Shown here: positions 1 to 64,000 of the stretch, piece by piece
Layout: every line of letters begins with the position of its first letter
Numbering within the stretch: position 1 is the stretch's first letter
From: Nitrososphaerales archaeon
GTDB taxonomy: Archaea > Thermoproteota > Nitrososphaeria > Nitrososphaerales > UBA213
Direction of reading: 5' to 3'
Assembly (NCBI GenBank): GCA_965197925.1
Contig: CBDAOC010000014.1
Coordinates: forward strand, 10,697-74,696
DNA: 64,000 nt
Made by a program: the position numbers and the translations under genes
The notes under the pieces: model-generated
What the model was told of the DNA's origin: nothing
The model's database searches: none
What the model saw: the letters and a program-made list of their open reading frames with translations, nothing else

Positions 1-534
1 GTGTTGCTTGACCGATAGATCCGCTCCACCTAAAGCACGCAGTGAAGTATACAGATTAACAGCTTCTAATTGTTCTCTTGCCCATCTTATCAATTCATGC
101 CAACGCATCATAGACTTTGAAGGTTTCATAACTCCTGCTACAGTTCCGCCTATTATACCAGCGTGAGACTGTAAATAGATGAGATTGTTATCCCACAACT
201 TGCCCTTGAAAAAAGGCGTTATTTCAGGAGTCCAACCTAAGTCACTACCTGTAGTATTTATAGCGTAGTAGCAGCTACTCATATCTGTTCCCTCCCAATC
301 TATCACAGATATTCTATCGTGAAATACAGAAGGGTAGATATTAACATGTCTGCGTATCAGGTCTTTATGAGCATCATCTATATCATCAACTTTTGACGCA
401 GATAACTGCATTAATAACCAGTCATGCGTTATATTTCCACGAGGCGTAGTATGCTCTGCCAACATAGTTGCCATGAATGGACTACGCATTTCATCTCTAA
501 CTCTACCATGTATCTCTGCCTGAAAAGCGTTCAT
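1..534 (-). CDS. hypothetical protein, runs off the window edge (partial)
   Basis: ATG at 534 with GGAG RBS just after the stop of 544..2475; my translation MNAFQAEIHGRVRDEMRSPF... stays open to position 1. Confidence 0.75.
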   Translation of the reverse strand, partial: MNAFQAEIHGRVRDEMRSPFMATMLAEHTTPRGNITHDWLLMQLSASKVDDIDDAHKDLIRRHVNIYPSVFHDRISVIDWEGTDMSSCYYAINTTGSDLGWTPEITPFFKGKLWDNNLIYLQSHAGIIGGTVAGVMKPSKSMMRWHELIRWAREQLEAVNLYTSLRALGGADLSVKQH

Positions 535-543
535 AATAGTCTC

Positions 544-2475
544 CTATGAGGCAGTTCTTAAAATCAGCAAATTAGGATTCATCTCTATCTCCATGCGAGT
601 TTCTATGATCTGGATAAACGAATCTGGAGACCCTGAATATCTGTGCGTAGCGAATATGAAATCATCTACTCTTGCATCCCATAATGCAGAAAGAGTGTAT
701 GATCTTTCTTCCGCAGGTCCGATGCCTGGCAAAGAGTTTCCTCCGACTACCAGAGGATTTAATGTTCCTCTCTTACACCATATTCTTATACCATTCCATG
801 CTCCTATAGCACCATCAGTGGCTTGATTTCTTAAATCTACACCAGCAAGTATGCGAGCGCTACCATTTTGCTTCATAGTAATACCTTCCTTGAAGTCAAA
901 ATTGGCATACGTGTCTATATCTGCACCTTGCGGGTTTCTTGTAGTTGTTGTATTGCTGAAAGTGTCTAAACTATGATGTTGTGGAGTATCATTCGTCTGA
1001 TATAAAGTATAGTTTCTCGTTCCCTGAGAAAAATATGGTCTGTTTCCAAATCCTACATTGCTATCTGAGTGATGATTAACATATCTTCTTGTAGGTATAC
1101 TTTGGACAACAAACTCTCCATTACCGCTCCTATGCAGAGTTATCCTTACTGTAGCGACTTCGCTTGGGTATAACACTGCAAGCAGATCGCCTACAACATA
1201 AATATCTAAATGATGAGATGCAGATCTATTGTGTATAGTCCATAGCGTATCAGTTTCTGGAGATCTGACATGAAACTCTGCTTCTCTAAACTTCAAAGCA
1301 CCGAAAGTGGTCTCAGTCGTGCCGAAATGCAGAGTATCATAAGGAGATGTGAAATCTGGAACATACTTACTATTTCCAGGCGCACTTACTAAATTGAAAA
1401 AATGGATAGTTTCGCCTGCACCTTGTTGAATAGGAACGTAAACTATAGTCCCATCTGGATTTACGACTTTTTTCCAAAACTTTCCGCTCTCATAAGTTAT
1501 TCCAGCTCCGTCAGGAAATACGATACCCTTTGTTAGCGTTCTAACATCAAGCGCACCAAAAGTAGGCTCTTGGGTTACTTCTTCTCCTGTTTCTATGTCT
1601 ATTCTAATATCTTCAAAGTATCCAGAAAGAGCGTCAGGGTCAATCTCTGCTCCAGACGACCTTGTGAAAAATACACGCCAAAGATAGACATAATGTGTTC
1701 CGCCTATAGGGGAAGCTACAGTGCTTAAATCATCAAAACTTAAGACTACATCAGAAGTGCTATCTCCATCAACTTGGCGAACAGTGATTGTTCTGTTATC
1801 AAAAGATGCGTCTGCTGAAGCATCTGTTCCAAAATCTGTTTGGACAAGCGGTTGCTTTGTTCGTAGCCATGCAAGGAATGCTTTTACCTCTGCGTATTCG
1901 TCTAAATCGTCTGGTTCAACTTGTTCTTCTAAAGGTATTGTTAGAGAAAATACTATCTTAGATCCAGACTGGAACGACTCAAAACGCTCAAGACTTACTC
2001 CTGTGTTAGCTTCGTTTGACATACGCCTCATCGGCTCTATGCCTTGCACTTGTGTTTTGAGAAGTCCGCTACTGGATACTACACGGGTTTTTTCTCCTCT
2101 GGAGAAGTCCCCATCATCTTCTAAAGATTGTATGTAGTTTTCCCAGCCATTAGCATCTAACGGATTCCAGAAACCAAACTTTGCGAGAGATTCTGGAGTG
2201 TCTCCATGAATCCAATCTCTTATTCTTACAGGGGCAGCATTTCCGTCATCGTCAATAAATCCGCCATGTTCTGCGTAATGCTCTCTCAAAACAGTCAAAA
2301 CAGCAAGTTGTGCAGAATCGTCAACGTCCCCAGTTCTTGGAAAATAGACTTGCACATTATCATCTGTATTATCTACATATGCAGTAACACTTGAAATACT
2401 CGGATCGTTATGATTGTAATTGATAGACACATTACTATAACGAGTTGTTGAGTCTATAGTTGTTAATCTTGCCAT
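544..2475 (-). CDS. putative virion/tail-associated protein
   Basis: 643 aa, beta-rich composition, coupled to the upstream fibre-like gene. Confidence 0.55.
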   Translation of the reverse strand: MARLTTIDSTTRYSNVSINYNHNDPSISSVTAYVDNTDDNVQVYFPRTGDVDDSAQLAVLTVLREHYAEHGGFIDDDGNAAPVRIRDWIHGDTPESLAKFGFWNPLDANGWENYIQSLEDDGDFSRGEKTRVVSSSGLLKTQVQGIEPMRRMSNEANTGVSLERFESFQSGSKIVFSLTIPLEEQVEPDDLDEYAEVKAFLAWLRTKQPLVQTDFGTDASADASFDNRTITVRQVDGDSTSDVVLSFDDLSTVASPIGGTHYVYLWRVFFTRSSGAEIDPDALSGYFEDIRIDIETGEEVTQEPTFGALDVRTLTKGIVFPDGAGITYESGKFWKKVVNPDGTIVYVPIQQGAGETIHFFNLVSAPGNSKYVPDFTSPYDTLHFGTTETTFGALKFREAEFHVRSPETDTLWTIHNRSASHHLDIYVVGDLLAVLYPSEVATVRITLHRSGNGEFVVQSIPTRRYVNHHSDSNVGFGNRPYFSQGTRNYTLYQTNDTPQHHSLDTFSNTTTTRNPQGADIDTYANFDFKEGITMKQNGSARILAGVDLRNQATDGAIGAWNGIRIWCKRGTLNPLVVGGNSLPGIGPAEERSYTLSALWDARVDDFIFATHRYSGSPDSFIQIIETRMEIEMNPNLLILRTAS

Positions 2476-2477
2476 TT

Positions 2478-5400
2478 TTACTCCTCAACCATCATAAATC
2501 CTTGAATTCCTGATTCTTCGGTGCCATCAAATCGCAATAATTGTATAGAAAACTGCTGCGTTCCATCTGAAGTCAAAGATTTATACTCCAGATGCACAGT
2601 ATTCCCTATTGCTGACGCTGCTGGTTCGTCTTCATCTGTAACTATCTCGTCTTCCGCTGTTGAGCTTGATGTGGATTCTTGAAGTAAAATATCATCTGTT
2701 CCAGATTGAACTCTCACAAGCCTTGCTATAAAATCTTCATCGTCATCAGCTCTTGTATGTGCTTGGAATTGTATATCTACTGTTCCGTTTACAGTGAAAA
2801 ATTGATTATCTTCAAACGTTTCTCCTGTTCTAACAATATCTGCGTTTGCGTTTACATCGCCAGATGCTACCATAGAAACTATATTACCTATTCCGCCATG
2901 CTTTTCTTCTCTTTGTGTCGGATCAAACCTGAATCTTCTATTTCCTGCTCCAAGTTCAAAAGCCGCTGCGATTTGCCCGATTCTCTCTGTTTGATTATGT
3001 CCCCAGTAGAAAGTCCGTCCAGGCTTGTCTTTGATATAGGCAGGCCTATTCTCGTCTTGTTCGCTCCAGCTACTCTGTGGATCGTGTTCCTGATCAAAAG
3101 TTACCACTACTGTTTCGTTATTCGTGAAAATGCCACTATGCGTATCACGTGTAACTGTCAATGTAGCATCATCTCCAGACTCTGTCACAGAATCCAGAGT
3201 ATACCTACTTCTCGCACCAGAAGTTAGGCCGTGCATATTTATTTCTGCACCGACTGGGAGATCTCCAAGCCATTCATCATCTATGTCATTATGAATGTTT
3301 AGATTTATAGTTGTAGCGTCAAACCTAATATCTCCACGTTGCAGAGTTCCTGCACCAACTATGTTTCGTCTACGGATAGTGTGTCGGATACGCTCCGTTA
3401 CGAAGTCTAATACTTGTTCTTCTGTCATTCCGCCTGCAGCACCACGTGAGAAGAAAAGCTTACTTCCTGCAACGATTGTGAAAATAGGTGTGCTACTACC
3501 TGTTAGACTTGGAATCCTTTCAACTGCCAGCTTGATAGTCGTGTTATCTTCTGGGATAATAAGATGCCCTGATGCAGTAAAATGTTCACCTGTGCCTGTA
3601 GCTCTAAAATATGTTGCATCTATTCTTACTATAGGTTCATCTGTTCCTATTGTGTCTCCGCTACGATAAACCGCTAATCTTGGAATAGCTCGTGCAACAG
3701 AAACATCCATTGTGCCTATCCAGTCTATATCATATACGTCTGCTCTAAGGACATTGATTACACTTTGTCCACCTGTTACTGATAAGATATTTGCTACGCC
3801 TTCTCCAAACTCAACAGCAATTGGGCTTGTTGCCGCCGAAAAAAGCTCTGCATCATTTACTGTAGAAGAAATTGCACCTGAACTTTGCAAAGTAACGCTT
3901 TCTGATCTTGCTCTCGGTAGAACTTGTAAATCAGTTCCAATACCAAATGCAAGTTTTGCTGCTGTGACAGATCCATCACGATACTTTGCAGTTGTTAGAG
4001 AGTCATCAGGAACTCCTCCAATAACTTCTAATACCCATCTGTCATTTGATCCAACTGTAGTAAACTTAAAAACATCGCCTATGTTAGCAGAAGTAACAAA
4101 CTGTGATGCTGTATTATTTACAGTATTAGTAAGACCAGTTGCAGCTGCATCAAAAATATGTATATCGCCTAATGAAGGAGATGCTGGGAAAGCCGCACCT
4201 GTCGTAAGGGTTGTTCCTCCAAGATTAACGCTACTTGCGAACTTTTCTTGAGTAATAGACCCATCGGAATAATGGCGATTTTCTATCGCATTCGTTTCAA
4301 TCTTACTTGGAGTAACAGCATCTGGAGCAAGATGTGCAGGGATAATAACACCAGCGTCAATCTTATCTCCGTTAATTGCACTATTTGCTACTTTAGCTCT
4401 CGTTATAGACCCATCAGGTATTTCAAATGGAGGTCTAACATTCGTTCTCCATCTATCAACAGTATCATCATAGAATGCTATAACCAGTTTGCCTACAGTT
4501 ATCTCTCCTCCAGTGAATGCAGTATCATCGTTTCTTCGTGCAACTGTCGTTGAAAGTGTATTAACACCTATAGCCACAGCTCCAGTGTTAGCGTTCTCTG
4601 CTATAAATGCTACTTCTAAACCATCTTCGTAAGTTTGAACTCCAGGTATAGTAAGAGTTACAGAGTTTGTCCCTGCTATAAGTGCTGGATCGCTGATGAA
4701 GTGTATCTGCTCTCCGATACGCTCATCTTGCAGTGATGATAAATCTTCTGTTAACGGATCAAGTCCGCCTGATCTCATGAGCGTTAAAACTCTTGTAGTA
4801 GTATTAAATGCTACTCCAGTAACAACTCCGTCAGTCGTGCCTGGAGTTGACGGTAATGTTAGCTGTGTTGTGCCTCCATCTTCATGAGTAAAGGTCAAAA
4901 CAGTCCCAGATAAAGATGCAGCTATAATAGTTTCCTGTTGTTCAGCTGCAGTAAATCCAAGCAATGTTCTTATTTCTGATGCAGTTTGATCTGCAGTTGC
5001 TCCAGTTTCTATACCTGCTAATTTATTATAGAGATTAGAAGGCATTAAACCTGCATTAGAAGGCCCAGCAAACTGTGTATTAGGCACATCCAGTTTTTGC
5101 TGTATAGCAGCTTGTTCATTAACAGATAGAGCTTGATCCAAATTACCGAGATCGTCATCTGCCTTACCAGATATATCCTGCCGAACATAGATATTACTAC
5201 GCCACGTATTACTGCTTGCTTGGTAAAATGCTATGACTAATCTTCCTATTGCTATTGCGTTCTGAGTCAATATATTCCCGTTTATATCTCTTATACTTCT
5301 AAAAGGCAAGGTATTAACTCGTAGAGTCATAGCACCTGAGTTTGATGTTTCTGCTACAAACGACACACCCATTCCGTCTCCATAAGCAGTAACTCCATCT

Positions 5401-8400
5401 ATTACCCCTGTTAACGCATTAACACCTGAAAGACTGCCAGGCGGAATATACTCTATAGATCGCTCATCTGCAAACTCATCTACTAAATCAGATAAATCAA
5501 CAGTTAGTGGAGTCAGAGTTCCAGATCGTGTAAGTGTGAGAACATTAGTAGCTGCATCATAAGTCGCATCAGTTACAAGTCCGTCTGCTCCACTCGGCAA
5601 GGTTATCGGTATAGTTGATCCGTCTTCCTGTGTGAACGTCAATATACCTGCAGCTAATACTGCATTTATGAGAGTGTCGCTTTGTTCTGCAACTGTGAAA
5701 CTTAATAGAGTTCTTATCTCTGCTTCAGTGCTAACACCTGTTGATCCTGCTTCAAGCACTTCTGACCAAGTCGGTCTTTCATAAGCAGGGACTTCGGCAA
5801 CAGACCGAGTAAATGCAGTTACTTCGTCTATTGTGCCGTAGTTAGGAGCAGTATAACTACTAACATATCTTAGTTGATTGTTATTAGTATCAAAATATAC
5901 AAGTGGAGATCCAGAATTGTATGAAATACTCCCGTCTGCTATCGCTTGATAAATCTCTGCTATGGTATATTCGTAGTCTTGTTCATAAGGTCCGTCACCT
6001 GTTCTACCTGCCCAAGTATATCCTACAGAAGGAAAGAATATGTCTAAAATGACATTACTTGCAGCGATAAGCCAGATTTTATTTCCACCAGATGTTGCAA
6101 CATACTGTAGTTGACGTGTAGTAGTATTATACCACCAATCGTGGACATCTAAGCCATCAGCATTTGGTCTTTCAGCAGATGTTCCTTCTCCTTGAAAACT
6201 TGATGATTGTGAACTTGTAAATCTTGGAGAAGTCCCAGTAGGAATTGTAGCGTTTATCTGGTTATGGAAAAAATAAGTATTAGCAGCATTGTAGTTGCCT
6301 GCCATGTCCAGATAGGATTCAACGTCATCAGGTTCGTCAAGATTTTCTGTTCCTGCTAATCCGTTGTCTCCTAAAAACAAAACACTATCACTATTCAATA
6401 CCCAGTCTATATCTACATCTTCCCAGTTGTTTGCTAACTGATAATCGCCTCTATAGAGTGTTCCATTTGAATTATAGTAGTAATACTCTAAAGACGCATC
6501 TGGAGGGTTAGCCACAAAATAATCTCCAAGAGTAGACAGAGTCATTACATTTTCAGAACCAGTCTCACCATGAGTTGGTCCTAACCATCTCCTGTTAGTC
6601 CCAAAGAACTCTTGGAAAGTCAACGCATTTGTTCCGCCCAACTGTCTAAATACAGAATCAGGATCGTCCCAATACTTAATACTATCAGAATCTGTCTCAT
6701 AATAAAAAGCATCTACAACATCTGCGTTTCCAGTTATAGCAGCAAAAGTGCCAGCAAAAACTCCGAAGTATGTCTTACCATTTATTGTTGTTCCTACTCC
6801 GATAGTATCATTTACAGCTCTATCTATTGGTATGACTCCGCCAGCATCTAATTTCCTAAATCTGTTAGTCATAGTATTGTAATATACTATAGCAACAGAA
6901 GAAGATGTAGTCGCAGGGTCTCTACCACTTGGATTCTGATAAGAATATCCCGTGCGTATAGAGCTAAGAATCTCATGCGTCAAAGACGCAGGAACTGCAG
7001 GGACAGCAGCCACTGTTTGAGACAAGATTTTCCAAGCAGTATTGTCTGATGCTCTGAAATGGACTTTATCTTGTATATCAAAACTGGCATCGGGTAGTGC
7101 TAATCTATGATAATCAAAATCTCCGCCTTCTAATGCCTCTTCCCAAATAGGCATTTCATATGACGGAACTTCAGGAACTGTCGGAGTAAACGAGTCTACT
7201 TCGTGTATTCTACCATACGCAGGATATGTGTAATCTGTGATATATCTCAACTGATTGTGAGTTGTATCAAAGTATACAATAGGGGAGTTTGGGTCATATT
7301 CTATATTCCCATCTGCTATAGCTTGGAATAACTCTGCAGACGTATATTCATTTAATTCAACTATGCTTATATCACTTTCGCCTACCCATGTATAACCTAC
7401 AGATGGGAAGAACAGATCAAGTTGAGTAGAAGTAAGAGGTATATTCCATGCACCTGATATAACTACCTCAAGTTCATGGGAAGTCGTATTATATCCCCAA
7501 TCGTGTTCACTTAGAGCAGAAGCATCTGGTCTTGTAGTGCTTGTATGCTCACCTTGATAGCTTGATGACTGCGTGCTTGTAAATCTCGCAACAGTTCCAC
7601 TTTGGTCAGATCTATTCGTGTCATTATGAAAAATATAAGTCTTGGTAGGATCGTAATTATCTTCTGTGTCTAAATATGTTTCAACTTCATCAGGTAAGTC
7701 TATGTCTCCTGTTCCTTCAAGTCCATTTATACCTAAGAACACAGCGTTTGGATCATTCAATATCCAGTCTATATCTACATCTTCCCAAAAGTTTGCAGGA
7801 AGCCATGTTGATACATTGAATTCTGAAGTAACTGTATTATACCAGTAATATCTTCTTGCCGTATTTCCATTATTATTATCAAAATAGTCATCAAGGTCTG
7901 ATGGCGAATGAACTGACTGTAGCCAGATAAAGTTAGATCCGAAATAGCTGGGGAAGTTAAGAGCTCCTACTCCTCCAACTTGTCTGAACGTGTTATCAAC
8001 ATCATCCCAGTAATGTAGTTGATTAAGGCTTATATGATAAAACCATTGATCTGCTGCATTAGCACCAGCGTTTAGTGCGGCTTGTTGATTCTGGAAACTA
8101 CCTGCAAAGGTTCTTCCATTAACAACAGTATTAGTAGTGAGTTCATTGGTATCAGTGCCTTGAAAAGCACTAAATGCTCCAGCATCTAACTTCCTAAATC
8201 TATTTCTCGTAGTATTGAAAAAGATATATCCTGTAGTAGCAACAGTCGGGATAGGATCTCTGTTAGATGGATTGAGAAAGTTATACCCTGTTCTTATCCC
8301 AGAGTTAAGCTGAGAGTGCGTGAATACAGCAGGGACTTCAGGAACAGCAGGAACAGTCTGTGATCCTATTTTCCACGCAGTATCATCAGACGATCTATAG

Positions 8401-8507
8401 TGAACTTTGTCTTGAAGTGAAAAAGCAGCATCAGGCAAATCATCGCGATAGTCAAAATCGCCTGCTCCGCTTCCTCCTCTTGGTAAAAATGCTTGTCTAT
8501 ATGTCAT
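2478..8507 (-). CDS. giant tail fibre/adhesin-like protein with internal duplications
   Basis: 2009 aa; two copies of a ~450 aa block starting DFDY..LPDA.F..QDKVH, two EIRTLL.FT.AEQ blocks, DGS(I/V)T.AK fibre-type repeats. Confidence 0.7.
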   Translation of the reverse strand: MTYRQAFLPRGGSGAGDFDYRDDLPDAAFSLQDKVHYRSSDDTAWKIGSQTVPAVPEVPAVFTHSQLNSGIRTGYNFLNPSNRDPIPTVATTGYIFFNTTRNRFRKLDAGAFSAFQGTDTNELTTNTVVNGRTFAGSFQNQQAALNAGANAADQWFYHISLNQLHYWDDVDNTFRQVGGVGALNFPSYFGSNFIWLQSVHSPSDLDDYFDNNNGNTARRYYWYNTVTSEFNVSTWLPANFWEDVDIDWILNDPNAVFLGINGLEGTGDIDLPDEVETYLDTEDNYDPTKTYIFHNDTNRSDQSGTVARFTSTQSSSYQGEHTSTTRPDASALSEHDWGYNTTSHELEVVISGAWNIPLTSTQLDLFFPSVGYTWVGESDISIVELNEYTSAELFQAIADGNIEYDPNSPIVYFDTTHNQLRYITDYTYPAYGRIHEVDSFTPTVPEVPSYEMPIWEEALEGGDFDYHRLALPDASFDIQDKVHFRASDNTAWKILSQTVAAVPAVPASLTHEILSSIRTGYSYQNPSGRDPATTSSSVAIVYYNTMTNRFRKLDAGGVIPIDRAVNDTIGVGTTINGKTYFGVFAGTFAAITGNADVVDAFYYETDSDSIKYWDDPDSVFRQLGGTNALTFQEFFGTNRRWLGPTHGETGSENVMTLSTLGDYFVANPPDASLEYYYYNSNGTLYRGDYQLANNWEDVDIDWVLNSDSVLFLGDNGLAGTENLDEPDDVESYLDMAGNYNAANTYFFHNQINATIPTGTSPRFTSSQSSSFQGEGTSAERPNADGLDVHDWWYNTTTRQLQYVATSGGNKIWLIAASNVILDIFFPSVGYTWAGRTGDGPYEQDYEYTIAEIYQAIADGSISYNSGSPLVYFDTNNNQLRYVSSYTAPNYGTIDEVTAFTRSVAEVPAYERPTWSEVLEAGSTGVSTEAEIRTLLSFTVAEQSDTLINAVLAAGILTFTQEDGSTIPITLPSGADGLVTDATYDAATNVLTLTRSGTLTPLTVDLSDLVDEFADERSIEYIPPGSLSGVNALTGVIDGVTAYGDGMGVSFVAETSNSGAMTLRVNTLPFRSIRDINGNILTQNAIAIGRLVIAFYQASSNTWRSNIYVRQDISGKADDDLGNLDQALSVNEQAAIQQKLDVPNTQFAGPSNAGLMPSNLYNKLAGIETGATADQTASEIRTLLGFTAAEQQETIIAASLSGTVLTFTHEDGGTTQLTLPSTPGTTDGVVTGVAFNTTTRVLTLMRSGGLDPLTEDLSSLQDERIGEQIHFISDPALIAGTNSVTLTIPGVQTYEDGLEVAFIAENANTGAVAIGVNTLSTTVARRNDDTAFTGGEITVGKLVIAFYDDTVDRWRTNVRPPFEIPDGSITRAKVANSAINGDKIDAGVIIPAHLAPDAVTPSKIETNAIENRHYSDGSITQEKFASSVNLGGTTLTTGAAFPASPSLGDIHIFDAAATGLTNTVNNTASQFVTSANIGDVFKFTTVGSNDRWVLEVIGGVPDDSLTTAKYRDGSVTAAKLAFGIGTDLQVLPRARSESVTLQSSGAISSTVNDAELFSAATSPIAVEFGEGVANILSVTGGQSVINVLRADVYDIDWIGTMDVSVARAIPRLAVYRSGDTIGTDEPIVRIDATYFRATGTGEHFTASGHLIIPEDNTTIKLAVERIPSLTGSSTPIFTIVAGSKLFFSRGAAGGMTEEQVLDFVTERIRHTIRRRNIVGAGTLQRGDIRFDATTINLNIHNDIDDEWLGDLPVGAEINMHGLTSGARSRYTLDSVTESGDDATLTVTRDTHSGIFTNNETVVVTFDQEHDPQSSWSEQDENRPAYIKDKPGRTFYWGHNQTERIGQIAAAFELGAGNRRFRFDPTQREEKHGGIGNIVSMVASGDVNANADIVRTGETFEDNQFFTVNGTVDIQFQAHTRADDDEDFIARLVRVQSGTDDILLQESTSSSTAEDEIVTDEDEPAASAIGNTVHLEYKSLTSDGTQQFSIQLLRFDGTEESGIQGFMMVEE

Positions 8508-8816
8508 TTATCTTGCTCTTGGATCAATAGTATTATCAACAAGGTTATTCAACCACATCCATACACCTGAAGTAGAAGCTACAACTCTGTATATCCGACC
8601 TCTAACAAGATACCTTTGCAGTGAGCTTTCTGAAGAAAATGTATGCAAAGTCTTCCAAACAGTCTCTTCACCTGGAATAGGAGATCGGATATCAAGATTC
8701 ACCGTTAATCCAGTTGGCCACGCAGCTCCCATAGGAGCTGCAGTCTCAAATTCATGAAGACCTTCTCCATAAACTTTATCATTTGATTCTTGATCTGATT
8801 TCAATATCTGTGGCAT
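8508..8816 (-). CDS. hypothetical protein, probably virion-associated
   Basis: 102 aa ORF abutting both neighbours. Confidence 0.6.
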   Translation of the reverse strand: MPQILKSDQESNDKVYGEGLHEFETAAPMGAAWPTGLTVNLDIRSPIPGEETVWKTLHTFSSESSLQRYLVRGRIYRVVASTSGVWMWLNNLVDNTIDPRAR

Positions 8817-9461
8817 CTAATGATTCTCCGAACTGTGACCTTCTTCTATCTGGGATTTATATCCATCAACCTCAGCTTGTAATATACGAATATGCTCTTC
8901 TTTGTCTTCAACAATGTTTTCAGCTACGGTAAGCTTATTCTGAAGAATAGTAGCATTACGTTTAGATAAAGCTGTTTCTTTCCTAAGCTTATCAAGTTGA
9001 GCTAAGTCTTGAATATCAACCATTTGCTGGTCATACAAATCTTTCAATTCTGAATATGATTCATCAGATCTTCTTAATTTATCCTCATAAATCCTAATCT
9101 TTACACCAGATTGCCCGTTCAATCTCTTTGTTTCACCTAATTCTTTGTGGAGGCTTTCATTTCGCTCTCTCGCCTGTTCTACATTATCAGCTAAGCCCTG
9201 TTCAATTTTGATTCTCGCTTCATTCGTAGCATCATACTTAGCTGATATTATACCATACCCATTTGAAAACTCTGTGAATAGAAACCTTACACGAGATTCA
9301 GTCTCGCTATATCCAGTGAAAAAAATCTTTATACGCTCAATAATACCTATTTTTCTATTAAAGCTTCCAATATCTTGGTCACCAGAGAAAGGAGGCTTCC
9401 ATTCTCCGTCCATGCTACGACTTTTAACTTCTTTATCTTTCAACAATTTACCTTCACTCAT
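8817..9461 (-). CDS. coiled-coil hypothetical protein
   Basis: AAGGAG RBS, E/K/L-rich heptad pattern, first gene after the 9523-9551 promoter. Confidence 0.65.
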   Translation of the reverse strand: MSEGKLLKDKEVKSRSMDGEWKPPFSGDQDIGSFNRKIGIIERIKIFFTGYSETESRVRFLFTEFSNGYGIISAKYDATNEARIKIEQGLADNVEQARERNESLHKELGETKRLNGQSGVKIRIYEDKLRRSDESYSELKDLYDQQMVDIQDLAQLDKLRKETALSKRNATILQNKLTVAENIVEDKEEHIRILQAEVDGYKSQIEEGHSSENH

Positions 9462-9522
9462 AATAGACTCCTTATTATGAAATCAAATTCATCGGTTGTG
9501 AAAATTGATACGACATAACCAT

Positions 9523-9551
9523 ATTATACAACAAATCAAAAATAATGTCAA
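9523..9551 (-). promoter_or_regulatory. sigma70-type promoter
   Basis: TTGACA-N17-TATAAT perfect consensus on the minus strand. Confidence 0.8.
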
Positions 9552-9557
9552 ATCATG

Positions 9558-11042
9558 TCAAGCGCTTGCGTATCCTGCCGACTGCGCGTTAAATGCAGGC
9601 GTGTGTATAGGGTAATAATCATTCTCATGCTCTGTTCCCATAATGTAATATCTCATACTATCCATTCCATGATCTCCATATTCTATAGGGTATTCATCTT
9701 TCTGTGTAAACGTTCTTTGATCTTCTCTGCGATATGCATACACACCCAGCTCATCTCTCAAGCATTTAGGATGCCCAAAAAGGTTTTGATCTTCACCTTC
9801 TTTTTCAAATCTTGTCAAAGCAAACTTGTTAAACTTTAGAGTCCCAGATTCCAAATGATTCTTTACAGCATCAATACCTGGAAGAACATCTTTTTCAGCA
9901 AGGTTTACTGGAAAGCCTTGGCGCATCATCTCATCATTGTGCTCTGCGTTATGATCACAAAACATATTTTCAACTTCAGGAATATTCCACTGCCCTCTAA
10001 CAGTATGTATTCTTTCAATAAACTCTTGCAATCTTATTTTACTTCTGTATATCTCTTTGAAATGATAGTGAACTCCATTAGGGTCTAATGCCCAGAAGTT
10101 ACATGAATACGGGCGGGAATGCCCATAGTCAACAGATACATTCCACCTTGTATCAGAAGAAAACTGATCTGTATTTGGTATTTCAACATCATGTAACTCT
10201 GAAAGATACATATCATACACGACACCTTCTTGAGCACACCACAAACCAAGATATCCTCTTTTATACCTTGTTCCTTTCATTCGCTGAAGCTTTGATATCT
10301 CCAATTCACCTTTTTCCGTCCAGCATTCATTATCTCTATCCCAGTATTCAGGATTCTCTTTATGAGTCATCTTATATCTGAATATATGCGGGGAGTTATT
10401 AAGGAAGTGCTGCTCAAAACTTGGATTGACATCACCAAACACTTGAGTTCTCTGTCCGCTACGAGTTCTTCTTGATACGAGTTCCCAGTGACTTTCGGTA
10501 AACTCTTCTGCTTGAGGTATGCCCATCGCATGAAACTCTGTAGATAAGAAGTCGTCTGGGTGATTCATTCCCAAAACATCTACACGAGATCCATTACGAT
10601 ATAAAAACCTTTGTGGGTTCTCACCGCCATAACCTATTACATAATTAGTCTTGCTAAGCGTTGGATTGTATCCAAGTATCTTATAGTATGTTGGTATAAT
10701 AGAACCTTTAACAGACTCTTTTGTAAGTCGCAGAAAACCACATCTACTTCCAGGCTCGCTGAGGCATTTCCAATGTATCTTGAAAGCAAGTATCTGTGAT
10801 TTTCCAACAGCAAATGGGCCTTCAACAAAAGACTCATCAGATGCATCACGAATAAAATCCCAGCCTGGAGTCCCTTCTGCAGGAAAGAAGAATCCTCTGA
10901 TGTCTCCAGCATCATTAAAATGACCTTTGAGCCACCTTGCAGGGTATACTCTATCCTCTATAGGATCAGGACTCGTCAATCCCGCTATCTGCTGTTGCAA
11001 TTCGTCTGTTAGTATTGACGATTTCGGCTTCTTGCTCATCAT
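9558..11042 (-). CDS. terL: terminase large subunit
   Basis: Walker A-like GPFAVGKS, DVNP coupling motif, nuclease motifs VDYG and DHGMDSMRY. Confidence 0.9.
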   Translation of the reverse strand: MMSKKPKSSILTDELQQQIAGLTSPDPIEDRVYPARWLKGHFNDAGDIRGFFFPAEGTPGWDFIRDASDESFVEGPFAVGKSQILAFKIHWKCLSEPGSRCGFLRLTKESVKGSIIPTYYKILGYNPTLSKTNYVIGYGGENPQRFLYRNGSRVDVLGMNHPDDFLSTEFHAMGIPQAEEFTESHWELVSRRTRSGQRTQVFGDVNPSFEQHFLNNSPHIFRYKMTHKENPEYWDRDNECWTEKGELEISKLQRMKGTRYKRGYLGLWCAQEGVVYDMYLSELHDVEIPNTDQFSSDTRWNVSVDYGHSRPYSCNFWALDPNGVHYHFKEIYRSKIRLQEFIERIHTVRGQWNIPEVENMFCDHNAEHNDEMMRQGFPVNLAEKDVLPGIDAVKNHLESGTLKFNKFALTRFEKEGEDQNLFGHPKCLRDELGVYAYRREDQRTFTQKDEYPIEYGDHGMDSMRYYIMGTEHENDYYPIHTPAFNAQSAGYASA

Positions 11043-11520
11043 AGTTCATCAAAGCCTCTTTACCTTTTTGTATAGCTGTCCAAACATATTCCATAGCTTC
11101 GCGAGAATCAATGCCATAATATCTTTGAACAAACTTTAGGAACTCATCAGCATTAGCTATGTCTCTTCGTTTAGCGAAGTTCGGATTTGTTCTCTCAAGA
11201 TACCAAGCACCAGAACGCCAGTCTTGATCAAGTATTACTTTTTCAAGTTGATGTATTTCAGCTCTTGCTACTTCCATTACGACTTTACTATAGAATACAG
11301 CAAGCAACTTCTCTTCTTCTGTGAAAAGATATTGACCTCCAGCCTTTTCCTCATACTTCAATACCCTTTCTATTAGTTCTTCAGATTCTTCATTCCATCT
11401 ATTATATCTTCTTCTCGGCAATCCACAAGCATTACACAGCCTTGTAATATCACCACCACAAGATTTAGCATATCTTATTAAGTCCTGCATAACTACGTTC
11501 ATACGATATATGCTTGCCAT
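10966..11520 (-). CDS. putative terminase small subunit
   Basis: directly upstream of and overlapping terL; N-terminal HTH-like segment and DWRSGAWYLER motif; ATG at 11520 with GGAGG RBS. Confidence 0.7.
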   Translation of the reverse strand: MASIYRMNVVMQDLIRYAKSCGGDITRLCNACGLPRRRYNRWNEESEELIERVLKYEEKAGGQYLFTEEEKLLAVFYSKVVMEVARAEIHQLEKVILDQDWRSGAWYLERTNPNFAKRRDIANADEFLKFVQRYYGIDSREAMEYVWTAIQKGKEALMNYDEQEAEIVNTNRRIATADSGIDES

Positions 11521-11547
11521 AAAAACCTCCAAACTGAATTTATCATT

Positions 11548-11576
11548 ATTATACTTTAATTAACATTAAAAGTCAA
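11548..11576 (-). promoter_or_regulatory. sigma70-type promoter for the terminase operon
   Basis: TTGACT-N17-TATAAT. Confidence 0.75.
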
Positions 11577-11588
11577 ATTGATTTGTGT

Positions 11589-11602
11589 GGCCCATTCGGG
11601 CC
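11589..11602. promoter_or_regulatory. GGCCC-N4-GGGCC palindrome between divergent promoters
   Basis: GGCCCattcGGGCC; other copies at 15422, 32299, 47641, 51129, 58970. Confidence 0.6.
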
Positions 11603-11617
11603 GAAACACGGTTTAAT

Positions 11618-11646
11618 TTGACAATTTTTTGGTTTTATGTTAAAAT
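11618..11646 (+). promoter_or_regulatory. sigma70-type promoter for the replication operon
   Basis: TTGACA-N17-TAAAAT. Confidence 0.75.
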
Positions 11647-11666
11647 ATATTTAATCAAAATGAAAA

Positions 11667-11915
11667 ATGGGGGACATTATCTTGGCAAGACAAAAACTGG
11701 AGTTTTCAAATGATGATATGCGTAGAATGCTCGTGCTCTCTATGAGAGGTGTAGAGCGATACCGAATAGCTAACAGATTTGACGTAACTCCAAGCAAGGT
11801 CACACAGGTTTTGGAAAGCGATAAGATACTAAAACTTCGCAGCCGTCTATGCGATAAAATAGACGGACTTTTATTCAATGAAGGAGAAGGAACTACTAAT
11901 GAACAACCAAGTTAA
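11667..11915 (+). CDS. small HTH DNA-binding protein
   Basis: RYRIANRFDVTPSKVTQVL helix-turn-helix pattern. Confidence 0.65.
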   Translation: MGDIILARQKLEFSNDDMRRMLVLSMRGVERYRIANRFDVTPSKVTQVLESDKILKLRSRLCDKIDGLLFNEGEGTTNEQPS

Positions 11916-12600
11916 TAACGAAGTTATGTCTATTGACGAGTTTGTAGATAGGCTTGATGAATGGAATATGGCTCAGTATACCCACGATATACAAGGCACC
12001 AAGATGCTTGGAATTCAAGGAGCAAACTTTGTTGCGTATAAGTGTGGTATATCTGTTGATTCTGATACTATAGAAGAAACAGATACATATATTGAGTCTA
12101 TGGCAGTTGCGAATTATCGTGGAACAACTGGTAAAGGCACGAAACGCCAAGTTAAAAAAGGTTCTAACGCACCTCTTGAGATGTCTCATCAGAAAGCGAG
12201 ACGTAACGCTATATGCAACTTGATACCAGAAGATGTAATAATAGGTTCTGCTGAAAAACCGCCTGTTCAGTCTCCATACATTAAAGCTGCTAAAGCAATT
12301 AAAGAAGCACATTCACTTTCTCAGGAAGCTGCAAGAGACGATGCGGTGAAAGCAGATCTTACAGAACTTGGTATAGATGTAACGTATGTGCTTGAAAAAG
12401 CAAAAGAGAGCAATGGTGACGATACCACAATCTGGGGAGTTCTTGACTGGCAGAGATTAGAGCATATGTTGAGAAACCCGAAAGAGTGGGGTCTTTCAAA
12501 AGGTGTGTTAGTTGACGAGTCTGATGCAACTGATGTAGTTGGTGAGACTGAAAAGGTTGATGAACTTGATACAACTGACGTAATTAAGGAGGAAGATTAG
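11899..12600 (+). CDS. putative single-strand annealing protein (Rad52/Sak-like)
   Basis: EMSHQKARRNAI helix motif, acidic C-terminal tail, replication context; start moved to the ATG after AAGGAG. Confidence 0.5.
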   Translation: MNNQVNNEVMSIDEFVDRLDEWNMAQYTHDIQGTKMLGIQGANFVAYKCGISVDSDTIEETDTYIESMAVANYRGTTGKGTKRQVKKGSNAPLEMSHQKARRNAICNLIPEDVIIGSAEKPPVQSPYIKAAKAIKEAHSLSQEAARDDAVKADLTELGIDVTYVLEKAKESNGDDTTIWGVLDWQRLEHMLRNPKEWGLSKGVLVDESDATDVVGETEKVDELDTTDVIKEED

Positions 12601-13637
12601 TGTCTCAAGCATTTGAACAGATGAACTTATTTGGTGAAGAAGAACTCCCCATTCAGAAGAAACCTAAGTTTGCTCCTGCTTATATTGCTGATGCTCAAGA
12701 AGAAGACAGCGAGTATGAAGAAATAGAGCAAATAGAAATGGAAGAGTCTGTAACCGCAAAGACTTGGCTAAGGTATTTCGGAGGCAAACAAGCTGCTGTA
12801 AGAGATATTTTAAAGTTCTTCCCTACAGGTATAACAGATATTGTATCGCCTTTTGTTGGCGGAGGTAGCGTGGAGCTTGCTTTAGCAGTTCGTGGTGCAA
12901 AAGTAATTGCATACGACAAGTTTGATTTGCTTGTGAATTCGTGGAATGCTATATTAGATGATGCTGAGTCTTGTGCAAGGCTTGCAAGAAGAATATACCC
13001 TATGAATCCTGAAAAGATAAGGTATATGGTTAAGAATCATCTATTCTATAATATCAAAGACCCAAAAAAGCTTGCAGCTTTTGTATGGGTTGCCAACAAG
13101 CAGGACTGGAGTGGACGGCTTTTATCTGCAACTGGTTTTGCAGATCATAGACCAGGTATGACTTTAGATAAGGATACTGGTCAGGACATATATGAAAGTC
13201 GTAGAAAAATAGTCAGAAGAGCTCTTGATCCTATGTTTTGGAAGAACTGGCATAATCCAAACATTGAGGTTAGAGAAGGTTGCTGGACAAAGTCTTTGAA
13301 AGAGTGGCATCCAGATGCGTTCCTATACGCAGACCCGCCTTATGTTGGGCGTGAATATGTGTATGGAGTCTATAGAACTAAAAAGACTCACCCAGACTAT
13401 GAGGAATTTGACCATGAGAAGTTCGCAGAACACATGATACAAAGACCTAATGGGTTTGTGTTGAGCTATATGAGAGACGAACACGGTATGATTGAGGATC
13501 TATACAAGGATTTTGAGATAGTTGATATGAGATGGCATCAGGGTTCTGTTGCATCTCGTAAGGTGCGTGATAGCAAATCAACGAAAGAGATAACTATCAT
13601 CAAGCCGCCTGCTATAAATCCATTGAATGTAGCATAA
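12600..13637 (+). CDS. D12/Dam-class N6-adenine DNA methyltransferase
   Basis: YFGGK, PFVGGGSV (SAM-binding) and DPPY catalytic motifs. Confidence 0.9.
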   Translation: MSQAFEQMNLFGEEELPIQKKPKFAPAYIADAQEEDSEYEEIEQIEMEESVTAKTWLRYFGGKQAAVRDILKFFPTGITDIVSPFVGGGSVELALAVRGAKVIAYDKFDLLVNSWNAILDDAESCARLARRIYPMNPEKIRYMVKNHLFYNIKDPKKLAAFVWVANKQDWSGRLLSATGFADHRPGMTLDKDTGQDIYESRRKIVRRALDPMFWKNWHNPNIEVREGCWTKSLKEWHPDAFLYADPPYVGREYVYGVYRTKKTHPDYEEFDHEKFAEHMIQRPNGFVLSYMRDEHGMIEDLYKDFEIVDMRWHQGSVASRKVRDSKSTKEITIIKPPAINPLNVA

Positions 13638-13649
13638 AGGAGTTAATTT

Positions 13650-13985
13650 ATGAACTTTCTTCCACTAAAGCCTGTATCTAATAACAAGATGTATTCATCT
13701 GCAAGCAGCAAGTGGAAGAGCGCACAGTATCTTAAGTTTGAAAGAGACGCCACGCGAATGATGAAGTTCAAGCCTATTACTTTACCAAAAAAAGGCGGAT
13801 TGAAGTTCATTGCTACGTTTGGCGTTTCTTTTAGATTTGACTTAGATAACGCTCTAAAGCCATTTATAGATATTCTACAAGATGTTTACAAGTTCAACGA
13901 CAATAGAATATCTATAATTGAAGTTAAAAAGGTCAGCGTCAAAAGAGGTGCTGAGTTCATTGAATACGATTTGAAGGCAATATAG
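13650..13985 (+). CDS. rusA: RusA-like Holliday junction resolvase
   Basis: DLDNALKPFIDIL...NDNRI motif. Confidence 0.85.
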   Translation: MNFLPLKPVSNNKMYSSASSKWKSAQYLKFERDATRMMKFKPITLPKKGGLKFIATFGVSFRFDLDNALKPFIDILQDVYKFNDNRISIIEVKKVSVKRGAEFIEYDLKAI

Positions 13986-13995
13986 GAGTATATTT

Positions 13996-14211
13996 ATGAC
14001 TGTCGGTGAGAAGATTAGATTCCATAGGAAATCAAGGAACTTGAGAATGAGACATATTACAAGCACTTCTGGGAGTTATCTATCTGAGATAGAAAATAAT
14101 CATGTAAGCCCTTCTGTTGACATTATATTAAAAATAGCAAAAGATATGGGAATACCTGGTTATTGGCTTTTATTAGGTGTTGACAGAAAACATAACGGAG
14201 ATATGATATGA
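13996..14211 (+). CDS. XRE-family HTH regulator
   Basis: GEKIR...SYLSEIEN...PSVDIILKIA. Confidence 0.85.
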   Translation: MTVGEKIRFHRKSRNLRMRHITSTSGSYLSEIENNHVSPSVDIILKIAKDMGIPGYWLLLGVDRKHNGDMI

Positions 14212-14387
14212 TTCTCAACTTCTATTTATCCAAGCGAGTTCCTGACAGTATCCCAACTCCAAGTAGGTATAAGAGAAAAAATAGCGAGTATGAAAATCAC
14301 TTGAAGGTATGCAAAAAGCTCGGTATTGATCCAAGTGGTATATCGTATCATAAAGCTATTGAAAAACTCTCAAGGAGTAAAGTATGA
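14208..14387 (+). CDS. hypothetical protein (59 aa, not in ORF track)
   Basis: ATGA overlaps with both neighbours; MILNFYLSKRVPD... Confidence 0.6.
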   Translation: MILNFYLSKRVPDSIPTPSRYKRKNSEYENHLKVCKKLGIDPSGISYHKAIEKLSRSKV

Positions 14388-14617
14388 ATTACTGCGATGA
14401 GTGTGGAAATAGAATACCTCCATACTATAATTTTATCTACGAATGCACAGAGTGTGATAGCAAGAGTGCTTATGTTAACACAGAGGATAACAACAAGCAT
14501 AATGCTAAACATCACTCACGAACTAAGCGACATATCGTAGATATATTTGAAGTTGCACCATCTTATTTACCTATAGATAAGATTTATGTAGAAAGCATAA
14601 AACCTAATAGGAGATAG
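14384..14617 (+). CDS. small Cys/His-rich zinc-finger-like protein
   Basis: two CxxC plus HxxxxxH; AAGGAG RBS. Confidence 0.6.
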   Translation: MNYCDECGNRIPPYYNFIYECTECDSKSAYVNTEDNNKHNAKHHSRTKRHIVDIFEVAPSYLPIDKIYVESIKPNRR

Positions 14618-14620
14618 AAT

Positions 14621-15073
14621 ATGAGTAAAGTGAAAGTAGTTAAACCTGAAGAAGGACTTAATGATATGTTTGAAGACAGTTTATTGAAAGACACTCTTGC
14701 TATAACTGTAAACTGCAGAGGTATAATGGGTAAAGGTATCGCTTTAGAATATAAAAAGCGATACCCGAAAGGTTACAGGCTTTACAAAGAAAGGTGTCTT
14801 TCAGGTCTTGTAAAGCCTGGAGAACCTTTCTTTCAGGGAAACTCGTTTATTATGTTTCCTACCAAAGACCATTGGGCTTCTCCAAGTAAAATAGAATGGA
14901 TCAGAAATGGTTTGATGAGGATAAGAGATGCTGAAATCAAACATAGGCTGATATTGCCTGCTATTGGATGTGGTAACGGAGGTCTGAAGTTTGGAGCTGT
15001 ATTACCGTTGATACACAAATATCTTGGTCAAGTATCTTATGATGTTCTGGTCTACCCTCCACAGATACAATAA
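14621..15073 (+). CDS. macro domain ADP-ribosylhydrolase (DarG-like)
   Basis: VNCRGIMGKGIA, FPTKDHW, PAIGCGNGGL motifs. Confidence 0.85.
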   Translation: MSKVKVVKPEEGLNDMFEDSLLKDTLAITVNCRGIMGKGIALEYKKRYPKGYRLYKERCLSGLVKPGEPFFQGNSFIMFPTKDHWASPSKIEWIRNGLMRIRDAEIKHRLILPAIGCGNGGLKFGAVLPLIHKYLGQVSYDVLVYPPQIQ

Positions 15074-15104
15074 CACTTAACATGTGTTAATTAAAGTATG
15101 TGAA

Positions 15105-15440
15105 CGCGCTGACAACGGCGCTGACATGCGCGTCAGCGCCGCCGCGCCAATGGCCGCAAGGGTTGGTGAGAACGGTGCTGATGCTGACACGAGGTCACGC
15201 ATGCACTCACATGAGATATTTCAAAATCCAAAATACTTAACATATGTATAGTGTAAAAAATTAATTGTGATTCTTGTCAGCGCGTCAACACCTTCTTCTA
15301 AACCCTTATGGCCATTGGTGTGGCGGTGCTGACATTGATGGCCATTGAGTTTGTGCCACGAGCTCACGGCCCCATTGACGTGGCGGTGCTGACAACGGTG
15401 CTGACACGATGTCAGCACCGCGGCCCAAGCGGGCCGCACA
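15105..15440. repeat. iteron cluster A (direct and inverted GCTGAC/GTCAGC repeats, CCATTG boxes), putative origin element
   Basis: about 9 (T/C)GCTGAC copies in both orientations in a GC-rich spacer upstream of the primase-helicase; shares long stretches with 51125-51780. Confidence 0.7.
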
Positions 15441-15575
15441 AGGAGATGCGAATGAGAAGAAAAATGGATTGGATAAGATTAGAGGTTCGTAGATATGGTT
15501 TTAGTCAGTATTGCATTAAAGAGGCTATGAAGATTCTTGTGACTTGTCATATTTTAGATTAACCACATCTCTAAT

Positions 15576-15604
15576 TTGATTTAATTTTCATTGTGTGGTA
15601 TAAT
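15576..15604 (+). promoter_or_regulatory. sigma70-type promoter of the primase-helicase
   Basis: TTGATT-N17-TATAAT with extended -10 TG. Confidence 0.65.
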
Positions 15605-15651
15605 ATATTATGTGTAGTTGACAATTAATCTTATTTATGGAGACTTATTGA

Positions 15652-18150
15652 ATGAGTTTGAAAAACGCTTTAGAATATCTACAAGCCCTCGGTCACGAGA
15701 CTACAGAAGTTAGAATATCATGTAAAGACAAAAAGGCATTAGGGCCAAAGTCTTTTACTGGAGATATATGTTTTGGTTATTACAGTTCAGATCAATACGA
15801 TAAACTGATACTTGATATTGAAAGTTACAATAACTGTGAAAACATTGAGAGTATTTGGGTTACTATACAAGATATTGATTCAGCATTGCTTGCAAGATCA
15901 GCGAATAGGATAAAGCATAATGCAGGCACTGGAGATACAACATCAATCAAAGACATAACTCATTTCACTCACTTTCCTATTGACATAGACCCATCACGAC
16001 CTTCAAAGATCAGCAGCTCACAACTTGAACTGAAAGTCGCAGCTGAGGCAGCTCAAAGAATATGCAAAGAAGCTTTGTTGGGATATGAAGTAATAAAGGC
16101 TATGTCTGGAAACGGGTATCATATATTGATACCTATACATCCATTAGAGAACACTGAAAAGAATTATGAGAGATGGAAACGTGTAGGTGATATATTTGCT
16201 CACGATGTCATGGGAATAATAGAAGGTATTGATGAAGATACTTTACCTTATTCCAATCCAACACTGAAGTTGTATGGAACTACATCACGAAAAGGTGATT
16301 CAACTAAAGAAAGACCTCATAGAGTAAGTAGCGTAAAGATTCCAGAAACAATCATACGATATGATTTTGACGCTATAGAAACTCTAATACTTGGATATGA
16401 GGATAAAGTAAGAACTGGTAGAAGTAAAAGCAAGGCTAAGTCAAGTTTTGATAAAATGACTTTAGAGGATTTTTTGAGAGAAAACGGAGTTAAACATGCT
16501 GTTCCAAAGAATACTCCAGACGGTATTGTATTCCCAATGCAATGCCCTTTTGACGAGTCTCATGGAAGAGATGCTTTTGCTATTCAAAGATTAGACGGGA
16601 AGTGGGGATGGGAATGTTTTCATTCATCATGTGAAGGTAAAGACTGGCATGAATTCAGAGCTCTTGTAGCTCCGAAAAGTTTAGAATACGGCAGACCTAT
16701 TGAGGGAAATCAAAAGAGAGGTTATGTTGACGATAACAATATAGTTATTGAAGATATTGAAGATATTGAAGATATACCTCTTGATAGATTGGATTTTCCA
16801 CAAGATGAGTTAATGGACGGGATTTTTGCCTTTATGAAAGCTGCTTGCAAGGATAGACCAGATCTTAGACCAGAGTTCTTACATGCAGTTACTATGAATA
16901 ACATCGGAGCTGTTATCGGTAGGCGAATATGGCTTGAAGACGACCCTCCAGTTTTCCCTAATCAGTATACTGTAATAGTCGGTCGGACGGGGTTTTCTCG
17001 TAAGACAACAGTTACAAAACTTGGAAAGTCTGTTCTAAAGATCGCTGATGAAAATGTTATCAGACAAAATGCCCTTGCGACTCCTGAAGGTTTGATTGAT
17101 CTATTCGTGTTCCCAAACGGACTTTGGCCTGGATGCGAGATACCAATAGATTATGAAGAAATATATGAGGAGATAAAGTATGAGCATAGAAAAGGAATTG
17201 CTAAAAGCCATGACAAGTTTGATGATCTATTGCGTAGTAGAGTTGAGAACTCGGATCACGAAGAAGGTCTTAGGATGCAACTTGTTCAGAACGAATTGAG
17301 TGTATTATTGAGAAAGAGCAAGAGAAGTAGCGGTATGGGGCTTGTGGAGTGTTTGACAGAGTTTTATGATATGGAAGATGCAGTTTCAAGCCCAACAAAA
17401 TCCAAGCCTACTTCAGCACCTTATCCATGTCTATCAGTTATAGGTTCTACTACTATGGCATGGCTTGAGAAAAATGTTGATATTGATGATATTCAAGGCG
17501 GCTTTGTTAACCGCTTTTCTTTTTATCTTGCTGAAGATATTGATGAGTCTGCAATTAAGATGTTTTATCCTCTAATTGATAAAGGTCTTATTCAGAAAGT
17601 AGCAAAAATTATCAACGGTATAAGATTGCAGTTTCCTAATCCAACTGGGTTTGATATGAAAGAAGAAGCAAAGGAGTATGCTGAAGATTGGAATTCAAAG
17701 ATTGTAAGGGAGGTAGCAGAAATAAAGAATGAGTCTGTTAGAGAATCACTTTCGCGTTATGCTTTACATTTCAAGAAGTTTTCTCTGATATACGCATTAT
17801 TTGATAATGCTATAAACGATACGACTATAAAACTAACTTCAGTTAAGAAAGGATGCTTATTGGCAAGTTATCATATAGCAGTTGCTAAAAAGTTATTCGG
17901 GAGCTTTACAATATCTGAAGAACAAAGGGCTGAAGATGTAGTTTATCATCTGATTAGGTCTAAAGGGACTCGTGGAATGACTCCAAGAGAGATTGCGTCA
18001 TCAAGCAGGCATGTTGCAAGTAGTAAAAAGGCTTTGGAGGCATTAGTGTCTTTAGAAACAGCTGGGTTTGTTGGTAAGTCAAGTATACAAAACAATCCAG
18101 GTAGGTTTAGGTGGCATGCGCTAAAAGAGATTGATCTTGACAGATTATAG
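15652..18150 (+). CDS. primase-helicase (AEP-like primase, Zn finger, DUF3987-like P-loop domain, C-terminal wHTH)
   Basis: IDID and SGNGYH primase motifs; CPF..H..CFHSSC; GRTGFSRKTT Walker A-like; GFVNRF. Confidence 0.8.
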   Translation: MSLKNALEYLQALGHETTEVRISCKDKKALGPKSFTGDICFGYYSSDQYDKLILDIESYNNCENIESIWVTIQDIDSALLARSANRIKHNAGTGDTTSIKDITHFTHFPIDIDPSRPSKISSSQLELKVAAEAAQRICKEALLGYEVIKAMSGNGYHILIPIHPLENTEKNYERWKRVGDIFAHDVMGIIEGIDEDTLPYSNPTLKLYGTTSRKGDSTKERPHRVSSVKIPETIIRYDFDAIETLILGYEDKVRTGRSKSKAKSSFDKMTLEDFLRENGVKHAVPKNTPDGIVFPMQCPFDESHGRDAFAIQRLDGKWGWECFHSSCEGKDWHEFRALVAPKSLEYGRPIEGNQKRGYVDDNNIVIEDIEDIEDIPLDRLDFPQDELMDGIFAFMKAACKDRPDLRPEFLHAVTMNNIGAVIGRRIWLEDDPPVFPNQYTVIVGRTGFSRKTTVTKLGKSVLKIADENVIRQNALATPEGLIDLFVFPNGLWPGCEIPIDYEEIYEEIKYEHRKGIAKSHDKFDDLLRSRVENSDHEEGLRMQLVQNELSVLLRKSKRSSGMGLVECLTEFYDMEDAVSSPTKSKPTSAPYPCLSVIGSTTMAWLEKNVDIDDIQGGFVNRFSFYLAEDIDESAIKMFYPLIDKGLIQKVAKIINGIRLQFPNPTGFDMKEEAKEYAEDWNSKIVREVAEIKNESVRESLSRYALHFKKFSLIYALFDNAINDTTIKLTSVKKGCLLASYHIAVAKKLFGSFTISEEQRAEDVVYHLIRSKGTRGMTPREIASSSRHVASSKKALEALVSLETAGFVGKSSIQNNPGRFRWHALKEIDLDRL

Positions 18151-18160
18151 GAGTTAATTT

Positions 18161-18370
18161 ATGGACTTTTTTGCTCAATGCATTATATGTGATCAAGGTT
18201 TTATGGACTTTGATCAACTTGATGGTCATATGGTATGCGGCCAAAAGAGATGCCAATCTAAGAAGTCTCGTATTATAGATATGGTTATTACAGTGTGTAA
18301 AGATTGTGGTATCAAGTTTTTGTATGAGAAAGATACATACGAAGAGGAAGTATGTAAACATTGTGAATAG
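18161..18370 (+). CDS. Cys-rich small protein
   Basis: several CxxC motifs; AGGAG RBS. Confidence 0.6.
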   Translation: MDFFAQCIICDQGFMDFDQLDGHMVCGQKRCQSKKSRIIDMVITVCKDCGIKFLYEKDTYEEEVCKHCE

Positions 18371-18381
18371 AGGAGATTATT

Positions 18382-18804
18382 TTGACTAATAATAATGAGA
18401 CAGTATTGTTTAATCAATGCCCAATTATAGGAGTTCCAAAGTTCCTTTATATTGCCAGCCCTTACTATCATGAGGATAATGATGTAGTTATAGATCGTGT
18501 TGAAAAGGTGACTGAAGTTGTTGAGTTCTTTTCTGTTACTAAAGAGTGGATATTTCCATATTCTCCAGTAATGTATGCTCATCCTATTGAACTTAACGGA
18601 AAGAGACCTAAGGCAGGTAATATCATGTATGGCTTAGGAGCTTTAAATGTAGCATCTCATATGATGGTATTGATGTTAGATGGCTGGAAAAAGTCAGAAG
18701 GTATAGCTAAAGAAATTGCATTTTGCAAAGGTAAAGATATACCTATCATATACATGACTTTTGAAAATGTAATGAAAGATAGCCCAGCATTTAACCATTT
18801 TTAA
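18382..18804 (+). CDS. DUF1937/nucleoside deoxyribosyltransferase-fold protein
   Basis: YIASPY...YSP...LDGWKKSEGIAKEI...IPI. Confidence 0.7.
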   Translation: MTNNNETVLFNQCPIIGVPKFLYIASPYYHEDNDVVIDRVEKVTEVVEFFSVTKEWIFPYSPVMYAHPIELNGKRPKAGNIMYGLGALNVASHMMVLMLDGWKKSEGIAKEIAFCKGKDIPIIYMTFENVMKDSPAFNHF

Positions 18805-18851
18805 TTTTAAAGGTTAGATTTATAGGTTATTGCGTTGTTTGAAAATTAAGT

Positions 18852-18880
18852 TTGACAAAATGTTTGTTTTGTTGTATAAT
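18852..18880 (+). promoter_or_regulatory. sigma70-type promoter
   Basis: TTGACA-N17-TATAAT perfect consensus. Confidence 0.8.
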
Positions 18881-18937
18881 GTAGTTTGTAAATAAGATTA
18901 GTGTTTTTCACACAATTTTCAACATAAGGAGATTTAC

Positions 18938-19540
18938 ATGTTTGAGTATACTAACCGAGTTGGGAATAAATGCACGACTGAATTTGGAATTAGTGAATGG
19001 TTTGACTATATGATAGCAAATCCGAATAAGGCATTGTTTGTTCAAGGCGATGATACGACAATTGCTGGACATTTCGGAATCACTAATTATCAGATCGCAG
19101 CGCAACTTCGCGAAAGCCCTGAATACCACGCAGAGGCTGATGCTTATGCTGAAGCGCACGGTATTGATGTTAAGTTACTTGAAAAGAAAGATGTTCAAGC
19201 TTCCAGGCCGACTGGTTCTGTCACGAAAGCAGATAGAGAGTCTTTGGGGGAACGAGTCATCGTTGATCTTGAGGAACTCTTACCAGAAGGTGATGAAGGC
19301 GAAGCTTCTCCAGAATGGGCAAAGGAAAACCTCGCAAGCGTATTTGCCAATGCAAAAGAACAGGCGTGGATGCCGTCTGCAAGACCGATACCGCCCGAGA
19401 AGCCAACTACCGCTTCTGCTAAAAAGCAGGCGGAGGAGCGAGTTGCAAAATTGGAAGCTAAGCTTCGTGCAATGGGTATTGATCCAGATGCTGAAGAAGA
19501 GATTCAGGAGAATCTTGTATTTCAGGAGAATGCTGTATAA
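18938..19540 (+). CDS. hypothetical protein with its own promoter and terminator
   Basis: AAGGAG RBS, acidic 200 aa ORF. Confidence 0.75.
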   Translation: MFEYTNRVGNKCTTEFGISEWFDYMIANPNKALFVQGDDTTIAGHFGITNYQIAAQLRESPEYHAEADAYAEAHGIDVKLLEKKDVQASRPTGSVTKADRESLGERVIVDLEELLPEGDEGEASPEWAKENLASVFANAKEQAWMPSARPIPPEKPTTASAKKQAEERVAKLEAKLRAMGIDPDAEEEIQENLVFQENAV

Positions 19541-19589
19541 TGAGTAACTGATTAGGGGCGAAAGCATCGTTACGAGAATTGAAAGTTTT

Positions 19590-19623
19590 GAGGCACCTTG
19601 ACAAAAAAGGTGCCTCTTATTTT
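19590..19623 (+). terminator. intrinsic terminator
   Basis: GAGGCACCTT/AAGGTGCCTC stem followed by TTATTTT. Confidence 0.75.
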
Positions 19624-19634
19624 GAGGTATTAGA

Positions 19635-19940
19635 ATGAGTATTGATAATCTCGGTAAACTTGCAGCTGATAGAGAACTCAAGGTATTATCATTTATTAAA
19701 GAGATGAACGATAATAAAAAGAAAGTTAAGTTCTCTGATATATGCCAACTGTTTTATGATGACAACTATGTTACTGTAGCAGCAACAGCACTTGATGACT
19801 TACTTGCTATAAAGTTTATAGAAGTTGAAAAGCATTATCTCTATATCAACAGAAGGTCGTTCAGCTACAAAATAACTTGGAGAGGTTTAAGAGCTATTCG
19901 TGAAACCGAAAACACTGTAAATAATAGCCCTGTGGTTTAA
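19635..19940 (+). CDS. winged-HTH protein
   Basis: ALDDLLAIKFIE...YKITWRG wing pattern. Confidence 0.6.
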   Translation: MSIDNLGKLAADRELKVLSFIKEMNDNKKKVKFSDICQLFYDDNYVTVAATALDDLLAIKFIEVEKHYLYINRRSFSYKITWRGLRAIRETENTVNNSPVV

Positions 19941-20003
19941 CGCACAAATCACTCAAACATGCGTTAGAGAGGCGTAGAGAGGCACTAACGGTGACGCTGG
20001 GCG
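19908..20003 (+). repeat. ~95 bp dispersed repeat, copy 1
   Basis: close match to the reverse complement of 32198-32294. Confidence 0.8.
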
Positions 20004-20061
20004 TGTTTGATTTATGGCGGCCGCGTGTGTCGGTCGCCATTATCTACATAAGGAGAGCATA

Positions 20062-20502
20062 ATGAATATTCCTGAATTATACAACTTTCATCAGAAGATG
20101 GAAATTGTCAGCAAACATCTTAAGGAAAACCCAAATGAAACAGATAGCGTAATAGCTGAAAAGTGTAACTGCCTTACTGCTTTTGTTGAAAGACAGAGAT
20201 CTTTTATTGGAATTCCTAAAAGCACTAAAAATAAAAGAAGGACTCGTGAAAAAGAAAGAGTTGTTGAGGAGATCACAGACCCTGACGATTATATTGAGAA
20301 TAGATCAAATCCAAAACTATCTAAAAACAAAAGGACGAGAGCTGTTACTCGTAAATATGGTGAGAAGATTATCAATGAATATATTGATGAAGGTGAGGAT
20401 ATTAAGGATATTAGCGAGAAGTATAAAATAGAGATTAAGGCGTTAATTATGTTTTTGAGACGAAAAGGAGTCTATAAAATTAGGTTAAAATCAGATTATT
20501 AA
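20062..20502 (+). CDS. HTH-containing hypothetical protein
   Basis: NPNETDSVIAEKCNC and C-terminal IKDISEKYKI HTH-like segments; AAGGAG RBS. Confidence 0.6.
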   Translation: MNIPELYNFHQKMEIVSKHLKENPNETDSVIAEKCNCLTAFVERQRSFIGIPKSTKNKRRTREKERVVEEITDPDDYIENRSNPKLSKNKRTRAVTRKYGEKIINEYIDEGEDIKDISEKYKIEIKALIMFLRRKGVYKIRLKSDY

Positions 20503-20536
20503 CTTGTAGATATTTTATCTACTAAAGGAGATAAAA

Positions 20537-20920
20537 ATGTTTTGTAATATAGTGTTTGCTTTAGTTTTGAGTATAGTTATAGTAGGGTGTGGTCCAGTTC
20601 AGCAAATGACTCCTAAATCTGAAAAAGATATAGTAGACGATGCTGTATTAGTCATACCTAATGTAAAGCCTGAAAGACCAGATGATAAAGTTTTCCATAC
20701 TGCTGAAGAGTTTTTAGACGACAGCGATTTGTATATCTATTGTATAGAATATACTAACTGGTATAATGAGTATAAAGAAGAAGATTTTAATTATATCATT
20801 ATACAGTTTCACGATAATAGTGAGATCCATAGAGTAATAGGCGTATTAAAATATCATAACTTATTTGAAGCTGTCCTAAGTCCATTTGGAAATGGAGTTA
20901 TGATACAACCTAAAGAGTAA
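20537..20920 (+). CDS. putative lipoprotein
   Basis: hydrophobic signal peptide ending in a lipobox-like IVGC. Confidence 0.65.
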   Translation: MFCNIVFALVLSIVIVGCGPVQQMTPKSEKDIVDDAVLVIPNVKPERPDDKVFHTAEEFLDDSDLYIYCIEYTNWYNEYKEEDFNYIIIQFHDNSEIHRVIGVLKYHNLFEAVLSPFGNGVMIQPKE

Positions 20921-22892
20921 CTAATTTCACAGAAGTTTCTAAAGTCTTTAATTGGTGAGAAACTTCTAAAACTTGACAAGCTCTTGCTAAGTGCATACGA
21001 TGCGGTATACGTATAGCCATTATATCTAATGATTTGATATAAGGACTTGACTTTAATGTGAGATCAATTATTAGATGAATATCTTTAAATCGCTCTAATA
21101 ACCTATCAGCTATCCATTGTGCCCAATGTCGTTGATGAGAATCTAATGGAACATCAATCTCAAGAAAGTGATTTCCATGAAGTGTTATACTCTGTTTATC
21201 TATTGCGGGTGCTACTTTACCATCTCCATACTTCACTCTAATGTTGTTAGCGAGTTGGTAATAATCATTGTTGATAGATATATCGCTTATAGGCACAGCA
21301 AGAGTTTGTTCGTCAATTGATATAAAGTGATCTACCCAGTATACCTTATCAGTAGCTGCATGATCACTTATATCAGTTTTTCTTTGTCCGCGTGATATAC
21401 CGTGTAGTTGGTCATCGTCTTGGTCAACTGAAGTATAAGATATTAACTCATTACCAATCATTACCATTCCTGAATTAGCTATATCAACATCTCTATTGTA
21501 ATCAGTCACATGAAAGAATGTATCAGAAAGCGCTAAATCATTCAACAGCTTTCCAGAAATAGCGTCTCTTGGCTTAATAAAAAACTGTTCAAGATCAAAC
21601 CCTAATATACTTCCCGTCAAGACAGATATATCTCTAAGCACATCATACGGAGTTCTTCCGTTAGTTTCAAGAAAAGATATTCTCTGGTTTATCTCTTCTG
21701 AATACCTAATCCAATTCCAGTTAGTATATCTATCTAAAGGAAACTCCCCTCGCTGATCTATATCATCAAAGTTACCGAAACCTGAAACAAGGTTTAATTC
21801 TCCTCCATCAAATACTATAGGAGAAGATAAAGCTCCATGCCTTCCGTAGAAATAGTCTGGATCATCTTCTATAGGATTAGGGTTATCTCCAGTTGATGCG
21901 CTTCTCCAGTTTAATCCGAGAGGAATTATACTTGTTGACGGATGATCTATTCTATACAAAAATCCTATCTCTTGTTTCCAATCGTCAGACAATTGTCTTG
22001 GGTCTTGTGTATCTCTAAATATAGCGTGGTCAGAATATGCATAATGAGAACCGTCTATAAAAAACAAAAAATTACCTTGTGCTTCCAAAGACCGAGCAGC
22101 AGTTGTTATGTCTTTATATGCTTTTATGGTTACAATCTCACATGTATCAGTATTTACTCTAACTAAAGCAGCTCCTGCTTGAGATGCATTGTCAACAAAA
22201 GGCTGATCAGTCAACATATCCATTTCATCAACAGTTTGCCTATGTTTTTGTATTTGGACAACTACATAAAGATATTCTGCTATAGAAACACATTCCATAC
22301 ATCCGTTAAAGGCACCTCCAGCGTTTGATCCAAGATGATTCATCAATACAGTGTTTAGTATATTCATATCAACTATATTAAAGTCAAATGTGCATACGGA
22401 ATCAGCACCTACAATGTTCATAGTTGCAACTCTTGTATCAAAAGTGAATATGGCGATTCGCTGTGCGGAATTCATAGGAGGACCACTTGTGATTCCATGA
22501 AAAGCGGAATCAGATGTAACTGTTATTCTACATCTTGCATTAGTATCATCTGGAACAGATACCTCAATGCTATACTCATCTCCTTCTCCCATAAAGTTAG
22601 TAGGCGTTATTGTTTGAGATACAATTTCATCTGTGAGACCTATTATCTCAACAGTTATATCTCCAAACTCAAACATAGTAACATCTAAAGCATCACCGCT
22701 TGAATCTACCCAATTAAACGTTATGGCGTAGCTTGGTTGTCTTGGGACTGGGTTTCCAGAAGGAGTATCTATTCTAACGAAAGGTATAATAGGAGTAGGA
22801 GTCGGCATACCTGGGACAACAGTTGTAGCTTGCGTCACAGTAACAGAAGTCATTGTTGTTGATTCTGAGTTTTTTCTACCTCTTAATGCCAT
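20910..22892 (-). CDS. tail tip/baseplate hub-like protein
   Basis: last gene of the tail operon; IGNELISY..GISRGQ..T..H motif and hub-like C-terminus. Confidence 0.6.
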   Translation of the reverse strand: MALRGRKNSESTTMTSVTVTQATTVVPGMPTPTPIIPFVRIDTPSGNPVPRQPSYAITFNWVDSSGDALDVTMFEFGDITVEIIGLTDEIVSQTITPTNFMGEGDEYSIEVSVPDDTNARCRITVTSDSAFHGITSGPPMNSAQRIAIFTFDTRVATMNIVGADSVCTFDFNIVDMNILNTVLMNHLGSNAGGAFNGCMECVSIAEYLYVVVQIQKHRQTVDEMDMLTDQPFVDNASQAGAALVRVNTDTCEIVTIKAYKDITTAARSLEAQGNFLFFIDGSHYAYSDHAIFRDTQDPRQLSDDWKQEIGFLYRIDHPSTSIIPLGLNWRSASTGDNPNPIEDDPDYFYGRHGALSSPIVFDGGELNLVSGFGNFDDIDQRGEFPLDRYTNWNWIRYSEEINQRISFLETNGRTPYDVLRDISVLTGSILGFDLEQFFIKPRDAISGKLLNDLALSDTFFHVTDYNRDVDIANSGMVMIGNELISYTSVDQDDDQLHGISRGQRKTDISDHAATDKVYWVDHFISIDEQTLAVPISDISINNDYYQLANNIRVKYGDGKVAPAIDKQSITLHGNHFLEIDVPLDSHQRHWAQWIADRLLERFKDIHLIIDLTLKSSPYIKSLDIMAIRIPHRMHLARACQVLEVSHQLKTLETSVKLVTL

Positions 22893-24427
22893 TATGATAA
22901 TACCTTTACAAAAGTTGCTAACCTTGAAGATGTTGTTGATGTGAAAGTCACTGCCCCTTTTAGTGTTGATCCAGTTATCTCAAAACATATTCCAGCGTGA
23001 TTTTCTCTTTGATCCCAATCAACCTCTATTACAGAGTCTCCAGCCATAGCTCTTGCTATCCCAAGTTTTTGTGTTGACTGGTTATAGTATGCATAATATA
23101 AGTCGCTATTATGCCAAACTATGTTTCTCCGACTATCTGGCAGCATAGTTGTAGAATAGTTTTTATTAGGTATTCCGCCTTCAAAATCATTGTTTCCGAG
23201 AACGTAGAAATGCGCTAATTGAGGTTTATACTGCGATGTAGTTGATACATAACTGTTACTATATGTGTTTGAAATTTGATTCCATAACGCTATAGTGTTT
23301 GTGCAACTTAGCTCCATAGCATCATAAGACGCTGCTCCACTTGTTAGTATAGCAAAATTGTCTCCGTCTTTAGCAAACCTCCAATACTCTATACCTGTTG
23401 TAGGAGCTCTGTGTATTCTATCCTCTACCCTTGTGATTTTATTGTATCTTATTATTGAGCTTCTATTTATTACGTCTCCCCTTATAGCGTTATAGAGAAA
23501 ATAGTAATAGTCTCCTTCTTGAATAATATCAGTGATATGACCTTCCCAACTAATAGGATTAGAGCTTCCTATATTGCCAATGATATTATATCCAGGTCTG
23601 CCGTTTGATGAAAAGTTGCTGGAAACAATCTTTTTTACTATTTGTATATCTCTGTTAGAAGCATCAATTCCAACTTTGTCTAATACCTTTTCAACAGCAT
23701 CTAAAACATGTATATGTCTAAATGGAGACTTCATCTCTATCTGTGGATAAGCGTTATTGATATTATTTATTAAGCCTCCTTCAGACTCAATCCCACTGTC
23801 CGATACTATAAAGTTCCGAGAGTCAAGTTCACCTTCTTCTGAAAGCTCATCAACTTGATTGATTTCATTATTAAAACCTCTGTTAACAATTATAGAATCA
23901 TCTGATGGAGGTAATACTGCACGAAGTATAGGATATGCTCCATTGGCAGACTCTTGAGCTATTCCAGCCAATAGCATAAAATGTCTATCTATACCAAAAT
24001 CAGTTATGTCTCCAGTTGTTAAAGCCCTAAGTCTATCTCCACATACAACATCTATTTGAGCTGATTTTGCAGCCTGCTTTATTCTGATTATTTCACCTAC
24101 GAAGATAGTCTCTAAATGATCCACTCCGTCCACTGAAAAACCAGACTTTATCTCAACTGGAGAATGATATCCAGATTGTTGCCCTCCATTTCTTACAAAG
24201 AAGTTATCTTCATTATTTGCAGCAAAATCTCCGTCTGCATCATTGATAATAAATCCAGACTCTCCCATTCTATATTCTGTAAGGTCTGGATAATCAACTC
24301 TCTGTGTTATATTTTTTATCTCTTTGATATTTCTGGGCGCAGATATAGATCGTGTTATGTCTTCTCCATGAATAAACACTTGAACTATAACTGGATAGTT
24401 TTGATAACTAAGTTGTTTAAGATTCAT
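22892..24427 (-). CDS. minor tail protein
   Basis: tail operon position; IFVGEI...DRLRAL hub-like N-terminus. Confidence 0.55.
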   Translation of the reverse strand: MNLKQLSYQNYPVIVQVFIHGEDITRSISAPRNIKEIKNITQRVDYPDLTEYRMGESGFIINDADGDFAANNEDNFFVRNGGQQSGYHSPVEIKSGFSVDGVDHLETIFVGEIIRIKQAAKSAQIDVVCGDRLRALTTGDITDFGIDRHFMLLAGIAQESANGAYPILRAVLPPSDDSIIVNRGFNNEINQVDELSEEGELDSRNFIVSDSGIESEGGLINNINNAYPQIEMKSPFRHIHVLDAVEKVLDKVGIDASNRDIQIVKKIVSSNFSSNGRPGYNIIGNIGSSNPISWEGHITDIIQEGDYYYFLYNAIRGDVINRSSIIRYNKITRVEDRIHRAPTTGIEYWRFAKDGDNFAILTSGAASYDAMELSCTNTIALWNQISNTYSNSYVSTTSQYKPQLAHFYVLGNNDFEGGIPNKNYSTTMLPDSRRNIVWHNSDLYYAYYNQSTQKLGIARAMAGDSVIEVDWDQRENHAGICFEITGSTLKGAVTFTSTTSSRLATFVKVLS

Positions 24428-24429
24428 AA

Positions 24430-25803
24430 TTAAGCATTCGGATCTTCAAATATAGTTACTGTTCCAAATGAAAAATCACCTACGTAAAAATTACCATCGT
24501 TATAGTCTATATGTTGATATACTCTGTCAGATGAATTTGCCTGTATCAACTCGCTTTCAGGAGTAAACTCATACTGTGTTTGCCTTACTCCGCTTGTATT
24601 GTAACATCTAAATAAATACTGAGATGGAGGATCTGAAGATAATAAATAAGTAAAAATGTATATTCTATCATTAACATCATCATAGCATATTCCGCTTGGG
24701 GTATGAAAAATAGGAATATCTGGATCAAAACTACTTGAAGATGAATGAGAACCAGTTGCTGTATAAGCTCTTACTTGATATGTATCATCTCCTCCATCAG
24801 CATCATCATCAAAATGTATACTGTATACTCTATTATTTCCAAATGTTATATCTATAGGTTTATATCTTCCGCCAATGTTTACAGCTCTAATCCTTGTTGA
24901 TGGACTAAACCAATCTCTTTCTACAATCCTAATTGTATTTCCAAAGTTAGTAGTAATATAATAGAAATCAAAATTAGGAGATCCTTCAGCACATAAACCT
25001 CCGCTGTTAAAGGTTCCCAACACATTTTGACCAGATTGTAAAGTAAAATCAACTTCGCTATGAAATTCAAGTGTATCAGACCTATACCTCAATAATTGAC
25101 CATCTCCATCTCTATTTTCATAAAGTATATTGATAAAGCTATACTCATCTCCAGTTTGAATGTTAGCGATTCCTCCAAATACTGCCATTCCGAAAATCTC
25201 CGCATTTCGGGTGTTATCATCTTGTCTAACATCAAATCTTGCATAGTCAAGTATATTGGCAGTTCCAGTTAAAGTATGTTCTCCTCCACTATTAGTAGCT
25301 ACTACAGTTATAGTTCCAGAATCAATAGTAAAATCTTTGTCGCTTGGAATATCTCCAAAGATTAATACACCTTCAGCATTTGTTTCATGATTTAAAAATA
25401 TCCAAGGCCCAGTTACTTTAACATCTGTTGGATTATTTGCTATATTTATCTGTTGTTCAAATCTTGTTCCTTTGGAAATTGAAAGCGGCCCAAAACTCTC
25501 TATAACTGGAGAAGGTGTAACTACACTATACATTACAGATCTTGTTATACTTTGAGTTCCTTTATTAGCATGTATAGTAAATGTATTTTCTACCAAAAGA
25601 TTTTCTGGATGACCTTCAATATTCAGTATACCAGTAGCACTATCAAAATCTGTTCCAAATCCTTCTATGTCTCCAGTAATATAAGCTTCATCTGGATTAC
25701 CAGTTATAGCTACTTGGACAGAAAAATCTTGATCTACAAGCCACATCTGTGCGCTTATAGCACCGATTGATAAAGTTGATACTTGCCTTGGACCTAAACC
25801 CAT
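24430..25803 (-). CDS. virion surface protein (Ig-like repeats plus beta-propeller-like C-terminus)
   Basis: TITVVATNSGG Ig-type strand; PIDITF/PSGICYD NHL-like blades. Confidence 0.55.
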   Translation of the reverse strand: MGLGPRQVSTLSIGAISAQMWLVDQDFSVQVAITGNPDEAYITGDIEGFGTDFDSATGILNIEGHPENLLVENTFTIHANKGTQSITRSVMYSVVTPSPVIESFGPLSISKGTRFEQQINIANNPTDVKVTGPWIFLNHETNAEGVLIFGDIPSDKDFTIDSGTITVVATNSGGEHTLTGTANILDYARFDVRQDDNTRNAEIFGMAVFGGIANIQTGDEYSFINILYENRDGDGQLLRYRSDTLEFHSEVDFTLQSGQNVLGTFNSGGLCAEGSPNFDFYYITTNFGNTIRIVERDWFSPSTRIRAVNIGGRYKPIDITFGNNRVYSIHFDDDADGGDDTYQVRAYTATGSHSSSSSFDPDIPIFHTPSGICYDDVNDRIYIFTYLLSSDPPSQYLFRCYNTSGVRQTQYEFTPESELIQANSSDRVYQHIDYNDGNFYVGDFSFGTVTIFEDPNA

Positions 25804-25812
25804 AATATACCT

Positions 25813-27909
25813 TTAATTATCAGGTCCTCTTACTGTTCCTGGAATCATAGTTAAATTATATGCACCAGTAATACTATCTATATGAGATTGAACGTTTACA
25901 AATCTAAATAAGAAATACTTTGAAGGCGTAGTATTGCCATCATCTTCAAAATCAGTATTTTGACCAGCTACTATCTCATTTTCATTCGGAGCAACTCCGC
26001 TATCTATATCAAGCTTTACCCAGTCTCCTTCTACATCATTCAAGTCATCAGTATTAGGATCTCTTGGATCTCCTTGACTGTCAGTTAAGTTATTCAAATC
26101 AACACTTTGTGGAGCAGGTGATGCATGTATATCAACAATACCAGATCCAATATACCTATAAACCTCTGGATTTGAAAGATTAGCCCCTTCCTGTATAAAC
26201 TTTGCCCAAGCTATTCCAGTAACTTCTTCATCATACTCAAAGTATACATCCCAAGCTCCGACAGTTATTGATCCAGATATTTCGTAATCTACTATATTAG
26301 GTATCTTAGTATTATACGGAACTTGTATATCAGCAAATATAGCTTCTTCCATTACAAGTCCGTTTACTTTAGTTACTTCACCTATAAATCCAATCTCAAA
26401 AACACCTGATCTATCTAATTTAGGTATAAAGATTAGTTTGTAACTTGCACCTGAACCAATTAGATAATACTCTAAATCTTCTATATCATCTCCAGATATT
26501 TTGCTAATAGAAAAGTTTTCTTTGTATAAAAATATAAGAGCTTCTTCAAATACTATATCAACTTCTACTTGATACTCTCCAAGATCGTTTTCAACATATT
26601 CTATATCAGAAGAATCAATCTGAACTTCTGTTATAGTATCATAAGCTACAGTAACAGCATCAACTATTACATCTACTGATACTGGATCTAATGTAACTTG
26701 ACCAGTTACATCTATAGAAAAAGAACCTTCAACACTATCTGGTATAGTGAAAGTCAATATGTAAGCTAAACCTGTTCCTGAAAGAACAAAGCTAACTCCT
26801 GTTATTCCATTGCCTCCGACAGCAGATATATCAATATCCGCTTCTTCAAGATCAGTTACTTCGTGTGCAAACGATAACATTATCTGGAAAGTTCCAGTCT
26901 TAGTTCCTGTATGACCTGTAAGATTAGCATTGATACGAGTTATAGTATTATACTCTATATCTAAAGATTCAAATGATATATCAAGCGAATTGCCGTCAGC
27001 ATCAGTTACTGATCCGATTAATCCTAAAGTAAAAGAACCTCTCCGCTCTTCTGGCAAATCAATACTCAAAGTATAATCTGTTCCAGAACCAGTAATAGTT
27101 ACTCCGCCAAAAGATGCGAATGTCGGAGCTATTATTAAAGATGATATATTTATATTAGAAGATGAAAATCCAGTAATAGATTCTCCAAATCTTATCTCTA
27201 CAGAAAAGTCATCAGTTTTTAAATTATCTACATAATTAACAAGTGATACATCTACATTATTCTCTGTGTTATATTGTATAGTTACTGGATCAAGTGTTAC
27301 TTCTTCTGAATCACCTCTAAATGATATAGTAGTAGCAACATCACCAGTTAACCCTGACGAGTCTATATTTGATACTACAAAATATCTAAAAGCCCCTCCT
27401 GAAACTCCAGGTATATTTATTTGAGATCCTTTTGAACTAAACGATACAGTTTGAGTATTAGAACCTTGTTGTATCACTATAACTGGATAATCTGTAGCAT
27501 TGACTGAGTTGATGAAAGTCGCTTCATCTGTTCCAGTCATATAAGCTATAACCAGTATATCAGTAGTTCCTCCAGTCTGTAAATGATCTACATCATCAAC
27601 TGAAGTAGCAAATCCTGAAAGACTTACTCCTCCCCATACTCTTGGCAATACTACTTCAGGTGTAACTTCGCCAGTTATATCAAATGTAAAAGACCCTATA
27701 GCATCATCTGGTAGATTTATAGGTATAGTTCTATCTGCTCCAGAACCAGTTATATCTCCAATAGTAACTCCAGTTATCCCATTGCCAGTAGACGCAACTA
27801 TAGCAATATCAGAAGCTTCAAAATTAACAACAGCTTCTTCAAAAGCTGCTACTATATTAAAGCTTGATTCTTTTATTCCAGTATGTCCAGATAGAGTTAC
27901 GTTTGGCAT
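25813..27909 (-). CDS. virion protein with tandem bacterial Ig-like domains
   Basis: repeated F.E.V..F...DI...GSG..Y......GSF units. Confidence 0.65.
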   Translation of the reverse strand: MPNVTLSGHTGIKESSFNIVAAFEEAVVNFEASDIAIVASTGNGITGVTIGDITGSGADRTIPINLPDDAIGSFTFDITGEVTPEVVLPRVWGGVSLSGFATSVDDVDHLQTGGTTDILVIAYMTGTDEATFINSVNATDYPVIVIQQGSNTQTVSFSSKGSQINIPGVSGGAFRYFVVSNIDSSGLTGDVATTISFRGDSEEVTLDPVTIQYNTENNVDVSLVNYVDNLKTDDFSVEIRFGESITGFSSSNINISSLIIAPTFASFGGVTITGSGTDYTLSIDLPEERRGSFTLGLIGSVTDADGNSLDISFESLDIEYNTITRINANLTGHTGTKTGTFQIMLSFAHEVTDLEEADIDISAVGGNGITGVSFVLSGTGLAYILTFTIPDSVEGSFSIDVTGQVTLDPVSVDVIVDAVTVAYDTITEVQIDSSDIEYVENDLGEYQVEVDIVFEEALIFLYKENFSISKISGDDIEDLEYYLIGSGASYKLIFIPKLDRSGVFEIGFIGEVTKVNGLVMEEAIFADIQVPYNTKIPNIVDYEISGSITVGAWDVYFEYDEEVTGIAWAKFIQEGANLSNPEVYRYIGSGIVDIHASPAPQSVDLNNLTDSQGDPRDPNTDDLNDVEGDWVKLDIDSGVAPNENEIVAGQNTDFEDDGNTTPSKYFLFRFVNVQSHIDSITGAYNLTMIPGTVRGPDN

Positions 27910-27915
27910 GAGTTA

Positions 27916-29082
27916 TTATAGGTAATAAATACCTTTACCTGCTTTATGAGCATCAACGTGTTCTAAAAGCCTATTAAAATAGCCATCATATCTATCAGCT
28001 AAAACATCTGTAGAAAAGTTATCCTGCACCCATTTTCTGCAATTTTCAGGTTTTATTTTACCTATATCCTTAACTGCTTCTATGCCTTGCTTAAATCCTC
28101 TTACAAGATAACCAGAATATCCTTCTTTCACAGTCTCTCGGAATGCTCCCCAATCTGTTGCTATAACTGGAGTTCCGCAAGCTCCAGCTTCTATAACAGT
28201 AAGTCCAAATGGCTCTACATAATGACTCAAAGAAAAAACTGCCATAGCGTTTTTCATTAAGTCGCTTCTTTCTTTAGGTCCTACTACTCCAAGTAATTCT
28301 ACATGATCTGGAGGATCATATCCGAAAGTGTTTCTAAAGTTTCCTTGACCAGCTATCTTTAACTTTATTCCAAGATGCTGGGATATTCTTATAGCTAACT
28401 CAATTCCTTTAACTGGAACTATCCTTGATATATGCAACAAGTAATCTTCTTTTTTATCTTCATATTCAAACTCACTCATATCAACTGGGTGTGGAATTAT
28501 ATCATCTTGCCATTTAGTCGCTCCATAAGGGTTGCATGTAGGAGTCCACTTATTCATATCATTTCTATCTTCTTTTGGAATTTTTTCCCATCTCTCATGA
28601 AACTGTCCATACTTAAAGCTCATCCAAGAATTAGATGCAAAAACTCTATTATTAGCAAATATACAATCATAACCTACAGCTGGCTCTACATGTATCATAT
28701 CTACATCACGAAGGTCGTTAGATATTTCTATCTGCGTATTACCAGCAAAAAAGCATAGCATATCTCTTGCATTTGCCCTTTTTCTTATTTCATGAGAAGC
28801 CCTTGTTCTAAACATATTATATGCATAGTTTCTATTTCCTATAGCATATAAATGCTCTTGTTCTTCAAAGTCTTTTGTATAAGTTTCCTCAAGTTCTTTA
28901 ATTGTCAAAACATCTACGTGTTCTGTGCAATTAACTTCGGATGTTTCTGCTCCATAATGTATAACTTCATGCACTTTACTCATCAACATATCAGATACAC
29001 AAATAGCATTATGAGTGAATGGGCATGTAGAAAACTCTTTTGAAGATATACTTCTTGATAAACCTAATACATGAATAACCAC
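27916..29082 (-). CDS. GT-B (GT4-like) glycosyltransferase
   Basis: RIVPVKG and EPFGLTVIEAGACGTPVIA motifs. Confidence 0.9.
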   Translation of the reverse strand: MVIHVLGLSRSISSKEFSTCPFTHNAICVSDMLMSKVHEVIHYGAETSEVNCTEHVDVLTIKELEETYTKDFEEQEHLYAIGNRNYAYNMFRTRASHEIRKRANARDMLCFFAGNTQIEISNDLRDVDMIHVEPAVGYDCIFANNRVFASNSWMSFKYGQFHERWEKIPKEDRNDMNKWTPTCNPYGATKWQDDIIPHPVDMSEFEYEDKKEDYLLHISRIVPVKGIELAIRISQHLGIKLKIAGQGNFRNTFGYDPPDHVELLGVVGPKERSDLMKNAMAVFSLSHYVEPFGLTVIEAGACGTPVIATDWGAFRETVKEGYSGYLVRGFKQGIEAVKDIGKIKPENCRKWVQDNFSTDVLADRYDGYFNRLLEHVDAHKAGKGIYYL

Positions 29083-29093
29083 TATTTGACTCC

Positions 29094-29774
29094 TTATCTT
29101 GGGTAAAGAGGATATACAATATGCTCTGATAAATTAACAGTGCTATCTATAATTATATCTTCATCTGTCAATAACCCAGATAATATAAATGTAAGATTAT
29201 CCGTAGGAAATCCCTCAAGATAATTCTCATTAGTTATATCCCTTTTTATCAGCGAATATCCGTTTGATCTCATAATATCAATCAATCTATTAGTAATATA
29301 AGTATTATGAGACTCTATAGCAAAACAATCTGGTTTTATTGAAAAACTATAAGATTCTAATATATCTAATTCAGAACCTTCAACATCCATTACTATAACT
29401 TTGACTTTATGGTCTATAGTTTTTAGTAACTTATCAAGAGTTATAGATTTAGAAGTTTCTTTTTCGTTTCCGCCTATTTTACCGTCTGGTTGTAAATCGT
29501 CATGGTATATTATACCATCATTTGTATTATATATCAACTTTCTAATGAATTCACAGTTATTTAAGTTAGAATATCTACGACTTACATATTCTATAGACTT
29601 TTGGCACATATCAACTCCATAATAAAACATAGGAGAATTAGATCTTATTTGTTTTGGCAAAGTTACATCTTCCATTCTTTCATTTAGTATATTATCCATA
29701 CTACCCCAGTTATTTTGAGTAACATAGATATACTCACAGCATTTAAATAGACCTATTTGAATAAGGCAATCCAT
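29094..29774 (-). CDS. FkbM-like SAM methyltransferase
   Basis: TLDKL...VMDVEGSELDIL...AIESH. Confidence 0.75.
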   Translation of the reverse strand: MDCLIQIGLFKCCEYIYVTQNNWGSMDNILNERMEDVTLPKQIRSNSPMFYYGVDMCQKSIEYVSRRYSNLNNCEFIRKLIYNTNDGIIYHDDLQPDGKIGGNEKETSKSITLDKLLKTIDHKVKVIVMDVEGSELDILESYSFSIKPDCFAIESHNTYITNRLIDIMRSNGYSLIKRDITNENYLEGFPTDNLTFILSGLLTDEDIIIDSTVNLSEHIVYPLYPR

Positions 29775-29775
29775 A

Positions 29776-31053
29776 TTATGTTCCTGTTAAACTATTTAAA
29801 GCTGTTACCATAGTAGATCTTGCAGAATTTGAAACTGGTGAAGAAGCTAACTCTGAGAATAACTGGGCTATTCTATTTTGAAATTGAGCGTCAGTTGATA
29901 AGTCTAATTCAATTACAAGAGTAGTTCCTACAAACCTTTTTCTTGTTCCAACTGCAGTATTTAAGTTACTATTTAATAATGTTCTAAACTCCGATGGAGA
30001 TAGATCATTTTCAATATAGTAATCAGATTGTATATTGTTAGTTACTGTTTCATCTATGTAATAGTTATTCTGATTAGTTATAGTATTAGTAACTGTTCTG
30101 TCAATATAGTAATCTTGTTGATTATTGTTAGTTACTGTTTCATCTATGTAATAGTTATTCTGAAAGTTATTAGTAATAGTATTAGTTACAGTTTCATCTA
30201 TGTAATAGTTATTCTGATTAGTTATAGTATTAGTAACTGTTCTGTCAATATAGTAATCTTGTTGATTATTGTTAGTTACTGTTTCATCTATGTAATAATC
30301 TTGTTGGAAGTAGTTATTAGTGGTAACTGTCTCATCAATATAATAATCTTGTTGGAAGTAGTTATTATTAGTTACAGTCTCGTCAATATAATAGTCATTC
30401 TGTATATTATTAGTAACTGTCTCATCTATGTAGTAGTCGTTCTGGACGTTGTTAGTAACTGTCTGAGTCACATAATAGTCATTCTGTATATTATTAGTAA
30501 CTGTCTCATCTATGTAGTAGTCATTCTGATTAGTTACTGTTTCATCTATATAGTAATCTTGCTGATTATTGTTAGTTACTGTTTCATCTATATAGTAGTC
30601 ATTCTGAAAGTAATTATTGTTAGTAATAGTTTCATCTATGTAATAGTCATTCTGAACATAGTAATCGTTCTGGACAGTCTCATCTATGTAATAGTCATTC
30701 TGAACATAGTAGTCGTTTTGAACATAGTAATCATTCTGTATAACAGTTTGAGCAACTGCTTCCTGCCCAACAACAATCTCAAAATAAGTTTTTGAAACCT
30801 CCCCGCTACCCTGTGTAGCCGTGAGCTCTATCGTTACTATAACTCTATCTGTTATTTCTCCAGCAGTTATTAGAAGATCAGTTCCAACTACTGGAGACTC
30901 TACAGTCGCATGCTCTGTATTAAGTGAACGAGCGTCTATAGCAGTATCAATAGGATGTAAAAGATACCTTCTTATATTAGGAAGCTTATACTCCTCTTGT
31001 GATACTAAATTAATTCTTTGTATCTGCTGTGACCACTCGTTTACTAATGCCAT
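29776..31053 (-). CDS. N/T/Y/Q-rich repeat protein
   Basis: 19 variable-length Q(N/Q/S)(D/N)YY(I/V) units. Confidence 0.8.
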   Translation of the reverse strand: MALVNEWSQQIQRINLVSQEEYKLPNIRRYLLHPIDTAIDARSLNTEHATVESPVVGTDLLITAGEITDRVIVTIELTATQGSGEVSKTYFEIVVGQEAVAQTVIQNDYYVQNDYYVQNDYYIDETVQNDYYVQNDYYIDETITNNNYFQNDYYIDETVTNNNQQDYYIDETVTNQNDYYIDETVTNNIQNDYYVTQTVTNNVQNDYYIDETVTNNIQNDYYIDETVTNNNYFQQDYYIDETVTTNNYFQQDYYIDETVTNNNQQDYYIDRTVTNTITNQNNYYIDETVTNTITNNFQNNYYIDETVTNNNQQDYYIDRTVTNTITNQNNYYIDETVTNNIQSDYYIENDLSPSEFRTLLNSNLNTAVGTRKRFVGTTLVIELDLSTDAQFQNRIAQLFSELASSPVSNSARSTMVTALNSLTGT

Positions 31054-31055
31054 AA

Positions 31056-31301
31056 TTATTCTTCTGGATCATCTGTCCTCAAGTCTATAAACTGAAGATT
31101 TTCAATAGCAGTTATCTCATCTTGAGCACGTTTAATATAAGATTCAGCATCAACTTTTTCGGTAAAACTTGCTAAAACATTTCTGTCTTCTGCAAGTCTT
31201 CCTGATACAACTTTCCATTCACTATTATCAACATCCTCAATAATGTCTAATTCTTGTAAAGCATATAGATCAGTTGTTCTTCCATCTAATAAAACAAACA
31301 T
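31056..31301 (-). CDS. hypothetical protein
   Basis: AAGGAG RBS, within the operon. Confidence 0.6.
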   Translation of the reverse strand: MFVLLDGRTTDLYALQELDIIEDVDNSEWKVVSGRLAEDRNVLASFTEKVDAESYIKRAQDEITAIENLQFIDLRTDDPEE

Positions 31302-31312
31302 ATTATATCTCC

Positions 31313-32185
31313 TTATAGTTCAATAACTGTAAAACTTATTTCCTCCCCAGACGCTTTGAAGTCTGAAAGGAAAGCCATTAACATCTCTGGATTAGGGAAA
31401 GTTGCTGGGTGAACTCGTTCAGGATATCTCGGATATTCTCCACAAAAACAAAAGTTATCTGTAGTTCTATCTTTAATAAACCCAATCAATCTATTATACA
31501 ACATCCCATCCAAATTGTCAATTTGCAATTCCGATCCAGGTATTAATGTTCCGTCTTGTTGAAATGGGTTTAACTCATCACCTCTAAATGTAGTTTTATA
31601 CTCAACGTCCCACTTCCATCTGTCGCTATTTATGCCTGGAATCTTTGTAATTCTCTCAGCAATATCCTTTTGTAATATACTTGCCCTGTCAGATAATTTA
31701 TACTGTATCTGTGTAAATCTTCTATCGGCAGACATAACTAATGCTTCATCTAATACCATTACCTCAAATATCTGACAAGTTGTCTGTCCTGATATAGGAG
31801 TAAATACAATGTTTAGATTTGATGCTGTTCTGCGAGATCCATCATCATTAACTCTGAATAATATATTCTGAAAACCGTCAGAATCTATCCTAACATATCT
31901 GTTACTTGAATTGAGTATAGTATTGGGAAAATCAAAAGAAGGTATTAGAGTTCCGCTATTAAACGTAATAGCCATACTATCTACATATAGAGTTTTCAAA
32001 AATATATGAGTAAATCCGCTATTGCGAACATCAATCATAATAGAGTTCAAGTCAGCAAAAGTATTATAGTCGTTATCTGCTATATCTGGCAAAGCTACGC
32101 CTAATGAAGTCATATTGCGATCTGCTTCACGATAATTTATGGGATACTTCCAAAAAAATGTATTGTGTTTTATTTCTAACGGCAT
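31313..32185 (-). CDS. putative distal tail protein
   Basis: first gene after the tape measure (synteny). Confidence 0.5.
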   Translation of the reverse strand: MPLEIKHNTFFWKYPINYREADRNMTSLGVALPDIADNDYNTFADLNSIMIDVRNSGFTHIFLKTLYVDSMAITFNSGTLIPSFDFPNTILNSSNRYVRIDSDGFQNILFRVNDDGSRRTASNLNIVFTPISGQTTCQIFEVMVLDEALVMSADRRFTQIQYKLSDRASILQKDIAERITKIPGINSDRWKWDVEYKTTFRGDELNPFQQDGTLIPGSELQIDNLDGMLYNRLIGFIKDRTTDNFCFCGEYPRYPERVHPATFPNPEMLMAFLSDFKASGEEISFTVIEL

Positions 32186-32197
32186 ATTGATTCACCC

Positions 32198-32294
32198 CGC
32201 CCAGCGTCCCTGTGAGTGCCTCTCTACGCCTCTCAGACGCATGTTTGAGCCGCTTGTGGGTAAAACCACACAAACGATTTTTACAGTGTTTTTC
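32198..32294 (-). repeat. ~95 bp dispersed repeat, copy 2
   Basis: reverse complement matches 19908-20003; next to the palindrome at 32299. Confidence 0.8.
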
Positions 32295-32319
32295 ACGTGG
32301 CCCATTAGGGCCGAATTTG

Positions 32320-35300
32320 CTATCCACTGCGAGATGTTAGTCTTCTTTCATCTAACATTGCTTGTATTTCATAATGAACTTCAGCAGCTACATCTTTTGA
32401 GTCCATGCTCACATAAACATTAACTATAGTATCACCTGATCCTGAACTTATATTACCAAGACTTCCTATTAGCTCATCAAACTTGCCCCTAAAGTTCTTA
32501 TCAAAGTGACGTTGCTGATCTTCAGCTGATTGAGTTGCTTTAGATTTGATTATATCATATGCCATCTTCTCGCCATGTTTACCAGCATACATATCATTCT
32601 TATAGCTGTCAAACACTCCGAAGTTTTTGCGTATAGTTTCACTAAAGTCTGATAATAATCCGTCAACACCTCTTCCGAGCATGTCAACTATTCCGCCTCC
32701 AATATCTTTTGACGCTCCGCCTAAGGCGTTACTAAAAGCACCTGGAGCTAATATGCTTGCTCCAGCCATAGCTATCCCGCCTCCGCCTAAAGACCCTTTA
32801 AACATATTGAATAGACTTTCAATTTGAGATTTTGTTGCTAATGCAGATTGTGCAGTTTTCTGCATAGTCCCGATCTGGAATAGTTGAGTTTCAGCCATAG
32901 CTGCCTGAACTCTTCTTTCGTTAGATATTCTTATCTCTGTTTCAATATAACTTTGAGCTATTATACGTAGACTTGATTTGATAAATGCCAATACAACTTC
33001 TTTAAAAGTGCTTTTCTGTTCAAATAGTAAGTCAAGAGTAGCCCCAATCATGTCGTTTGCAAACTTACGTTGAAGATTTGACATTTTCTTAAACTGCTTT
33101 TCATATTCCTTCTCTTTCTTATCACGTAGCTTTCTTATAGCATCCCAGCCTTTTTCATTAACCTTGTATTCCCAATCTCTCAAATCCTCAGCATGTTTCT
33201 TGCCTTTTTCCGCTATATCTGCATCAATACTATCTTGCCGTGCATTTAGAGCTATCTCTTCTGCATGTATCTGTTCAACAGCATCCTTATGATCCTTTAC
33301 ACGAACTTGTTGATATGAGCGATAAGCTTGAACTTCAGCGAACCACAACTCTTGAGTTTTAGCGCTATACTCTTTGACTATAGCAAGTTTTTCTGCTTCT
33401 GTAAGAGTTGTGATATTATCAAGTCTATTTTGTAAATCACTTGCAAGACTTATTAGCTTTTGATTTCTTTGTTCAACATCTTTTATTCGCAAAGCTTCTT
33501 GGAATTGTTTTACAAATCCTCCTTGTTGATTCTTTAAAGCTCCAGCGATATTCTTACCAGTCTTGTCAAACCCATAAGTCATCATATCTCGCTGATTCTC
33601 AAACATATACCTCAACATATTAGCAGGGCTATACTTCTCTTGAGCTTCCTTAAAGTCCTTGCTGAAGTCCTTTTGAGCGTCCTTTTGTATTGTTCTTATT
33701 CTCTTAAGATGCTCTTTAGTTCTATCTTCCTCCCATTTGTTTCTATCTTTGACTCCTTTTTCTCTTTCTTTACGGAAGTCAAGCATTATATCAATCTTAT
33801 GTTTAGTATATTTTTTGTGAGATTCATAGTCATCATGGTAGTATTTCGTCAAAGATTTATTAAGGTCTTCAGCTATATTCCTTATCTCCTCATAATACTT
33901 CTGATTTATAGCAAGTTTATCTGACTTAGATAAATCTTCCTGCTCCAGTTCCTTCTCTCTAATTTCCTGAGCAAGCCTTGCCATATTAACAGCAAGACCT
34001 CTCATTTGACCTGGCGAGTCAGATTTTTTGAATGCTCTATCAAGGTTTTGTATTTCATACTCTAAACTCTTTATCTCATACTCAAGGTCTCTTGAGGATT
34101 GTGCTGCTGTATAGAACTTCTCTGCTATTCCAACAGAGTCTAACGCTGATTTTATTTTCATTAAATCAGATTCATATGTTGTATATCTCTTGACTATACT
34201 TCTTGCAACTTTACCTTCCTCTACACCTGCATAATTTGCACGCATCCTTTCAAGTATGGATTCAAGTCTATTAGCTTCCTTTGTAAGAGTTTCAGTCCTT
34301 GTAGTAACTGCTGATCTTATTTTTTGTAAGTTACCAGACGTTATATTCTCAATAAAAAGTATCTGCTCAGCTGCAATAGCTGCAAAATCTTTTCCAGTTC
34401 GTGAAAACTCTTGCCCAGCTCTTTTAACTTCGTCAAGTTGGTCTTCAAGGCTTGTTTTTATTTGCTTTAGAGTCTGCTCAACAAGTATATTTTTATTGAT
34501 ATCTCCTATAACATCTTCAATATCCTCAAGTGCATTCTTAGCTTCCTTTGTAGAAGTTTGCATATTAGCAAATGCAATACCTAATCCTATCACTGCAGAA
34601 GCGGCTATACCTATTATCCCAGCACCTCTTAATAGAGTAATGCTAAGCGCTCTTGCACTCATTTGAGCTGCGTCAAGAGCTTTCCCAGCTGCTTGAGCTG
34701 CAACTGCTCCAGCAGTAAGATTTTTGATATAGTTTGTTACTATATTTAAACCAAGTTTGACATGCCAGATAGTTATCAATGCTATAGCTGCAGTTATAGC
34801 TCCACTAAATAATGTAAATACGTTAGCAAGACCTATAATAACACCTATTGCAGATTTTACCCAAGTAGGCATTGATCTTATTATATTAAGCCACCCTTTC
34901 ATAGCGTCTGTAATTATCATAACTACAGGAAGCAAGCCCTTACCTATTTCAGCTTTCATTACTTCAAACTGATCTGTAAGTAGTTCTATTTGTGCTGAGT
35001 ATGTTGACATATCAGCACCTTGAGAATACTTATGTAAAGTTGTTAATACTTCAATAAGACCTCTTGCCTTTTCAACTCCTATACTATCAAGATGCTGTCT
35101 AAATGTCTCAATATCACGTATTACGACACCGAATGTTTGAGTCGCTCTTGCCCAAAATGTTGGGACCTCTTCAAGTATAGGTCTTAAATCCTGAAGAACA
35201 AGTTTATTACCAGCTATTGCCTGCGATATCTGTCTTAATACTCTTTCAGCTTCAGCAGTCCCCTTGCCAAGTTGAGCAATTGATTTAGTTACTCCAGTAA

Positions 35301-37656
35301 TGATTATATCTACTTCTTTTGCTGAAACTCCAGCTGCGCGAAGTTGAGAGTTGTATTTTATTATGGCTTGAGTGCTAATACCAACTAAATCTATACCTAT
35401 CTGTATAAGATGACTTAACCTCCTGTCTCCAGCAGCTGCAGAAGCCTCAGTAGCTCTTACCGTCCGCTCAAACTTCTCCATTTCTCCAGCAGCTTCAATA
35501 ATACTTGCAGTCATTCTCCTGATTACACGAGCTGTAGCATCTACGCCAAACTCAAGGTCATGTAATATATTTGTATATGTAAAGTATTGGACATTTACTC
35601 TGGAAAGGTCTTTGACAAGCTTGCTAAATGTATCAGACTGCTGTTTATTTACTTTTTCAAGTCTTTGAGTTTCAGCACGAGCTCTTTTTGAAGACTGTCT
35701 AAGCTGATCCATCATTGCAGACATTTCTTTAGTGCTTGCTCCAGCTTCACGAGCAGCATTAGCATATCTACGCATAGCAATTGCTAATTGTTTCTGATCT
35801 GCAATAGCTTTCCCGCCAAACTTAGCTTGATACTGAACAGATAACTTTACTCTCTCAAGTCTTTTCTTTTGAGCATCAGCAAGCTGTTTTTCTGTTCCTA
35901 AAAGACTTTTATTTTCATCAGACAACTTGCTTATAAGAGAAATTAACTTCTGGACATTTCCAGACTTAACAAGCTTAGTAATATAATCATCTGATTTAAT
36001 CATTCCTCTATCATTAAACTTAGCGTCTTTGAATAAAGCTCCTTGAGTATGCTGTTGCCCTCCCATTTTATCTATTCTTGATACAGTAGCTCTATACTTC
36101 AGAATAATTTGATTTAGTTTTTCTTCAGCTCTTCTAATACGATCTATATTCTTTATTCTTGCCAAAGTTCTTTTATCGTTAATATCACGAGCTTTTACAG
36201 CAATTTTATTGTCTTGATCTATTTGCTTATTATACGCTTCAAGTTCAGCCTTTCTTTCACGCTCTATAGTTTTTAATTTATCACGGACTTGCTTATCATT
36301 TGAATCTCTTGCAGAAAGAAACCTCTTATTCTGATCCTCTATAACTTGATCTGAATACTTTTGTTCAGCCTTTCTTTCACGCTCTATAGTTTTTAATTTA
36401 TCACGGACTTGCTTATCATTTGAATCTCTTGCAGAAAGAAACCTCTTATTCTGATCCTCTATAACTTGATCTGAATACTTTTGTTCAGCCTTTATTCTTT
36501 TTTGTATATTCTTTAATTTATCACGAACTGTCTTATCATTTGAATCTCTTGCAGAAAGAAACCTCTTATTCTGATCCTCTATAACTTGATCTGAATACTT
36601 TTTATTAGCTGCATTTAGGGTTTCTTCTGCTTTTATCCTCGCTCTTATACCTTTTATAGCAAGCTTATTATCTGCTTGTCTTTTAGCATTTCTCTGTTTT
36701 TCAATTGCAGCATTAGCTTTTAGTATTGCTTGCTCTTCTTTAGCCTCCTCGTTAATTTGCCTTCTTATATGAAGCAAAGTCTGCATTTCAGACTGTAATA
36801 GCCCCATAGCACCCTGAATTTGCTTTGGATCTCCTGAAGACATAGCGCCAGTGACCTGGGGCATGATTTCAGAACCAATTTTCTTATCAATGTCATATCT
36901 ATGAGCTGTGCCAAGCTTTGATTTTATTGATGTAAGTATGTTGTCATAATCTCGCATCAACCGCAGAAGCCTATCTATATCATCAGTGCTTTTCTTAGCT
37001 CCAGTTTGTTGAGCTTTATGCTGTTCAGTAACCTCCTCTTTAACTTTCTTAATAACTGCTTTCTTTGCTTTTTCAGCATCAGATTGTTTATTAGTTACCT
37101 CTATTTGATCCTTTCCTTGACTTAAAGCTTCTTTTCCAGCTTCAGTCAAAGCTTTCATAGAATCAGTTTGTTGTTTTTGATATTGGACTAATCCCTTACT
37201 TGCTGCAGCCCAGCCTCCAATACTTTTAATCATTACCTGAGATGCATCACCAGTTCTTTCAAGACCTCTTTCTGCAATCTTTATAGCAGTGTTCATCTCA
37301 TCAAAAGTTCGGGTAACGTTAAATTCAAGAGTTTTACCAAGCTTTTCTGCGTCAACTTGTCCACCACTCAGCGCTTCTCTGATTTTCTTCCCAACTACTG
37401 AAGATTCAATTGAAACTTGTTTATACACCTCGCTAAGCCTCTCTGCTTCAGCTTGATTGAGGTTTATAGAGCGTGTTAATTCCTTAAACCCTTTAATAGT
37501 TACATCTAAAGCGTGCTGAACGTCATACTTGTTAGTCTTGCTAAAACCTTCAGCATACCTATTAGCTTCTGTTAAGCCTTTAATAAGCTTATCTAACACA
37601 GCGCTAAATAGATCATCAGCTTCTATGTCAAATTGAATCTTGTCGCCTGCTGGCAT
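32320..37656 (-). CDS. tail tape measure protein
   Basis: 1778 aa, helical, QISQAIAGNKLVLQDLRPILE tape-measure motif, hydrophobic stretch, follows chaperone pair. Confidence 0.9.
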   Translation of the reverse strand: MPAGDKIQFDIEADDLFSAVLDKLIKGLTEANRYAEGFSKTNKYDVQHALDVTIKGFKELTRSINLNQAEAERLSEVYKQVSIESSVVGKKIREALSGGQVDAEKLGKTLEFNVTRTFDEMNTAIKIAERGLERTGDASQVMIKSIGGWAAASKGLVQYQKQQTDSMKALTEAGKEALSQGKDQIEVTNKQSDAEKAKKAVIKKVKEEVTEQHKAQQTGAKKSTDDIDRLLRLMRDYDNILTSIKSKLGTAHRYDIDKKIGSEIMPQVTGAMSSGDPKQIQGAMGLLQSEMQTLLHIRRQINEEAKEEQAILKANAAIEKQRNAKRQADNKLAIKGIRARIKAEETLNAANKKYSDQVIEDQNKRFLSARDSNDKTVRDKLKNIQKRIKAEQKYSDQVIEDQNKRFLSARDSNDKQVRDKLKTIERERKAEQKYSDQVIEDQNKRFLSARDSNDKQVRDKLKTIERERKAELEAYNKQIDQDNKIAVKARDINDKRTLARIKNIDRIRRAEEKLNQIILKYRATVSRIDKMGGQQHTQGALFKDAKFNDRGMIKSDDYITKLVKSGNVQKLISLISKLSDENKSLLGTEKQLADAQKKRLERVKLSVQYQAKFGGKAIADQKQLAIAMRRYANAAREAGASTKEMSAMMDQLRQSSKRARAETQRLEKVNKQQSDTFSKLVKDLSRVNVQYFTYTNILHDLEFGVDATARVIRRMTASIIEAAGEMEKFERTVRATEASAAAGDRRLSHLIQIGIDLVGISTQAIIKYNSQLRAAGVSAKEVDIIITGVTKSIAQLGKGTAEAERVLRQISQAIAGNKLVLQDLRPILEEVPTFWARATQTFGVVIRDIETFRQHLDSIGVEKARGLIEVLTTLHKYSQGADMSTYSAQIELLTDQFEVMKAEIGKGLLPVVMIITDAMKGWLNIIRSMPTWVKSAIGVIIGLANVFTLFSGAITAAIALITIWHVKLGLNIVTNYIKNLTAGAVAAQAAGKALDAAQMSARALSITLLRGAGIIGIAASAVIGLGIAFANMQTSTKEAKNALEDIEDVIGDINKNILVEQTLKQIKTSLEDQLDEVKRAGQEFSRTGKDFAAIAAEQILFIENITSGNLQKIRSAVTTRTETLTKEANRLESILERMRANYAGVEEGKVARSIVKRYTTYESDLMKIKSALDSVGIAEKFYTAAQSSRDLEYEIKSLEYEIQNLDRAFKKSDSPGQMRGLAVNMARLAQEIREKELEQEDLSKSDKLAINQKYYEEIRNIAEDLNKSLTKYYHDDYESHKKYTKHKIDIMLDFRKEREKGVKDRNKWEEDRTKEHLKRIRTIQKDAQKDFSKDFKEAQEKYSPANMLRYMFENQRDMMTYGFDKTGKNIAGALKNQQGGFVKQFQEALRIKDVEQRNQKLISLASDLQNRLDNITTLTEAEKLAIVKEYSAKTQELWFAEVQAYRSYQQVRVKDHKDAVEQIHAEEIALNARQDSIDADIAEKGKKHAEDLRDWEYKVNEKGWDAIRKLRDKKEKEYEKQFKKMSNLQRKFANDMIGATLDLLFEQKSTFKEVVLAFIKSSLRIIAQSYIETEIRISNERRVQAAMAETQLFQIGTMQKTAQSALATKSQIESLFNMFKGSLGGGGIAMAGASILAPGAFSNALGGASKDIGGGIVDMLGRGVDGLLSDFSETIRKNFGVFDSYKNDMYAGKHGEKMAYDIIKSKATQSAEDQQRHFDKNFRGKFDELIGSLGNISSGSGDTIVNVYVSMDSKDVAAEVHYEIQAMLDERRLTSRSG
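36241..36603 (-). repeat. three near-identical 120 bp tandem repeats in the tape measure
   Basis: KYSDQVIEDQNKRFLSARDSNDK... x3 at 120 bp period. Confidence 0.85.
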
Positions 37657-37683
37657 TAAATATCACCGCCTTTGATTCATATA

Positions 37684-37971
37684 TTAAGTATTAATAGAAG
37701 ATTGTAATTCTTCTTCTGCTTTACGTTTATCTTCATCAATTTTATCAAGTCTATTTTGTTCCTTCTGTGCTACTAATCCAACATGGAGGTTGATTGCTAT
37801 GCGAGAATGCCAACAATCAACCTCTGCTGCTATTTCATCAGCTGGAGCAATTTTATATCTGCGGCAATACCAATCAAGCATCATCACCTGTTCCAGATTC
37901 TCCTTCTCCTCCAACCAAATCAGGAAAAGAGTCCACAGAGTCGCCAGACCCCATGACCCCTTTAGTTCCAA
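37684..37971 (-). CDS. tail assembly chaperone C-terminal extension (frameshift product)
   Basis: overlaps the end of the chaperone ORF in the +1 frame, precedes the tape measure, no clear own RBS. Confidence 0.65.
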   Translation of the reverse strand: MELKGSWGLATLWTLFLIWLEEKENLEQVMMLDWYCRRYKIAPADEIAAEVDCWHSRIAINLHVGLVAQKEQNRLDKIDEDKRKAEEELQSSINT

Positions 37972-38428
37972 AATTAAAGATATCGTCTTTTATTCCCTCA
38001 TCAAGATCATCAACGTCTTCAATTTCAAAATCTTCAGGAAATACAATAGTCATAAATACTGCTTTATTTATCTGATCTACCATATCAGATAAAGCATCTT
38101 CATCATCAGCCAAAGTTTCTTCTAATTCACTTCTTATTGATTCTTCTTCCTCACCCTCAACAAGCTTTCTTCTTGCTGATACGCTTGTTTTACCGAATAG
38201 ACTTCCAAATATCTCTGCAGTCTCTGTAGGAAGAAGTCGTTTCAGGACAAAATCAAACTCCTCACCGTCTTCTGTCAATACAGTATACACAAAAAGAGCT
38301 CTTTTCTTAACAATAGACTTAGTTTGAGCTTTTGTTGGTATATTTAGTTTCCTCTTGACATCCTTATGAGGTTGAATTACGACAGTGTCTTTTCCACTCT
38401 CTTCAAGCTTGGTTATCTTGGACTGCAT
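37874..38428 (-). CDS. tail assembly chaperone
   Basis: acidic ORF just upstream of the tape measure; start at MQSKIT after AAGGGG. Confidence 0.7.
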   Translation of the reverse strand: MQSKITKLEESGKDTVVIQPHKDVKRKLNIPTKAQTKSIVKKRALFVYTVLTEDGEEFDFVLKRLLPTETAEIFGSLFGKTSVSARRKLVEGEEEESIRSELEETLADDEDALSDMVDQINKAVFMTIVFPEDFEIEDVDDLDEGIKDDIFNFGTKGVMGSGDSVDSFPDLVGGEGESGTGDDA

Positions 38429-39236
38429 ATTGACCCCTTTCTTTTTGTTGAAAAAACTCAACTATAAATATGAAGTCTGTGATATATTTATCTCTCACAG
38501 CACCTAAATTATTAGAACGCTTAATATAAGCGTTCTGTGATCTACTTTTAACCTTCTCAAATCCAGCACGATTAGAAATAACCGTCATCTCTTGACCATC
38601 TGTTGTTATAGTTTGCCCTGCGTAAGTCCTAAACATTTGAGGATCTAACAGATAATCAAGTGCGTCTCTTATCTTAGAAGACCTGACAGCATTTGACTCA
38701 AGGAATCTATAAGGAGAATGAGCTCTTCCCATAACAAGCCGTATGATTATCATTATAGCTTGATTAGAAGCATTAACATCAGCGCTTTCGCCTTCCTCCA
38801 TCAGCTCATCAGCTCCAAAATCTATCAATAATGCTGGAGGTTCTATAGTCGCCTCATTATCATATGGGTTATTCTCAATGTTTAGTATGTTTACATCAGC
38901 AATCTTTACAGCATTCATTATTCTTGCATTCTGCAAAGCTTCTATATCCAATTCACCCATCATTATATCTTGTGTATAGTCAACTGTGCCTCCGTCTTGC
39001 CCATAACCGTCAGAATACCCATCATCTCCACTTTCTAATATCAGACGATCTTTATTTATTCTTTTATTGCCTGCAATTTCAAGCATATCGGCATATTGAG
39101 AAGGAGGAAAAGTTTCTGCAAAAATAGTTGGATCTCTATCACCTTTTTTCATATTAGAATTGATAAAATATGGATTCATCAATTTCAAGCATTGTCCAAA
39201 AGTTCTTGCAAAGATATGAGTTCTGATGTCTAACAT
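38403..39236 (-). CDS. putative tail terminator/completion protein
   Basis: synteny; PALLID motif. Confidence 0.45.
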   Translation of the reverse strand: MLDIRTHIFARTFGQCLKLMNPYFINSNMKKGDRDPTIFAETFPPSQYADMLEIAGNKRINKDRLILESGDDGYSDGYGQDGGTVDYTQDIMMGELDIEALQNARIMNAVKIADVNILNIENNPYDNEATIEPPALLIDFGADELMEEGESADVNASNQAIMIIIRLVMGRAHSPYRFLESNAVRSSKIRDALDYLLDPQMFRTYAGQTITTDGQEMTVISNRAGFEKVKSRSQNAYIKRSNNLGAVRDKYITDFIFIVEFFQQKERGQYAVQDNQA

Positions 39237-39237
39237 T

Positions 39238-39786
39238 CTAACCTCTTCTAAACGTCAATGTTCCTGTTCTTGATTTAGAGTATGAAGTTTGGACTCCAAC
39301 GTGAGATGCTTGTTTTTTACCTTGTTTTATTACACGCTGCACATGCCTTCTGAATACCTTATTATACTGGTTTCTTAACCCTTTGTCAAGTGTCAATCCG
39401 CCAACAACTGGGCGAGCAGGAAGGTTTGTAGAAGATACACCAGTCTCGTGAAGACTTGCGTAATGCACACCTGATTTTAATGAGAATGACTTTGGACCTA
39501 TCTGTAATACGTGGCTTGGATGAGATGAAATTGTATACGAGTCTCTTAGTTCTCCAGTTCTTTCAAGTATACCTGCACCTGGAAAATGGATATTCTTATA
39601 GTGAGCATAAACTTCATTGAGGGCAGCCCAAGGTGGCCTGCCCTCAACTTCAAACATTTTATCAAGGTCTCTTAATACTTTAGGATAAATATAATCCTCA
39701 TAGAAGTCTCTCAAATCCGATAACTTCTCATTAACGTATACTATAGTCGCTATTGGAGCATCTAAAGATATATTTAGTTTAAGCAT
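39238..39786 (-). CDS. virion morphogenesis (tail completion, Mu gpG-like) protein
   Basis: WAAL...ILERTGELRDS...YASLHETG...LPARP. Confidence 0.8.
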   Translation of the reverse strand: MLKLNISLDAPIATIVYVNEKLSDLRDFYEDYIYPKVLRDLDKMFEVEGRPPWAALNEVYAHYKNIHFPGAGILERTGELRDSYTISSHPSHVLQIGPKSFSLKSGVHYASLHETGVSSTNLPARPVVGGLTLDKGLRNQYNKVFRRHVQRVIKQGKKQASHVGVQTSYSKSRTGTLTFRRG

Positions 39787-39794
39787 TAATACAC

Positions 39795-41450
39795 CTATGC
39801 AGCTAAGTTTACTACTGGTGAATACGCACTATAGTCACATACAATTCGGAGATCATCTGGAATCGCAAGTCCAATACCAGAAACAAATGATTTCATAGAT
39901 AAAGGCTGGACAAGGAGTCCTTCTGGAGTTTCAATCTCTGGCAAAACTGTAAGCTGTGCGTTCTTGAGAATGAATGATTTTCTCCATGCCATTCCTCCGA
40001 ATGGATAGTGATTAATGTTAATAGCAGCAGCATACGATGAGTTATTCTTGAATATTCTGGAATAGTCATTCTCAGGAGTTGCTATAGCTTCAGAAGTTAT
40101 AGTAACATTTCTACGTTGCCTATAAGGCTTTACATCTTCCCAAGGCACTCCAGTAACTGCTCCAGTATTATCAAAGTTTTGATTGCAGCTGAACGTTGCA
40201 GTTCTTACTGGGGCCCTAACTCCGCCAACAATTATATTTCCTATAAGACTTCCGCCAAGTATAAGCTCCGCCTGCCAACCAGTCATAATCTCTGTTGACG
40301 CAGCCACAAGGTTTGATGCATCTGTTTTAATTGCTGACGCTTTATCTCTACCATTCAAATCCCTATACAAGAATCCTCTACGACCTTTAAGTGGGACTGT
40401 ATATTGAATTGCTGTGTTTCCTCTTGAGAACTCAAAGTCCAATCCAGTAGCAAGTACCCCAGTATAGACGTTCAAGATAGTTCCTTTTGCGACTTCCATT
40501 ATCCAGAATCTTCTCAGCAGATTATCTTGTGAAGTAAACGTGACGACTTCAGCTGTATCTAAAATAGTAACTGTAATCTGACCAGCAGAAAATCCTCTAC
40601 TTTTTATAGATGTAATAGTCTTATAGTGAACATCAGTATAGAATGTAGTAGTTCCGCCAGTTTTAAAGAAGAACTCTTCTTTTAGAGTGGTATAAGACTC
40701 AGGCCCATACCCACTAAGACATGTTCCTTCAACTTCAATAACTCCAGTCCCTCCAGCTGCTACCGCAGCGTTAGCATCAAAGGTAATAAGAACTCGTGTT
40801 GGATTAACTGGAGAAGCACCTGCAGTAATAATTGTATGATTAACTTCAGCAGTTGTCCCTAAAGTAGCTTGCGCTACAAGAGGAGAAGCTGCAGTTGCTA
40901 TAGCTCCAGACCCTACTCCAATTCCAGTTCTTTTAACATGATCAGGATTTAGCGACTGCATCAAATTAGCAAAAATAGTCTCATCACCATCAGCAGATGC
41001 AGAGAATAGTGTGCTTCCAATGACATCGGTTTCGCCAGCAGCATCTTTAGTATCTCCAGCATTACCTACAAAATAAGGGACTGGAATAGTCTCTCCGCTA
41101 TCCATTATATTGAAATCAACACCGAGAGGCTGAACTGCATGAAAACCTTCTACAATAGTTCCTTCATTTACTGCTTTTTTAGCTACTCCAAGAAAAGGCC
41201 CAGCAGAACCAATTTGGGCAAATCCGTCAAGAAGTCTTCCAAAGTCTCCATTCTGTGTTGCGGCTACAGTTCTTGCTCCGCCTTCAGACGCAGCCAAGTC
41301 TGTTAATCCTCCAAGATAATAATATCCATCTTGAGGGATACCAGGCGCAGGTGTTCTTATATCATTTGTTTCAGCTATAAGCATCTGACTAATAAAACCT
41401 GTAGATGGATTTATCTCACTTATAGGTTTCAGATTTAAAGGTATCGGCAT
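39795..41450 (-). CDS. major tail tube protein with inserted extra domain
   Basis: position; tube-like C-terminal half; start at MPIPLN after AAGGAG. Confidence 0.6.
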   Translation of the reverse strand: MPIPLNLKPISEINPSTGFISQMLIAETNDIRTPAPGIPQDGYYYLGGLTDLAASEGGARTVAATQNGDFGRLLDGFAQIGSAGPFLGVAKKAVNEGTIVEGFHAVQPLGVDFNIMDSGETIPVPYFVGNAGDTKDAAGETDVIGSTLFSASADGDETIFANLMQSLNPDHVKRTGIGVGSGAIATAASPLVAQATLGTTAEVNHTIITAGASPVNPTRVLITFDANAAVAAGGTGVIEVEGTCLSGYGPESYTTLKEEFFFKTGGTTTFYTDVHYKTITSIKSRGFSAGQITVTILDTAEVVTFTSQDNLLRRFWIMEVAKGTILNVYTGVLATGLDFEFSRGNTAIQYTVPLKGRRGFLYRDLNGRDKASAIKTDASNLVAASTEIMTGWQAELILGGSLIGNIIVGGVRAPVRTATFSCNQNFDNTGAVTGVPWEDVKPYRQRRNVTITSEAIATPENDYSRIFKNNSSYAAAININHYPFGGMAWRKSFILKNAQLTVLPEIETPEGLLVQPLSMKSFVSGIGLAIPDDLRIVCDYSAYSPVVNLAA

Positions 41451-41460
41451 TTTGTCTCCT

Positions 41461-41835
41461 TTATAGCTCCACACAATTAAGTCGTGTTAGATAGACTCCG
41501 ATACCAACAGACTTTACATTCAAAACTCTATCTTTCATTGTAAGAATATAGTTATCAAGATCATCTCCACTACTTGGTCTTCCCAAAACTACCTGATCTC
41601 CGCTCAATATGTAATGCGGAGATATAATCTTACCTTTGACATTTATGGCATACTGTTCTTCTGATACATTGATACCTGAATCAAAACGAGTAGAGTGAGT
41701 TTGATATATTCTTCGCGAAACTATCCCATAAAGAGTTTGATACAATATAATAAAACCAAACTCTGTGCTTTGATCTATTCTGCGAACAGCTACAATCTCT
41801 TCTCGTTCTTTGAGGTATCCAACTCTTTCAAGCAT
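41461..41835 (-). CDS. head closure/stopper-like protein
   Basis: synteny, size, ILSGDQV motif. Confidence 0.5.
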   Translation of the reverse strand: MLERVGYLKEREEIVAVRRIDQSTEFGFIILYQTLYGIVSRRIYQTHSTRFDSGINVSEEQYAINVKGKIISPHYILSGDQVVLGRPSSGDDLDNYILTMKDRVLNVKSVGIGVYLTRLNCVEL

Positions 41836-42311
41836 TAGTAACAGTTACTTTTTATGTCTGATATCTGAATTGCGCCCATTAAATTATAGATAGGATCTAA
41901 CTCTTTACAAATCTCTGGGCCAAGTTCATCTATCTCGTTATTAATTAGTTCAAGTCTGTTTTCAAGTTCTGTTTCAGCGTATTGAACAGACTCGCCAAAC
42001 TCAGCAACTCTAACAACAGGTGCATAAGTAGGATTTGATAGAAGTTTAGCACTTGTCCTTAGCAATATGTAGTTATAGATAATACTTGCTTTACCTATAT
42101 GATCAGATGATATAGAATAGTTTCCATCATCATCTGGGCCTTCAAAAAGATCAGGACATAATGCAATAAGTTGATCTTCAACTAACTGAAGATAAGAGAT
42201 GGAATCAATCACTTCACGAGGCAAAATGTCCTCGCCTTTACCGACTCTTTGTCTGGCAACTTCAATATAAGCATCATAATTAGTAGTGCCTTCTATTATG
42301 ATTTTTCCCAT
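41835..42311 (-). CDS. head-tail adaptor-like protein
   Basis: synteny, directly after the capsid gene. Confidence 0.5.
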   Translation of the reverse strand: MGKIIIEGTTNYDAYIEVARQRVGKGEDILPREVIDSISYLQLVEDQLIALCPDLFEGPDDDGNYSISSDHIGKASIIYNYILLRTSAKLLSNPTYAPVVRVAEFGESVQYAETELENRLELINNEIDELGPEICKELDPIYNLMGAIQISDIKSNCY

Positions 42312-42325
42312 CTCTTTAACCTCTA

Positions 42326-43699
42326 TTATTCTAACTCTATAGGTTCAGGATCAACAACATGAGAATCCCAGCCTACTAACCAAATGCTATTCGCATCTGG
42401 AACAAAAAATCCAACGTCTGTATGGAAGTGTCTGGACATCAAACGAGTTTCTGGATTACGAGCCATTTCATCTTGCTGTAGACCTCTTCTAAACCATACT
42501 TTAATAGTATGTCTCTCATCAAAGGTCATAACATATCGTTGAGCTGAGGCACTCCGTCCAGGCAAGTCTTCATTTGCAGCTAAGTCTTTAAAGCGATTCT
42601 TTTCACGAGATACCCAACCGTAGTCAGGTATGCTTGGCTGATTATTCAGAACGCCTGGATTATTACCTCTACCTCTTCTTGCGAAGAAGTCCATAGTTAC
42701 CGTTCTGTTACCGCCTACCCCAAAGTATACATCTTCCCACTCACTTATTGCAGCTGGAGTTCCAAGCATTCTACGCATCTGATAATTCTCATAAACTTTT
42801 CGGAACTCATTCCAATTGCTTGCGGTAAGTTGTGAATACTTCTTAAAGTGGCTTGATGGGCATTTATCATATATCTCACGAATGAGAGAGTGAAAAAGTG
42901 ATTCACGTCTACGTAGGGCAAGCTTCATAACCTCTTCGCGTATTGCAGCGGCGCGAGTTTGGTTATCCAACAAATACTCATCTGTAGCACGAATCGTAGC
43001 TCCATATCCTGTGAACTTCAGAGTATCTTTCGAATACCCGAGTTCCACAATTAACGGAGCTACACCTTCGGGGACAACTTCCATCTCGTTTACATCACCT
43101 TCTTCAGTAGTATTGTATGGAATACGAACTACTGAACGAGATGTATTGTCAACTGAAGCTACTATCCTACGATAGTCAATCTGAGGCTCCCACTGCTGAG
43201 TAAGAATCATAGGTTGATCATCATATGGATTCTCAGCAGAACCTTCATTTAAACCTGATACAGAACTTAGCCGCTCAGTTGTTCCTTGTGGCATTCTGCT
43301 ATCAATGTTAACTCTGCCATTATCAAGATCACTCGGAGAACACCCTGTCTGCAGAGTGCGACAAAATGAATCTTCATTCCATTCCCAGAATAGTTTAGCT
43401 TCGGTGGATTTATTAAACTCATCAGATGTAAAGTTTCCAATATCTTCAGCAGCACATGAGCGAGAGTATCCACGACCTACTAAGTCAACTTTCTTTTTAT
43501 GCCACATCATCACTTCTACGACTGATGCCCCAGCTTTACTTCTGTTCTTAGGAGGAATCCTTGTTTCCAAAAACTCCATTTCAGAAACACCAGCATTCTT
43601 TGCTGCAAGACGATACTTATCTGGATTAGGAAAGTAATCATCAGATAATACAGCGTGATGATCTGGAGCTCCGCCTGGTTTCCCAGTTCCCTTTGCCAT
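42326..43699 (-). CDS. major capsid protein (HK97 fold)
   Basis: VPEG...GYGATIRATDEYL E-loop/P-domain pattern; synteny after protease and decoration gene. Confidence 0.8.
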   Translation of the reverse strand: MAKGTGKPGGAPDHHAVLSDDYFPNPDKYRLAAKNAGVSEMEFLETRIPPKNRSKAGASVVEVMMWHKKKVDLVGRGYSRSCAAEDIGNFTSDEFNKSTEAKLFWEWNEDSFCRTLQTGCSPSDLDNGRVNIDSRMPQGTTERLSSVSGLNEGSAENPYDDQPMILTQQWEPQIDYRRIVASVDNTSRSVVRIPYNTTEEGDVNEMEVVPEGVAPLIVELGYSKDTLKFTGYGATIRATDEYLLDNQTRAAAIREEVMKLALRRRESLFHSLIREIYDKCPSSHFKKYSQLTASNWNEFRKVYENYQMRRMLGTPAAISEWEDVYFGVGGNRTVTMDFFARRGRGNNPGVLNNQPSIPDYGWVSREKNRFKDLAANEDLPGRSASAQRYVMTFDERHTIKVWFRRGLQQDEMARNPETRLMSRHFHTDVGFFVPDANSIWLVGWDSHVVDPEPIELE

Positions 43700-43743
43700 T
43701 TCTTTTCTCCTTTTTGACTCCTTTATTTAGTTCACGTATAAAA

Positions 43744-44256
43744 CTAACCGCCCATGCTATGCATAACGATTACATCTGCTTCAGAGTCTGTATTAGCTGG
43801 ATAAACTCCTCCGCCTTCATCTACATATCCAATGCCTTTCAACGCATTATTGATTGCAGTAGCATTAGCAGCATTAGCTACTAAAGGGCTTGGTGCATTA
43901 GGAGCAGCTTGGACATATCCATTCTCAGCAGTTCCTCCAGACTCAATAACACGGGTTGCTCCTACAATCTTTGCTCCTGTTGAAATAGCAGCAGTTCCAG
44001 CATTCTTAAACTTTGTTCCAGCAGATTCTACCTTTACTACAGCTTTTCCAGAATTGAAATACTGGAAAGAACCTTTGATCCTGTCATTTGCACCAGCAAG
44101 AACTGCTTTACCATTCTTAATAGTTATAGATCTATCTTTATATCTGATACCTGCATTAGATTCGTCAAAAATGTGAGCTGCGTTTCCAGTGAAACGATCT
44201 CCTCCAGTCTTATCAAAATCATAGAGCCATAGTATCTCATGTGGTCGTTGAGCCAT
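43744..44256 (-). CDS. capsid decoration/cement protein
   Basis: Ala/Gly-rich 170 aa ORF between protease and capsid. Confidence 0.55.
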   Translation of the reverse strand: MAQRPHEILWLYDFDKTGGDRFTGNAAHIFDESNAGIRYKDRSITIKNGKAVLAGANDRIKGSFQYFNSGKAVVKVESAGTKFKNAGTAAISTGAKIVGATRVIESGGTAENGYVQAAPNAPSPLVANAANATAINNALKGIGYVDEGGGVYPANTDSEADVIVMHSMGG

Positions 44257-44269
44257 TATTTACCTCCTC

Positions 44270-45529
44270 CTAAACAAGTTTGGTATCATTGTCCGCAGGT
44301 TCTGGCTCTTGATCTGCAACCCAATCTGGATTACCTGGATTAAGAACTTCATCAAACTCCTTGCGGTCTTCATCTTTAGTCTTTCTTTCACCGCCCTCAG
44401 ATTCACCCGCCTTCTTGATAGCAGCAAGATGACTCTTCATCATATCTCGCTCATCCTGAACTTGTGCAAGTGTTAATCTATCCCACTTGTCTTCCTGCTC
44501 ACGCAAACTCTCACTTGTAACGTTATTACCTCTCAATTCAATATAAAGCTTCCGAGCCTCACCGACTACACCTTGCTTCTCAGAATCAACAGTAGTCTTT
44601 TTGATTTCTGCCAATTCCGTTTCAAGAGTCGCTTTTTCAGCCTCAAGCTTCGTGAATCTGTCTTCAATAGCTTGAGGAATTGGAGTATCTGTTGGAGGTG
44701 CAGGTGCGAGAGGTGGCGGAGCAGCTGGCGGAGCAGCTAAAACTTCTTTAACGACTTCTCTGATCTGGTCTAAATCCGCTTTTTCAAAAGGCATTTGTAT
44801 GCCTCCTATAATAGTTCTTCCTTGATTACTATCTGTTTTCGCTCTTTGGATGTCAAGGCTCATTCCAAATACGCGATTGATGTTAAACGCTTGCTTTCTT
44901 GTTAGCAAGCCTTCACTTAGATGATCTTCTGCACGAGCAACAATGATTGCATCTGGATTACTTCCTGCATAGCATGTGGATACTTCACCCAGTTTAGCGT
45001 CTTTGATTTTAGGGATGATCTCAAAGACTTCATCTTTCCCGTCCTTCTTTATTACGATTTTATCTCCAGGCCAATGCTGGCAACCTTGTGAGTAGTCAAA
45101 CATATCTACTTCGCACTTGTTGCACCAATACCAACCATCATACAAACCGACAGATACGGCTTTTATTCTCTCTTGCTCAACCATATAAATCAAGTTATCC
45201 GATGTTCTGTATGGAGCATCAGCATGGACGATTTCAAGACCTCGCTCTATCTCCAAATCACAATCAACCTCAAACTTGTCATTCATAACTGCATTTGAAG
45301 TCCCACCATAAATAACAGCTTTATTATGTGAGTGGCAGCCTGGAACTCCAGCGTCTGCCATATCTCTACAAGTAGGAATAGTAGTCTCTTCACATATACT
45401 TGTGCGATGACTATCAGCAGTTGGAGATGTTATCCTTACTCTACAGGAATACGGCTTGCTCTTGTCTTCGGTTGGCGTTTGCCGTGAAGTGATTCCTGCT
45501 TCTCTGTATACTGCGATTGGGATTGGCAT
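44270..45529 (-). CDS. prohead protease-scaffold fusion
   Basis: AVSVG and EVS motifs with a CxxC..CxH insert; Pro-rich linker and coiled-coil C-terminus. Confidence 0.75.
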   Translation of the reverse strand: MPIPIAVYREAGITSRQTPTEDKSKPYSCRVRITSPTADSHRTSICEETTIPTCRDMADAGVPGCHSHNKAVIYGGTSNAVMNDKFEVDCDLEIERGLEIVHADAPYRTSDNLIYMVEQERIKAVSVGLYDGWYWCNKCEVDMFDYSQGCQHWPGDKIVIKKDGKDEVFEIIPKIKDAKLGEVSTCYAGSNPDAIIVARAEDHLSEGLLTRKQAFNINRVFGMSLDIQRAKTDSNQGRTIIGGIQMPFEKADLDQIREVVKEVLAAPPAAPPPLAPAPPTDTPIPQAIEDRFTKLEAEKATLETELAEIKKTTVDSEKQGVVGEARKLYIELRGNNVTSESLREQEDKWDRLTLAQVQDERDMMKSHLAAIKKAGESEGGERKTKDEDRKEFDEVLNPGNPDWVADQEPEPADNDTKLV

Positions 45530-45624
45530 TGTTCTTGTTCCTCTTTAGAGAATCGTTGTTTGCCTTTGGCGAGTTTAGACTTTGTCGCCTTCGGGACACC
45601 GCGATAAGTTTCTTCAGGATTCAT
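45436..45624 (-). CDS. possible small basic protein
   Basis: GAGG RBS; fills the gap but overlaps the protease by 94 nt. Confidence 0.4.
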   Translation of the reverse strand: MNPEETYRGVPKATKSKLAKGKQRFSKEEQEQCQSQSQYTEKQESLHGKRQPKTRASRIPVE

Positions 45625-45856
45625 TTTCTACCTCAAAGTTTTGAGCAATAGCCTTCTGAGCCCAAGCTCTTGATATTGTAAGATAGTTTACCATCTTTGT
45701 AGCATCAGGACAATCAGGGACAACTTCTGCTAAAGATTCTCCAAGCTCAACAAATAGCTGGCTGGCTTTTATATGAGCCTGCTCCTGTTCTTTTGATTTT
45801 GTCGGTGAATGTGTCAACTCTTTTCTGACATACTCTTTAAAATCTCTGCCTTGCAT
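45614..45856 (-). CDS. Acb2/Tad1-like helical hairpin protein
   Basis: H.P...Q......LAEVVPD.......L.....WAQKAIA pattern recognised by eye. Confidence 0.6.
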   Translation of the reverse strand: MQGRDFKEYVRKELTHSPTKSKEQEQAHIKASQLFVELGESLAEVVPDCPDATKMVNYLTISRAWAQKAIAQNFEVENES

Positions 45857-45866
45857 GATAGACTCC

Positions 45867-46082
45867 TTATTTTAAAACTTCATAGTTTGACTGATGTAGT
45901 TGCAACATCTGTATTTCAAGTTTCATACACTCAATGTTAATAGCATCAAGTATTCTTGATAGAGTTTCTGGCTTTAGATCGTTTTTCAAATCTTCAATAA
46001 GAGAATCTTTAAGATCTGAAAGGTGATCTAATTGTTTCCGTATCTCTTTGGCTTGTTCTTCATAATTATTTTCGTTATTCAC
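45867..46082 (-). CDS. hypothetical helical protein
   Basis: AAGGAG RBS, within the operon. Confidence 0.55.
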   Translation of the reverse strand: MNNENNYEEQAKEIRKQLDHLSDLKDSLIEDLKNDLKPETLSRILDAINIECMKLEIQMLQLHQSNYEVLK

Positions 46083-46093
46083 TTGTAGACTCC

Positions 46094-47548
46094 TTATTTT
46101 ACATTCTTGAAAATCATCTGCCCTCTTCTTCTGTCACGCTCTTTTTCCCAATACTCTTGTGCTTGTGCTTCAGACATTCTGCCTGTATTCACCGCATCTG
46201 TCAACCACATATTCAAACTTAGCATGCTATTATCAAAAGACATGTTAGCCTGTTGAACTTGAATGTTGATTCCAGCGAGAAGTTTCTCTTCTTCAAATAT
46301 ACTCCTACGAAGTCTAAACTCTACCAGCTGATTAATGTTGCTTCTCATCAAAGCTATATTGCATTGTCTTGTCATTGACTCATTGATAGAAGTCTGAGCA
46401 TGATTGATAAGTAACGCATAGTGATTCATTTCATACATTGCTCTTGTCTCTGTGAATGAATCTGATCCAGAGAATAATAACTGATTAGACTTCAATGCCA
46501 TCATTATCTGTCTGTCAAGTATGTCAATAAAGTCTGGCACGCCTCCGAGATTTGCTTTATTCATACCAGATAGTAGTTCAGGCTCCATAACCTCACTACC
46601 ATATGATAGAACTTTACCTGGGCCCATCTCCTCAAGCTCTTTCTTCAACATCGCAAGGACTTCGGTTACAAACGCTCCTCGCTTGCTTTCGGTCTTTACC
46701 ATTTCTGCGATAACTTCTCGGTCTATTCGCATCAACAAAGCAGGCCAAACTAATGTTTGAAGGACTTGTTGATAACTCTTGAAAAACTCAACAACCATTA
46801 TCAAATGAAATAGAGCTGCGTCTACTAAAGGTTTGCCGTATGGGTTTCCGACTTGAGCATATAGCGGTTTATATTCAATAGTAGGATCAAAGTGAAGAGA
46901 TACAAATGGCTCATTCCGTTGCCTTTGACCCAACTCAAAAAACTGCCCAGTTTTAGATTCTGATCTTTTGTATACTGCCGAATATGGATCTAATCCTACA
47001 AGTCGTTTTGGTATGTCGTCTTCATATGCAGACTCATAGAAATATGCACCGTGTAAGAACATTGACTCTGATATCTGATCTATAAAACCATCAATGCTTA
47101 CATCATACAATCCCATATCATCAAACCATCTGTCCAATATCGGATGAGATTCTGGATAAATATCCCAGCCTGGCTTCACATACTCTTGAAAATCTGTAAT
47201 AGCTGCAGATACCTGTGGATTAGAGTTTGCCATTACCTGGCGGACTTGATGTGTTGGTAAGTCTGCAAGGTCTTTGGTAGTTAGTTGTCCGTAACTCTTT
47301 ATGCCATTTTCAGGTCTACTGACGACATTAGCAAAGCCTGTGAAAGGATTCTCATCAAATACACGAGCTATCATACCGCTTTGAGCTATAGCTCTTTCGT
47401 CATACTGTGTTTCGCCTACAGAAAGCAGTTCGCTAAATTCCTCATGCTGTTTTCTTATGTAATTGTCCTGAACTCTTTTATCTCTCGCTAATACAGCATT
47501 GTTATAGCGAACTTGATTATTTAGTTGGATGCTTTCTCGTAGTGCCAT
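46094..47548 (-). CDS. portal protein
   Basis: 484 aa first gene of the head operon; NPYGKPL motif. Confidence 0.75.
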   Translation of the reverse strand: MALRESIQLNNQVRYNNAVLARDKRVQDNYIRKQHEEFSELLSVGETQYDERAIAQSGMIARVFDENPFTGFANVVSRPENGIKSYGQLTTKDLADLPTHQVRQVMANSNPQVSAAITDFQEYVKPGWDIYPESHPILDRWFDDMGLYDVSIDGFIDQISESMFLHGAYFYESAYEDDIPKRLVGLDPYSAVYKRSESKTGQFFELGQRQRNEPFVSLHFDPTIEYKPLYAQVGNPYGKPLVDAALFHLIMVVEFFKSYQQVLQTLVWPALLMRIDREVIAEMVKTESKRGAFVTEVLAMLKKELEEMGPGKVLSYGSEVMEPELLSGMNKANLGGVPDFIDILDRQIMMALKSNQLLFSGSDSFTETRAMYEMNHYALLINHAQTSINESMTRQCNIALMRSNINQLVEFRLRRSIFEEEKLLAGINIQVQQANMSFDNSMLSLNMWLTDAVNTGRMSEAQAQEYWEKERDRRRGQMIFKNVK

Positions 47549-47600
47549 TTTATGAGCTTTCCATTTAGTTAGGATTGATTAGGGATTTATGCTTACATAA

Positions 47601-47629
47601 ATCATAACAAATCATAAAGAAAAAGTCAA
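47601..47629 (-). promoter_or_regulatory. promoter of the head-tail operon
   Basis: TTGACT-N17-TATGAT; GGCCC-N4-GGGCC 11 bp upstream. Confidence 0.7.
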
Positions 47630-48022
47630 GCTATTAATTCGGCCCGCGCGGGCCGCAATAAATGTGAAAGTGGTAAATACCAGTTAAGTATAATGAAGTC
47701 ATGGAACTTCATTATTATTTTTTCAGATGTGAGATTTAGCTTTTTTAGTTTTCAATTTCGTAGAATTGGCGGGGTATAAAATCGCGTCTCTTTTCACGTT
47801 TCGGCTTCAGCAAGTTAACGTTATGTTAATACACGCATAAACACGCATAATAGGGGATATACCGAGTCCATGACGCTGGCCGCACTCATACCACACAACA
47901 GGGTATGAAACGCGCCCAGCGTCATGTGAAGCGGACTAATGGAGGTATGGAGGTGTTGTTAACCCTGCATCATAACGTGAAATGGAGGGGTTAACGTAGA
48001 GTTAACATGGATAGCATAACTC

Positions 48023-48388
48023 GCGAACCCAATGGGCATGCGGGTTTATAGCATAACTACTACACAAATAATAACACATATATCATAACACATGCACAAA
48101 AGCGGGCACTTTTTATCCGACTGCACAAAATGGGGCAATCGCTTGCGAACCCAATGGGCATGCGGGTTAGATGGACATTGCACAAAAAGGGGCATCATAA
48201 CTGCACAAAAGCGGGCAGTTTTTAGAACCCTGCAATATAGCGCGCGCGATTATACAATTAACGTTGCGAACCCAATGGGCATGCGGGTTAGATGGCTATA
48301 ACATAATAATAAATATGAAAAATGAAACAATAATTATTATTTTATGGCAAATACTTTACAGTGTTAACCACTCACAAACCCAATGGGC
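48023..48388 (+). repeat. spaced repeats GCGAACCCAATGGGCATGCGGGTT x3 plus TGCACAAAA-N2-GGGCA x4
   Basis: 24-mers at 48023, 48145, 48266 (spacing 122 and 121), partial at 48377; 16-mers at 48092, 48122, 48179, 48202. Confidence 0.85.
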
Positions 48389-48557
48389 CACTACGTTGGC
48401 ACGAACCTTGCATTTATGGTGGCATGCGGAGGTGAGTTGCCTCCGTATGATTTGACATCAAACAACGGAATCATAACAATAGCAAACATGATTCCCTTAT
48501 GTATGGACAGTCCATACAAAATAACACAAGCGAAAGCTTGAAAAGGATTTAGCAAAC

Positions 48558-49211
48558 ATGGCACGTTTAACGTATACCAGTGGCACAGCTTACAATCGGA
48601 AAGAGTCCATCATGATAACCACACCTTTTGACATTAATGACTTATTTCAAAAAGTTATTGATAATCCTGCCCTGCCATTAACAGGTAAGGATAAAGGGTT
48701 GAATGATAGTGTATACGGTGTTATATCCAAAGGGTTTGACATCAAGTATAATCATGCAAAAGTATGCGAACTGCTTGAATCAAGCGAGTTCCATAATGAA
48801 GTAGATAACCATGTAGAAGCGACTGTGTTGGCAAGGTTAAAAAAGCAACCTCGCGACATAGGCAGTGGCAGTGGCGGCCCGCGCGGCGGGAATAACGGAA
48901 TTACCAATGCATTAAAAATTGAGATAGGTGAATTGGTAATCGGAGCATCATGTGTTAAGGTTGGTATAGAACCCAGTGATGCGAGTGATTATGAAATCAC
49001 TAAAGAATGGGTTGTTTCTACAATCACAGGGAAGAATGAAAACAAGCCAAAACGGCGCGTTAAGAATGATAAGGAACGCGTAGAAGAATTGACAGTTAAA
49101 GTGGTTATGGCACTCCATAGCGCTGGAATTTCCAATCATGATATTGCGAATGATAATGATATGGATTTGACAATTGAGCAGGTTGACGAAATCGTTGGAT
49201 TTAATCTATAA
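48558..49211 (+). CDS. hypothetical protein, first early gene
   Basis: 217 aa ORF with AAGGA RBS, possible C-terminal HTH, followed by a terminator. Confidence 0.7.
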   Translation: MARLTYTSGTAYNRKESIMITTPFDINDLFQKVIDNPALPLTGKDKGLNDSVYGVISKGFDIKYNHAKVCELLESSEFHNEVDNHVEATVLARLKKQPRDIGSGSGGPRGGNNGITNALKIEIGELVIGASCVKVGIEPSDASDYEITKEWVVSTITGKNENKPKRRVKNDKERVEELTVKVVMALHSAGISNHDIANDNDMDLTIEQVDEIVGFNL

Positions 49212-49219
49212 GCAATCCG

Positions 49220-49264
49220 AACCTAAAAAACCGTTGACATCAACCGTCAACGGTTTTTTAGGTT
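49220..49264. terminator. bidirectional terminator, perfect 19 bp inverted repeat
   Basis: AACCTAAAAAACCGTTGAC-N7-GTCAACGGTTTTTTAGGTT. Confidence 0.8.
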
Positions 49265-49266
49265 AA

Positions 49267-49426
49267 GGAAGCGTAGGAGCGAACCGAACCCCAATGGGAA
49301 GCGCAGGAGCGAACCGAACCCCAATGGGAAGCGCAGGAGCGAACCGAACCCCAATGGGAAGCGCAGGAGCGAACCGAACCCCAATGGGAAGCGCAGGAGC
49401 GAACCGAACCCCAATGGGAAGCGCAG
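49267..49426 (+). repeat. tandem array of 5.3 x 30 bp
   Basis: GGAAGCGCAGGAGCGAACCGAACCCCAATG, one mismatch in the first copy. Confidence 0.95.
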
Positions 49427-49427
49427 A

Positions 49428-49491
49428 GGATACAAGAAACTCTTTTGGGATTATGAAAAGAGTCTCCGAATTAACGGACTGATGAGTATCC
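49428..49491 (+). ncRNA. type II hammerhead ribozyme (core variant)
   Basis: GGAUAC-aa-GAAA-CUCUUUU/AAAAGAG-UC-UCCG/CGGA-CUGAUGA-GUAUCC; all three stems pair; 2-nt insertion before GAAA. Confidence 0.7.
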
Positions 49492-49562
49492 ATCAGAATC
49501 TGCATATCGGATGCGGATTTATGGATTTTCCAGAAATTATGCATAGATAAAAAAGGAAAAAG

Positions 49563-49829
49563 ATGTATAAAATAGTTCAGGGTGATAGAAAAGACGATTA
49601 TAGAGTCCCAATTGGGATGCAGTCGGATTATGACGCTGATTCTATTGAATCAGCAATAGAATCAGCAAATAGGTTTTGTATGGATTCGTATGGAATAACT
49701 CTACAATGGGAAGATATGGAAGTAGATAATTCTGGTATGTTCCCAGTTCACGCAAGAGCTTATGGGATAGATGAAGGCTCTTATCTTGAAATAGAGGTCC
49801 GTAGCGGATACCCAGTATTTCCCTCGTAG
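49563..49829 (+). CDS. hypothetical early protein
   Basis: AAGGA RBS, 88 aa. Confidence 0.65.
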   Translation: MYKIVQGDRKDDYRVPIGMQSDYDADSIESAIESANRFCMDSYGITLQWEDMEVDNSGMFPVHARAYGIDEGSYLEIEVRSGYPVFPS

Positions 49830-49886
49830 CAATCTTACAAACATCGGATGCGGATTATTCCGAATCTGATAAGGAGTTTACGGATT

Positions 49887-50582
49887 ATGAAACGTCTACG
49901 TCCTGAGGAAATACAGGACAGGATCAAACGGCAAGAGGATGCGGAGCGTGAAAGACGTGATATCAAACCAGAGCATCGGATAAAGTCTTCGGATGATATC
50001 AAACGTAAAGAGAAGATCAACAAGGATCGGATAGAGTCTCGTAAAGCAGAATATGAGAAAAAGAGACCCGATCCTATTGATCCGAAAACTACATCGGATA
50101 ACCCAAAGCCGAAAACTGCATCGGATAAGTTTATACCAGCTGGTATCTCTTTATCCAAGCACACTCGGCAGTGCTTGAAATCAGTCGGAATTGGGAATGA
50201 ATATCAACTCGGTGTCGTAAGCTTGGAATATCTTGAATCCAAGCATAAAATCTCTCGGATGCCAGACCTTGCGTATCAGGAATTCAAGGCGTGGTATATT
50301 TGGTATAAGAATGAGCTTGAAATAGAAGAACTTGAAGAGAAGCTTGATGCCAAAGAGAAAAAAGGGATTGAGTATCAGGAGAAACTCTCGGGAATCAAGT
50401 CCAGTATTGAAATGGAGAAGAATGCTGGAACTTTGATATCGGGCGTATCAATTGACAGATCCAAACGAGGCAGAAATCGTGGGCTTTATACACCTCCGAA
50501 GAAGCACCGTGAGATCGCACTCATAAATCGTTTAGAAGAGAAACTAATGCAACTTGAAGCTAAAAAGGAGTCAAAATCATGA
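49887..50582 (+). CDS. highly charged hypothetical protein
   Basis: AAGGAG RBS before ATG 49887; K/E/R-rich. Confidence 0.65.
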   Translation: MKRLRPEEIQDRIKRQEDAERERRDIKPEHRIKSSDDIKRKEKINKDRIESRKAEYEKKRPDPIDPKTTSDNPKPKTASDKFIPAGISLSKHTRQCLKSVGIGNEYQLGVVSLEYLESKHKISRMPDLAYQEFKAWYIWYKNELEIEELEEKLDAKEKKGIEYQEKLSGIKSSIEMEKNAGTLISGVSIDRSKRGRNRGLYTPPKKHREIALINRLEEKLMQLEAKKESKS

Positions 50583-50752
50583 AACGGATAGATCGTATTG
50601 AACAAGCTATAGAACAGCTTAGAAGCGATAGCGTGAGAATAGCATTATCGTATCGCAGATGTCTCATAAATCATAGTGAAGCATCTCGGATGATATATGA
50701 TAGGAATGTAATAATCCGAAAACTTCAAAGAGGTGAATATCTTATTAGATAG
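50579..50752 (+). CDS. hypothetical protein (57 aa, not in ORF track)
   Basis: AAGGAG RBS, ATGA overlap; MKRIDRIEQAIEQL... Confidence 0.6.
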   Translation: MKRIDRIEQAIEQLRSDSVRIALSYRRCLINHSEASRMIYDRNVIIRKLQRGEYLIR

Positions 50753-50767
50753 CTTTGAAAGTCGGAT

Positions 50768-50838
50768 AAAGGGGCGGCTTGGTCTGAAGATCACCAGAAT
50801 ACTGGTGTGATTCAGGCTGAGTCGCCCCTTTTTTATTT
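50768..50838 (+). terminator. long hairpin with T-tract
   Basis: AAAGGGGCGGCTTGGTCTGAA...TTCAGGCTGAGTCGCCCCTTT followed by Ts. Confidence 0.7.
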
Positions 50839-50868
50839 AAAGACATCTATTACAAAGGAGATAGAATC

Positions 50869-50955
50869 ATGTATGAGATATGTAAAGCAGTGGCTACGAT
50901 CTTAGTCTTTGCCTTAGCAGTAGTCGTGATGCTGGTTGCCTACATAGTCTTGTAG
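50869..50955 (+). CDS. 28 aa single-pass membrane peptide
   Basis: AAGGAG RBS; MYEICKAVATILVFALAVVVMLVAYIVL. Confidence 0.55.
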   Translation: MYEICKAVATILVFALAVVVMLVAYIVL

Positions 50956-51124
50956 GAACTAATTTAGACGCGGCGGATTAATTATTAGAAATCGCATTAT
51001 GGATAAAGATCGCGAAGATCTCATAATAATCGGATGCGGATAGTCGGATACTGGAGTCGGATATTTGGCAAAAGGTATGATAGCAAAGGCAGATTTCAGC
51101 TGTAAAGCTACCTTTGCTCGTCTT

Positions 51125-51780
51125 TTTCGGCCCATACGGGCCGCCAAAAGCGGTGCTGACGGTGCTGACGGGAGCGGACAAAATTTGTGTCAGCACCGTC
51201 AAGTCAATGGCCACAAGGCTCCCACTTAACGATGCTGACACTTTTAAGATATTTTAAACTATGTTAAGTTAAGTAAATACTCATTAAGTATTTTGGAATA
51301 AAACACTTATCATAGAATAATATATCTTTACAACTCACTTAACGGATGCTAACCTATTTTAGCAAAACACTTATCATAGAATAACAACAATTTGTTGATT
51401 AGTCAACTTATGATAACCGTTGAATTGTTTGTGTAGTAAACAGACGATAACCATTGTATGTATTTGTAGTAAAATCCCGTCCAGTAAACATATGATAACC
51501 TATTTCTATTCTGGCACGCCTCAATAAAAGATATATTTTATCTTTTATTACTTACTTGATAAATATGTTTATTTATGGTATAATATGATTAGTAGGTTTG
51601 ATTAGGGTTTTGGGTGTCATAATGTCGGATGCGCGTCACGCGTCAACAGCGCTTCACGGATGCACGGCCCCATTGACGCGGCGGTGTCTATGCACGGCCC
51701 CATTGAGTTTGTAAATCCGACCTGCGGCCCCATTGGTGTGGCGGTGCTGACAACGGTGCTGACAACGGTGCTGACGTTAG
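51125..51780. repeat. iteron cluster B flanking an AT-rich core, putative replication origin
   Basis: TGCTGAC repeats (12 bp period GGTGCTGACAAC), GGCCCCATTG x3, AT-rich 51240-51610 with AAAACACTTATCATAGAATAA x2. Confidence 0.7.
51556..51584 (+). promoter_or_regulatory. sigma70-type promoter
   Basis: TTGATA-N17-TATAAT with extended -10 TG. Confidence 0.6.
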
Positions 51781-51860
51781 CATAGAATAAGTATTTTATG
51801 CTAACTATATTGAGAGTATGAAACTTATGATATAATAACCTATAGGAGATAATAGCAGTT

Positions 51861-52109
51861 ATGAAAGAGCAAAACGAGCGCAGATCAGAGGATATAAGCA
51901 TTAGGTTAGTCCAAGACCTTGTAAACTATGGTCATATGGAAATACAAGATGACTTGTCCATCTTATGGATTGGCGAGATTTGGCTTCCTTCAATAGGATG
52001 CCTTGATGTTATTGAGAGAATGAAGAATGGAGAGAACTTTGAGAGAAAGAACTTTAGTATTAGAATGTATGCTGATGACATATATTCAATTGATATATTA
52101 AATCTATAA
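51861..52109 (+). CDS. hypothetical early protein
   Basis: AGGAG RBS. Confidence 0.65.
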   Translation: MKEQNERRSEDISIRLVQDLVNYGHMEIQDDLSILWIGEIWLPSIGCLDVIERMKNGENFERKNFSIRMYADDIYSIDILNL

Positions 52110-52120
52110 GGAGACATATA

Positions 52121-52396
52121 ATGCAAGGTATCATTGAACGAGGTGAAAATGGAGATTTCAGGCTTGATGTGGTCAAAGATGAGCATATTGTCAGATCATA
52201 CAGAATTGTTGGAAGCTCTATAGACAAAAATGTTAAGATGATGGTTGGTAGATATGATGGCAATTTGGAAGTCGGTGAAGAATATAAAGAGCGAGTATTG
52301 GCAACTGGGACACATAGAGAAATGTATTACAAAATGCTAAGTATAGCAGCAGATGCTAACACAAGCATGGGTGTTATTGATATATTAAATCTATAA
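52121..52396 (+). CDS. hypothetical early protein
   Basis: AAGGAG RBS. Confidence 0.65.
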   Translation: MQGIIERGENGDFRLDVVKDEHIVRSYRIVGSSIDKNVKMMVGRYDGNLEVGEEYKERVLATGTHREMYYKMLSIAADANTSMGVIDILNL

Positions 52397-52506
52397 CATG
52401 ACAAGATGACTCTTCGGAGTCATCGGAGTATATTAAATGGGCTTATTAACAGAGGTTATACTAAACTAAGCAGCCTCATTCATGTATCAACAAGGAGATA
52501 TAGAAT

Positions 52507-52878
52507 ATGTTAGAAAAGCAACAACTGAAACACTTGATGGACACAGGATACAAAGTCCAGCAAGTCAACTTATATTTCACTGCTGATCCAGTCCCTGATA
52601 AGACTAAGATAGCAGCAGATATTAAGTCTTGGCGGATAACGATGCATATCTCATCCTTCAATGACTATTCAGCAATGGCGAATCATCTTGAAAGATTAGT
52701 TGAAAGCTATTTAGATGCTAATCTTTACATAACTGATGTTAAAGCAGTTCGTATCGGTTTGATATGGGAAAGAAAAGAAGAATATGGAACATCAGTTGAG
52801 TTCTGTGATTGTATCGTCCGTTCATCTTCGGAAATGTCCGAAGTATCAGATCAAATCATTAACCTTAGTTGGTTATAG
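52507..52878 (+). CDS. hypothetical early protein
   Basis: AAGGAG RBS. Confidence 0.65.
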   Translation: MLEKQQLKHLMDTGYKVQQVNLYFTADPVPDKTKIAADIKSWRITMHISSFNDYSAMANHLERLVESYLDANLYITDVKAVRIGLIWERKEEYGTSVEFCDCIVRSSSEMSEVSDQIINLSWL

Positions 52879-52923
52879 GTAAGATCAATCCACCTGTATT
52901 CAGGTGTCAAGGAGTATTAAAAT

Positions 52924-53091
52924 ATGTTAGATCAAGCTACGTTAGACCTGATGGAAAAGAACTTTGGCGCGAATGAAACTAAGATGTCTCAAGACAGATT
53001 TCGTAGATCTGATATTGATGAGAAAATGCGTATTAAGCGCAAGAACAACCGCAAGCAAGCTAAAAATGCTCGCAGACGTAATAGGAGATAG
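52924..53091 (+). CDS. small Arg-rich protein (55 aa, not in ORF track)
   Basis: AAGGAG RBS; ends KRKNNRKQAKNARRRNRR. Confidence 0.65.
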   Translation: MLDQATLDLMEKNFGANETKMSQDRFRRSDIDEKMRIKRKNNRKQAKNARRRNRR

Positions 53092-53096
53092 TAACT

Positions 53097-53399
53097 ATGG
53101 AAACTCGCAAGTATATCCTAACAGTAAAATGTAAGGATGAAGAACATGCTGACTGTAACTTCAACGACTTAGAAGAACTGCTTACTGACCTTCGTGACGA
53201 ACACAAAGTCATTGAGGGATATAAGCTTGAGATAGTTGAAGAGGAAGAGGAAACTATGTATTGCACAATGACTTATGAAGAACAAGAGCATTATGGGCAA
53301 TGCGTGGATCCTCAATGTCCATACTATCAGAATATGAGTGAAGAAAAGAGAGTTAATGCTATTAGAATGGGTATGATGAGTAACTCTAACATTCAATAA
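53097..53399 (+). CDS. hypothetical early protein
   Basis: AGGAG RBS. Confidence 0.65.
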   Translation: METRKYILTVKCKDEEHADCNFNDLEELLTDLRDEHKVIEGYKLEIVEEEEETMYCTMTYEEQEHYGQCVDPQCPYYQNMSEEKRVNAIRMGMMSNSNIQ

Positions 53400-53426
53400 C
53401 TAAGCAACTCACATATAGGAGATATA

Positions 53427-53714
53427 ATGCCAAGATCAACTTACGAAGTAACTCAAGATTTGATTGATAACCCTAAAGTTGAACCTCATATTGGTTGTGA
53501 TTGTTTTCTACATCATACACTGAAACCTCACTTTGGTGACGATGTAGTTTTTGGATTTGAAATTGCTAATATCAATGATTACGAATTTAAAGTTCTCAAA
53601 AACCTTAGGTTGTGGCAGATCAGAGCATTTCAATATGAGCCAATAGAACCTATCACTATATTTGTTGATACAGATGATCACACTATAGGTATAATAGGAG
53701 AAGACGATGCCTAA
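53427..53714 (+). CDS. hypothetical early protein
   Basis: AGGAG RBS. Confidence 0.65.
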   Translation: MPRSTYEVTQDLIDNPKVEPHIGCDCFLHHTLKPHFGDDVVFGFEIANINDYEFKVLKNLRLWQIRAFQYEPIEPITIFVDTDDHTIGIIGEDDA

Positions 53715-54000
53715 AGCAGCTTTTTCAAACTATCAAACAGCCCCTGCTTATGAAAACATTGATATTGATGAGATGGTAATCCACGTTATAGCTCCTCAAG
53801 AATGTGATAATCCAATTGTATACAATATAATCTCTAAAGAAGAGTTTATATCTGTTCAAGAAGAAGATTATCATGTGGATCTCATCATAATATCGTTTAC
53901 ATCCATAGATCACGGAGGGTCATCTTGGTTGTATTACAATCATTTTGAGAGCTGGAAAGACTTTATAGAGTTTTCTAAAACTGTAAAGTTTGGTATGTAA
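53707..54000 (+). CDS. hypothetical early protein
   Basis: AGGAG RBS. Confidence 0.65.
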   Translation: MPKAAFSNYQTAPAYENIDIDEMVIHVIAPQECDNPIVYNIISKEEFISVQEEDYHVDLIIISFTSIDHGGSSWLYYNHFESWKDFIEFSKTVKFGM

Positions 54001-54004
54001 ACTA

Positions 54005-54070
54005 AGCAACACGAAAGACCTGATGCTCAATCAGGTCTCGGAGGCATAGCCTTCCTGATGAGTAGTTGCT
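54005..54070 (+). ncRNA. type II hammerhead ribozyme
   Basis: AGCAACAC-GAAA-GACCUGAU/AUCAGGUC-UC-GGAGGC/GCCUUC-CUGAUGA-GUAGUUGCU; predicted cleavage after C54039. Confidence 0.9.
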
Positions 54071-54140
54071 AAAACGTGAATACACGTTATCTTTTCATTA
54101 GCTGAAATAACTTTGACATATAGAATAGGAGAATTATCTA

Positions 54141-54554
54141 ATGAGTGAACAGACTAATCCCGCTCCGAGTAATTTTCATATTGATGAGTATGCTACATGG
54201 ATAAAAGAGTGTAAAAAGACTTTCCACAAGCAAGTTAGAAGCAATGCTCGTGGAAGAGGTGAGAAGGTATTCAAATCCTTTCACGGATTTGATGAAGACG
54301 GAAATTCCGAATTTGCTTACTTTCACCTTGAGAAGTGTAGTCCAACTCACTATAACATTCTTATATCAGCACCTTATCTCAATGACGATATAGATTTAAC
54401 CAGTGTAAACTATACATCAAGAGGATTCACATATATTGCAGCTCTTGAAAAAGGTTTACGGTGGGACGGTGGCAGAATAAGGCATAAGATTGAAATGGCG
54501 ATCACTGGTGGCGATAGAGATGATGTAGATATGTTTGAGGAGGACAGTGTATAA
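54141..54554 (+). CDS. hypothetical early protein
   Basis: AGGAG RBS. Confidence 0.65.
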   Translation: MSEQTNPAPSNFHIDEYATWIKECKKTFHKQVRSNARGRGEKVFKSFHGFDEDGNSEFAYFHLEKCSPTHYNILISAPYLNDDIDLTSVNYTSRGFTYIAALEKGLRWDGGRIRHKIEMAITGGDRDDVDMFEEDSV

Positions 54555-54892
54555 TGTATTTAGAATGGAGTAAGGAAACTAATCAATTATGGATCAACGG
54601 AGTCCATCATGGGCCTCTGCATGTAGTTAGAGTTGACCACGATAATCAACTTCTTATTCTTAAAGCAGATGGTTATCAAGTAGATGGATACTATATGACA
54701 ACTGAGTTTCAAGTATGGAAGATCAGTCAGTTTGTCGTAAACGAGAATTTCATTAACATGCAAGGCGATCAGCTTATTATCTTTCCTTCAAGAAGTATGA
54801 CTTATTGTAATGCTTCTAATATCATAGAAAACACCAAAGATTATGAAGATTACTTGAAATACTCTCAAATGGAGGTTATAGTCAACGTATAA
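54554..54892 (+). CDS. hypothetical early protein
   Basis: TAATG coupling. Confidence 0.65.
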   Translation: MYLEWSKETNQLWINGVHHGPLHVVRVDHDNQLLILKADGYQVDGYYMTTEFQVWKISQFVVNENFINMQGDQLIIFPSRSMTYCNASNIIENTKDYEDYLKYSQMEVIVNV

Positions 54893-54946
54893 ATAACAAA
54901 GCCCCACTCAACGACAACCTGTATGCAGGTTTTCCATAAGTGGGGC

Positions 54947-55991
54947 TGGGCGAGAGGCAGGGAAGCGAAGATGAGGGACTCGCCAACGAAGCCCCCTCAG
55001 AACAGAGTGATGCACACTCAGAAACTCGCAGACTTCTTGGATTGGGAGATGATGATATGTCTGAATTAGAAAAGTATCAAGACGAATTCCCGTCAACTGT
55101 TGATACGAGTAGAACTCCAGTTGAAGAACAAATTGTTTCATATCTCCAAGATCATCCAATCGGATACGCTTTTTCAAGTGAAATATCCCAAGTTATCCGT
55201 ATACGAGAAGAGGACGCATATGAGATATGTAATGAATTGGTAAGAAACAGAAAGATTAGCTCATTCAACATTATAGTTTCGCTTATTGGTGATATCTACG
55301 CTTGGTATATATCAACTAATCGCCAAATCCCTTTGAATGATGACGGAACTCTCGGTTATGAGGAGTTTCATAATTCAATCGCACAAGCTGTATCTAATCA
55401 AGATGCAGCGGTCGGAAGGCGTGGGGAATGACGAGGCATCCGACAACGAAGCAGCCTCTAAACAGAGTGACGCACACTCACAACAGAGATATCCAACAGC
55501 TGATGAACTTGATCATAAGGTTATTACTCTACTATCAAGAGAATCTGACAGATTAACATTGCAAGACATTTTAGATGAGCTTGATTCTGACGAAGATAGC
55601 ATATCATATTCAATTGATAGAATTAGAGATAGGATAAAGATTGATGTTGCTAATGGAATAACTTTCTACTCAATTCCGAAAGATGAGGATAAACCTATGG
55701 AAAAGACTTCAGGTATCAGTCTTGCTATAATGGAAGTCATTAAGGATTCTGGTCCTCAGACTTTAGATCAGATAATTACAATAGTTCAGGATATCAGTAT
55801 TAATTCACGTCATCAGATACACCAGTCTGTTAACAGATTGCTTGAGTCCAATGATCTGGAAACTGCTGATGGAGCTATCACTATTTATCGTATTCCACAA
55901 GACTCTGATGAAGATCAGAGTCGGGCGAGAGGCAGGGAAGCGAAGATGAGGGACTCGCCAACGAAGCCCCCTCAGAACAGTCTGATGCACA
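54947..55991 (+). repeat. three dispersed ~75 bp GC-rich direct repeats
   Basis: copies at ~54947-55020, ~55409-55480 (diverged), ~55922-55991; core GGGCGAGAGGCAGGGAAGCGAAGATGAGGGACTCGCCAACGAAGCCCCCTCAGAACAG. Confidence 0.8.
55057..55431 (+). CDS. winged-HTH-like protein
   Basis: EQIVSYL...EIS...ICNELVRNRKI; GGAG RBS before ATG 55057. Confidence 0.55.
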   Translation: MSELEKYQDEFPSTVDTSRTPVEEQIVSYLQDHPIGYAFSSEISQVIRIREEDAYEICNELVRNRKISSFNIIVSLIGDIYAWYISTNRQIPLNDDGTLGYEEFHNSIAQAVSNQDAAVGRRGE

Positions 55992-55999
55992 GACATTAA
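55337..55999 (+). CDS. tandem winged-HTH protein (start uncertain)
   Basis: two LTLQDI/QTLDQI-type wHTH units. Confidence 0.6.
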   Translation: MMTELSVMRSFIIQSHKLYLIKMQRSEGVGNDEASDNEAASKQSDAHSQQRYPTADELDHKVITLLSRESDRLTLQDILDELDSDEDSISYSIDRIRDRIKIDVANGITFYSIPKDEDKPMEKTSGISLAIMEVIKDSGPQTLDQIITIVQDISINSRHQIHQSVNRLLESNDLETADGAITIYRIPQDSDEDQSRARGREAKMRDSPTKPPQNSLMHRH

Positions 56000-56010
56000 G
56001 AGATGAGATA

Positions 56011-56430
56011 TTGGATATATTTGAAAACAGATTATCTTATGGTGACAATCTAACTAAAGAACAAGTTAATGGTATGACTTGCATAGTTAGAAATTCAAGA
56101 GATAAAGTTGCAGCAACTTTATCTCTTCTAAGTCTTGACGGTAAAATCGGTTACTATAATGAGAAAGGCACAGCAAAGTATTTTTCTGTTTTAGGATTAG
56201 ACATTGAAGGTATCAAGTCATCTATTCAATCGGCCTTGGGATCTAATCTTGAAGGATTAGAAATTGAAGAGTTACACTCCAAAATGACTCAAAGAAGACC
56301 TCACATCTGTGTTGGGTTAAGAATACTAATCAAGGAGGGAAAGGTGAAAAAAAGAGACGGAATACCTGATTACTATAATCGTGATGTATACTATTTGTCG
56401 CAAGACTCGGATGACTCCGAGTCGGAGTAG
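56011..56430 (+). CDS. winged-HTH-like protein (start uncertain)
   Basis: GLRILIKEGKVKK...VYYL wing; frame is open from 55912. Confidence 0.55.
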   Translation: MDIFENRLSYGDNLTKEQVNGMTCIVRNSRDKVAATLSLLSLDGKIGYYNEKGTAKYFSVLGLDIEGIKSSIQSALGSNLEGLEIEELHSKMTQRRPHICVGLRILIKEGKVKKRDGIPDYYNRDVYYLSQDSDDSESE

Positions 56431-56504
56431 CATTAAAGTGATATGTAGGTTGCTATTCAACGAAGACGCCTACTTACTTATTTGAAATTAAAAGGAGATT
56501 TTAT

Positions 56505-56696
56505 ATGAATTCTTTAGATAGACTTCTTTCAAAGTTTAAAGATGAAGATGATAATGACCGTATATGTGAGCTATCAACTAAAGTTGTAAGTGATAGCATA
56601 GATATCAATAGCCTTTCTGAAGCTGATAGAAACAAAGTTAGGGATGTAATAAGAAAAAGAAAGATAGCTGTTGATCAAGTTATTATGTGGTCTTAA
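56505..56696 (+). CDS. hypothetical protein
   Basis: AAGGAG RBS. Confidence 0.6.
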   Translation: MNSLDRLLSKFKDEDDNDRICELSTKVVSDSIDINSLSEADRNKVRDVIRKRKIAVDQVIMWS

Positions 56697-56706
56697 GGAG
56701 ATTGTT

Positions 56707-57480
56707 ATGCGTTTTAATAAGACTCACCCTCCAAGCCCAGTTGAATCTGAATATGCATACTCTTTTAATCAAGTTGAAGAGAAGTGTATAGAACTTGGGA
56801 TCAATGTTGAAGAGGGTATAAAGGATACTGACTATTATCTTGCTTGTAAGAAGTTACACGGATCAGGTATAAAACCTGGAACTGTTTTTTCTCAGTGGAA
56901 GACATTTGCTGAGTATCTTAAGCACACAACTCGGTCGCCTTGGGGACAGATACAAGAGGCTTACGAGATGTGTCCAGGTATAATTCAAGTCCATACTGCT
57001 GGTCATGGAGGTTTATGGATATCGGATGAGTATAAAGCTAAACTTCCTAAACATCATAGCAGCAAGCGCTGGTATGAGGAAGACGTTGAAGCTTCTGAAT
57101 GCTTACAACATCTCGGTTTATTATCTCTTGTTGATAAAAGAACTATCATAAGAGTTAATGAGCGTGATATTGAAAAAGGAAGATTATCACGTAAAGACCT
57201 TTACAATGATTCAACTTATGGAAATCATAGAGAAGGTTTTTATGGCGGACCTATTGCTGAAGCTTACAAGCGTATATCAAAGGATAAGAATCTTGAAATG
57301 ATATGCTCTGTAAGAATTAATAATGGTAGATATGTTGGAAGACTTTTCCCAAAGCCTGGAGGTTGGCGTATTGCTAAACTACCAGAGACTGCGTGTAAGT
57401 TTATGATTGACTTTGACAATAACATCAAAGTCAATCCTATGATGTTTGTTCTAAAACCGTATAGATATAGGAGTAAGTAA
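56707..57480 (+). CDS. DUF7007-like domain protein
   Basis: SPWG...PGIIQVHTAGHGG...WYEED motif; AAGGAG RBS. Confidence 0.6.
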   Translation: MRFNKTHPPSPVESEYAYSFNQVEEKCIELGINVEEGIKDTDYYLACKKLHGSGIKPGTVFSQWKTFAEYLKHTTRSPWGQIQEAYEMCPGIIQVHTAGHGGLWISDEYKAKLPKHHSSKRWYEEDVEASECLQHLGLLSLVDKRTIIRVNERDIEKGRLSRKDLYNDSTYGNHREGFYGGPIAEAYKRISKDKNLEMICSVRINNGRYVGRLFPKPGGWRIAKLPETACKFMIDFDNNIKVNPMMFVLKPYRYRSK

Positions 57481-57809
57481 TGAATTATGAAATCAAGTTA
57501 GAGAAAACTACTGCTGAATTGTTTGACACCTATAACTCTGAGTATCATAAAGACTGCAAATGTTATCAGGTAACTGGTTTTCCAAAGTCTAATATATTTG
57601 ACTTTGTAGTAGCTAAAGACTTTAATTTTACATCTAAATGGGTTATGTATGAGAAGGGTAGTGGATTGCTGGTTACGAGAACTTCATTTAGAACAAGAAA
57701 GGAAGCTATACTAAAAGGTGTAGAAAGACTTCAATCAGTTTCAGATGAGTATTTAATCAGTTGTCGTAATGATAATCTTTCACGCTATGAAAGATATAGG
57801 AGCAAGTAA
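57480..57809 (+). CDS. hypothetical protein
   Basis: AGGAG RBS, TAATG coupling. Confidence 0.65.
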   Translation: MNYEIKLEKTTAELFDTYNSEYHKDCKCYQVTGFPKSNIFDFVVAKDFNFTSKWVMYEKGSGLLVTRTSFRTRKEAILKGVERLQSVSDEYLISCRNDNLSRYERYRSK

Positions 57810-58060
57810 TGACTTCTGACGAGCAGAAAATCAAGAATATCCTCAAGGTTATTAAGTCTGTTGAATATAAGCTAAGCACTGACAATATGCTTATGGGAGT
57901 TTTGTATGACGAGAGAAAAGGAGAGATTATATTTGAATATCATTCTGGTGAAGATGTAAAAGTTGCTATCCCTAAAGATAGCAAGTGGAAAAGAAACTTT
58001 ATGACTGTTATCAAGATTTATAGGCGTATTAAGAGTTTGTTCAATAATAGGAGATCGTAA
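57809..58060 (+). CDS. hypothetical protein
   Basis: AGGAG RBS, TAATG coupling. Confidence 0.65.
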   Translation: MTSDEQKIKNILKVIKSVEYKLSTDNMLMGVLYDERKGEIIFEYHSGEDVKVAIPKDSKWKRNFMTVIKIYRRIKSLFNNRRS

Positions 58061-58314
58061 TGCATGTAGCAAAGTTTACTTACGAAAGAAGCTATGATAA
58101 CACAGACACTCGTGCAGGAGTGCTTACATTAACTCATATCAATGATGGAAAAGTCGTTGAGATATGGACTATGTGGAATGTTGGAGCTGATGGCTTTAGG
58201 ATAGAGAACGAGCTATCTGGAGGGGTTGTCTTTAAAGCTGGCTACGGAATGCATGACTTATGCTGGGGTTGGCTTATCAATAAGGCTGTTGAGATAGAAG
58301 AATTGAATGACTAA
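58060..58314 (+). CDS. hypothetical protein
   Basis: AGGAG RBS, TAATG coupling. Confidence 0.65.
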   Translation: MHVAKFTYERSYDNTDTRAGVLTLTHINDGKVVEIWTMWNVGADGFRIENELSGGVVFKAGYGMHDLCWGWLINKAVEIEELND

Positions 58315-58376
58315 GCAACACGAAACACCTGCTCATAAAGCAGGTGTCGGCTAACGCCCTGATGAGTAGTTGCTTA
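58312..58376 (+). ncRNA. type II hammerhead ribozyme
   Basis: UAAGCAACAC-GAAA-CACCUGCU/AGCAGGUG-UC-GGC/GCC-CUGAUGA-GUAGUUGCUUA; predicted cleavage after GUC at C58348. Confidence 0.9.
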
Positions 58377-58399
58377 TCAGTTAATATAAGGAGAAAGCT

Positions 58400-58624
58400 A
58401 TGAGTAAAATAGTTTATGACAAGTCAAGTGATGTATACAAGAAGTGGCTGCGGATAACTGCAAAGAATGTTTTATCTACTTGCGGTTATGGTAGTGCTAC
58501 TATGAAACAGGTTAATAGAGTAGTTAAGCACTACAAACCTGAAGTTCAAAAGGATATATCTAAGACTTGTCGTGTGATGCTAATGAGAGCTAAAAAAAGG
58601 AGAAAAAATGGGGAAAAGAGTTGA
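58400..58624 (+). CDS. small basic protein
   Basis: AAGGAG RBS. Confidence 0.6.
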   Translation: MSKIVYDKSSDVYKKWLRITAKNVLSTCGYGSATMKQVNRVVKHYKPEVQKDISKTCRVMLMRAKKRRKNGEKS

Positions 58625-58955
58625 GTTTTATAGGAGTTCAGATACAAATCTTCCATGCGTAAGATTTTATGATAATGATAAGTGCAATTCTTTGTATCGT
58701 GTTGAGCAAATAGTTGATAATCCTGAAAAGCGGATGTCATCTAAAAAAGATGACTTTCACATACAAGGGTATGAAGTATCTCATCACTATACAGAAGAAA
58801 AAGGTAATTGGTTAGAATACAAGAAGTTTGGGACTCCATACATAGCTCCATATCCTATTTGTCATATTTATCTTGTAGACCTTGCTATAAATATGACTGG
58901 GAATAAACAGTTTATATCTGTCTCTCAAGAATGTGATGGAGAATTTGTTGATTAG
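58608..58955 (+). CDS. hypothetical protein
   Basis: AAGGAG RBS. Confidence 0.6.
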   Translation: MGKRVEFYRSSDTNLPCVRFYDNDKCNSLYRVEQIVDNPEKRMSSKKDDFHIQGYEVSHHYTEEKGNWLEYKKFGTPYIAPYPICHIYLVDLAINMTGNKQFISVSQECDGEFVD

Positions 58956-58989
58956 TTTGCTATAACTTCGGCCCAAACGGGCCGCATGT

Positions 58990-59018
58990 TTGCATTTAAC
59001 CGTGTTTTGTGGTATAAT
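58990..59018 (+). promoter_or_regulatory. sigma70-type promoter
   Basis: TTGCAT-N17-TATAAT with TG; palindrome at 58970-58983 just upstream. Confidence 0.65.
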
Positions 59019-59026
59019 AATTAATA

Positions 59027-59359
59027 ATGTTTCAAAAATGGAGGATTGAATTGGAAAATTACCTCAAGATGGAGCTTGCTAACGGCAAGATTCACACTCC
59101 TCACTATCTTCACCCAGCATTACCAGAGACTCTCAAGCTAACTCGTGGACGTATTATGTATATGCGTGACCAGATTAAGTCTTGGGACGATATAAAAGAG
59201 TGTGCAACTTACGCAGCTAAGCGAATGATTAGAAGAAAAACTGCTATGACAGAGAAACAGCTCGTTGACTACACTATGGGTGTTTTGAGAGCTGAAAGCA
59301 TAGCACTAAAGGCGGTGAATCAATGTTTGAGCCTCGTAGTTTCTACAACGAATGGATAG
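59027..59359 (+). CDS. hypothetical protein
   Basis: ORF; true start may be TTG 59051 after GGAGG. Confidence 0.6.
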   Translation: MFQKWRIELENYLKMELANGKIHTPHYLHPALPETLKLTRGRIMYMRDQIKSWDDIKECATYAAKRMIRRKTAMTEKQLVDYTMGVLRAESIALKAVNQCLSLVVSTTNG

Positions 59360-59697
59360 AGCAAGCAGACCCAGAAGAAGACTGCATACAACAGTGTGAA
59401 CTTATTGCGCTCATCAAGCATCTTGGACTGGAGTTTGATGATGCTTTTGATAGAATAACTATTCTGCTACCTAAAATGTGTCCAGACATAGCAAGGTGGT
59501 ATGGTATAAAATGGGCAAAGCCTTTGCCTTGTGAAGTAGACTACTGGAAAGAAATACAAGCTGATATTGACGCTGAAAAGGGGGATCGTGAACATGATGA
59601 TGTCCATAAAGGAAGATACGCATATGATCCTTATTCACTTGTTCGTGATAGTTTCAGATCAGATCAAAGCACTATAGCACAAGGAGAGCAATACTGA
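59323..59697 (+). CDS. hypothetical protein
   Basis: ORF in operon. Confidence 0.6.
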   Translation: MFEPRSFYNEWIEQADPEEDCIQQCELIALIKHLGLEFDDAFDRITILLPKMCPDIARWYGIKWAKPLPCEVDYWKEIQADIDAEKGDREHDDVHKGRYAYDPYSLVRDSFRSDQSTIAQGEQY

Positions 59698-59981
59698 TGT
59701 ATAAAATGGTTAACTTGAATAATGCACATCAATGGTGTTTATTGTCAGAAGATGAGATGGCAGAACTTGTCCTTAAGCGCGTCAATCATTGTGTCGGAGA
59801 TGGAATTCCAGTTGAAGTCAAGCAATGCAATATCACTAATGCTTTGGTAGTAATCAGAGGAAGACCAGCGACTGTTGATTATCATCTTCTATTTCCAAAC
59901 ACAGAGATTAGCTATGAAAGCGAGGACCAAGAGAAATACGCAGAAAAAGTAATGGGCGATGCTACAATGCCTTGGTTATAG
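59697..59981 (+). CDS. hypothetical protein
   Basis: AAGGAG RBS, TGATG coupling. Confidence 0.6.
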   Translation: MYKMVNLNNAHQWCLLSEDEMAELVLKRVNHCVGDGIPVEVKQCNITNALVVIRGRPATVDYHLLFPNTEISYESEDQEKYAEKVMGDATMPWL

Positions 59982-59987
59982 ACTAAA

Positions 59988-60077
59988 GCGACTGTCTGGT
60001 GTCGGAGACGGAGATTGAGTCGGAACTCATAAAAAACGTATCCCGTTCTCTTGGTGGTTCAATTCTGCCAAGTCGCA
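59988..60077 (+). ncRNA. tRNA-like structured RNA (acceptor stem and T-arm, non-canonical D/anticodon region)
   Basis: GCGACU/AGUCGC-A acceptor, GGUGG-UUCAAUU-CUGCC T-arm, inner helix GAGACGGAGAU/AUCCCGUUCUC. Confidence 0.55.
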
Positions 60078-60131
60078 TCTCTCAAGAGAATCTTAACACA
60101 GTTTATACCTCTATTATGGAGGTTATATTAT

Positions 60132-60728
60132 ATGAACAAGCATATAGTGATGTTATATTCAACAGAGGGTGATCAACTCACTGTGGATAATCACTTGCTT
60201 ATTTCTTCTTTGGGCATACCTCACATCTGCATTCACATAGGAAATACAATCCGATCTGTATTCGCGATAGAGGCTAAAACATATATTGAAGCTAAGTTCA
60301 ATATAGAACTGATAAAAGAAGAAGATAGCATTGAAGGTATACCGTTTGAAGGTAACTCAATGATAGTTACGCCACAATCTGAGGATTTATTAGTAGTTAG
60401 AAAGTTTATGAACTTCTTAGATGATGACAATTTTGACATCATCAAAAAAGAAGTTTTGCAGTCTATGCCCTGTATTTCTATAGAAAGATTTTGTTTGCTT
60501 CTTTCTAAATATATGAAGATTATATCTAAAGAGTGTGATGTTTATCTTTCACGTTTAGATGTGAGCTTTGACTATAAGTCGGAAGAGTTTGTAGATAGCG
60601 TATGTAATAAAGCTGGTAAAATCTATAACAATATGGAATTAGCTTATACGCATATCTTCAACAAAAACAAGTCTGGACAATATAGGGGAGCTTCAGAAGA
60701 GTTTCATAAGCTACACAATATGAATTAA
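60132..60728 (+). CDS. hypothetical protein
   Basis: GGAGG RBS before ATG 60132. Confidence 0.6.
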   Translation: MNKHIVMLYSTEGDQLTVDNHLLISSLGIPHICIHIGNTIRSVFAIEAKTYIEAKFNIELIKEEDSIEGIPFEGNSMIVTPQSEDLLVVRKFMNFLDDDNFDIIKKEVLQSMPCISIERFCLLLSKYMKIISKECDVYLSRLDVSFDYKSEEFVDSVCNKAGKIYNNMELAYTHIFNKNKSGQYRGASEEFHKLHNMN

Positions 60729-60759
60729 ATCAGGTATAAACTGTGTTTGGATAACTATT

Positions 60760-61050
60760 ATGAACAATTATGTCATTAACCTTGTTAATGAGCTTAAAGA
60801 ACTTATATTACAAGAACTCACAGAAGAGTTTGAGTTTGCTGAAGATATAGCTAATAAAGTAATGGAAATACCAGAATGTCCAAGAGACTATGGATATGTA
60901 TCTGCATTTAGCATTGCATCAGCTTTGAGAAAACTTGCTATGGACGGCAAAGTGGAATCTATAATGCATGAAAGAAACAAAGCTGATGGAACTGAATATG
61001 TTAACGAGTATTGGCTTTGGAAATATAAGAAAAAGGATAAATATGGATAA
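60760..61050 (+). CDS. winged-HTH-like protein
   Basis: IASALRKLAMDGKVES...YWL. Confidence 0.55.
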   Translation: MNNYVINLVNELKELILQELTEEFEFAEDIANKVMEIPECPRDYGYVSAFSIASALRKLAMDGKVESIMHERNKADGTEYVNEYWLWKYKKKDKYG

Positions 61051-61216
61051 TTTAGATAAGAAGTGCATAGGTTTGTGTAGAAATATAAAAACCAATGTTG
61101 AACTTATATCTGCATGTATAGAAACTGGAAAGATTCCAAATTCTAATATGAGTAGAATATTAAAAATGCTAAACAGATCAAACTCTATTATAGAGAAGAT
61201 ACTAAAAGGAGCTTAA
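61043..61216 (+). CDS. hypothetical protein
   Basis: AAGGA RBS before ATG 61043. Confidence 0.55.
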   Translation: MDNLDKKCIGLCRNIKTNVELISACIETGKIPNSNMSRILKMLNRSNSIIEKILKGA

Positions 61217-61219
61217 ACT

Positions 61220-62977
61220 ATGAATATACTTGACAGGCTACCTGAACTTGAAGTCACACTCCGTGACTATCAAGAATCAATGCTTGTTGGGCTTGATGAA
61301 TCTGAATCTAAAAGAACTTTAATGCAGTTAGAGACTGGCACTGGTAAAACTGTTATCTTTATGACTTATGCTATATTGAAAGCAGTTTTGAATGGGAAAA
61401 GAGTTTTGGTTATTGTAGGTTCTGAAGAACTATTAGAGCAAGCAATAAACACAGCGAAGTTCATAAAACCAGATATTGATATTGGAAGGTTTATAGGATC
61501 TCACAGGGACTATGACTCTGAAATAGTCGTAGCGTCTCTGCAAACACTTAAAAACCTACACAATCTCATAGTGCTTGATGACGACTTTGAAATAATAATA
61601 TATGACGAAGCACATCATGCAACTTCTCCAATGAGCAAAAGAGCCTTTTTTAGATATGGAGTTTGTGATCTTGACGATGCTGGACATGATAATGTTGAGC
61701 TTATTACGCCTCATAATTCTCCAACTCGTGAGCTTATAGGAGTAACAGCTACTCCAGATCGCACAGATGAAACTCCACTTGGTAAGATATTCCATGACCG
61801 TATAGACGGGCCTCCTATAGAATGGTTTATCGGTGAAGGGTATCTATGCGATCTAAAGTTTATGACAGTTGACACTGGTATTGACTTGAGCGACATTAGA
61901 TCTTATCATGGGGATTTTTCTGAATCTGAGTTAGCTAATAAGTTGATATCCGCTGGTTATCTTAACGAAATTAGCAGGGTTATTGAAGAATATGCAGAAG
62001 AAAGAAAAAGCATATTACTTTATGTTCCTGACGTTGCGACTGCTAAAATAGCAGCTGCAGCTATTCAAGATTCAGGTATAGCTTGTGACTATGTGATAGG
62101 AGCTGAAAGAACAAGGCGGTCAGAGGTTATTGACAGATTTAAGTCTGGCGATATCAGAGTTCTCGTGAACTGCCTGGTCCTCAAAGAGGGCTTTGACGCT
62201 CCGAATGCTGATTGTATAATACTTTGCCGTCCAACTAAGTCTCCGCTACTATTGAAACAGATAATAGGTAGACTTACAAGAATTGATGAAGGCAAGGTAA
62301 ATGGTCTGTTTATTGACTGCGGTTTCAAACGAAGAGAAGATGATATTGTATCAGCTTCTGGGTTATTTCATCAATCTTATCTACAAGAGTCCGAACAAGA
62401 AGACCTTAGCATCAAGGAACGAATTGAACTTCAGATAGAACGTGCAAAGGTAATGCACCAGTTGATATATCTGATTGATAGGATTCGTCATAAACTACAG
62501 ATTGAAGAAGCACAGGAGGGTGAAATGAATGCCAAAGCCCAGAATGAACAGGATAAAGAGTTTGTATACGAAGATATCCCAGACGAAGTTAAGTTATTGG
62601 TTGATACCAGACTATTAAAGAAGTTTGGTCTTATGTATACAGAGTTTGATATGTTGTTCAGAGAACGAATAGCAAAGATCATTCAAAGCCAGAATAGTCC
62701 TTTCATGCACGAGAAGGCTCATGAAAAACAGCTTGAAACTCTATCGCAAATGACTGATATTCCTGCTGAAGAGTTGGGTTTTATGAGTTGGTTAGAAGTT
62801 CAAGCATTAACCCAAGTGATTAAGAATCAGAGAGTTGTAACTAAACGCCAAAAGGAATACCTTGATTACCTTGAATATAAAGGTGATGTTCCTAAAACCG
62901 AAAGGCAGGCGTCTAAGTTGATAGGAATCTTATTAACTAAATCAGCAGGAGGCACATATACTCGTGGAAGAGCTTAG
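61220..62977 (+). CDS. SF2 DEAH-box helicase (ResIII/UvsW-like)
   Basis: LRDYQ, TGTGKT, DEAHH, TATPDR, EGFDAP, QIIGRLTR. Confidence 0.92.
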   Translation: MNILDRLPELEVTLRDYQESMLVGLDESESKRTLMQLETGTGKTVIFMTYAILKAVLNGKRVLVIVGSEELLEQAINTAKFIKPDIDIGRFIGSHRDYDSEIVVASLQTLKNLHNLIVLDDDFEIIIYDEAHHATSPMSKRAFFRYGVCDLDDAGHDNVELITPHNSPTRELIGVTATPDRTDETPLGKIFHDRIDGPPIEWFIGEGYLCDLKFMTVDTGIDLSDIRSYHGDFSESELANKLISAGYLNEISRVIEEYAEERKSILLYVPDVATAKIAAAAIQDSGIACDYVIGAERTRRSEVIDRFKSGDIRVLVNCLVLKEGFDAPNADCIILCRPTKSPLLLKQIIGRLTRIDEGKVNGLFIDCGFKRREDDIVSASGLFHQSYLQESEQEDLSIKERIELQIERAKVMHQLIYLIDRIRHKLQIEEAQEGEMNAKAQNEQDKEFVYEDIPDEVKLLVDTRLLKKFGLMYTEFDMLFRERIAKIIQSQNSPFMHEKAHEKQLETLSQMTDIPAEELGFMSWLEVQALTQVIKNQRVVTKRQKEYLDYLEYKGDVPKTERQASKLIGILLTKSAGGTYTRGRA

Positions 62978-63404
62978 AGATATAGACTATTGGCGAAAGC
63001 GATGTGTAGTTGGAGAATCAAAGCATGCATTAGCTCAAGCAAAACTTGATGCTTTGAGAATTCGTTCAACTGAAGCTGTTTCAAAAGCAGTTAGAGTTGC
63101 CAATGTTTCCAAAGAGCTTACGAAAGCTTCAAATGAACGTGCTGACGAAGCTGAGTTAGATAATGAAAGGCTAAGCCGACAGATTAACCGCATCAAGAAG
63201 AATCTAATGGAAGGTCAAGGGTTGAACTCTGAATTAGAAGAGTTTATATTAAATCTTCCAGATGATTCTGATGCATATAAACTAATAAAGAGAACGCTCA
63301 TTCGTGCTGTGCATCCAGATAAGCACGGAAAAGCTGATAAAGAGTGTCAAAATGCAATGACAGAAATATCAAAGCTTATTAACATTCTATTTGAGGTGTA
63401 TTGA
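62964..63404 (+). CDS. coiled-coil protein with C-terminal J-domain-like HPD motif
   Basis: LIRAVHPDKHG...AMTEIS. Confidence 0.6.
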   Translation: MEELRDIDYWRKRCVVGESKHALAQAKLDALRIRSTEAVSKAVRVANVSKELTKASNERADEAELDNERLSRQINRIKKNLMEGQGLNSELEEFILNLPDDSDAYKLIKRTLIRAVHPDKHGKADKECQNAMTEISKLINILFEVY

Positions 63405-63699
63405 TATGAGAAAGACACAAGATGGTTATGTTCCTCCTCAGGATACTTATTTAGTTGAGAATCCTACGAGATGGAAGTTTACTCCAAATAAAACTCCAGA
63501 AGCTTTTTTTGTTGTTGATACTGACGACTTTAGAGGTCGTATCATTAAAAGAGTCATAGAAATAACAAATGGAGTTTACAGGCAGATATCGTGTGATATT
63601 TTAGGCACTGCATGCTCTGTTCTGCTTGATGATAGAGATTTCGGGCATATATCATATAATCTGCTTTTCCCAGAGCATAAAGTGACTGGAGAGAAATAA
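63391..63699 (+). CDS. hypothetical protein
   Basis: ORF; probable start ATG 63406 after GAGG. Confidence 0.6.
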   Translation: MRCIDMRKTQDGYVPPQDTYLVENPTRWKFTPNKTPEAFFVVDTDDFRGRIIKRVIEITNGVYRQISCDILGTACSVLLDDRDFGHISYNLLFPEHKVTGEK

Positions 63700-63959
63700 T
63701 GCATGATATACATGGGATTAAAGAAATTGTAGAGTCAAGGGAATCAAGCATTACAGGTATGATATTAACAATGAAATGCGATAAAATGACTCAAGATCAG
63801 ATACTTATGAAGTTATCAATGAATAGGAATATGTCAGTTGGTCAAATACAACAATTGCTAAATAATATGACTTTAGCAAACGGAAAGCTCGCTTCTGCGA
63901 TACTTGAGTATATTGACACACAGCAAGAATTAATCCAGCTCGTTGAATCTATTTCATAG
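63699..63959 (+). CDS. hypothetical protein
   Basis: GGAG RBS, TAATG coupling. Confidence 0.6.
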   Translation: MHDIHGIKEIVESRESSITGMILTMKCDKMTQDQILMKLSMNRNMSVGQIQQLLNNMTLANGKLASAILEYIDTQQELIQLVESIS

Positions 63960-64000
63960 AGATGATGAAATACCCAGCATTGATGGCTGGGTATAGAGGT

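Follow-up and report, generated by a model that had tools for sequence, protein, structure and literature searches.

Three type II hammerhead motifs with core-complementary tails between small genes of a tailed phage

Between its small genes, a tailed phage carries three complete-core type II hammerhead motifs on the + strand, termed here HH1, HH2 and HH3; each is followed downstream by a complement of its core strand CUGAUGA, the anti-core. The intact cores, the sense-strand intergenic sites and a tested precedent from 2011 support the view that these are putative hammerheads acting in the processing of small-gene messages. In the reading preferred here, to which a probability of about 0.6 is given, HH1-HH3 would each act on one of two separate transcripts, dividing them into linear pieces, and the anti-core would slow each cut and also make it irreversible. 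The motifs (Table 1) occupy part of a window of 64,000 nucleotides, meaning the whole stretch of DNA analyzed, on a contig (C14) whose genes for terminase, tape measure, neck, helicase, primase and lysozyme-like proteins mark it as a phage genome.

Table 1. Positions of the hammerhead motifs, their anti-cores and neighboring features in the window
Feature	Position	Strand	Basis or remark
Predicted bidirectional terminator upstream of HH1, a perfect 19-bp inverted repeat having U tracts on each strand	49220..49264		z -8.2
Tandem repeat of 30 bp in 5.3 copies that ends at HH1	49267..49426	+	RNA almost uridine-free (3.7%)
HH1, type II hammerhead variant	49428..49491	+	descriptor, folding; predicted cut after C49464 (GUC)
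Anti-core of HH1, CAUCAG	49491..49496	+	6-bp hairpin with core; shuffle p 0.39, alone not significant
Strong predicted intrinsic terminator closing the HH1 unit	50768..50835	+	hairpin -46.9 kcal/mol, U tract, z -9.0
Sigma70-type promoter match, 11/12, extended -10	51556..51584	+	best of 60 sites, 52 expected by chance; lead only
Copy of the 10 nt with which the 5' flank and arm of HH2/HH3 begin	53399..53408	+	border of a two-gene cassette absent in some strains
HH2, type II hammerhead	54005..54070	+	descriptor, folding; predicted cut after C54039 (CUC)
Small hairpin of HH2 with U tract, then anti-core	54073..54101	+	folding
Small genes of the 4309-nt piece from the HH2 cut to the HH3 cut	54141..58314	+	one DUF7007 and several winged-helix-like among them
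HH3, type II hammerhead	58312..58376	+	descriptor, folding; predicted cut after C58348 (GUC)
Anti-core of HH3	58372..58380	+	9-bp hairpin with core; shuffle p 0.024

The first-pass annotation had proposed three type II hammerheads, and all the structural elements that it named were found at the positions given, including the stem II with a bulged A that is common to HH2 and HH3. A descriptor of the motif matched three times in the 2,910,306-base genome bin, in every case within the window and on the + strand; 200 dinucleotide shuffles of the window averaged 0.015 matches each and never gave more than 1. All three copies present CUGANGA, GAAA and NUH at a three-way junction, with the triplets GUC, CUC and GUC, and loops cap stems I and III, with stem II left open, which is the type II topology. 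Stem II consists of 6 bp in HH1, 8 bp in HH2 and 10 bp in HH3, stem III of 7 bp plus A-U in HH1 and 8 bp plus A-U in HH2, and stem I of 4, 6 and 3 bp, respectively; folding z-scores are -2.7, -4.5 and -4.9. The CUGAUGA strand of HH1 is located at 49479-85, and two A residues (49434-35), absent from the first-pass annotation, are inserted between its stem II and GAAA. The hammerhead core, as described in the text of PMC10085705, has a G10.1-C11.1 pair adjoining G12, with the GAAA block uninterrupted; this arrangement is found in HH2 and HH3, and in HH1 the two extra A intervene. Among the short-read contigs listed, HH2 is matched letter for letter in three runs and HH3 in one, and none of the short-read pieces among the matches listed covers HH1.

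Clustered type II hammerheads that flank genes or gene blocks in prophages were described by Perreault et al. (2011; PMC3088659), whose text proposes the processing of long messages and reports in vitro cleavage of tandem hammerheads from three clusters and, for one cluster, cleavage in E. coli in vivo. HH1-HH3 resemble those clusters in their type II topology, consensus core and several sense-strand copies between small phage genes, but differ from the typical members in that text in the length of stem II, 6-10 bp as opposed to 2-4 bp, with the bulged A in HH2 and HH3. According to the same text, a pseudoknot of at least 4 bp between loop I and the 3' tail occurs in the majority of type II hammerheads, though not in all, and it was found in 99 of the 185 control type II hammerheads collected here, a set biased by its seed pattern. 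In contrast, no compatible pseudoknot of that length was found in HH1-HH3, where 3, 2 and 4 bp are possible; an alternative HH3 with a short stem II plus pseudoknot was rejected, since the 4-bp partner is part of stem II, the 4-nt loop would be fully paired and HH2 is unable to form it. The long A-bulged stem II of HH2 and HH3 appears in 0/185 controls. The 2-nt insert of HH1 is not among the variants in the text of PMC3088659 and is absent from 192 controls, only 33 of them informative in this respect; this is a point against the main explanation. No tertiary contact joining stem I to stem II was identified in HH1-HH3, and hammerheads lacking this contact are stated in PMC3884650 to require more than 10 mM Mg2+.

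The Rfam check proposed in the first-pass annotation did not recover the motifs: RF02276 (Hammerhead_II, cut-off 37 bits) gave no match at the three sites at E<=5 or E<=10, and none of the five matches from the Rfam scan of the window at E<=5 was a hammerhead. A Poribacteria-1 Rfam match was dismissed as not significant: it scored 26 bits where the cut-off is 74, and 8 of 14 control genomes were positive in the same search. Contig C14 yielded no further type I, II, III or variant-core hammerheads, and across the genome our own model R2 found only HH1, HH2 and HH3, with an E of 1.7e-4 for HH1, which itself belongs to the R2 training set. This model matched 2 of 38 genomes, both with ordinary type II motifs, and a second model, R1, matched none of 151 Poribacteria genomes. 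The HH2/HH3 pattern had no match in viral contigs, and three further searches returned 13, 7 and 20 matches, none with the HH2/HH3 architecture on folding; L043 is an ordinary hammerhead cluster, and L211, from a named Poribacteria record, is a chance match inside a coding region. Phage BLAST gave matches at chance level only, 60 relatives of the host bin gave none of substance, and three DNA searches for related phages found none and a fourth gave two distant ones; related phages have terminases of 58-68% identity and contigs of up to about 77 kb. No locus homologous to HH1-HH3 was found in the searches of viral contigs, pattern matches and 151 Poribacteria genomes.

The predicted cuts are separated by 4575 and 4309 nt, in agreement with the spacing of about 4.5 kb noted earlier, and HH2 and HH3 flank one gene block, within which a pseudoknot RNA without prior description occurs three times. 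The motifs had been assigned to one early transcript. This part was not supported, because a strong predicted terminator and a new promoter match intervene between HH1 and HH2/HH3; the promoter match, which is a lead only, likely opens the HH2/HH3 unit, and the label 'early' would follow from gene type alone. The proposal of RNA self-processing by the phage retains the backing of the cores, the sites and the 2011 precedent, without the single early transcript.

The anti-core of HH2 (54094-54101) forms 8 bp with the core, including two G-U pairs (shuffle p 0.03), and that of HH3 stops 7 nt ahead of the ORF 58400 SD. In the folding model, the MFE folds of the free 3' products of HH2 and HH3 are core-locked hairpins. 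In the uncleaved HH3 precursor the anti-core wins in the model, the core being paired downstream at 0.56-0.98 once this region is transcribed, so that HH3 cleavage may be poor. In the proposed mechanism, cleavage would leave the upstream piece with a 2',3'-cyclic phosphate and the downstream piece with a 5'-OH hairpin, as expected from hammerhead chemistry. The HH2 and HH3 cuts together would release the 4309-nt gene block, and the HH1 cut, probably a weak one given the AA insert, would trim the uridine-poor repeat leader off a separate 1.4-kb message. Folding predicts that stems II of 6-10 bp are long enough to keep the products together, and that the anti-core, by pairing with CUGAUGA in the 3' product, would displace stem II, free the pieces and block religation. 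In HH1 and HH3 the anti-core would compete before cleavage as well, and the rate would thereby be tuned. The benefit may lie in segment-specific stability of the mRNA, its end being a 5'-OH hairpin, and no switch of ribosome access is envisaged; a translation switch through access to the RBS was rejected, since the shifts in opening energy are small and of mixed sign (-0.4, +0.8 to +2.0 and -1.5 kcal/mol).

Similar tails occur in the control hammerheads, where an anti-core lies 3-40 nt downstream in 21/185 cases, compared with 1 upstream and 7/184 further downstream (shuffle mean 6.6, maximum 15, n=1000). A perfect anti-core 4-18 nt behind stem II, a window picked after the data were seen, is present in 17 of 91 independent control clusters (shuffle mean 1.9, maximum 8, n=2000), and the mirror windows contain 0, 1 and 0. 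The cases in this window carry seven different stem II arms, and a loop I partner is present in 0/20. The anti-core tracks a change at core position 7 in one control (L075) and less cleanly in two further cases; a control with a C7 core (L108) retains a non-matching tail. A thermodynamic test of core sequestration did not separate the controls (94/185) from shuffles (79-102). The 21 anti-core controls all have a stem II of exactly 4 bp, and 18 of them are without a pseudoknot. In the control class where AUCAG follows a 4-bp stem II, the anti-core stands directly behind stem II, as on the 3' side of HH1 plus two more pairs; unlike this class, in which stem II is always 4 bp, the HH2 anti-core is displaced behind a hairpin and includes G-U pairs. 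Literature searches, covering the main texts of chiefly open-access papers, turned up no account of either the anti-core or phage circles. The TRAP design reportedly consists of engineered attenuated hammerheads, in which the 3' attenuator is a complement of the catalytic core and is released by an activator strand; the tails of HH1-HH3 have the same core complementarity and no known activator, whereas TRAP is said to be synthetic and equipped with one. In ELVd, hammerheads with an AUC triplet form inactive metastable folds and cleave less co-transcriptionally, as described in the text of Carbonell et al. (2006; PMC1636495), and in HH1-HH3 an AUC-containing sequence could likewise favor an inactive fold. 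The ELVd change is an engineered one at the cleavage triplet, avoided in nature according to that text, whereas HH1-HH3 carry the complement downstream of stem II, and it is enriched in the controls.

The motifs might be mostly silent or decayed, copied intergenic cassettes locked by the anti-core and kept as recombination borders and leaders, with HH1 especially inactive; we consider this unlikely, although several observations agree with it. Besides the missing Rfam match and the AA insert of HH1, the stem I of HH3 has only 3 bp, as against 4-10 bp in 185 controls, and when the flanks are included, stem II of HH1 and HH3 pairs with a mean probability of 0.0-0.3. Strain joints occur at the hammerhead borders, where related strains gain or lose genes among the matches listed; the joint 53398 to 53997 was seen in 2 of 3 runs among those matches, with a side of 20 letters, which is weak. 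However, the conserved core positions are all intact in the three copies despite diverged loops and stems, stem III contains compensatory changes, all three copies are sense-strand and between genes, and with upstream sequence only the modeled hammerhead folds form at 0.87, 0.89 and 0.52.

The placement of the motifs relative to genes allows for another, improbable, arrangement, whereby a ribosome terminating at the HH3 arm or before HH2 would open stem II, the anti-core would then lock the core, and only untranslated messages would be cut. Two motifs had been described as starting right at a stop codon, which is accurate for HH3, the 5' arm of which overlaps the TAA (58312-14) of ORF 58060-58314, and less so for HH2, which begins 4 nt past the stop at 53998-54000. 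Such gating would also fit the two HH3 folds, hammerhead and anti-core, which are close in energy, and the stop-like triplet within 5 nt of stem II in 88/185 controls, a count for which no null was computed. It is opposed by the absence of a gene upstream of HH1, where the 30-bp tandem repeat is found, and the UAA ahead of stem II may be structural, as 75 of the 82 controls whose stem II has 4 bp carry an A before it. The short distance to an RBS reported earlier applies to HH3 (24 nt to the next ATG) but not to HH1 and HH2 (about 70 nt).

The arms common to HH2 and HH3, of 12 and 9 nt, exceed those of all 129 control neighbor pairs (maximum 6). The preferred account of linear processing would explain them by the copying of one cassette, which would double as a recombination border for gene exchange. 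Stems that differ and still pair had been taken as selection on structure. The two sequences show compensatory changes in 2/9 pairs of stem III and in 0/8 of stem II, a contrast without significance (117/500 shuffles) because only two sequences are compared. The shared stem II is itself weak evidence of selection, because control neighbors often share arms (54/129 pairs have at least 4 nt in common on both sides) and related strains gain or lose genes at the borders. The shared arms could alternatively serve to make circles, a very remote prospect in our estimation: the identical stem II would pair both ends of the 54040-58348 piece, and a hybrid hammerhead, with the HH3 5' half (cyclic phosphate) as 3' end and the HH2 3' half (5'-OH) as 5' end, would ligate a 4309-nt circular mRNA. 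HH2 and HH3 would then be a directional self-circularizing pair, in which the anti-cores would lock unwanted products and the tight anti-core of HH3 would remove the competing one. The swapped halves have a ddG of -8.7 kcal/mol in the hammerhead fold, compared with -8.8 for native HH2 and -5.1 for native HH3, and a splice-type join reaches only -2.6 kcal/mol in the model; tertiary-stabilized hammerheads religated to about 10% in vitro in the account of PMC3884650. Nevertheless, the text of PMC3088659 reports that circles and spliced products were sought in such clusters and none detected, the free 3' product of HH2 is itself predicted to be core-locked, the ends lie 4.3 kb apart, the stem II identity is not significant as noted, and a Pfam scan of 77 ORFs turned up no RNA-ligase family.

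Clustered phage hammerheads have themselves been known since 2011, and their purpose is still described as open in PMC6765202; HH1-HH3 add one example of a shape missed by Rfam. The more useful result is the core-complementary tail, which is present in HH1-HH3 and in roughly a fifth of the control clusters. If the anti-core is a natural lock, it would explain the tuning of rate and the avoidance of religation in such ribozymes. The HH2/HH3 pair would also provide a clean test case for ribozyme-made circular phage mRNA, because the junction 58348 to 54040 is predicted to the base.

The three type II hammerhead motifs claimed in the first-pass annotation (HH1, HH2 and HH3) are all present as described, and they are real motifs of an already known kind. 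Folded in isolation, HH1, HH2 and HH3 each take on the fold of a type II hammerhead (z-scores -2.7, -4.5 and -4.9, respectively). A descriptor comprising, in order, GAAA, stem III, UH, stem I, CUGANGA and stem II recovers these three and no other match in the whole 2.91-Mb genome, compared with a mean of 0.015 matches (maximum 1) in 200 shuffled windows; looser searches of the phage contig, C14, for hammerhead types I-III and variant cores gave no further motif. HH1 also contains two extra A residues between stem II and GAAA, absent from the earlier description. The Rfam Hammerhead_II model (RF02276), to which the annotation had pointed as a check, gives no score at any of the three, and none of the five window matches to Rfam at E<=5 is a hammerhead; their shape is a variant missed by Rfam. 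Short-read contigs confirm HH2 in three runs and HH3 in one, these three runs representing at most two samples of one study and possibly being themselves the source. No homologues of the locus were found in the viral contigs or genomes searched by pattern, or by R1, our own search model.

Positions of the hammerhead motifs and of neighbouring RNA and regulatory features in the window
Feature	Coordinates	Strand	Remarks
HH1	49428-49491	+	
HH2	54005-54070	+	
HH3	58312-58376	+	
Perfect 19-bp inverted repeat, terminator-like	49220-49264		precedes 30-bp tandem repeat
30-bp tandem repeat, 5.3 copies, 3.7% U	49267-49426		between terminator-like palindrome and HH1; ends at HH1
Very strong terminator-like hairpin	50768-50835		z -9.0; between HH1 and HH2
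Promoter match, best of region	51556-51584		between HH1 and HH2
Pseudoknot RNA copy 1	54949-55019	+	between HH2 and HH3
Pseudoknot RNA copy 2	55411-55479	+	between HH2 and HH3
Pseudoknot RNA copy 3	55924-55994	+	between HH2 and HH3

The contig (74,696 bases) belongs to a tailed phage, coding for a terminase, neck, tape measure, helicase, primase, methylase and lysozyme-like gene; of 29 ORFs tested in 48558-61216, a single one could be assigned to a family, DUF7007. The phage shows bacterial signals, and C14 is therefore likely misbinned in the bin classed as archaeal, whose other 19 contigs it does not match by BLAST. There is only a hint of Poribacteria as host: the terminase profile matches 36 of 176 genomes of this phylum, the sole one searched, a tandem motif from the phage non-coding region matches nine of these genomes and one genome has a homologue of the C14 pseudoknot RNA. 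Related terminases are located on contigs of 72-78 kb, and a near-identical one on a 129-kb contig.

The single early transcript that had been proposed is not upheld, as the terminator-like hairpin and the promoter match split HH1 from HH2; HH1 thus likely acts on its own separate message. Between HH2 and HH3 no strong terminator was found on the + strand, the candidate at ~56445 folding no better than shuffles (z -1.2). Further upstream, 48397-48411 is a perfect sigma54 consensus, preceded by tandem sites (48078-48233) which resemble enhancer-protein binding sites; similar sites occupy intergenic DNA in nine Poribacteria genomes. The 9-bp core of the 30-bp repeat recurs in four more copies at 48028-48387, with related sites at 51667-51735 and 15369, and these are likely operator or iteron sites.

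Related strains gain and lose genes at the hammerhead borders, with joints at 53398-53997, 53669-54032 and 54070-54554 (80% likeness), and the stem II arm shared by HH2 and HH3 is thus attributed to copying and recombination. Some strains join 52405 to 55922. The ORF at 49563-49829, flanked by copies one and two of a 12-bp repeat (49507, 49844 and 51030), is absent in strains. Two hairpins at 52405-52498 weakly match Poribacteria-1 (26 bits against a cut-off of 74) and have in common with the HH2/HH3 flank the octamer ACUAAGCA, whose four copies in the window are all intergenic (52465-58310).

The pseudoknot RNA matches no Rfam family in a scan of the window. It consists of a 6-bp helix, a long purine-rich loop, a 5-bp pseudoknot helix, a single A, an A-rich linker and a 5-bp hairpin. 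Six of its 16 pairs are compensatory among the copies and none is broken, a result reached in 0 of 500 shuffles, although the structure was derived from the same sequences. A fourth, more diverged copy (L259 5396-5494, G258:C3; 54.5 bits) sits among small genes of an 80-kb Poribacteria contig otherwise unrelated to C14. The pattern gave no match in viral contigs and 20 in genomes, mostly chance. This RNA is a candidate for a new ribozyme or translation element. Three winged-helix-like ORFs at 54940-56430 (+) each begin inside a copy, the frame shifting at every copy; the third has no clear start, the second frame break is matched by short-read contigs, and in four related proteins either the start or the out-of-frame ending is the same.

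For comparison, a seed pattern in viral contigs yielded at least 131 loci, which together with L043 made 132; the descriptor identified 188 distinct motifs in 117 of these, and removal of three with short flanks left 185. These are predicted motifs, biased toward GUC sites, C11.1 and U7. Among the 185 listed, contiguous stem II measures 2-5 bp, reaching at least 8 bp in seven when one bulge is allowed, and the 3'-side A bulge of HH2 and HH3 appears in none of these seven. Stem I spans 4-10 bp, and a 4-bp pseudoknot between loop I and the tail is possible in 99. An insert like that of HH1 was seen in 0 of 192 listed controls, just 33 of which could have revealed one. At least 4 nt of the arm are shared on both sides in 54 of 129 neighbouring pairs (maximum 6), while HH2 and HH3 have 12 and 9 nt in common; their sharing is therefore ordinary, but its length is not. 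A Poribacteria genome likewise carries a type II hammerhead of ordinary design, its site being GUA (L242 1505-1560, G197:C131).

Downstream of every motif lies a complement of its own CUGAUGA, termed here the anti-core; it follows immediately in HH1 and HH3, and a small hairpin intervenes in HH2. Taken singly, the three signals are modest (shuffle p of 0.39, 0.03 and 0.024, respectively). The anti-core is enriched behind phage hammerheads: 21 of the 185 listed controls have a perfect 5-mer 3-40 nt downstream, against one upstream, 7/184 at greater distance downstream and a shuffle mean of 6.6 (at most 15 in 1000 shuffles). With controls collapsed to clusters, 17 of 91 have it at 4-18 nt, a window picked after the 3-40 nt result, versus 1.9 in shuffles (maximum 8 of 2000) and 0, 1 and 0 in mirror windows. 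Stem II is 4 bp in all 21 listed cases at 3-40 nt, 18 of which have no pseudoknot; at 4-18 nt the anti-core comes with seven different stem II arms, and a loop I partner was found in 0 of 20. Among the 17 listed controls with a C7 core, one has a perfectly matching tail, two a less clean one and one a non-matching one, the remainder having no tail. In a folding-energy test, real and shuffled tails could not be told apart (94/185 versus 79-102). In L100 (~1500-1560) an upstream core copy can pair with the anti-core in the precursor, decoy-like, and such a 5' partner is found in 4 of 20 listed anti-core controls.

We infer that the anti-core locks the core. In the folding model, the hammerhead forms with upstream sequence only (0.87, 0.89 and 0.52 for HH1, HH2 and HH3), and the anti-core, once transcribed, competes in HH1 and HH3 and hardly in HH2; after cleavage, the 3' pieces of HH2 and HH3, once free, are predicted to fold as core-locked hairpins. 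Cutting would thus be slow, partial and irreversible, giving linear pieces which start with a 5'-OH hairpin. The main doubt about such cutting is that no I-II tertiary contact was identified in HH1-HH3, and hammerheads lacking it are described, in the portion of the source available, as weak at cellular Mg2+ (PMC3884650). Predicted shifts in ribosome access are at most 2 kcal/mol and in both directions, and RNA stability would therefore be the likelier target. It is very improbable that HH2 and HH3 instead close the excised block into a 4309-nt circle. The HH3 5' half and HH2 3' half would form a full hammerhead (-8.7 kcal/mol versus -8.8 and -5.1 for native HH2 and HH3), and the halves joined the other way round pair weakly (-2.6), an asymmetry which fits such a circle; yet all of its support comes from energy models, the covariation contrast between HH2 and HH3 is not significant, and the HH2 product is predicted to carry its own lock. 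Clusters of type II hammerheads around prophage genes were described by Perreault et al. 2011 (PMC3088659), where, in the sections available, three clusters cleaved, processing into shorter mRNAs was proposed, and spliced or circular products were not detected, a negative result that also counts against the circle. A 2019 review, in its accessible part, leaves the function of phage hammerheads open (PMC6765202).

For the anti-core, the nearest precedent found is the effect of AUC on a viroid hammerhead (PMC1636495), and our literature search found no description of a core-complementary tail. Such a tail is a recurring, testable and apparently undescribed feature of phage hammerheads.

Follow-up and report, generated by a model that had tools for sequence, protein, structure and literature searches.

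The window analysed here is a stretch of 64,000 nucleotides (G000:C14:10697-74696) from a contig of 74.7 kb. Late genes run leftwards from the portal gene (47548) and early genes run rightwards, and an array of the pentamer CGGAT occupies the earliest-gene region, where the early genes adjoin the portal operon (Table 1). To the left of the array are paired TGCACAAAANNGGGCA boxes, which are likely an enhancer for the sigma-54-type promoter at 48397-48411; this promoter, as well as those in the Poribacteria loci described below, was assigned by its match to the sigma-54 consensus. A terminator-like inverted repeat separates the ORF at 48558 from the 30-bp tandem array. The first CGGAT site is found 17 nt downstream of a hammerhead-like ribozyme, a motif whose cores are CUGAUGA and GAAAC. 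An Rfam search did not include a hammerhead at 49428-49491 among its matches, and the four weak matches it returned, all below gathering score, were treated as chance. Two more hammerhead-like ribozymes are located on the plus strand of the early region (54005-54070 and 58312-58376, fold z -4.1 each). Copies of ATCGGATGCGGAT lie at cassette borders in the region.

Table 1. Features at and around the CGGAT array, in window coordinates
Feature	Position	Strand	Remarks
Portal protein gene, first late gene, family marker	46094..47548	-	Relatives carry PF06074
Four TGCACAAAANNGGGCA boxes, two pairs	48091..48217	+	Same paired element in Poribacteria chromosomes
Sigma-54-type promoter	48397-48411		34 of 100 shuffles also contained one
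217-aa ORF	48558..49211	+	No family match; fold prediction uninformative
30-bp tandem repeat, 5.3 copies	49267..49426	+	GAACCC(C)AATGGG common to left array
Hammerhead-like ribozyme	49428..49491	+	Three stems, CUGAUGA and GAAAC cores, GUC site near 49465, z -2.6
ATCGGATGCGGAT(T/A) double site, copy 1	49506..49519	+	Copies 2 and 3 at 49843-49856 and 51029-51042
CGGAT array, 21 exact words	49508..51062	+	10 coding in three frames, 11 non-coding
88-aa ORF, 2 sites	49563..49829	+	No family match; missing in a strain variant
231-aa ORF, 6 sites	49887..50582	+	Long and short strain forms
57-aa ORF, 2 sites	50579..50752	+	
Long hairpin then T run, terminator-like	50768..50836	+	5 CGGAT sites past it
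28-aa hydrophobic ORF, no site	50869..50955	+	
GGCCC-N4-GGGCC palindrome, GGTGCTGAC and GGCCCCATTG repeats, AT-rich stretch	51126..51775	.	Twin at 15312-15406

Structure predictions were uninformative (pLDDT 56 and 35) and a fold search gave no match at E <= 0.001. Residues ~89-125 of the ORF 49887 product bear a weak likeness to the RNA polymerase alpha-CTD fold that is not significant (Foldseek E 2.1, Atlas matches <0.9). To the right of the array, the composite element at 51126..51775 is a candidate genome-end or origin element. The sequence-only reading had placed the array between putative terminus repeats and a putative origin. Repeats do flank the array, but the left array includes the host-type paired element upstream of the sigma-54-type promoter, and the right-hand element has its twin upstream of the primase gene, where no CGGAT cluster is found. 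Both twin GGTGCTGAC/GGCCCCATTG elements (15100-15450 and 51150-51775), one of them before the primase gene, are candidate origins. The GGCCC-N4-GGGCC intergenic palindrome recurs near promoters at 11589, 15422, 32299, 47641, 51129 and 58970, and may be an operator, possibly a methylation-sensitive one.

Although it is recorded as part of the genome of an ammonia-oxidising archaeon, the contig is a mis-binned tailed phage of ~75 kb, and this portion of an archaeal genome record is thereby reassigned to a bacterial phage. Its gene content includes terminase subunits, portal, capsid, tape measure, lysozyme, primase, helicase, RusA and a D12-class methyltransferase, and no integrase match was found among its proteins. 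The tetranucleotide correlation of the contig is 0.21 with its bin and 0.58-0.72 with Poribacteria, and BLAST of the contig against the bin's other contigs gave no match. Portal profile matches were obtained in 20 of 176 Poribacteria genomes, weakly in one of 201 Chloroflexota, and in none of 40 archaeal relatives, while tail proteins share up to ~41% identity with those at Poribacteria portal loci. Of the 176 Poribacteria genomes, 86 have the TGCACAAAANNGGGCA boxes as a pair, and a reversed control gave 0. At the loci that were viewed the pair adjoins sigma-54-type promoters. The paired pattern gave 0 hits in IMG/VR. Because of the tetranucleotide profile, the portal and tail relatives and the paired TGCACAAAANNGGGCA element, Poribacteria, which are sponge symbionts, are well supported as the probable host. 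An archaeal host is ruled out by the tetranucleotide value of 0.21, the lysozyme, the sigma-70-type promoters and the absence of the portal family from the 40 archaeal relatives. Terminases of cultured phages share no more than 24-31% identity with that of the phage at the closest. As a separate observation, paired TGCAC(A/G)AAANNGGGCA boxes, a likely enhancer for sigma-54 promoters, mark out a large regulon within a single Poribacteria lineage, and the phage has borrowed these boxes.

All 21 plus-strand CGGAT positions given by the sequence-only reading are exact. There are two reverse copies (50080 and 50714), and the 21:2 strand bias has a binomial P of 7e-5. TCGGAT accounts for 14 of the 21 sites. 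The remaining contig predicts 0.7 copies per strand; the sequence-only reading had put the expectation from base composition at about one. When the array region was shuffled 1000 times preserving dinucleotides, CGGAT had a mean of 2.2 and a maximum of 7; trinucleotide shuffles gave a mean of 6.8 and a maximum of 15, and the commonest 5-mer of whatever kind in the shuffled region reached at most 16-17. A local Markov model likewise returned CGGAT as the top local 5-mer of the window. All 21 sites have different eleven-base contexts, and 16 sites (P 2e-9) are left when repeated copies, namely the three ATCGGATGCGGAT repeats and a single local duplication, are collapsed. Sites are spaced irregularly (6-329 bp), at a density of 13 per kb. 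Similar density elsewhere on both strands, which would have spoken against a special signal, was not encountered: the maximum on one strand per 1.57 kb was 6 across the remaining 19 contigs of the bin (2.9 Mb) and 3 on the minus strand of the phage contig. This is tempered by Poribacteria chromosome: among 40 stretches of it, which at 48% GC have an approximately three-fold higher background than the phage, CGGAT reached 14 in one of 80 strand-windows and 10 in two. Outside of the array the window contains 26 copies on the plus strand and 28 on the minus strand, and the whole contig contains 66 copies besides those of the array.

Protein sequence does not account for these words. As the sequence-only reading had noted, copies fall in both coding (10) and intergenic (11) DNA, and the coding copies occupy all three reading frames. 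Codon resampling of the three ORFs, the check that had been proposed for this point, gave a mean of 0.75 and a maximum of 7 in 20,000 trials, against the 10 observed. Rare codons are used by the sites (CGG, 23 of 623 Arg codons; TCG, 35 of 869 Ser codons), and of the 9 dipeptides in ORF 49887 that are compatible with the word, 6 carry it; over 19 control ORFs the corresponding figure is 5 of 269. None of the 15 one-mismatch neighbours of CGGAT is clearly enriched on the plus strand (CGTAT, 5 copies, P 6e-3). The base before the word is T in 14 cases, G in 5, A in 2 and never C, within a contig that itself lacks CCGG. A palindromic TCNGA reading was ruled out, as CAGAT and CTGAT are not enriched. 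No helical or codon phasing of the sites was found, which argues against a fixed protein scaffold geometry.

Strain contigs from three runs, two samples and one study allowed the array to be compared between co-occurring phages. In a variant lacking ORF 49563, positions 49520-49830 are replaced by 24 letters that include a CGGAT, and in another strain the two letters before site 49881 and the downstream gene are altered while the CGGAT is retained. At least four strain variants lie inside the array among the 40 of 565 variant rows listed, and cassettes are swapped between strains in this region, a shuffling that appears to resemble that of terminal early regions. CGGAT is retained or newly written in co-occurring strains, but the relatives' proteins drop 2-3 of the 6 sites in ORF 49887. 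Short strain forms of this ORF lack the first 86 residues, which hold 5 sites; together with the losses in homologues this indicates that single sites are not fixed. Close relatives of the phage were found solely as proteins and sequencing-run contigs. Relatives of the portal, the terminase and ORF 49887 were absent from IMG/VR, from JGI metagenomes and, by pattern, from GTDB, and the ORF 49887 family was found in 0 of 176 Poribacteria genomes. With the codon null, the independent sites and the strain contigs in agreement, the earlier reading of oriented sites not explained by protein sequence alone is supported, and the CGGAT array is a real signal kept by selection.

The least probable of the accounts we weighed, and a highly unlikely one, is that the words have no function: local duplication and gene conversion would have scattered remnants of the cassette-border repeats through an early region that shuffles quickly. 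Three ATCGGATGCGGAT copies do sit at cassette borders, one 27-bp duplication holds two sites, and both the swapping of cassettes and the loss of sites from ORF 49887 in relatives would be expected of such debris. However, the number of distinct contexts and of sites left after collapsing repeats do not agree with it. Repeat decay would also leave one-mismatch neighbours, which are not enriched, and the word is carried by rare codons in three frames.

We propose, with a probability of roughly one in three, that the array is a Chi-like stop for the host AddAB enzyme beside a genome end. An exact, asymmetric and unphased one-strand word suits an enzyme tracking along DNA, and that the array extends across the terminator-like hairpin at 50768-50836 was also counted in favour of the Chi-like reading. 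Chi is described as active when approached from its 3' side (10.1101/2021.07.08.451572), so CGGAT on the plus strand would require a DNA end located rightward of 51,062, from which the host AddAB helicase-nuclease would enter. The region would sit in a terminal repeat or by another free end, such as an injected end or a rolling-circle tail. If the terminal repeat were short, a very dense array would be needed for the nuclease to be halted before the repeat is consumed. The resected end would then recombine, and the genome would be circularised or concatemerised. Recombination driven by the host in this manner would replace recombination genes of the phage's own. Comparison of 94 proteins with Pfam and PHROGs, in which most had no match of any kind, gave no match to a strand-annealing protein, an exonuclease or a RecBCD/AddAB inhibitor; a RusA-like resolvase is encoded. 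With so many proteins unmatched, recombination genes may have escaped notice. Each of four Poribacteria genomes examined contains an AddB-like protein, whose first 282 residues, the expected place of the Chi pocket, did not align to B. subtilis AddB. Among the options of the sequence-only reading, the translocase or protection factor fits best in this Chi-like form, as a proposal rather than a demonstrated role.

No terminal repeat was present at the ends of the contig. Summed contig depth is 22-31 at 47565, 45-50 for reference-identical contigs at 47.7-50.7 kb, and at 51.1-52.4 kb it is 26-27 in one run and 46-51 in the other, so that the two runs of one sample disagree. In host chromosome samples CGGAT has an observed/expected ratio of 1.10. 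Over 800 kb of four Poribacteria genomes bearing the paired element, leading and lagging copies number 1200 and 1075 (52.7%; rank 53 of 515), although a single genome among them has no leading-strand bias, and over 800 kb of three other Poribacteria genomes they number 1149 and 1115 (50.8%). The over-representation and strong leading-strand bias typical of Chi were thus not seen for CGGAT in the host chromosomes. TCGGAT looks biased in G041 (214:165) but is mixed in other Poribacteria samples (76:71, 75:65, 68:90, 85:74, 93:65 and 136:84). Since no word with Chi-like skew was found in the sampled Poribacteria the host-skew test is weak, yet it gives no support. In seven Poribacteria genomes (G041, G043, G045, G121, G141, G180 and G191) the GC skew near dnaA is very weak, and the 1.6 Mb sampled contains no 5-8-mer with strong polarity. 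Around the 20 Poribacteria portal matches, the sampled stretches, which cover these loci in part, held no exact-word array.

Known phages with end-clustered signals offer partial parallels to the array. Chi sites of the Rec-minus lambdoid phages LLS and MD8 are oriented and clustered at the right end, with counts of 20:3 and 32:0 (PMC12315714). Like these, the array consists of a short asymmetric word, locally concentrated and mostly on one strand, in a phage without a recognised recombination module. Unlike them, it is built of a 5-mer without established Chi status, is ~25 times denser and is confined to 1.6 kb; in addition, the probable host here has an AddAB-like enzyme rather than RecBCD. 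In P1 and its relatives Chi sites lie close to the ends, which are terminally redundant, with no preference between coding and non-coding DNA, and they are proposed to drive host-dependent circularisation (10.1101/2021.07.08.451572). The present sites also lie in both coding and non-coding DNA, but those of P1 occupy both strands and extend across tens of kb, whereas these are on one strand in one small block.

The B. subtilis Chi, AGCGG, is read by AddAB (PMC4614115). Phage SPO1 (NC_011421, 1-13,185) served as a control with a known 5-mer: AGCGG occurs 29 times on the plus strand and 17 on the minus strand with 5.6 expected, a five-fold enrichment that makes it the second most enriched 5-mer. 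Without hairpin-paired copies the counts are 21 and 9, and five of the nine are in the first 1.5 kb. The terminal redundancy of SPO1 is about 13.2 kb long, and the gene at 13,504 is marked in the record as the first outside of it. SPO1 and B. subtilis thus share with the present case a five-letter word with CGG, an AddAB-type host and enrichment in an early-gene terminal region, yet the word differs and SPO1 has only 2.2 copies per kb in both orientations. The density of the array is far above that of LLS, P1 and SPO1, which was counted against Chi, as was the finding of only 2 E. coli Chi sites in the first 30 kb of T5. Altogether the array would work like end-clustered Chi but cannot be filed as Chi, the usual chromosome skew not having been seen in the sampled hosts.

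A different reader is possible, in that CGGAT could be a loading, nicking or binding site for a directional phage protein at the genome end, acting in terminal-repeat duplication, packaging start or staged injection; candidates would be the 48558-49211 product or the alpha-CTD-like ORF 49887 product. We consider this rather unlikely. It is in keeping with the position of the array between two repeat blocks whose CCCAATGG and CCCCATTG words face each other, and a reader encoded by the phage would not depend on host chromosomes being polarised, consistent with the weak CGGAT skew of Poribacteria. Phage T5 offers a precedent, with oriented 17-bp repeats kept across its terminal-repeat border (10.1101/866236); its repeat region 3 and injection stop signal resemble the array in having oriented repeats that edge an early terminal region. 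The T5 17-bp repeat includes ATCCGAC, a shared core that is probably chance. Unlike the bare 5-mer written into genes here, however, the T5 repeats are long, conserved and non-coding. Against a phage protein, structure prediction, Atlas and fold searches found no candidate reader, an unphased and irregularly spaced 5-mer with 66 more copies in the contig is short for a phage-specific operator, and the small terminase gene (terS, 10969-11532) is 38 kb from the array. As a separate observation, the terminase genes (9561-11532) head a second late operon, 35 kb from the portal operon (46094-47548).

A distant relative, the 144-kb phage contig G109:C2, has a portal 29% identical and shares portal, terminase, capsid, tail and methyltransferase genes with the phage. 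Its early block (~50,700-66,000) adjoins the terminase genes, is sharply bounded and contains 250 GATC where 66 are expected. On the coding strand GGAT is found 169 times versus 83 in reverse, and CGGAT 55 versus 30. This wealth of GATC and of coding-strand GGAT beside terminase genes agrees with an end-acting phage protein, but all NGGAT words are raised rather than CGGAT exactly. Early blocks loaded with particular words are thus a recurring trait of the wider family, as G109:C2 shows, but its block is not the same exact signal. The block also has a 4-6-fold GATC excess, higher GC and a strong loss of AGAA, GAAT and TAC.

Short of even odds, though somewhat better supported than any one mechanism, is the broader statement that CGGAT is either a hitherto unrecognised Chi-like word of the uncultured phylum Poribacteria or a site for some direction-sensing machine, as yet undescribed, that handles phage genome ends, with arrays in either case written into end-proximal early genes. 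Few bacteria have a known Chi-like word. The usual basis for guessing one is chromosome skew, of which the sampled Poribacteria have almost none. At 13 copies per kb the array would offer one concrete candidate word for a host enzyme amenable to heterologous expression, and if the word is not Chi, the array indicates an undescribed directional reader. If the broader statement is true, one-strand pentamer arrays could reveal end-processing signals of unculturable bacteria. Because the SPO1 redundancy is enriched for the Bacillus Chi, the general idea can be tested in a laboratory phage-host pair. The literature searched, from which most subscription journals are absent, contained no CGGAT phage arrays, SPO1 Chi or GATC clusters in first-injected DNA, and nothing on pentanucleotide strand bias in terminal repeats.

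All 21 sites are on the coding strand as well as on one DNA strand, so that reading of DNA and reading of RNA are not separated by these data. CGGAU could be read on an immediate-early transcript freed by the upstream hammerhead, where an endoribonuclease or an RNA-binding protein other than CsrA, of phage or host, would time decay or be titrated; this we hold to be unlikely. The start of the array just past the hammerhead-like ribozyme is suggestive of it, as is the site that follows the ribosome-binding site and precedes the 49887 start codon, which is kept in the strain with another downstream gene. The GGAT bias in G109:C2 follows the coding strand too. Nonetheless, the GGA of the sites is not in loops (its mean unpaired value is 0.33-0.44, that of other GGA 0.49), the other two hammerheads (54005 and 58312) are not followed by arrays, and five CGGAT sites are past the terminator-like hairpin. 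CsrB and RsmZ are GGA sponges that present ANGGA in hairpin loops. The array has the ~20 GGA-containing words on one transcript that such RNAs have, but its words are not ANGGA (2 of 21), are not in loops and are spread over genes, and CsrA was found in none of five Poribacteria genomes nor in the bin, so that the RNA-binding option of the sequence-only reading fails in its CsrA form. With positive controls for the CsrA search, a CsrB/RsmZ-type CsrA sponge was ruled out. No RNA datasets were among the listed holders of phage sequence.

Lastly, an asymmetric restriction-modification or BREX-type system of the host could have CGGAT as its target, with the words massed in a single direction in the first-entering DNA as a decoy or one-strand methylation mark, which we regard as very unlikely. 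An asymmetric 5-mer with a penultimate A resembles type III and type IIG sites, and restriction has strongly shaped the phage, which has 0 CTAG, 0 CCGG, 1 TCGA, 2 GTAC and 0 CGACG in 74.7 kb. In addition, C never follows CGGAT in the array (0 of 21, versus 13 of 66 elsewhere), as though an overlapping GATC interfered. T7-like avoidance of type III systems leaves all genome sites in one orientation, and in a P1 pac-like site the sequence targeted by the cognate methyltransferase is clustered at terS or ori. Here CGGAT is found on both strands outside the array, in numbers that rule out genome-wide type III-style polarity and mean that head-to-head pairs are not avoided. M.CbeI targets GGCC. The best solved relative of the phage methyltransferase, 7m6b, is associated with M.CbeI in a listing and is not a CGGAT enzyme, leaving the methylation marks suggested by the sequence-only reading without support. 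GGCC is kept by the phage and avoided by Poribacteria, which fits a phage GGCC methyltransferase. Restriction sites are lost, not gained, in early-injected regions (PMC12455610), which also argues against a decoy.

Near-total avoidance across the contig extends to CTAG, CCGG, TCGA, GTAC, CGWCG, TTATAA, TATATA and AATATT, while AGCT, like GGCC, is kept by the phage and avoided by the hosts. A macro-domain protein (14621-15073) possibly reverses ADP-ribosylation. By eye, a 352-aa ORF (L001:8330-9388, minus strand) has the likeness of an aerolysin-type pore-forming domain, with no Pfam or PHROG match. Five other contigs of the bin (C2, C8, C9, C10 and C16) have tetranucleotide correlations of only 0.10-0.47 with the main chromosome and may be mis-binned too.
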